From: Catajapyx aquilonaris
Taxonomy: Eukaryota
DNA length: 36,672 bases
Reading direction: 5' to 3'
NCBI GenBank assembly: GCA_000934665.2
Contig: JYFJ02003886.1
Coordinates: 1 to 36,672, forward strand
Position numbers and translations under genes: made by a program. Below the pieces are notes generated by a model. It was not told where the DNA came from, made no database searches, and saw nothing but the letters and a program-made list of their open reading frames with translations. Positions 1-36,672 of this stretch are shown piece after piece. Every line of letters starts with the position of its first letter. The first letter of the stretch is position 1.

Positions 1-261
1 TGTAGGTTGACTGACACCAAGTTCAGCATATGTATACCAGACACTACACACGGGTTCGCTGCTATAAATTAATTAATAAATAACATATTTTGATAATTTA
101 CGTATGTATATAAGGCAAAAAAATAAAATTTGTTTGCCTGTGGCAACAGAATTTTGTTAGTGATTACCATAGAAACAGGCCTGTAAATGGTTTCAAATTT
201 TGCACTTCCCCCAATGTTTTTATCCAAAAAAAAATTATGTCCCCCTCCCCCCAATGTATCT

Positions 262-508
262 CCACCTTGCCGTGGTAGTGGGGTTTCGTTTTCCCATGAT
301 CCTGAAGAGCTATGCTGGCGGTAGTTTCGTCTACTGGTATAGGGCCGCCGAAGTCGGACAGGTCTTTGGGATAGGAGACAGACTAAGAGAGATACCAGTC
401 TTTCCTCTCTTCTTTTTCCTCTTTGTTTCTCTCTCCATCTGTCCCACCTTTTTGTATTCTGATAACCACATAGCCATAGTTGCGTGGCTCTTTATTACGC
501 AAACAAAC
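262..508 (+). mobile_element. Short non-autonomous RTE-derived retroelement (RTE 5'UTR-like head, short 3' stem-loop, AAAC tail)
   Basis: CCACCTTGCCGTGGTAGTGGGG...ATGATCCTGAAGAGCTATGCTGGCGG...CAGGTC...CAGACTAAGAG resembles the conserved 5' region of RTE/Expander LINEs. It ends in AGCCATAGTTGCGTGGCT and CAAACAAAC. No TSD found. Confidence 0.6.
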
Positions 509-775
509 CATAATTTTTTCCACCCTTCCAGTGCCTACATATGCAAGGGAATGAGCAGTTTTGCATTTAATATTGCCTGAGATCTGAGAAGATTTCGGTG
601 TAATTATCCACGCTCTTTTTTTCCCCGTGCGAAGAACGGGTACCGCTGCTAGTTCATCATAAAGTTATTGTAATACCTCATCAAATCATCATTTAAAAAA
701 TTTTAAAACCCTAGAAGAATGTCCATACAGAACATACAGTTGATACTGCAGTCATTACCCTGATGGAATAACTTA

Positions 776-921
776 GGGCCGTTTTCTCGAACAGTGGTTC
801 AAATGTAAACCCGGTTCAAAGCCGGTTTAAACCCTTGACAACAGCCTAACAACAATCAAATCAGGGATTAAACTGGCTTTGAACCCGGTTTACATTTGAA
901 CCACTGTTCGAGAAACGGCCC
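776..921. mobile_element. PIF/Harbinger-type MITE
   Basis: About 60-bp near-perfect TIRs (GGGCCGTTTTCTCGAACAGTGGTTCAAATGTAAAC...) flanked by a TTA TSD at 773-775 and 922-924. Confidence 0.85.
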
Positions 922-994
922 TTAGTCGCTGATGTCCAATGCAATGGTAAATGGTAATCTCAAATTCTTTCATAGTGACAACCATTACCCTCAC

Positions 995-1130
995 CATGAC
1001 ACTGCAGGCTTGGGGTCTCCCACCATCCGGCACTCAATAGATATCTTGTTCCCATCATCTGACTGCCTTATCACTGGCCTCTCTGTGAATGTAGGCTTGA
1101 TCCCTTCGGTCGGAGTTGGAGCATCATCGC
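995..1130 (-). CDS. bt: Projectin exon, linker plus Ig3 N-half (SDDAPTPTEGIKPTFTERPVIRQSDDGNKISIECRMVGDPKPAVSW)
   Basis: Acceptor CATAG|GC, donor TG|GTGAGG; 136 nt, phase 1 in and phase 2 out; matches insect projectin EGIKPTFTERPVIRQS. Not in the ORF track because it has no start codon. Confidence 0.94.
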
Positions 1131-2107
1131 CTATGTTCAGGAAGGAACCTAACATCCGCTACATTGAGACTCATAATAAGAGATGGCACTCGGGGAAGCA
1201 GGAAAAAGATTAAGTTAAAAGAGAGTTGGGGAAATGTGAAGAGGCATGTAAGTACCTAAAGAGAAAAGAAGAGAGCAGAGTAAAGTGTGGGGTGAGTTTG
1301 GGAGATGAAAGTTCCATGTTGGTCCTCAAGATGCAGGTGCTGCAGTTAGAATAGATGGAAGGCATTGTGTGGTCCGTCATTCAAAACCACTGAAAGAGTA
1401 CCTCATTGCTTTCCCTTGTATTCCTATATGAGAATGCTGTTTGAAAAGTCATGTCAAGTCCTTGAGTTTCTGGCACCCACAATTGATCTCCCTGTAACAA
1501 ACTGTCAAGTTAATGTTGGGCATAGTTTTTAGATCTCACTTCCCAGCTAAGGAGAGTAGAACCACACCCTGTATTGTTCTCATAAAAACAATGATAATTG
1601 TTTCACATCTTTCCCATTGACCACCTATGTAAGCAACCCACCCATTATGCACTGTCCTTGAATCATCTTCCATAAAAGTTGCCCTTTGCAGTAAAAAAAG
1701 GACTGCAACCTGCAGTCTAAAAATATCCAGCCATTCTCAAAATAACACATGCCTAGAGCATGTCTGAGCTGTTCAACCTTGGTCCATAGTTATGCATGTG
1801 TGCCAAGTGAATAAGAAACTAATGTAATTGTAAACATTGTAAGTTACATGTTTTTCCAAAATAAAAAGTAGGAAAGCATGAAATGAGTAACAATAAAGCA
1901 AAAAAGCAAATACAAAAATTAATCAATAATCCAAAATGAGATGTTTTTAAAATCTTATTCTTAGAGAAGAAAATTTGGATATTACGATAAAATGAGAAAC
2001 AGAAATTTAAAAGGCGAGACAGGTTTCACAGCATTTTTTAAAGAGAATGAGTTGATAGAATCCGAGTCCATACTCTTTTGTACATCATAACAAGCAGTGA
2101 CACTTAC

Positions 2108-2249
2108 TGTCGAAGTTGAGACTGATCGTTGCATTGCTCTCTCCAAGTTCGTTTTTGGCTGTCACCTTGTATTTGCCAGCGTCCTCAACGGTGACATTCT
2201 TGATCTCCAGAGTTGCAAAATAACCATTGCCATCTTTATCCACTGTGAC
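2108..2249 (-). CDS. bt: Projectin exon, Ig2 C-half (VTVDKDGNGYFATLEIKNVTVEDAGKYKVTAKNELGESNATISLNFD)
   Basis: Acceptor CTTTCATGCAG|, donor A|GTAAGT; 142 nt, phase 0 in and phase 1 out; DxGxYxxxAxN Ig motif. Confidence 0.96.
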
Positions 2250-2364
2250 CTGCATGAAAGGAGTGCAAAATGAAGTAGATTGCCAATGCACACACAAGAT
2301 GAAAAGGAAATGTCATACAAGAACTTGTCATTCAGCACAAAATAAAGCACAAACAATAATTAGG

Positions 2365-2476
2365 AAGGGGTTGTTCTTGATGGTTCAGACTGGTAAAGAA
2401 CATGTGGCGTGAAAGCACATTTCATCACTAAAAAACAGTGGAGCTACCTTATTCTGAGCCATCAAGAATGCCCCTT
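2365..2476. mobile_element. Old short MITE-like inverted-repeat element
   Basis: AAGGGGTTGTTCTTGATGGTTCAGA pairs imperfectly with TCTGAGCCATCAAGAATGCCCCTT. Confidence 0.5.
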
Positions 2477-2478
2477 AA

Positions 2479-2951
2479 CCCTTAACTACGTAAGTGGAGC
2501 CTGAGAGGCTCCAAGCACTATTTAAACGCATGTAACTTTTCCATTGAATTTTATTTTCCCCTGGCCTTCCGTGACTTTGTCAGAAAAACCTTCCTATAAG
2601 CATGAAAAGGAAAGAAAAAATTTTTTAGTCCCTATTCTTTGGTTTTAAAAAATTCGTAACGAGGAACAGGTCCCTCCTGGAACCGCTCAGGCTCTATATC
2701 TCAGGTGAAGCCTGAGCGGCTCAAACACATGATGTAACCTTTTAATTAAAAATTTTTCCTTGTCGGAATATGCCGACTCAGCGTGTGATTTTTACGTTTT
2801 CGGAAGCCTAATGATCTGAACTGCACTTTCTGTATGTGAAAAGTCCAATATAACAATTTAGTTGATAAGCAGATATTTAAATATATCGTTGGAGCCTCTC
2901 AGGCTCCACCTACGTAGTTAAAGGTGTTTCACGCACCTACGTAGTTAAGGG
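2479..2951. mobile_element. piggyBac-type MITE
   Basis: TTAA TSD at 2475-2478 and 2952-2955; termini CCCTTAACTACGTA...TACGTAGTTAAGGG; subterminal GGAGCCTGAGAGGCTCC palindromes. Confidence 0.88.
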
Positions 2952-3175
2952 TTAAGTTTCATGAGATGATCAAGCACATGCAGTAGCCGTATGTGATAAC
3001 ATGCCCTTTTTTCACTATTTTTGACACTAACCCCTCGCCATAGTATGTATAAAATTACATCACACCCAGTTGCATTAATCAATGTAGCTCCTCTGTTTCA
3101 AAAATCTTTTCAAGTCCTAACTTCCAGAAATATATTTTCTGAAAGTTGGAGAATAGGACAGTGTAAAATGGAAGT

Positions 3176-3193
3176 GGGGGGGGGGGGGGGGGN
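3176..3193. other. Poly-G run ending in an ambiguous base (possible assembly join)
   Basis: 17 G followed by n at 3193. Confidence 0.8.
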
Positions 3194-4019
3194 TGAGTAT
3201 AACAGGGTGGCATGGCAGTGTAGCTGTCTGTGTCACTGCCTTCCACCTTCCATGTTGTCCTAGTCAGGCAGCATGGACTACATGCATAAGGGAGGCAAAA
3301 AAAAAAAACAAATAAAAAATGCACCACTTAATACACTTGCATGTTGTTGCAGCAGCAACAAGATAATGGTACTGACAACACACTAAGCAAGTGGGATGTC
3401 AACAATATAAACAGTGAAAGTAACAATTAAAGGCTTGTAACATCAGTGTAGGAACCTGTTTTACTATGCTCCAATTTTCGATGTTTCACATTAACAACCC
3501 TTTCAAAATAACCTTAACAAAGGAAAAGTTTGAAATTTTTTTAAGGTTAAAAAAATTGAAACATTAACTCTTTGCTGCAATACCTCTAACAGTAAGTCCA
3601 AACACACTACAGGCACCTCTTTTGCTTTTCGTGGTGCACTGTGGCAGGTCTATAAAAGTATAAAGGTAGGCCTCGTTTTGTGACTTTTTATTTTACAAAC
3701 CTATTTTGAACCTAACCCTATAGTAAAAAGGAACCATCCACTATCTGGTTGAAGCAAAATTAGCAGCAAAATTTTAAAAACAGTTAATTCCAGCGAAAGT
3801 ATATCTGGCCAATTCGGGTCATTTTCATCCCATTTCACACACACTTCTTCCTTATAATTTTATTACTTAGCAGTGTGATGGTGCGTTACATGTTGGAATC
3901 ATTTCCTGCATTTACACAGTAGTGCTTCATTACTACAATGGGGTGGTGGAGGCTAATGAACTCTATTGCTAGAATATGACCATGATAGATCAAAGTAAAA
4001 CATTCATAACAAGTGAGGA

Positions 4020-4270
4020 GCTCAGTTGCAAAAGCAGACAAATCCAAAATAGCTGGTTCTGAGATATTTGAGAAAAATCTGTCACGGCTGACCTAATTAC
4101 TGTACAAAAATGGTCACAGATGTGTATGTTACAACTTTTGACGCTGCATCAGACGCATGCTTTCTCAAAAATGTAACTCATGCGGGAAGTACTCATTTCA
4201 AAAATGACTATTTGGATTTGCCGGATTTTGCTGGATAGGGAGTGGATTTTAGGATTTTGCAAGCAACTTC
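4020..4270. mobile_element. Degenerate inverted-repeat (MITE-like) element
   Basis: TTGCAAAAGCAGACAAATCCAAAATAG (about 4027) is an imperfect inverted copy of CTATTTGGATTTGCCGGATTTTGC (about 4208). Related GGATTTGTC motifs recur at about 4456, 4507 and 4578. Confidence 0.4.
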
Positions 4271-6716
4271 AACATTCCATCATTTGAAAAATATTTATAT
4301 TGTGTATAAAAACAAGTTACAATGTGGTATAACTGTAATGGACTACCAAACAAGGCCCAACATTACCTTTATCACTGGAAATTACGAAAATTTCGTCATT
4401 CCGTGATTAAGTGATACACTATTTAATGGTGTGAAAATAATATTGCACGATGTTCGGATTTGTCGCCATAAGAAACACCAGCAATAATCCTCGAGGGTAT
4501 AATGCAGGATTTGTCGAATTTTGGAGTAGGCTGACGGAAATCTTAATGGATTTGAGAACATTACATCTTTTCGCAATGGATTTGTCAGGTTTTGCAAGAG
4601 AGTCAAGTTTTCCTTCCCTCAAAATAAGGTGCATTTGTTGTGTTTTGAAAAAGAAAACTGTGTTAGCATGTAGAGAGTGTCCCAAAGAAAGCATTGCCAA
4701 CTCCATCTAATATTTTTTGAAACTGAGCTCCTCAAGTGCCACCACTATTAGACTTCATACAAAACAGATTTTGTTCTTAATATTGTCAAGGTGGACAGAT
4801 CCATTGCCCCAAAATTGCCCTTCACAAATTCATGGTTGAAATATATAGATGGATCATGGATGCAAAACTTTGGGTTTTTCTCATAATCACTACGGTAACA
4901 CTCATCTTGGCACTTGAATGGTCTCTGGTTGATGTATGGATCACAATTCAAAATTTACTGCAATTAAAGACGAACTTTGCCAATTCACTTGCATCCTTCC
5001 CCCACCATGTCTACCAGTTTCTCTCCCTCAAGCTGTGACTAGGAGTGATGGACATTTAAAGTGTGGCGGGTCACACTGGGACCAGGATTTCCTATTGGTT
5101 CTTGGTAGAAAGTGCACAAAGCATCCCTTGTGGCTGCAATTCACTGAAGTTTTGGGACTCAGCAAAGTACTATGAGGTGAGATTTTTATAATCACTGCAA
5201 TCTTAATTTTCATGTCTACACTGAATCAGATGTAGCAAAATGTTTGCTGAAGGTTGCTCAGTGATGTAAAATCATTAATTATTCTTAAAACATGCGAGTC
5301 ATGTCATAAATGTTTCTATTTTTTTCCATGTTCTCACATGACAGTAAACCATTGCAGTAACAATAGTTTAGGACTTTAGGTACTAGAAATGTACTTCAAT
5401 TGAATATTTCCCTCTCCTTTTTTGGAATAAAAGGACATAAGAAATCCATACACTGCCTATAGCTGTGTTGCAGCACTCGCCTGTGTAGACGCTCCTTTAT
5501 GGTATAACACAGGTACCAAAAATCCCCTTATGTCTCAAAATTGCTTTAACACACACATATCTACGAATGGTCGTAAGTTACATAATTGTAAAGAACAACA
5601 TTTTAAAATTCTCAGCATATTGTTGGCAATAAATCTTAATGGGAGCACTCTCCATGGGATGAAAAAAATATTCAGGCTATATTCGATCTCAGTACATGTG
5701 CTTTGTGTCATCTTGGATGTAACTGGAGTCACAGCATCCCTTACGTCGACTTCTGAAGTTAATAATTTCTGGCCTTGACCTAGTAACTGGCATCCCAGCC
5801 CAATATGGCCTGATAATGAGGCATCACCTCAATCATGAGTTCCCTGGAAGATGGATTTGTAGAGGAAAGAAAGCTAAATGGTCTCCTAGGTTGCCAGACT
5901 CAACCCACTTAACCCCACTAGATTTTTTCTGCAGCTGCTAGATAAAGCTCAGATGTCGACATCAGCAGTTGACAGCCTGCACAAGAGATGCTGGGGATAC
6001 TTTTAGTTTAGACCAAATATGCTGCAAAACACATGGACTGATATGTTTTTTAAATCACTGGGATATTTTTTGTGCTACCCCAATAATCCATGTTAAATTA
6101 TGTAATTTATGTTGAGAAAAATCCTTTCATATTTTCCTTTGATGTAACCCAAATACTGTAGGGTAAACCCTATCGTGATGGCCAGTTTAGTGTATGGGTC
6201 TCAGTAATAAATTTCTCATAATTTCTCAAATTTTCTTTCCATGTAGGTTTTCTAAAATAATTTCTCCAGTAGTAGAAGGTACCGATCATCTGGACATCCT
6301 GAATATATTATGGCTAACAGTCCAATATGACCATCATATATGAATTTTATAGAAGCCTAACCCCGTAATATTTTAAAGGCTTCTATTTATACCTTTCGTT
6401 TGTCCATCTTCATCTCTATAACAGTCATAATTCCAAACAGCTAAGGTTCATTAATGATGAAGGCCCTTTAACATCTTGGTAAAGTAACACACATCTTAAT
6501 AATGCATACACCACTTCTTGATAATAGCATGCAAAGCAACATGTAAAACGTCAGAACTTATCTACACTGATATCATAAAATTAGGTTCAAAAATGTTTAG
6601 AAAGTAAAGTAACCTTCTTATAAATTTATAACCTACTCATGCCACCATTAATTTATAAAAACACATTAACATGCATAAACAACCCAAGCAAAAATTGTGA
6701 TACACATTGAACATAC

Positions 6717-6879
6717 CCGGTGCCTTGATGAGGCCTGCACCTGTACCCCATCATGGAACCAAGTCACACTCGGTTTCGGATCGGCTTGCACGCGGCATTC
6801 GAATAGGAGCCGCTTTCCGTCATCTTCTTGCCGTATAGATGGCTTCTTCGCAAACGTGGGGGCCGTGCCGTCGATTTGT
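6717..6879 (-). CDS. bt: Projectin exon, Ig2 N-half (QIDGTAPTFAKKPSIRQEDDGKRLLFECRVQADPKPSVTWFHDGVQVQASSRHR)
   Basis: Acceptor CCCCTCTTTAG|A, donor CGG|GTATGT; 163 nt, phase 2 in and phase 0 out; I-set Ig motif matching projectin. Confidence 0.96.
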
Positions 6880-7898
6880 CTAAAGAGGGGATGGAAGAAC
6901 ATATTTAAGGTACAATGTCTCAAATACAATGCAAACAAGTCACACATTCCTTTCACTTTTCATTGAGGCAGGTCCTCAAACCTCATCTGCCCATTTGGTT
7001 AAAATGCGACTTACGCACACAATCATGTAGTTCCATTACTTGTGGAAGCCAACTGGACTGATGAGGTGTGAGAACAAAACTCTTTAGTCATAATTGCCAC
7101 AGAGAAAAGGAAACAAACTATAATTGAATTGCCACAGCGGCAAAAATTGAGACTAATTGACGCCAAACTTGTGAAATTCATGTAGTTACATGCCGAATGT
7201 GGCACAGGACTTCCAATTTCCACAATCTGGTTGCAAATACTTTACTGATTAAGAAGGGATTGTAGATTTTGAAATGATACACCCAAGAGTCTACAGCACA
7301 ATAAGCATACCACACAAACTCAATTGCACTTGGAAGCGACCAGAGTGAGAGTGGAATAAATGAAAATTCATAATTGAATCAAAACTCACGCACAAGAGAG
7401 TATAATTTATACTGAAGCTACTCCTACGTAGTCTCATTGCCTTATTGGCGGAAACAAAACGTCACTAACTGAAATGAACCGAACTTCAGGAAGTTGCATT
7501 TTTTCAAAAAGTTCCGAATATGATAACTTCAGCAGGTCATTTTGGAGTTTGGTCTCAGTTTGAAGGGTTCGGACTGTCTTCGTTGAAAAGTGTAGCCTAA
7601 GAGTCTAAGTTTCTAATCTTGTGACAAGGTACACGACCTGTCTATAGCCGTGCGGACAACTCCCTTCAATGTCCGGTTTGAGTTCGCAATGGAAAAAATC
7701 GGCCGCGTGGTCTGGATATTAGGCTACCCCTTGACATTGTAATAATGGGGTCCTAGCCTACATTTTGCAAACCCATGTTTAAAAAATTGTCATTATTTTT
7801 AAATGAATTTTGGTGTTTTTTGTTTGAAGACATACATATTAGTGTTCGAGCTATGATCGATCTAAGATCTTAATAATTATACGGTATGGCATTGCCCT

Positions 7899-8042
7899 CT
7901 GACGTCACTGTTGTCCAAAGATCAGTGCAGAGGCAGGAATGAACCCGGGTTCCTTTGTTCCTTTGTTTGTTGTCCAACAACGGAATCAAACGACCGCAAG
8001 TAAAGCCGCGAGGAAACGGCCTGCTGACGTCACTGTTGTCCA
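7899..8042 (+). repeat. 19-bp direct repeat CTGACGTCACTGTTGTCCA (7899-7917 and 8024-8042)
   Basis: Exact match with a 125-bp period. Each copy contains the palindrome TGACGTCA and is followed by AGGCAGGA. Confidence 0.8.
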
Positions 8043-11000
8043 CTTGGTTAGGCAGGAGTGGGAATGCGCTTTTCAGGCCACGCCCCCTTTTCCCGCCAAT
8101 TTGCGAGTGACTTTTAAACCCCCGATAATTTATCGAGAAATGACATTTTGGGGGCGAAAAGTAGTGGAATGGATTTATGTATGGTTTAGCTATTCGTGTA
8201 CAAATTACCCAAATCCCAGAGCAAGGCTAGGACCCTCATCTGCTGCACTTCTGTCACCTGTCAGGAACACAACTGACTTAAACAAATTAAGTGTCAGTTC
8301 ATACTGTTCGTGACTAGGGGGGCTTGCGTACGTGGTGCAATCGGACCTGAATAAAAGGAACCCCACTTCAAGAGCCAACTCCGTCGTTACGATCCGCATA
8401 AATCCTTTAAATATTACGCTGTTAGGCAGTATTATTCCTCGTTTACTGTCTGTAATGGCAAGCCGCCGGCGTGCATGACCCAGTGCGGCCGATTGACTAA
8501 TAGCCGGTTCCCCAAATGAAAGACGCGCCAGCAAATGGATTAGGTCACAAAGAGTGCTCAGGCGGCATCCTTGGCCATGACAGTCAACAAGACTTGGCAG
8601 AGGCAACTAGCAGGCAGTCACACGGTGGAAGCAAGCCTGGATGGAAATAGTATGGAATGTTACTGGCCAAGCGGCCTCGCTTTCTTCCTCTCCTGTACAC
8701 CTCAAGTTCATTGGCTGTGCCTCTGACTCAGTCGGGACAGAAATAAAAATCAGATTTAAAAAAAAAAAAATGGGCGGGGGATGCTTCTGTGCGTACGGGA
8801 AGGACAGGAAGACGAAGGTCGGCCGTGACTATGCCGAGGCCGCACCCTGCGCCCACGTAAAGAGAAAAATCGTTTCGACAGCTGAGAGCTTCCCTTTTCT
8901 GCAGTCACGTAACAACATCTTCCTTCACAAATCGTCTTAACAGAGCTGCTCGCGAAACCAACTACCCTTGTTACATCACGTTCATGTACATTTCTGCTAT
9001 CCTCCTATCCGGACGTCTCCAGCTTTTCAGGACAGAACATCTCACTGGATTTTAAAATTAGCAGAAATTTAAGTGAGATGACTTAAGAGTTTCGGATGAT
9101 TCCAGTGGGACAGAGAGTATAGTTCTGAAGTCACAGGCCTTTGACTGTTAGTTCCACGGATAATTTTGGTGACAATGTTCCCCATTGTGAAGTCCTTCGG
9201 TTGCATGAAGAGCAACTGACTGAAATCGAATCTACAAAGCTACAAGGATAATCACGGTGATTTTCGTACAACAATGTGCGCAATGTACAGTGTACACTTT
9301 CTAAAAATCGAAAGGTTTAAAACCCCCGGTAAAGAGTTATGTTCAGATCTACCGGAGGTCAGTCAAGGTGCAATAAACTGCCAATTGTGAGGTCATTCAT
9401 CTCAAACCTAATTGCCAAAAAAGGTGCAACGAACTGTATCCTGATTAGTTCATTTAAACAAAACCACGGTTTGCAGACCATGCAGCAAGACTTTCACTTT
9501 CTGAAAGTTCATGAGGCCTATATATAAAAAATGCGAACCTAAAGTTACCCCACAATAGTCAACGTTCACGGTAAAGTTCAGCTGTTGCCAATCTGAACCA
9601 GTACGAAGCACGATTAATCTCTGAAAGTGTACTGTAGCAAATAAACATTCCCAACGAATGCCTTGCGCGCGATATGAAGGGTATGCTAATGAATTAACTT
9701 AATCAGCATCGGAGAAGCCTAAAAATACGCCTTGCTGTTGTGTAGAAAATACCAGCTGTTGGTGACCTGCCAGTAATGCTTTTGAAGAGACCCATTCCTT
9801 CTCCCCATTCCTCCTCGCACCCCAAGACACGCATGAAAAGGTCCTGGCAATTCAGGCTTGATTCATCTTCGCCGAGTGCCCAAATGCACGGAATGACACG
9901 CCTGTAACGTTAAGCACCGGGCTCCAGCAGGACCCTCCTAGCAACTCACATATCTAGAATTCACACACGCACTACAAGTGGTCCACATTCAGAGTTCGAC
10001 AACCTCAAAAGGGGGGGAATCATAATCGGCCAAAGAAAGGGTCTACAATGTGTGCTCCGTTTAAAAATACAACATGTGGGTGTAGAAAGGAAAGGAAAAA
10101 AATGTTTGCAGGCAGCTCAATCACGTGTCAACACCTCCCACCTTGTCCTCTAAAAATGATCGCCGCCTCTTATCTTCCTACTAGCTTAACACCCCCTCAC
10201 ACGTTTACACAATTTGGCTTCAAGTCCCGCCCAACGTAACAGAGGTGGCCGAAAATTGTCCGGCATAACGGCGCGGGCTTCATGTAAACAAACGTTTCTC
10301 ATGAGTTGGGACAGGTGCACGGAATTAAAAGGGACTTCCAATGGCGTTTGTAGTGAGGTAAACCTTATTAGGCCGCGTGCCAGATAACAAAAACAGTCAC
10401 AGCTTCATCGTGTTACAAAAGTGCTCCACTTGCTCTCCAAGCACAAAGGTAAGCCTGTGTGTGCTGATTCCAGGCTGGGAAAAAACGTCGTCATAATGTC
10501 ACCTTCCGGTACTAAAGACGCCACAAAGAACATGCAACTGACGGGAGTATTTGTGCAAAGACAATGCAGTATGTTTAATCAAGTTTTCATTAGTACGATG
10601 GTCATGTTTATCTAGAGCAGTTGTATAGTTGGAAACTTTCCGTTATATTTTATACCGAAATTTGCACAGCTATTTGTAATTCTCCGAGCTTCCTATACCA
10701 GCTCTAGAGTGGCATAGAACTCGGTTATATGCTCACTGGACAGGTTAATGTAAAATGAAACAGTTCAACAAACCTCTGTGATATCTTGACAAGCTATCGG
10801 TAACTTTGTGCAAAATATTAACCATTGAAACATTATTTGATCAAATTCAACCCCCATTGATTCCTTTCTGAGTAATAAATTGTGTATTCCAAATTGTACA
10901 CTTCATGTCACAGCACCAGAGACCATATTGAGAGGGCCAGATTAATTGCGAAATGAAGTTGACTGGGCCTATACAGAGTTTCTAATTAATGGCGCTTCAT

Positions 11001-12324
11001 ATAACTAATGTCAGCTCCATGGTCAGCTCAAAGAGCCTTAATAAATTACTATTTTCTCAGAGTTTATTTTTGCACTGCCCTTTTCAAGTTTTGAACCGTG
11101 CCGTCGCGTCGGAGATAAGTCAGAAATTTGGAGAGGCATGAAAGACAAGTGGACAAGGCTGTCGTCGGCAACGGATAATTGACTATGAATCTCTTATATT
11201 TGCTCTGGTCTGCGTTTCCAGTTGGCTCATCCGCACTATCTTTTTGGCACTCCGTCCATTTCGCAACCCGGGCGCAAATTGGCCGAGGTATTATTTATCT
11301 GCTGCTGCTTTCTTCACGCTTGCCCAGATACTGCACTTATAGACTCATAATGCACCGTTGTGTCGAGCAGGTCTGTGTTTATCCTTAAATAGAATCAGAG
11401 GTGGCTTCCATTACTGAGTGAATGATGTGATCTGTCACTCTTCACTCACAATATCCCCTACTGCATTGCTGACATTTTACATATACTGTACGCTGCGCCT
11501 ACTGTAATAGTTAGGATGCCTCAAAAGTGTCCAACAGTATCCTCTATCCCTAGCCTGGCATGTCTAGGTACTGTACTTACAGCGAAGAAGAAAATAATAT
11601 CGACAGAGTGAGTTATTCTGAATCATATTATGTCAAGTTACTTTACTAAAACAAGTAGGATATGTGTGGGTTAGATCTATTAAAAGATGGCAATGGGTGT
11701 GGCTGTATTGCATGAGAGAGCCCAATAACAATCACTATCTAATTTTTTTTTAAGTACACGAGAATATTTTAAAAATTACACCTCCACAATTTTGAATCTT
11801 CCTTATTCCCCAACAGATCAGAGGCAATAAAGTAATCAAAAGAGTACTTGAAGCTTCAGTAGCTTGTAAACAGTATATCACAGCCATTCTGTCATTAAGT
11901 CCATGACCTGAAGAGGCCATCCGGTTAGGTCCACTGTTGCGTGGCAAAATTCCAGTGAAAGTTTGAGTGGTACCACTAGAACTTATTGTATCAACCAATC
12001 GTAAATGGAGGTTGCAATCAGGTACAATGGTAACGGCGAATTTTCCGATAGATTAGGCAGACAATACACTCCAAATCGATCCACCTAAACACGGACTAAA
12101 TGCCTCTCCTCAAAGTTTCTTCTCATAATTGGTCAAATAAGTGAAGCTCCTACTCCGACGTTCTAGTCGTTCCGAGCAGGTAACTCCGTCCCAGTGTGTG
12201 TCTACAATTTCAAAGAGCACCTTACGACAGCACTTGGTTATGCGGAGAACATGATAAGCATAAAGGTCACGTCACGTCAGTGTCCACGAAAGAATTAAAG
12301 TCCTAATGAGCAGTCAGTGCTTAC

Positions 12325-12338
12325 TTTGCAGGTGGCAT
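12325..12338 (-). CDS. bt: Putative alternative first coding exon of projectin (M-P-P-A-K), splicing to the Ig2 exon
   Basis: Minus strand GAG ATG CCA CCT GCA AA|GTAAGC. The phase-2 donor matches the acceptor at 6879. There is an in-frame TAG upstream of the ATG and promoter-like sequence about 400 bp upstream. Confidence 0.6.
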
Positions 12339-12689
12339 CTCTAGATCCTCTTCTCTAGAACTCTATTTTCGATGCAAACCACGGTCACATTCTGCACCTT
12401 TTTCGAATTACAACCACATGACGGAAATCCCGCGACTCGCACAAAAAAACCACTTTTTTTTAAAAAAAATAATAAGAATTCAAATCAAAAAATCCCCGGA
12501 TCACTCGCGCACTAACCCGATCACGAAATCACACCGCGGTTGACCCGAACGCGATTTGTTTTTATCCCGTCACTCCACACCGACCGACCGACCGATCACC
12601 GATGATTGACAAGAGAAAAAGGATCGCGACGGAATAACCTTAACACTCCAGAGGAGACCCCTGAAGATCTGGAGCAGAACTCAAAGGTG

Positions 12690-13035
12690 CTCTGGGTTTA
12701 AACTTAGCTCTAGCTGGCCCTTTTTATGGCTCCCCCACCCCCTTGTCTTCCACCAGTCCCCTTTTTCTCCCTAGTCCATTGCGGTCGGTGGACACAGCTT
12801 CAACCACAGCTCCTTCACACCCGCTCTCGTTAAGACCGAGTGCACAGCCGATCGTTCGCCGATGACTTCGACTCGAATTATGGGGAAGGTACCCGCGAGT
12901 GACACAGCTGCTGCACCCGGACTTGAGTGGTTACCTAAGTCTTCTGCAAAGGGTGGGGGATTTATGAAGTGACATGTGGTATTGTACTACTAAGATTTAT
13001 CGAGGCAGCCCCTGGGGTGCCTCTATTTATAGATT
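12690..13035 (-). promoter_or_regulatory. Putative internal muscle promoter of projectin
   Basis: TATA-like/CArG-like CCATAAAAAGG at 12729-12719; perfect MEF2 consensus CTATTTATAG at 13023-13032; E-box CAGCTG at 12905-12910; four CACAGC copies (12793, 12805, 12843, 12903); CpG-rich UTR-like sequence downstream. Confidence 0.5.
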
Positions 13036-14516
13036 GAGTCCCGGTAAATAATGGGCAGAGGCAGCAGTGGAGCAGCGAGAGATAAATTTCATGCAGCTAA
13101 AAAAAAATGTTTTATTTTTTATTTTTATATCAGCCAGCTTGTGAATACCCTCGGTGCGCAATCAAATGGCACGGGTGAATCTCACCAAAGTGCGTCAAAA
13201 CAGGCTGGGGATGCGAATTAAATAGGAACGAAGTATCATATTGCTAATCTTATGACATTATACTTATAAAATGTGAATAGTGCTTCAATCAGATTTTCGC
13301 AATTACCATAGGGCAGGCAAGTGATTCCATCGTAAAGATTCATATATGAAGCATTCTTTCTATCCCTCGACATTCAATAAAAATATGGGGTTTACTTCAA
13401 GGGTGGCCAATGATTGCCCAATTCTCCTAATATGAACACATTAACAACAGCAGCAGCAGTTTTTGACCCGGAATTTTCCATTTTAGGATCATCAGTGACG
13501 TAATGACAATGTGTTACGAAACAACAACGTGTTCAGAACTTTTACGACAAAGGAGGAGAGGTATCTCCCTTTAAAAAGAGATTAGAGGAATGGTGCCTGA
13601 CAGTCTCTATCTCAGCACTCTCGCATCTCTTCAAGTATTCGGGTCTTGCATGGTATTTAGCAACAAACTGCGCCCTTCGCGCACCAAGTGTTTCCAAATA
13701 ATGCACGTTTAAAAAAAGGGTTGTTGTGCATGTGAAAGTGTAAAGAGAAGGATACTGTGCATCAGAGTCATTATATCGCTAAGCTGCCATAATATTCCTG
13801 AGCAGACGCAGTCCGGCGCAAGCAAGAAGCGTTCCAAGAAAGCAAACAGTTTTGCAGTAAGTAAACCAGTTAAGAAGCCGAACAAACTTTGCAGCTGCTA
13901 AAGATATTTTTGTAGCATAAAGTCGGTTTCCTACGGAATAAAACAGTTGGCTTGGAATCGTTGCAAGGAAAAGAATGCGCGAGTCTGCACTGCTTCAAGT
14001 CTTTAACGTCTTGGCAGGGTGTTTACAGCCGCCATCATTTCGGAGTTTGGCATGTGCTTCTACTGCTCTAATTACGAGGCAGATTCTTGCGCAAACACTA
14101 CATGCCATCCGAAGAACTGTGTCGCCTATATCTCAGATACACTCGCAAATAAACATTTGCAGTGGTGGGGGAAGATTTGGCATGCTTACCAGGCGAGTGA
14201 CCCGCCTGGAGAAAATCCGACAATCTTAGCTCAAGTGTTTATCATTAGCTTGTCTGTGGTCCAAAATACCAAACGCCTCTTGCCCTTAGCGGAAACGAAT
14301 TTCCGTGCCCAGGTGAGAAACCCGTCGCAGCTCGGCTGACTACCCGGACTAGTTCGAGTTTTTCACTTTGTGAAAAAAATTAACTTACATTTAGCATCAT
14401 GATGCAATCATATACCAAGAGGTGCCCTGAACACCTTATCACATTATTGTGACGAACAGTTTAACGTTACAATTTAACTATCACATTAACACAGAAATAT
14501 GTAATAATTAACTTAC

Positions 14517-14538
14517 TTCTCTCGCGGTTCGTCGACAG
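14517..14538 (-). CDS. bt: Projectin 22-nt microexon encoding the Ig1-Ig2 linker (P)VDEPRE(K)
   Basis: Minus strand reads TTTTGATTTCAG|CTGTCGACGAACCGCGAGAGAA|GTAAGT. It enters in phase 1 and leaves in phase 2, exactly bridging the flanking exons. The product PVDEPREK-QIDG matches the insect linker PADEPKEK-QIDG. Confidence 0.93.
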
Positions 14539-16086
14539 CTGAAATCAAAACCAAAAATTGCATTTTAGTACTAATAACGACGGGTGTTCCATGCCATGCG
14601 TACCCACATGCATTATTATTTAATCTACACCATTAATATTTAATACACTGTGCAATATCTTAACTGAAACAAAAGAACAAGCGTTAGAGCAGGTCTGAAA
14701 TAAAAGGAGACGCTCATTCTATTTTGATGGCCGAACTTCCCGAATAAATGTGCGGGTGATTGACACACCCTAGATCTTGTTCTCTGCTGAAGTGCATTTT
14801 ATCGCAGACAGACCGATTCCATTTACAGCACCCGTCGCTGTTTATTTTGTTAAATGTTACAGCATCATTCTGCACGCCCTTGGCAGACGCATTTAAGACA
14901 AGCAGTATGTACGCATCACTGCCTCACATAATGAGTTGCGAAATGTGCAAAAATAAAGTTCCGACTCTCCGAATTAGCAAGGCCCGAAGCAATGCCCCAT
15001 ATCAGCAATAATTATGTTGACGTCTGCTAATAATACAAGGGCATAATAACTTGTGTGAGAGGTGTCCAACTGAGCCCTTCCTGGCAATCCCAAAATTGAC
15101 GGCTACCTCTCCCTGTCAATGTAAGTGGATTTGGCTGCTGCCCTCTTGAGCAGGGTCCAAAGCAAGCCCCATTCCTGAAGCGAATCCGATCCCTCGACCG
15201 ACTTGGGCGTGGAACAAGTTAAAAATAAGCTTGGCCCACCAGGAAAAGGCCCGGGGCAGCACTAGAGTCAGTGTAGAAAAAAAGTCCAGAAAAAATAATG
15301 ACAATAAAGTGTGGTTGACGGAGACGGCAGCAAGTGAGGTGACAAAGTTCGAACTTGGGAGCGATCATGGCTTTTCCAAAATACGTCTGTCAAGGCCGAC
15401 CTAGATTCGACATATGCTGTAACGTCTCGTGGAGTCAAAGTAAACAGTAAACAAGTGTTGCAGTGAAGGTAAAGGGGGCAGTAAAAAGCCAGAAGGGCCC
15501 GATACTCCATTCTGGCACTGTTCGCAATTTGCTACTGCAGAGTACAGTAGTTACAGTTGAAGTATTTCGACTAATCGTCCCGTCACCCTCGCATTATGTA
15601 TGCCAATTCCTGGTTCATTCATTCGAGATGTTCGCCTGAGTGCAGTTAATTTGACACTCGCACATCAACAAGTGATGTGCCAATTGAGTTGTGACTGTCA
15701 ATAAATCAATTGAAGGGTAAACATGTTTTTAAAAATATCGCCCGCAAATAGCTTATTGAGAGTTACGACTGGGTTGCCAAAACTGTTTTTTAACGTTCGG
15801 AAGTTGTGCACCTGAATGAGCGTGCTGGCATATACCTTTCAATGCTTCTTTTATGAACAGTCACAACATGCGACCTTGCACGGTCCGGACCCTGGCAAGT
15901 CCGGAAGTCAACCTAAATGCAGACTCGCATTGCAGCACCACGTCTGCAAACTTGTCAAAAAGCAAAACGCCTGGCATACCATACCTTCCCAGATAAAATG
16001 ACGGCTGGAATATTTCAAAAGTTTTCCACCACGACACTGGGAGGTCGTGCCAGCAGGCCTTGACAATGGCAAATGTGTGTACTTAC

Positions 16087-16399
16087 GACTAAAGTTGAGG
16101 TTGATGGAAGCCGCAACATCGCCGTGCTTGTTCTTAGCCTTAACCTTGTAAAGCCCAGCATCAGTTTCGACGACGTCGTCCAACTCCAGGACGACGAGGA
16201 ACTTGTTGGGTCCTATCTCAGTGGTCCGGAACACAGTGCGTCGGTCCTCCTTGAGCTGCGTGTCGCCCCGGAACCAGCAGATTTCCGGTTTAGGCGAAGA
16301 CAGCATCTGGCACTCGAAGATGAGGCGATTGCCATCATCTTCCTGTCGAAGTTGCGGCTTCTGGGTCACACTAGGGGCGAAGTCCTCGGCGGCCCCCAT
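16087..16399 (-). CDS. bt: Projectin/twitchin first coding exon (Ig1 domain), MGAAEDFAPSVTQKPQLRQEDDGNRLIFECQ...ASINLNFS
   Basis: Translation closely resembles the insect projectin N-terminus (MGVAEDFAPSF..KPQL..LELDDVVETDAGLYKVKAKNK.G.V.ASINLNF). ATG at 16399; donor C|GTAAGT at 16087/16086 (phase 1). A likely acceptor TTTCTTTTCGCACAG| lies at 16536/16535, so 16535-16400 would be 5'UTR. Confidence 0.96.
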
Positions 16400-18426
16400 G
16401 GCTCCAGCCGCCAGGACCTGTCTCTCCGATCAGGTCCTGTCTCTTGCCTCCTCTTTCAGCACACCTCTCTGTACCTTCCCCTCCTCGGTGCGTGGTCACC
16501 GGCCGGAAAAAATGCCCAAGCTATCCTATGCAGATCTGTGCGAAAAGAAATCAATGTCAGTACGCAGAATGTTTTCAAATAACTTATGTGGTGCTTTCAC
16601 AGCAAAACCGCTAGCCCGGCATACCAGTTTTACACACTTATCATCCACGCAATCAACGGTCTAAGTGTCAAATAGATATTTTTCACACCATATGCCTACT
16701 TCCTATAATAGTGACGGGTAGGAAGTATATATGAAAAGACCACGTGTCCCAGATTTAAATATCGGAAAATGCACATCACAAGTCTTGAAATTATTCTTGC
16801 TGCAAATAATTATTGTCATATGTATATTGGGGGTCAAAATATCATCTAATATTGCCTAATAGAAACTACCGCAATGAAAACATGAGACATGGCATTCTCC
16901 AACTTGAGCCAGCCATAGAAGAGATCCTGTTTATCACCCTGACTTGACTTCATTCACTGTGTACTGGGAAAACAAGCGCATTAATATATTTTGTAACTTT
17001 GGAAAACACGGTGTCCAGATTCCTCATTATTTTGGGTAGTTTCCTATTTTTCTCCCTGGACATAACTCTTACAATGCACACAAGATGCTGATACTGCGCC
17101 CTTGTCCCGCTCGAAGGCTCCCTCGGGCTTCCATTTGCAAGCAACAGCCCATCCATGACCTTCAGACTCGCGTTTCAGTTGGTACTTCCTTGGCGCAAAA
17201 TAGGTACACATTATGCAATAACATTATGAATGAAGATTTTTTCCCCCCACCGCCTTGATAGAAACTAGTGCAGAGAACGGTCTCCTCCAGACTTCGCATG
17301 AATCCTAACGCATAATGGATCGTGATTCCGGTTGTCATTATAAGATGTGACTGAGTTGCTGCAACTGCCAGACATGAACATACAGTACAACACACGTATG
17401 TAGACTGTTTCTACTGTTGTGGAGCGACGCTATATGAACGATCGAACATCGAGTCGATTTGCTCCTGGCGACTAGCTAACCTATGCGCCTCTCTTGTTCG
17501 CCACGCTGCATAGTTACAAGGGGCGATCGGCATCGCGGCCTACCCCTCGCAAGTATGCTACGCGTTGAACAATTGCGTCGCTTGAGTCATCTGTGTGCCA
17601 GGATGAAGAGAGTGAACTGTATCAATATCCTCCACAGGCAATGGGGGAAAAAAAAAAGTGTGAAGTGTGGGGAGATTAGGGAAACACAAGAAAAAGAGCT
17701 GCTCTCATGTCAAAATACCGGATACTTCTGTCATCAATAATAACCTAACAGTAGGCTACTTTCTCATTAAGCAAGTCCATAAACCGACGGACGGTTCTGC
17801 TATAGTCCCGCTTACAAAATTGCAAAAAATTACATTTCGATAACACAACACTTTTCATTAAATATGTCGAGGAAATAACCACATGCACTATTATTCCCGA
17901 TCGCAGTTGTACAGAGTATTATAGAACATGGCAACAGGATATAACAGGAACATAATTTTTTCAGTGAGCTATACCACTATAATGACTATATAAACCTTAA
18001 AACCAGTTAATATGAATATTCTGCTGAAGTTATCTAAGGGGAATTTGGTTGATGCGGAAAGCAGTCCCTAACCTTAGATATGTTCAACACCTCAATTGTA
18101 ATGTACACTGTCCAGCAATTTATAAGTACTGGAAGAAGTGTTGTATACATGAGACCTTACAATACGTAACTCAACTGTAAAGTTCTGGCACAATTCCAGC
18201 CGATTTGGCTACTTATGTGTTGAGCATTCAGTCTACAGATCACATCGACAGGCTGTCAACAAGTCACTTTCAACTTTAAAACTAAGCAATGAAGCCAGGT
18301 TAGATTCGCATCTGGCAAGACTTTATGAGTCAGTCCTGTCAAGAGTGTATTTAAATGACGCGCAAGTGCAGATGGCAACACACGTGGCAAATAAAAATAA
18401 ATAATATACAGGATGGAGAAGCAAAC

Positions 18427-18640
18427 TACAGCCGGCCCCCGGTTATCCGCGGTTTGAAAATATGAAATAAATATTCAGGAAAAACATTAAATTTCAATAT
18501 TACAGCACGCATTTTATTTCAGTACACTTTTGTATTGCTACACCTGTCCTATTATATTTTTTATTGTTTTCGTTGATGTCTAAATGTGTATCATTCGTAA
18601 ATGAAACTTCGAATCGTATATAAATATAAATATGTTTCCG
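18427..18640. mobile_element. Tigger/pogo (MER2-like) element fragment
   Basis: Starts TA CAGCCGGCCCCCGGTTATCCGCGG...AAATATTCAGGAAAA, resembling a MER2/Tigger terminus. The other end was not found. Confidence 0.5.
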
Positions 18641-20611
18641 AAAATTGTGTCATCGTATTATTGCAACAATTGAAAACACCCTGCCACTACACGTGAACAT
18701 GTCCTAACTTTCAAGCCATCTCCGGGACTTTCCAACAATAATGATTCTAGCGTACTGAACTATGGCTATAGAAAGGGGAATATATTATAAGTTCACTACT
18801 TTTACGTTAATCTCTGTATTCATGGAGCAATCCTCTAATAATTGTCTCTTTCTCAATTCGTGCCACAATGTCGTCCTGTGGTCAGCGTGGGCCTAAAGCC
18901 TTTCTACAATAGGTGGCAATAGACTATTTTGTGGCCAATTTTTAAAACCTTTTGTGAGCCTTAACTCCATTGCTTTTTTAGCTGCAATTTTCCTCAATTA
19001 TAGAAATTCGCATTATCTACCTCAAGAAAGATGTGGCAAGAAAACGTATTCATATGTATCCAGCAAATTGTGCTTAGCAACTGTCATTCCCATAACACCA
19101 CGGAAATAGCCAATTCTTGGAGAACATCAGTACTAAAAGTTTATCCACTTGTGACAGAGACACGTCATATAAAGTAGTTCATACAGGTTTACCACCCTAT
19201 AACACCATTACCTAAGTTGCTTTTAACAAGTTTAAAATTAAGTCACATCAGACAGAGCTATTTCTAATGTTGGCATGCACTTCGCTTTAATTTCAACACG
19301 TCTGCTACTACATACCCTAACTCCATGACTCTTCCGCCGATAAACAAGCTTCGTTCTGCGCAATTGGTCTATTTACTGCCCGGAATAATTCGTATTACAG
19401 TATCTCTTACACTTGGAACCCACAGAGGCAAAATGATTTATGATGCCGTAAGTAAAGCAGTGATCCCAGAATAACTTGGGCCAACTGCTGACTGCATTAA
19501 GGAATTCCGGGTTTAAATATTCCAAAGGCCTGTGTACTACTCGCCCCACTTCAAAATGCGGGCTCCCTTTTTCCTGATTTTATCCCCGCAGCCATTGCTG
19601 GCAAAGGCTCTCGAAAGAAAATAAGAAGAAAAAACAGCAGCGTTAAACTATGAAGGTGAGGGCCAAATGGGTCACACCAGGAAGTATGCTGGTGACGGAG
19701 AGAGATGGGGAAAGACAGCGGGCACTTTGGTCATTTGGACCGGTCGCGTGATTGTTATTGTCAGGGGGCAAGTTCTATAAAGTCAGCCAAAGTCAGGGTC
19801 TCGGTGTACGTGGGGATCTCCAAGAGCTCCTGTCATTCCTGCTGTTAAAATTAGAACGGCCTGATCACCCGACTAAAAATAAGGCCTCATAAATATTTCA
19901 AGTGAACAGACAAGCTTGGCACTGATGAGCTCACAAACGTTGGCAAATCCTAGAAGACATCCTAACTAATGAGACAAGTTTTTCCCACGAATTATTATTT
20001 CCAACGTGATTACGGATCGTTTCAAATCAACAAGAGTGCTGAGTGCTGATGTTTACAAATGACTTAATTCCTCTTGTACGGCAGTACACTGATTAAAACT
20101 GCGACACAAACTTTAAATATATAAGATAAGCTTGGAAAATATTTGTTCATTCACGCATGACTGGCCCATTACTACAGTGCAGTGCCAAAGCCTTTTGTTT
20201 ACTTCAAAAGAGTTACGCATGCTCTACAGTGCAAATCAAAGAGAACAGCAAGCAACTCGTCATTCTGGCGCGGAAGCAGAGAAACAACACGGCATGACGT
20301 GTTTATTTCATAAACGTATAAATAGAACCGGCCTAGAGTCCTTGCTGGTGGTCCAAGACGGTTCACCAAAGGGTACTGCGGTCAGAATCACAGGAACTTT
20401 GTCTTCAATAACTCAATTTTAAAATCTCACTAAAATACAGCATAATAATCCGAATTTATTGCAAAACAGTAGCATGACACAGTGATGATAATCGCCTGAG
20501 GAAAATGTTTTGCCCTGTCATTGCACCGACACAATGTCAATTATACTGTAATTTTTGAACACCTTGTTAGGTAATCATTCAAGTGAGATTCCTTTTTTAA
20601 TTGCCATTTAA

Positions 20612-20886
20612 TAATAATAATAATAATAATAATGGATACCCCGTGATAGGCCCCCTTGGGCCTCTTAGGGGATCATCTTTTAAATACCGACTTTAATCAT
20701 GGCCTGCGCTGTGATGGATTTTGACTGTGGGAGGAAACGGGAGAACCCCGAGAAAACCCACGCGAACACGGAGAGAACCCATCAAAACTCTATCCACATA
20801 AGTATCCTCCGTCCGACCCGGGGATCGAACTCGGGACCTTAGAGGTGGAAGGCTGCGGCGCTAACCACTCCGCCACCGTGTCGCCC
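20612..20886 (-). mobile_element. tRNA-derived SINE with V-domain-like core and (ATT)n tail
   Basis: A box TGGCGGAGTGG (20875-20865), B box GTTCGATCC (20830-20822), core GTTCTCTCCGTGTTCGCGTGGGTTTTCTCGGGGTTCTCCCGTTTCCTCCCACAGTC, 3' stem-loop, and 18-bp TSD TTTTTAATTGCCATTTAA (20594-20611 and 20887-20904). Confidence 0.92.
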
Positions 20887-22689
20887 TTTTTAATTGCCAT
20901 TTAAATATAATATAGAATAAAAACTAATGCCATTTTGAATTCTCAAAATGAATTGAGCTCTTACTCATACCAGTAAAGCTTTTACTTCTTCAATTTATAT
21001 ATTGGTCCAATTCTTGACAATTGCTTCATAATCGTTGTTCACTCGTGACAGATTATTAGATTCCACTGAAATTACTATGATACAGTTTCTTTAACAATCT
21101 GAAGCAGGATAATTCAGCTTTCTATCCTGAATGCATCAAAATCTAATAAATTTAATAAACTGTGCAATATGTGCAGTCCGATTCCTTCTATTGTTTCAGG
21201 CAGATTGGGTCAGATGGACACTGGAATGGGACATGAAATGAGATATGACCCGTTACCCTTAAAAAAGTAGTTTAACGGATAATTCCATTTTAATGGCTCT
21301 CCGGTCTGGGTCTGACGCCGTGGCGTACACATCAAAGGAGAAAGCGGTTGGGCATGCAATGCAAGTGCCTATATCCAACAGGTTTGTAGACATCCACAGT
21401 ATACAACGCTAATATCCACATAATCACAATTCACTAACGGCAGGTGAATCTCTTGACCCACGTCACTACTTTGCTTGGAGATATCCACTAATCCACTCGG
21501 AGGATGCACTTGGACGACTTACTCGAGGCGATATCCAGTTAATGTCAGAGAGGCCAGGTCCTCTTTGGCAGATACCATGCTTGGACTCCAACTACTGGAT
21601 CCAGCAACGTTACGGTTTTTACAGGCCACCCCTCTGCCATCCAACTATTTCCATCTCCGCTTAGATTCAACGCCCCGATATCAGAAATAGCTACCATCGC
21701 TTCCCAAACTTCCCTATCGCCCATTTTTATCTTGGCACACGCTCTGTTGGCAATAATGCAGCTTGTCGGAAAAGCGAGGAAAGTAGAGCCCGGTTCCCAC
21801 GGAAGGCGAAATTACTACAGCCGACTTACAAAAATCACCTTATTATTTCTTTTTAAAAAATAACAACAACCGATTAGTACGTCGCGATGATGCTTACAGT
21901 GCTCCAGCTATCAATCCGTAAACATTGCAATGATCATCACTTATTAAGATGTCTACATAAAAATCACTGGTTTGGATTGTTTGTGACCCAATTGTGCAAC
22001 ATTCCGGATTGCGCCTTGGGAAACCGCCAGAATTTTTAGGCACTATTTCCTTGTTATTTCTATAGCTTCCTCGAAGAAAAACGAGGTCAACGAAGTCGGC
22101 ATAATTGCAACACACCTATAACTGCAGCGTCCAACTAGTGTGCGTGCGCATACAGTAGAAGTCTATGCCCCTATTTTGTATATAGAAAAACAAGTAGAAT
22201 GTGCGGGGTTATTTCTTGCTCCATGAAAGGGTTTCCAGCTCTGTCGCGCCTTCAAATCACCCGTCATTTATCCGGAGATAAAGATCTTGGCAGGCAGGGT
22301 TTAGGAATCCAAGTTCTCAGTTTCCAGCGTGTTGCGTCTTCTATTAGTTAGGAAGTGAGTAATACCATTTCTTATAGTCACTCAGCTTGGGCATTCCTTT
22401 CATCCACCATGGAGGCAAAAGATTAAAATAAACCTCGAAGGGAGGATGTGCCCGACTTAATTTTTTCTGCGCCAAAATAGCAGTGTTCCTGGCAGATTTT
22501 CTTACTTCACACAGTCCGTCACCGGTCATCTGCGTATTAGAACCAACGTCACTTTATTTTTAAAAGTCGCTCAAGGTCCTTCTCCCCGCACTGTTAAGAC
22601 AGTCGCTCATCATTCAAACGCGAATCCTGATGAGCAACACGACACTCCTGATTGGTTGTAGATGGTGACGTCGATGTGCACTGGTATTC

Positions 22690-22715
22690 CTCTCTCTCTC
22701 TCACACACACACACA
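22690..22715 (+). repeat. Compound (CT)n(CA)n microsatellite
   Basis: Direct reading. Confidence 0.85.
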
Positions 22716-25700
22716 CTTCCTCCCTCCAAACTTTCAAATGGTCACTCTCCACAGGACACACATCACATGGTTCCAAGGATCACTTGACGAAACAAAGGTT
22801 AAAATATCTCACCTACATTCCACGTCACGATTTTATAAACAAATAGAAACATGCAGAAATTGCGACAATCAGGCATCATAAGTGCAAGAAATTGCGTGTA
22901 AGGTTATTAGCTGCATCTTTGGCCACACATGAAAAAAAACAGCGTCCCTGAAGCAGCATCCGGCACTGAACTGCATGGTATGCGAATACCCACCCTTACA
23001 AAAAATGTGTACAAAATTAATCCAATCCAGCACCGAACCTGGCCCCAATCACACGGCCGGATTGAGACCCAACGAACGCCAAATAACCTGCAATTTTCTC
23101 AATAAAATGTTCCGATAGGAGACGGATCTTACCGGCAGATTTTCCGGCAGGAACGCAAGCAACCCAACCCAGCAGGTTGTTCGAACCTGCTACACCTCGT
23201 GGCTCTTCCTCAAACTAAGGACCCCCCTCTTAAAAATAGATCTTTAGCCCGTTTGCAACGTCTGTAGGGCCACGACGGCGCTCGTAACCCAATCTGCGCT
23301 CTCCCGCCCTATCCATATATGTAAATTGCTCTTTCTAGACCACCCTCTCTCTCCTCTTACCCCCATTTTTCCTCATGCACACCCTTAGGATCTAGGTTCA
23401 TGCTCTCTACTGTCCTATATCTACAACTGTCACACATCAAAACGGTCAGAAATTTCTGAGGTGGTCAACCCTCCTGGGAAAATTTACATGGCCAAGTGCT
23501 GGAAGAGCAGTCATGCCGAAGAAACAAAGAGCTGGTGCGATTGGGTTCCGCTGGCACCGGGTGTGGGCTGGAAAGTGACCCGCTTGCCAGTGGAGGTTCT
23601 CAACAGCAAAAGGGGTGTGGTCCCCCCGCAGGCCATAATTAGATGGAGCATGGCCCTAGGATGGGCAATAAGCGCAAGACGTTCCCATTCACAAAAGCTT
23701 GCCTTGGTAACTTTAACCGTGTGGTGCAACGGAACCAAATTTTGGTTGCAAACCTTTGGTCCAGTGACACACCGAAGGTTGACACTCTGTTAGGTAGCAT
23801 GTAAAAATAGTTGGCAGTGGGCGAGACCCCCCCGACACCAAACCACATCGACGATTTGGAGGAGTCGTGCCAGGCTACCAGTTTGTGATTGCACGTGAGA
23901 GAAGTCGGAACCGTGCACTATAGCCTTGCGCTCAGTCCAAAATGAGAGGGGGAAAGTCAGGTCCACGGACGAGTTTGTTTTGGCACATAATTTATAAGCT
24001 CTGGATTATCTTCAAGTCGCATCTTCTGGCAACAAAGGAAAAAAAAAAGTGGGAAGGACGGAATTTAGGGGTACTTCGTAGAAAAGAAGGCCATGCCCCC
24101 CTTCTTTCCCAGGCAGGGCATGATGACTCCAGTTTCATCTGGCAATAGATGCATAAAAATTGTGTTCTGCGCGTCAAGTCCAATATTTTTGGCAACCATC
24201 CCCGACTCTTTGCAGTAATGTTTCTTCTGCATCCTATTTTACCGCAACCGCACCTGCTTCGTCGAGCTTGCCAGGACTGTATATCCGATGTTACGCAATC
24301 TCTGCCATACATGTGTTTGCCATTCAATTCCCCGTCCTATCAAAGCAGTCAACGGTTAGATAATAAGACCTTATTAATTGCTTAGGACATGATAAACAAG
24401 GTCAGAGTTTCTTACCCACTACTGTAAGAGGCATTCGGATGGCCAACGTGTGCGAAACTTACCGGTTGAAAAAATTTAACCGTATTCCATGGAGATAAAT
24501 AGTTAATTTAACCTAGTTTAGCAGTGCCACAAAATCAACCGCAAAAAAATTAGTTATAATACATGAGTTTTGTACTATATGCAGCAGAGTGCATGCCCGA
24601 CACAATGTATACAAGGCTTATATTCTAAAATCCGTAAAATCATGGATGGAAAGAATCACTTACTGTGTACGCACCTGCAATTAGTCCAGCTGGAATTCCA
24701 CAAAGAACGCAAAATATAACTTGGAAGTTATGACAGCCATGCTGTTGAAAAACACTATGCTTAATCGTTCTGTGGCATATAATTATGTTAAGTATTTTAC
24801 AAAAAATTCCTTGAATAACTCGGCATTCTGCACAGTTGGCTTACTAAAAACGCACCAAATTACAATCAGTCACCTGGTGTATCTCACTGCGACACAAAGT
24901 ACGCTTATTTATAGGAGACAGCGGGCGTTAAATAGGTGTTAATTACGGAAGTGAATCCAAACCTGGCGAAGAAAATGCGGGCATGCAGCACACTCTGCTC
25001 ATCCACAATGCAGAATAATGGGATGGCAGTACTCCCAGCCATGCTGGCCGAGAAAAAAAAAAGAAGGGGAAGAGCTCATCCAATATATTACACGGGTCAT
25101 CGCCTCATTTTAAGCAGATCGAGGGCAGCCCCGGGGCCAACACCCTCTGCGCCTCAAATAGTTCGTCCCCCAGCAGCCTCGCTTCCAATCGTTCAGCTGA
25201 GGCAACCCCACAGAGCTCGATATTCCTGAGAATCTATTTCGCACAATATATGCCAAAATGGAGGCCGAGAATTAATCCGAAACAGCTGCTCTCGGCCCAC
25301 GCACCTGCTAGCACTATTATTTCTCTTGGCTGCCTATTTTCAACCGACACATGGAAAATGTCATGTTTACAAAGTCTAGCTACCAAAGGAGCAGTTATTT
25401 CCGCTTTATGATGGATGGTCGAGCTATCCTGTCATCTGGTAATACTTGATTTGCTAATCCCTTTCCGCGAATGTGGCCAAATGTGACGTGGCCAAGTTTT
25501 ACTTATTAAATTATTTACGTCCTCCACTGTAATAAATCCAGCATGTTGGCCTAATTGGACCACCCCGTATATATAGGTCAGTCGGATGAAGCAAGCAATA
25601 TTGTGATCTGAACATTAGGGAGTCAGCACAATTCTGGTATGCAGCGGCCCATGGACTGGTGGGTGGAGACCTCAAAGTGACATTGCTCTCCTCTTGCACC

Positions 25701-27059
25701 AGATTAGAAAACAGCAGCTGCCACCTACATCTTTCTGAACACCAGTCGTGTTCTGGGCGAGTTGGAGAGGATGGGTTTAAAAAAAAAAAAAAATGTTGGC
25801 CTATACACCTTGACATTAGCGCGACTTGGGAACAAGCACCCTTCGTCAGGTCGTGAATAATCCCAACCCACGTACGCACTTCCACTGGATATTTTTTTGT
25901 CGTTCCTGGACATTAAGCAGTCGTGGCGATGACTCAAGTCAACTGCAACGGTCCTTTTTGTCATCATTACGACGAGCTGCTGACGCAAGTGCAGTGCCGG
26001 ACACTAGGTACAGCTGAGCACTGTCCTATGGTGCAGGCTACTCTCGGAATAGACAATTACGAGTCGCTATTACCAGATGCAAAGCTCATTCTAGAAACTT
26101 CTTCGTCCACAACGTGCAGGTACACTCGACACTTGTGGAGAGTTCTGTCAAGTTAGGAAGCTGAAATATATTTATAATTCCGCTTCAAATAATTTTACCT
26201 AGACCTACAATAACGCCAGGTGTAACCAACAAACATTCACTAAAAATTCAGGAATGTCCATCATGTCTAATGTTCAGAACCAATGTTCAGTGAGTGTCAA
26301 GTCTTCTTCACAGAAAAGAGCACATAGCCCCTGATGCAGGTTATCCTGCTCTACCTGATGGTAATAAAATCTAAATTTACATTTTCATTTACACTCTTAT
26401 TATACAGAGTACTTTAGTTACAACACCTCATCTAACAAGGCAATTTATAACGCTACGCAAAACATAGAGCCAATGTGCAAAATAAATGCAAAATAAAATG
26501 ATAAAGGTAAAAAAAAACACATTTCAAAGAAGGACATAAGAAATGAAGGTAAAAAAGTAGCACATAGAAACCAAGGAAAGTTTATTTTGTAATTGATATT
26601 CCAGAAAAACAGCATGCAAAATAAAGAAAAGAAAAAAGGGCATGGTAAAAATGCACACTAGGAAGCACAAGCAAGGACGGAGAAAGAAAAATAAACAGAA
26701 ACCAAGTAAACCTCTTTTGCACATTTTGATTTCAATATTTACTGTTACATGCGACGTAACGTTATATATAATTTAACCAGTTCGTTGCAACTCCCTTGAA
26801 AAATACCTGGCACAATTTACAAGACTCAAAGACACTTGAAAAAATCCTAGGCATGCAAGCAAGGTCAGAGGGTTTGTAAGTTACAACTGTCCAACATGAC
26901 TGATAACAAGACCCGAAAGCAGTGCATGACTATGCCTGCAGGGGTCACAAGGGCTGCGTCATGAGTATGGTTTTGGAAAGCCCTCCTTCCTATTTGGCAC
27001 TAGCTCTTTTCAAGAAGAGAGCACCTCCTTCAGTACTAATAGTGGGCCATCTTATCCTT

Positions 27060-27430
27060 CCCCCTCAACTCTACCCACCCACTCTGCACACCACCCCCAC
27101 CCTTCCGCTTTGTTCAGCTGCCCATCTAAAATTAGTCCAGTTGGGGGCCTCTGAAGCCATCTGATCCTCACCCCCACCCAACCACCCCCTTCCCCGTGAT
27201 GTCACATCTTTGCTATGCACCAAACTCTCCGGAAGGCACTATTTTCAAAGACGAATAAATATAGGCTGCGGGGGGGAGGCAGGCAACGTGGGGGTTGGTG
27301 GGGAAGTGGGAGACTGTGTGGGTGGAGGAGTCAGGGGTAGCCTATGTGCAAAATTCTCTCCGACTTACACCAGTTCAAGCTTGCACTGGTAAACAGCTGT
27401 TTTATAACACGCTCCTCTGCTTCCTATTTT
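27060..27430. promoter_or_regulatory. Candidate muscle cis-regulatory module upstream of projectin
   Basis: MEF2 consensus CTAAAATTAG at 27126-27135; E-boxes CAGCTG at 27115 and 27394; several CACCC boxes; a C-rich tract followed by a G-rich tract. Confidence 0.35.
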
Positions 27431-30076
27431 AAGGCAGCCATGTAGGTCATACAATGACTAAAGAATCAGAGACCCCAAATATCATGTATATTGGCTGCGC
27501 TTAACCCTTGAATTTAAACTTTTTTGCTTTAAAATTCATGGCTCATTCTTGTACCACATTTTACCTTGCCAATAAAATTAATTTTGCAAGGTCTGTCTTC
27601 GTGTCCAGTAAACCTTCATGGCAGCATCCAACATGCTTGTATATATCTTCTTGCAAGGCATGCAAATAATGCTAAAGACCGTACCTTTTTGAAAGGAGAT
27701 GCCAGCAAGGGGCTTGGGCGTCGGGAAATAGCAATGGCAGAAGCAACTGTACTAGGTGCTTTGGATGGCTCCCAAGGTGATTTGCAGATGGGAAGAGTGC
27801 CCTCTACTTGCAACCTATGTGCAGTCCTGCTCTGAAAGAAATTGCCCACCGATGACTTCCTTTGATTTCTTGAAGCACACATAAACAAATCACTAACTTG
27901 CAAGACATGTACTACAACAGAACATACATTTATATTTAAGAACCACTTTGATATGCACCTTTAAAACCTTCCAATGTGCATAAATGGGTCAGGAGGCCAG
28001 CACACAACCAAATCCTAATGCAAAATGAACTTAAGGGCAATATCACACACTCCTTTATATACACCATTCACGTGCAGCTTATCTGATGACAGCTGCATTT
28101 GTGTCATGAGGACAGCAAAAAAGGTAGCCAAAAAAACTACTGTTTCACAATTCAATTACTTTGCCAGGACGTGTTGATAGGGTAACTGCGATTCACAAAC
28201 TTTATTTCAAAACTATGGTCATCCACCTCCTTGGCACAGCGAATTATTTTCATACCTCAGGTGTGCGGACCACGACATCCTTGTCAACACATTTTTATCC
28301 GCACAAGCTGTTTCCCCTTTAGCAAGTGCTAGGGGAGCAGTTACATGTTCCAAGCAAGTTAATATCTATGTGAAGTTTCGTTGAACCTATGTCAAGCAAT
28401 CCCTCCAATACATTTCAAAAACAGGTTCTTGAATTTAAGCACTGTTTCACTGCTTCATTTTAAAAAAAAAATTACAATTGCAACAAATCCTCAGGGCAAC
28501 ATACATCCCTAACATTAGACCATTCCAGTTAATACAGTCTAAATGACCAGCACAGATATATCATTTCCTCAGGTCAAGCATTTTAAGAGAAAAAAACACC
28601 AATCCCTCTAAAATAATACATTCAACTAATTTCATTTGTATCTAAGAAAGGCACAAGATAGTGCATGCAAAATGCAACTGCTAAAAATACATTTAAATGG
28701 TTGATTTAATGCTGCAAATCAAACCCGTTTTAAAAATTGTCACTTAAGAATGCGTATATAAAAAGAACCCATTTCATACACTGACAGTATCTTGCCAGTT
28801 CTGGTGGGGCCCATCACATTATTCAGTCCATTTCTAGTAGCCTACTCGTTAACTCAATGCTATACTTTTCAGTCCTGAAATAAACTGGTTGGCTGTCAAG
28901 ATCCTTCTCATGAATCATAAGCTGAGATATAATGCACCCCTATTTTCACTCACCATGCAGGTCCTGTGCATGACTATGTCTCACATTCAGAAAATACTGA
29001 GGAAATAGCCACATACTAGTTACTAGTACAATGGTGGACACCAGTTTTCCAAAATCGTTAGGTTGAAGTTGGTTTTAGGTGGTTACAGATCACTTTCAAA
29101 TTGCGTTGGGCAGGAAATGTGTTGCAATCTAGGCAGTTTGCCCCGTAGCTCCGAAGGTTGTACTTGTATCCATAATAATCTCGCCTCATTCATGCTCAAC
29201 CTTTTCAGACTGACTTGTGAGATACAAAATGTACGGTGCATAGAAAGGTGCTATGTTGTTAGAACAAATGGAGGACTATTACATTTATTCATGAAATCTA
29301 CACCCTTACAGGAGGTCATGAAATGCTTGACCTGCAGAGAGCTTATTAGAAGTTTTTCTTTGTACTAGTAAATTCTTTTAAACTTTTCATGTGCATGAAT
29401 GTAAATGGCAACCTTGCAAAGTTGTTCATCAGCCCTATTATATTACTGCACTTTAATCAATAACTATAGGTACTAATGCGCCAATGTTAAACAGTGTTAC
29501 ATTTTACCTCATTTTCTCAAAAATGTATATTTTAAATTTCAATTTAATTTTATACACAAAATGTACACATCATGATATTTTTTAAGCCAAGAACCAGGAC
29601 AGCCTATATGGCTGCTAAAAAATTGATTTTCAAAATCCATATTAGTGTACATTATTGGGCTAATCCACATGTAAGAGTATCACTTTAAAATTTTATTTAC
29701 CCAGACTCCTTGGCTTCTGATGCAGTAATTTTGTACAAAAGAGTGTGTGATAGGATTGTAACACTTGTCAAATCCTATGTCAATCTAACCATGTGTACAG
29801 TAAACATATAAGTCATTTCATATTAACCCCAGAATGCACATCTGGATTATGTAACATTTTGCTTATTATACTGTCTTATATAACTATATGTTAACTTCTG
29901 GATTCAGAAGGATGATACCTTGGCAAAAAGGTATCTAGAATAACTTAGATGTGTCCAAAATCCATCTGGTTCATTCACTCCCTGGCTTACCCAATTCCCA
30001 AGTCGTACGGATTTCCTTCGGGTGTCCGCAACATGTGACCCTTCCTGTTAGGAATTGAGTTAGGAATGCCATAGTC

Positions 30077-30294
30077 CAGGGGTGTCCTAACCCCTGCTCG
30101 CGAGCCGCATTTGGCTCTTTGACATTACATCTGCAGCTCTCGGGTATATGCTGACTGGGCTTATTCCTTAATAAAACTGCTTTATTCATAAAAACGTATG
30201 TGTAATTCTGTAATATTTGTTCATGTCACATGGTTCTTCAGTGTCCAAAGTTTATCGCATTTGGCTCTTACGCTGAGGAAGTTTGCCACTCCCG
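30077..30294. mobile_element. hAT (Buster/Charlie-type) MITE
   Basis: Termini CAGGGGTG...CACTCCCG; 8-bp TSD CCATAGTC/TCATAGTC with central TA; CGCATTTGGCTCTT occurs near both ends. Confidence 0.8.
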
Positions 30295-31065
30295 TCATAG
30301 TCTACCAGCACCAAAAGGTCCTAATTCTCAAGCATTTCACACATTTCTCTTTCATTGGACATTTATTAGCATAGAATGACTTTGTTTCAGGTAGAAGAGA
30401 ACTTCCCAACCATAAAGGCTGAACTGAGACAACAGTTTGCCTTTTCCCTATAATTTACATTTGGGACACATTTTAATTTGGTAAATTTAAAGCCTTACAA
30501 TCCAAAAAAATCCATGTTTCCTAACACCAATCAATTTTATTTCATGGCAGTAACCAGGAAAATTGAACTTGAGACACAAGTGCACAAGTTACTACAGGAG
30601 TTACAAGAGGCTCAGGGAGCATGAGCTGCAGAAAGCATGCTTTGCTGCACTTCATCAAAGGTACAGTGGCAACAAATTGCTTTCGCCAACTTGCTACTTT
30701 TCTTCCTCCTCCTCCTCCCTATCATCTGGTATAGTATTTTTGTAACTGTTCACACTTCATCCAAAAGCATTGCCAGTGAGATACTGGTAAGAATAAGAAC
30801 ATGTTTGACTTTCATAACAGTAACTGACTACACTTGCATAAGTAAGGATCACTGCCCAGCTGCCACTACTTTATGTAGCTCAGGAGCTTTTGTTTATGTT
30901 CCTCAACTGCCACTTTCACAGACCAGGAATCCTCATGGGAAGGTCTCCATGTCAATTTATGATGCTAAGAAGTCTTCAATCATGAATTCTGGAAGCGGGA
31001 TATCTGGGGTGGGGGAATCTCACCTTCAGGTGTTGCTTACATGTCACTGAAAACATTGTAGACTA

Positions 31066-31377
31066 CTGTCGACCCTCTGTATCTACAGGGGGTTGGTTCC
31101 GGAACCTTCCAGGGATTCTCAAGTACATGGTGTAGTATACACATACAGTATAACCAACACAAATTCTCCCACATGCTTTAAATCATCTCTTGATCACTTA
31201 AAATACTCTACCTAAAACAATGTACATAAATAGTTGTTATACTGTATTGCAGTGCTAGGCATCTCACAAATTCAGGTTTTGCTTTTTGAAAATCAATTTT
31301 TTTTTTCCACCACAAATATATTCAATCATCAGTTGGTTGAATCCATGTGCAAACTCGTGGATAAGGAGGATCGACAG
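31066..31377. mobile_element. MER2-like Tigger/pogo MITE
   Basis: TA TSD; TIRs CTGTCGACCCTCTGTATCTAC / GTGGATAAGGAGGATCGACAG; internal CTTTAAATCATCTCT, TAAATAGTTGTTATACTGTATTG and GTTGGTTGAATCCA blocks as in MER2. Confidence 0.85.
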
Positions 31378-31919
31378 TACCTGATGGCACACTTAACCTA
31401 TCAAGCCATGTGAGAAAGTGTGGAACTATGAAGGATCCCGGGAAATTCATGTCACTAGTCAGTTATCCAACCACAGAGCATTGGGCTGCAAGCCACTAGG
31501 GTTACTGGGCTTCCAGAGTTTACACAAAATATGACAATTAGAAAGTTACAATGACTACATGACGATATCACATTAGCACACTGGATATGTAAGACTAAAA
31601 GAACCAATTGCAATCAATGCAGGATTCAGAAAGATGCAATTTGGCCTCAGCCTCACTGCATCATCCACCCACATGTGACAAACCCATTTCCTAATGCAGC
31701 CAACAGTCAGAAGAAAATAATTTAAGCCAAGTGGCCATATGCACCCGTACACTGCTAGTCAGTCCCAGACCCCAGCCTAACGAGGACAAGTCTACATGTG
31801 GCCCTGTCAAGAAAAGTCATACGCTAATCTGTGAAAAAACAACATTCACCAAGGCAATTGAAGTGGCTTGTCACTTCATCATGGGAAATGGAACACCTTA
31901 CTTGATCATGACAAATGCT

Positions 31920-31925
31920 TTTATT
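31920..31925 (-). terminator. Candidate KIN17 polyadenylation signal AATAAA
   Basis: First AATAAA I noticed on the minus strand, about 195 nt after the stop codon. Confidence 0.5.
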
Positions 31926-32118
31926 TCACAAATGATGGAGAATAAGATAACTTGACTCTTTAAAAAAATATTACTAACCTCCCAATCCCACGGACCACCA
32001 GCTGAAGATCTGTTCGCCAGAAAGTGTAACAGAGAGTCTATACCTATTTCATAACTCTCTTGGAAAATATCAGAATGTTTTTCTCTTTGTACATGTTCTG
32101 TAACGCACTCCTCACAGG

Positions 32119-32190
32119 TTAACTTGCAATGTATATTTTGCTGACATCTTCATATGCTATTCCTTCCACTGTTCTCCCCATTAGGAGGCC
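32119..32190 (-). CDS. KIN: KIN17 terminal coding exon (GLLMGRTVEGIAYEDVSKIYIAS*)
   Basis: Acceptor TTTCAG|; matches the KIN17 C-terminus (G.L.GR.VEGI.YED.SK); TAA stop at 32121-32119. Confidence 0.95.
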   Translation of the reverse strand, partial: GLLMGRTVEGIAYEDVSKIYIAS

Positions 32191-32270
32191 CTGAAATCAA
32201 CCATTGATATCATTAATTATTATCACCACTGAAAATGGACACCAGTGTTGACATATGGAAGTAAACTCAC

Positions 32271-32371
32271 TGAGTCTATTTTGATGGTAACACTAAAATT
32301 CTTCTCATCCAGAGCTGTAAGTAAGGCATGACATCCCCTGTAAGCTCCATTCACGACTTGAATCGGACGAT
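32271..32371 (-). CDS. KIN: KIN17 exon (DRPIQVVNGAYRGCHALLTALDEKNFSVTIKIDS)
   Basis: Acceptor TTGCAG|, donor |GTGAGT; 101 nt, phase 1 in and phase 0 out; KOW-like NGxYRG motif. Confidence 0.95.
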
Positions 32372-32455
32372 CTGCAATAAAAGACCTGTTAGGATCACAT
32401 GTGATGTCAACAAAACAATCAGCCAGCTGTACTAAATTTCAGCTGAGTACTTTAC

Positions 32456-32624
32456 CAATTGCAGGTATGACTGTTTCCAAGTGACTTTGGTCCAGCTTCA
32501 GTTTGTGCCCTGTGTCTAGCATCACCACAACTGCTAAGTACTTGTCCAGCACTTCTTTAATGTATCCTTTTTGCTTGTAGTACTTATCACCTAGGCCCTT
32601 GGTTACCACTTTCACCACAATTCC
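32456..32624 (-). CDS. KIN: KIN17 exon (GIVVKVVTKGLGDKYYKQKGYIKEVLDKYLAVVVMLDTGHKLKLDQSHLETVIPAI)
   Basis: Matches the KIN17 C-terminal SH3-like/KOW region (human IVKIITKKLGEKY..KEVIDKY..KLKLDQTHLETVIPA). Acceptor TTTTAG|, donor G|GTAAAG; 169 nt. Confidence 0.95.
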
Positions 32625-32823
32625 CTAAAAGTAGAAAATTTATCAAGAATTGTCAAGCATACTATGTGGTAACAGATCTCACAAAGTGTCTCACATGACC
32701 TCTCACAAGAAAAGTTCATAAAGTGGTACTCTCATATTTTCTTCAAACTTGTAAACTTGAATATAAGGTTTAAAACATCGGATGAGGGGGTCAGATTTCA
32801 AAATTTTACCTGCACAATATGTA

Positions 32824-33062
32824 TAGAGTGCGTTTCAAGTATTCGGACCCATTTAATTATCACAAATTTTTCCAAAAGTTGTTATTTTGGTGCACCTTTT
32901 TGCACTCCGAGTGAGGAACCCAATTATGTAGCACCTGCTATATTCAACTGCACCTGGGAATATTTGTGCTCCTCACTTGGAATGCAAAAAGGTACACAAA
33001 AGCTAACAACTTCAGGCAAAATTTGCAAAAACTAAAAGGACTTGAACTTCTGGAACATTGTA
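32824..33062. mobile_element. Degenerate Tc1/mariner-like foldback MITE in a KIN17 intron
   Basis: About 60-bp imperfect inverted arms (AAGTTGTTA..GTGCACCTTTTTGCACTCCGAGTGAGGA versus TCCTCACTTGGAATGCAAAAAGGTACAC..TAACAACTT). Boundaries are approximate. Confidence 0.6.
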
Positions 33063-34228
33063 TGTTCATTGACATTCTTCACATATCTGGAGTGTGAATT
33101 GTGTACATAATTTTGCTTTCTGTACATGGTAAACTTATGGATCTACACTCCATTAAATGAAAGAAAACGACCTGACGTTCAGCCCTGCCTCCCCCCGTCT
33201 CTTCCTTCCTCTCATGTCCCCAAATCGCCCTGCAAGCATACTACTGCACATGCTCAGAAAACACGGCTGGAGTTTAACAGACTTTACCTATGTAATTTTG
33301 TACTTTAAAAATTCACCTTATTTTATTTAATGGAATAAAGGCTTTCGATTTACTCTGAGGGAATTTCTTAAATCAATTAATATTTCATATGTATTCGCAC
33401 ACTATGTTTACACTGAAAAAATGCTGAGTTGCCAGGTCAGTGTCATTTTCTTCAAATATGTATTACACACTTCTGGTGTCAATCGTGACTGGCTACCCAA
33501 TGCCAAAAAAACCCACGCAGGCCAAGACTTATGTTAGGCAAACTCTACCCTACACATTTTCTGTTGAATGTCACCCAATTTGTCAACCATTCAAGTGATA
33601 AAAGCAAAGTATAAATAAAGTCAGTGACAAGACCTTTGTGGCATGGTTTGGCAAAGTAATATTTACTACTGGGAAAAGACCAAAAAACTGACCCCTTTAA
33701 CCTTTACCTTGAAGTGCTTCGGGCACGACCTTTCCGACTTAAGGTGAATGAACAGAATGACACTATCTCTCCATCTATTCTGCGTGTATTTTTAATTGTG
33801 AAGCATGAGAGTTCTTCCTTGCATAATAAATCAGAGATCATGAGGAGTGCCTTTTCTTCACATCAGAAGGATACTGTACAGTACATAGTGGGCCCCTCAA
33901 AAATATTTACTTCTTTCAGTGATTCATGTTATTACCTTATTTAAGGTTTTGAATGGGCACAATGCCCATACTACTACTACTCTCCAACACCTATGAGAGC
34001 AAAGGGCAATAAACAAAGGGTCCATACAGTTCCCATGCTAAATCTTCACGTTACTAGTATATCAGACTCAATGGGGACAGCAAAAATTCTAGGGAATATG
34101 AATCTATAGCTGGTCTAGGGAAGTTTGGTTTAAAAAAATTCATTTCCCTAGCTAATGGGTACCTTGAAAATTTTGGCCAAAAGTTCACATTATGTCCAAT
34201 ATGTTCTTTTAGGATTCCAAGAAAACTA

Positions 34229-34629
34229 CGAGGGTCAGTCGGAGAGTAAATGATTACAATCGCAGTTTAGACTGGAAAACTGAGTCGTACAGTTTATTGG
34301 GAGAACAGTAACTTTACCAAATTCCAGAGAACTGAACGCGTATTGTTCCTAGTGCCTGTGAACCAAGTTCGGCCAAGTCATCTCACTTAGATTATACCCT
34401 TGAAGAAAGGCTTGGCACCCACCACAATCTCACAACTTTGTACGGCGGAGTAGAAAAGGCTTGGCGCACAGACAATATCTCACAGGTTTTTTCGGCAGAC
34501 GACTTGGCGTGTTTTTTACGAGTGCGTTTTTGAGGGGGATTTATTATTCAGGACATTTAATTGTGTAATTTTTTTCTTAAATTATGTGCATTTGCTGTTC
34601 AGGTTTATCGAAATGGGTATCATTTAGGG
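34229..34629 (+). mobile_element. Possible mariner-like element left end
   Basis: Begins TA CGAGGGTCAGTC, typical of mariner termini; it abuts the hAT end at 34630. No matching right end seen. Confidence 0.35.
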
Positions 34630-34845
34630 CAGTGGTTCCCAACCTTTCTGAAGTCACATTCCCCTTTTATAATAGCCAAGTAACCTGCGACACTCCCCAC
34701 ACACACACACATTTGCATAAAAAATGCATTTTTATATGGTAAAAAAACAACAAATATTTTCATAACATAATTATTACCTAATATTGTAGGGACGATAGTC
34801 CCTATAAGTAAGATCCTCGTGCATAAACAACAATGAAAATTTTCC

Positions 34846-34868
34846 TTGTTGTTGTTGTTGTTGTTGTT
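34846..34868 (+). repeat. (TTG)n microsatellite
   Basis: Direct reading. Confidence 0.9.
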
Positions 34869-35331
34869 CAGAGGACGTTTTTCTGTCAAGCATATCACAA
34901 AACCCGTTGCAAGTACAGCCTTCATATTTTGAACACGTATCCGGCCCGACGTGCTGCAGTGCCCGATCCCCTACACAAAAAACCCAAGGACGTAATAGAA
35001 CCCCGAAATAAAATTATAAGTGAATAATTCATTATGAGCAGCAATGCGTGCAACTGGAATCCACGTGTGGCAATAGTCACACATGATTTAGAATATTATT
35101 TTGTGTAAATATCATCTCTACACTTTATGCGGAATTACGTACGCTAACTGCTTAAATAAATATATGCTTTAACTTATTTTCATTACATTATTATTAAATA
35201 AACATTCCATTCATTCAACTTGTTATATATTTCATTCAGTTTCCACGGTATCGTCCTTAGGCGTCAACAGTTGAGTGACTCGATTATGACTGTTGTTGCC
35301 AAATATTATTGAATTTGTTTTAGATACGATA

Positions 35332-35793
35332 GGCGTATTCGGCAATTCAGATTTTTCTGAGATGCGTCACGTGATATCTGAGTTGTTAGCCCTGCCCCTC
35401 AGAAGATTATTGCCGAACGGCCGAACAGAGAGACCCCCCTACCCGCCTGTGCTGCATCCCAGTGATATGCCAATGTTCGGGTATTTCGGTGCCGTGTTTC
35501 GGACGCTTGCGGGTAATGGTGCGGGTAAAATGAAAATGCGGGTAAAATCGGGTATTTTCAGGTCCTCTCGCGGGGTTTTGGGGCATTTTGCATTGGCAAC
35601 ACTGCTGCATCCATAACAATAATTTGTTTGTTAATTGTTTCTCAGCAAGTAAGTCAGGTCAGGAGTACACTAAGTTCCTGAGCTTGGGAAGTCAGGTAGG
35701 GCGCATGCGCACTTACTTCAGGGGGCGTGGCACCTGATTTGCCGAACATCCAAACTGCCCAGGAAGTCAGATTTCTGAATTGCCGAATACGCC
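35332..35793. mobile_element. Non-autonomous TIR element flanked by TA
   Basis: Perfect TIR GGCGTATTCGGCAATTCAGA / TCTGAATTGCCGAATACGCC with TA on both sides. Superfamily unresolved. Confidence 0.8.
35460..35604. mobile_element. hAT MITE nested in the 35332-35793 element
   Basis: TIR CAGTGATATGCCAATG / CATTGGCAACACTG; perfect 8-bp TSD CTGCATCC (35452-35459 and 35605-35612); repeated CGGGTA motifs. Confidence 0.88.
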
Positions 35794-36672
35794 TAATAAC
35801 TCTATCATGTTCGTATGAATTCCATTCGATCTTCGTGTCATCAGTCCTCCTGCACCCTTCACTGAACTACTTAAACTATCTTGATTTTGGTAAGTTAATG
35901 CATTTGTAATTCACGCAGGCTTCGTAAACCCCTGCGGTTCGTCCTTGCCGGTATACGTAGCCCAACCAGTATAAGACTTTGTTGTTGCCCTCTTTCTCCT
36001 CCCGCTGATTCGAACGACAACCACTTACCACATAGGCATATGACCCCCGTATGATATAATTATGACTTTAGTGTTATTCTCACTCCCAATAACCGATTTT
36101 CTTCCCTTTCTCTCACCATCATGTACCAGGATGGTGAGAGAGGCCATGATCTTATTTCTTGTCCCTGCAAGTATTTTGAGGAGACTTGTGTCCACATGGG
36201 AAAGTGATTGAGTGAGCATGGGTATAGGACCCGAACAACGCGACCACCTCCACGTGGTGGGTCCTGGGTACAGCCGGGTAGGGAATAATCACTTCTAACC
36301 ACCTCATACATTTGAGAACTTAGACAGATGTCATGAAGAAGGGACTTGTGATAATGAAATTTGGTCGGAAAGAAATTAACCAAGCAACCAACTATAAGCA
36401 GCCATCTTTCACAAGATAAAACTAATAGTCAGAAATCATCTCTCTCCTCTCAACTGTGTACGAACCTTAACCCCTTCCAAAAAAATCTTTCAGACGCCCA
36501 AGAGGTAAGGATCCGCTCCTCTCTCTGTACCAGGACAATTATTCCCACCATGCCTTTTCTAGGTCCAGAACTTACATGACAAAAGTCGTTGAGACTCTCA
36601 ACACTTCCTGACAATCCTGCCTGCCACCTCAACATCTCCATAAACTCTATCTCCACTCTCCTCTCAACTGTG

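Follow-up and report, generated by a model that had tools for sequence, protein, structure and literature searches.

A possible internal promoter and alternative first exon in the projectin gene of Catajapyx aquilonaris

Internal promoters that lead to N-terminally shortened giant proteins are known from several muscle genes. Vertebrate titin with its isoform Cronos, Drosophila sallimus/kettin/zormin, and Unc-89/obscurin are such cases, and the shortened proteins are muscle-type-specific. In Drosophila, several muscle genes have MEF2-dependent enhancers in their first introns. For Obscurin, passages of PMC9886281 describe a shorter larval isoform that lacks N-terminal domains.

For projectin, differences in isoform size between muscle types are documented in the consulted part of PMC2120353. 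An earlier note on the present DNA had likewise stated that the isoforms differ between muscle types. Published work, as far as its consulted passages go, attributes the isoform differences to alternative splicing of the PEVK region. In the literature searched, including passages of PMC9886281, PMC3835035, and PMC9886278, there is no mention of a projectin lacking the first immunoglobulin domain (Ig1) or of promoter choice at the N-terminus. The Ig1-less isoform type is already modelled in RefSeq with the same exon boundary as in the locus described below, but in mites.

The 5' end of projectin and a CpG-rich patch in its intron

The window, which is the whole 36,672-nt stretch of DNA from Catajapyx aquilonaris that was analyzed, carries the 5' end of the projectin (bent/twitchin) gene on its minus strand (Table 1). 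An N-terminal order of Ig1, linker, and Ig2, with the conserved junction ..NLNFSP.DEP..K QIDG.APTF, was found. The translation of the Ig1 exon is 80-82% identical to the N-termini of psyllid, planthopper, ant, and beetle projectin/twitchin models, and the first exon of Ig2 shows 72-78% identity to the best named insect models. The linker ..DEPREK QIDG is also present in insect models and in four metagenome loci (L006, L007, L010, and L013). The base A at 6879 completes the Lys codon (AA+A) and is followed by QIDG; the Ig2 exon then reads QIDGTAPTFAKKPSIRQEDDG... to 6717. The intron between the microexon and the Ig2 exon is 7637 nt long, in line with the 7.6 kb given in the earlier note. The window contains a single N, at position 3193.

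Table 1. Positions of the features in the window, ordered along the minus strand. A slash marks a splice junction.
Feature	Position	Strand	Description
First coding exon, coding part (Ig1)	16087..16399	-	ATG 16399-16397; donor GTC/GTAAGT, phase 1
22-nt microexon, Ig1-Ig2 linker	14517..14538	-	..PVDEPRE plus nucleotides 1 and 2 of a Lys codon; donor GAA/GTAAGT (ends GAGAA/GTAAGT), phase 2
MEF2 consensus match CTATAAATAG	13023..13032	-	YTAWWWWTAR, exact
Second in-phase ATG/donor pair	12935..12975	-	ATG 12975; donor TAG/GTAACC after 12935
E-box CAGCTG	12905..12910	-	CANNTG at chance frequency
CpG-rich patch	12000..12900	.	55 CpG in 900 nt; 6.1 per 100 nt (window average 2.8)
"TATA/CArG-like" element of the earlier note, CCATAAAAAGG	12719..12729	-	7 A/T between CC and GG
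Two upstream ATGs in the proposed leader	12385..12419	-	Read from the sequence
Candidate coding end of the alternative first exon	12325..12338	-	ATG CCA CCT GCA AA, encoding M P P A plus 2 nt of a Lys codon
Candidate splice donor GTAAGC	12319..12324	-	Context AAA/GTAAGC; 6/9 donor-consensus matches
Ig2 first exon	6717..6879	-	Acceptor ctctttag/A; encodes (K)QIDGTAPTFAKKPSIRQEDDGKRLLFEC...; donor CGG/GTATGT

Several observations concern the sequence upstream of this intron. On the minus strand, the ORF at 32223-32438 matches the C-terminal SH3 domain of KIN17 (PF25092, E 9.5e-12). The neighboring upstream gene is thus a same-strand KIN17 homologue, and its exon bounds the upstream space of projectin. 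A second CpG-rich patch is present on the minus strand at 17201-17800, with CpG observed/expected ratios of 1.14 and 1.02. It holds an initiator-type TCAGTC (17354), with a GTAAGA donor near 17072, and an acceptor-like cacag/A is found at 16537, ~138 nt 5' of the Ig1 ATG. This second patch, together with the acceptor at 16537, may represent the canonical projectin promoter with its non-coding first exon. Five matches to YTAWWWWTAR are clustered within 1.7 kb (19232-20910), 5' of the Ig1 exon, and another strict MEF2 match, CTAAAATTAG, lies at 27126-27135.

Inside the 7637-nt intron, the CpG density at ~12000-12900 is the highest in the 36.7-kb window, with the Ig1 coding exon at a comparable level. 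The CpG observed/expected ratio is 1.48 at 12201-12600 and 1.21 at 12401-12800, compared with 0.65 for the whole window, and these two ratios are the highest among the 30 CpG-richest windows listed. The best 600-nt window (start at 12351) contains 40 CpG, which exceeds the count for the Ig1 coding exon, against a mean of 16.8 and a standard deviation of 8.9. Local ratios over 1 in a CpG-depleted background give the region a CpG-island-like appearance. The CpG density is the unusual feature of this region, unlike the pairing of ATG and donor treated below. We infer that the patch, like promoters, escapes methylation in the germline. The earlier note had described about 350 nt of CpG-rich, UTR-like sequence here; the CpG richness holds, but it is not that of a UTR only, as the patch reaches ~300 nt past the candidate donor.

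The patch at ~12000-12900 is tentatively read here as an internal alternative promoter with a first exon for an Ig1-less projectin, and we regard this as a possible, not an established, function. Minus-strand transcription would begin somewhere between ~13000 and ~12650, the transcripts would take the first consensus GTAAG donor downstream (12325/12324), and splicing would join 12325 to 6879, the acceptor of the Ig2 exon. With the ATG at 12338 as start codon, the product would be M-P-P-A-K-QIDG..., a projectin that would be without Ig1 and the linker (~112 residues) but the same in all other respects. Muscle specificity would come from the MEF2/TATA-type element at 13032-13023.

It is rather unlikely, in our estimation, that the intron is simply neutral, with the ATG, donor, MEF2-like site, and E-box all due to chance and the patch being either a compositional fluctuation or a young insertion that retains its CpG, such as a non-autonomous repeat. 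Part of the CpG excess is indeed accounted for by a tetranucleotide repeat of four copies, the (CCGA/TCGG)x4 microsatellite at 12579-12595, which supplies a few of the CpGs. The top rank of the patch for CpG in the window, however, argues against a neutral origin. So does the search for the marks of an insertion: there is no second copy of the patch within the window, it is not bordered by convincing terminal repeats and a target-site duplication, and none of the five ORFs in 11750-13994 has a Pfam match or a transposon protein domain.

A CpG-rich patch is inherently strandless, and this one continues beyond the candidate donor. Both properties would suit a promoter or first exon of some other transcript, namely a non-coding RNA, an antisense RNA from the plus strand, or an RNA that uses a different donor without in-frame joining to Ig2. 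The several weak donors and the other in-phase ATG/donor pair of the region (Table 1) would suit it as well. Nevertheless, such a transcript is very improbable: the plus strand contains neither TATA nor initiator motifs in 11900-13200, no Rfam family was found in the whole window at gathering scores, no tRNA was found in a search of the window, and the ORFs around the patch are without Pfam matches as described above. That no protein or RNA family, tRNA, or repeat within the window accounts for the patch also favors the promoter reading.

Start codon, splice donor, and motifs

The string ATG CCA CCT GCA AA/GTAAGC is present as the earlier note had it, with the ATG at 12338-12336 and the end of the exon at 12325. 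The donor is in phase 2, and the exon ends in AA like the microexon. When joined to 6879, it rebuilds the Lys codon ahead of QIDG, which also agrees with the earlier note. An in-frame TAG is found nine codons 5' of the ATG. The donor-consensus score of the candidate is 6/9, compared with 7/9 for the microexon and Ig2a donors. In favor of the promoter reading are this score and the lack of any other GT[AG]AG site on the minus strand between 13000 and 12325.

The ATG-plus-donor pairing itself is statistically worthless. On the minus strand of the intron, two of the 14 GT[AG]AG sites have an in-phase ATG without an intervening stop. When donor-like sites with at least 6/9 consensus matches are counted, 8 of 31 are accompanied by an in-phase ATG, versus 6.9 +/- 2.6 in simulated introns of the same dinucleotide composition (300 runs). 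At least one ATG/donor pair appeared in all 300 simulated introns. The pairing is therefore at chance level, which is what a neutral intron would show. The ease with which such pairs arise is illustrated by the second pair (Table 1). It lies ~600 nt from the candidate and ~55 nt 3' of the TATA/MEF2 element, and it could likewise join the Ig2 exon in frame.

The proposed leader contains short upstream reading frames. The ATG at 12419-12417 opens a three-codon uORF that ends with TAA at 12410-12408, and the ATG at 12390-12388 is directly followed by TGA. If the MEF2 site serves as a TATA box, the leader would be ~670 nt long and would contain four upstream ATGs. With either leader, the upstream ATGs count against the promoter reading.

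The perfect MEF2 site reported by the earlier note is indeed an exact match: CTATAAATAG fits YTAWWWWTAR. This strict MEF2/TATA match, 690 nt 5' of the candidate, speaks for the promoter reading. A TATAWAWR match at 13031 falls within CTATAAATAG, and it is the sole one near the candidate besides a match at 13129 in an A/T run. The pattern YTAWWWWTAR is found 17 times in the window, versus 5.1 expected from shuffles, and only two of these matches have the strict C..G form. The E-box CAGCTG (12910-12905) is present as noted earlier; it is without weight because CANNTG occurs 6.5 times per kb on the minus strand. Both the number of MEF2-pattern matches and the frequency of E-boxes speak for the neutral intron.

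The "TATA/CArG-like" element was only partly borne out. The sequence CCATAAAAAGG is present at ~12725, but it fits neither CC(W)6GG nor TATAWAWR. It was rejected as a CArG box, having seven A/T and not being among the four CCWWWWWWGG matches of the window, and it was rejected as a canonical TATA box. No TCAKTY initiator is present on either strand in 11900-13200. The missing initiator and the absence of a true CArG or TATA at 12725 also suit a neutral intron. Taken as a group, the sequence motifs around the candidate carry little weight.

The missing core-promoter motifs suit an enhancer better than a promoter. The patch, if unmethylated, could act with its MEF2 site and E-box as an intronic muscle enhancer that drives or modulates the upstream projectin promoter. 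No coding transcript would begin in the patch in that case, and the ATG and donor would be coincidental. The strict MEF2 match and the CAGCTG E-box are ~120 nt apart, and the CpG density is suggestive of protected, regulatory DNA. However, the CpG-dense part does not include the MEF2 site, which sits at the upstream margin of the patch. A single MEF2 site and a single E-box are weak given their background frequency, and nothing links the patch to the canonical promoter. An enhancer function is considered unlikely.

Projectin N-termini in other species

The 54-residue Ig2 exon gave 43 matches among proteins of 96-2000 aa, none of them over 78% identical and none from C. aquilonaris itself. In 15 of the 43, an odd leader runs straight into RQIDG. 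These leaders were rejected as alternative exons and are more plausibly ORFs called across the acceptor AG/A. A search of 1.84-billion representatives returned mostly multi-Ig proteins (19 of the 150 listed were inspected).

Long projectin/twitchin models were more informative. The 93 models comprise 38 found among proteins of 4181-13304 aa and 55 members of ten of their clusters. In 76 of them, Ig1 is followed by the conserved junction. Another 14 are non-orthologs, partial models, models with far-internal starts, or, in the case of one nematode, unassignable. The remaining three lack Ig1; their short leaders meet the common sequence exactly at the Q of QIDG, and all are from mites. They are Brevipalpus obovatus X2 (XP_074598807.1, leader MG), Panonychus citri X2 (XP_053200689.1, leader MERQLKTS), and P. 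citri X3 (XP_053200690.1, leader MASR). In both species, an Ig1-containing X1 is present alongside the Ig1-less forms. As a precedent at this exon boundary, the mite models argue for the promoter reading and against a neutral intron.

Among insects, no model starting Ig1-less at QIDG was found in the sample, which covers mosquitoes, Lepidoptera, a mealybug, a few beetles, a planthopper, and muscid flies, each cluster being represented by a single model or by no more than 15 of its members. The absence of this N-terminus from all insect models examined is in favor of the neutral intron. Models of a barnacle (Pollicipes XP_037070962.1, MPASMEDDQ-ADG..), a second barnacle, a tick, and a pseudoscorpion begin just before the homologous Ig domain; these models may be truncated. 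There is no convincing similarity among the five leaders MPPAK, MG, MASR, MERQLKTS, and the barnacle MPAS....

Insect RefSeq sets do contain isoforms with far-internal starts. The join to canonical projectin falls at residue 850 in Anopheles arabiensis X8 (XP_040159960.1) and at residue 1387 in Haematobia irritans X20 (XP_075147134.1). Internal promoters in the projectin gene are therefore not exotic. In addition, Anopheles twitchin models (P0231, P0284, P0286, P0293, and P0294) carry two linkers before QIDG, ..SPADEPVEK and ..SQKVERKER / ..SPEKVERKER, suggesting alternative linker microexons in the same intron.

Scanning metagenomes with the Ig2-exon alignment detected 19 loci with 51-83% protein identity. 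The comparison by blastn of the whole 7637-nt intron with these loci revealed no meaningful similarity. It gave only 12 short matches, none over 46 nt and the best with E 2.7e-5, and most of them sit in the A/T-rich runs 12443-12484 and 13098-13130. No MPPAK-like exon was found in the 16 upstream flanks scanned, and microexon equivalents were found in four loci. Such negatives have little force because the loci are only 51-83% identical in protein. In the orthologous intron of five related loci (L006:1805-2214, L007:714-1147, L008, L009, and L010), a long open frame (..PKVYYRIHKCPPPV..HLNIILPS..) recurs. This shared frame has the look of a dispersed repeat and not of an exon.

The mite models also raise the idea of an ancient internal promoter before the QIDG exon, common to mites and insects, of which the window would be the first insect case. 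We consider such an ancient origin improbable.

Functional meaning and comparison with known systems

The earlier note had placed the projectin N-terminus at or near the Z-disc and proposed that the loss of Ig1 could change the anchoring there. This location is disputed by DNA-PAINT with nanobodies in Drosophila flight muscle; the consulted part of that work puts Proj-Ig5-8, and with it the N-terminus, ~100 nm from the Z-disc, which weakens the proposed effect on anchoring. More plausibly, the loss of Ig1 (~4 nm) would alter the overlap with the C-terminus of Sallimus. The functional stakes are modest, since only one Ig is lost and the Z-disc premise is doubtful.

If the candidate exon is real, insect muscle could produce projectin without Ig1. 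Together with the mite models, it would then point to a conserved second way to vary the end of projectin that projects into the I-band. If the promoter is ancient, arthropod muscles could choose between projectin with and without the N-terminal Ig, possibly under MEF2 control, and the choice would tune the overlap of the projectin N-terminus and the Sallimus C-terminus at the border of the I- and A-bands.

This locus has in common with the MEF2-dependent intronic enhancers of muscle genes that a MEF2 consensus and an E-box occupy one of the early introns of a sarcomeric gene. Such enhancers differ in requiring no ATG or donor, and the site here is a predicted one. The isoforms of the titin Cronos, sallimus, and obscurin type lose large functional regions, whereas only one Ig, ~100 residues, would be lost here. 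The far-internal-start isoforms of A. arabiensis (X8) and H. irritans (X20) belong to the same gene family as the candidate, and their alternative N-termini imply internal promoters, but they lose far more than Ig1. The mite X2/X3 models come from chelicerates and are computed gene models, their leaders are unrelated to MPPAK, and the isoform of the window is hypothetical. In these models, nevertheless, a leader of two, eight, or four residues replaces Ig1 and the linker, at the boundary that corresponds to 6879/6878 in the window.
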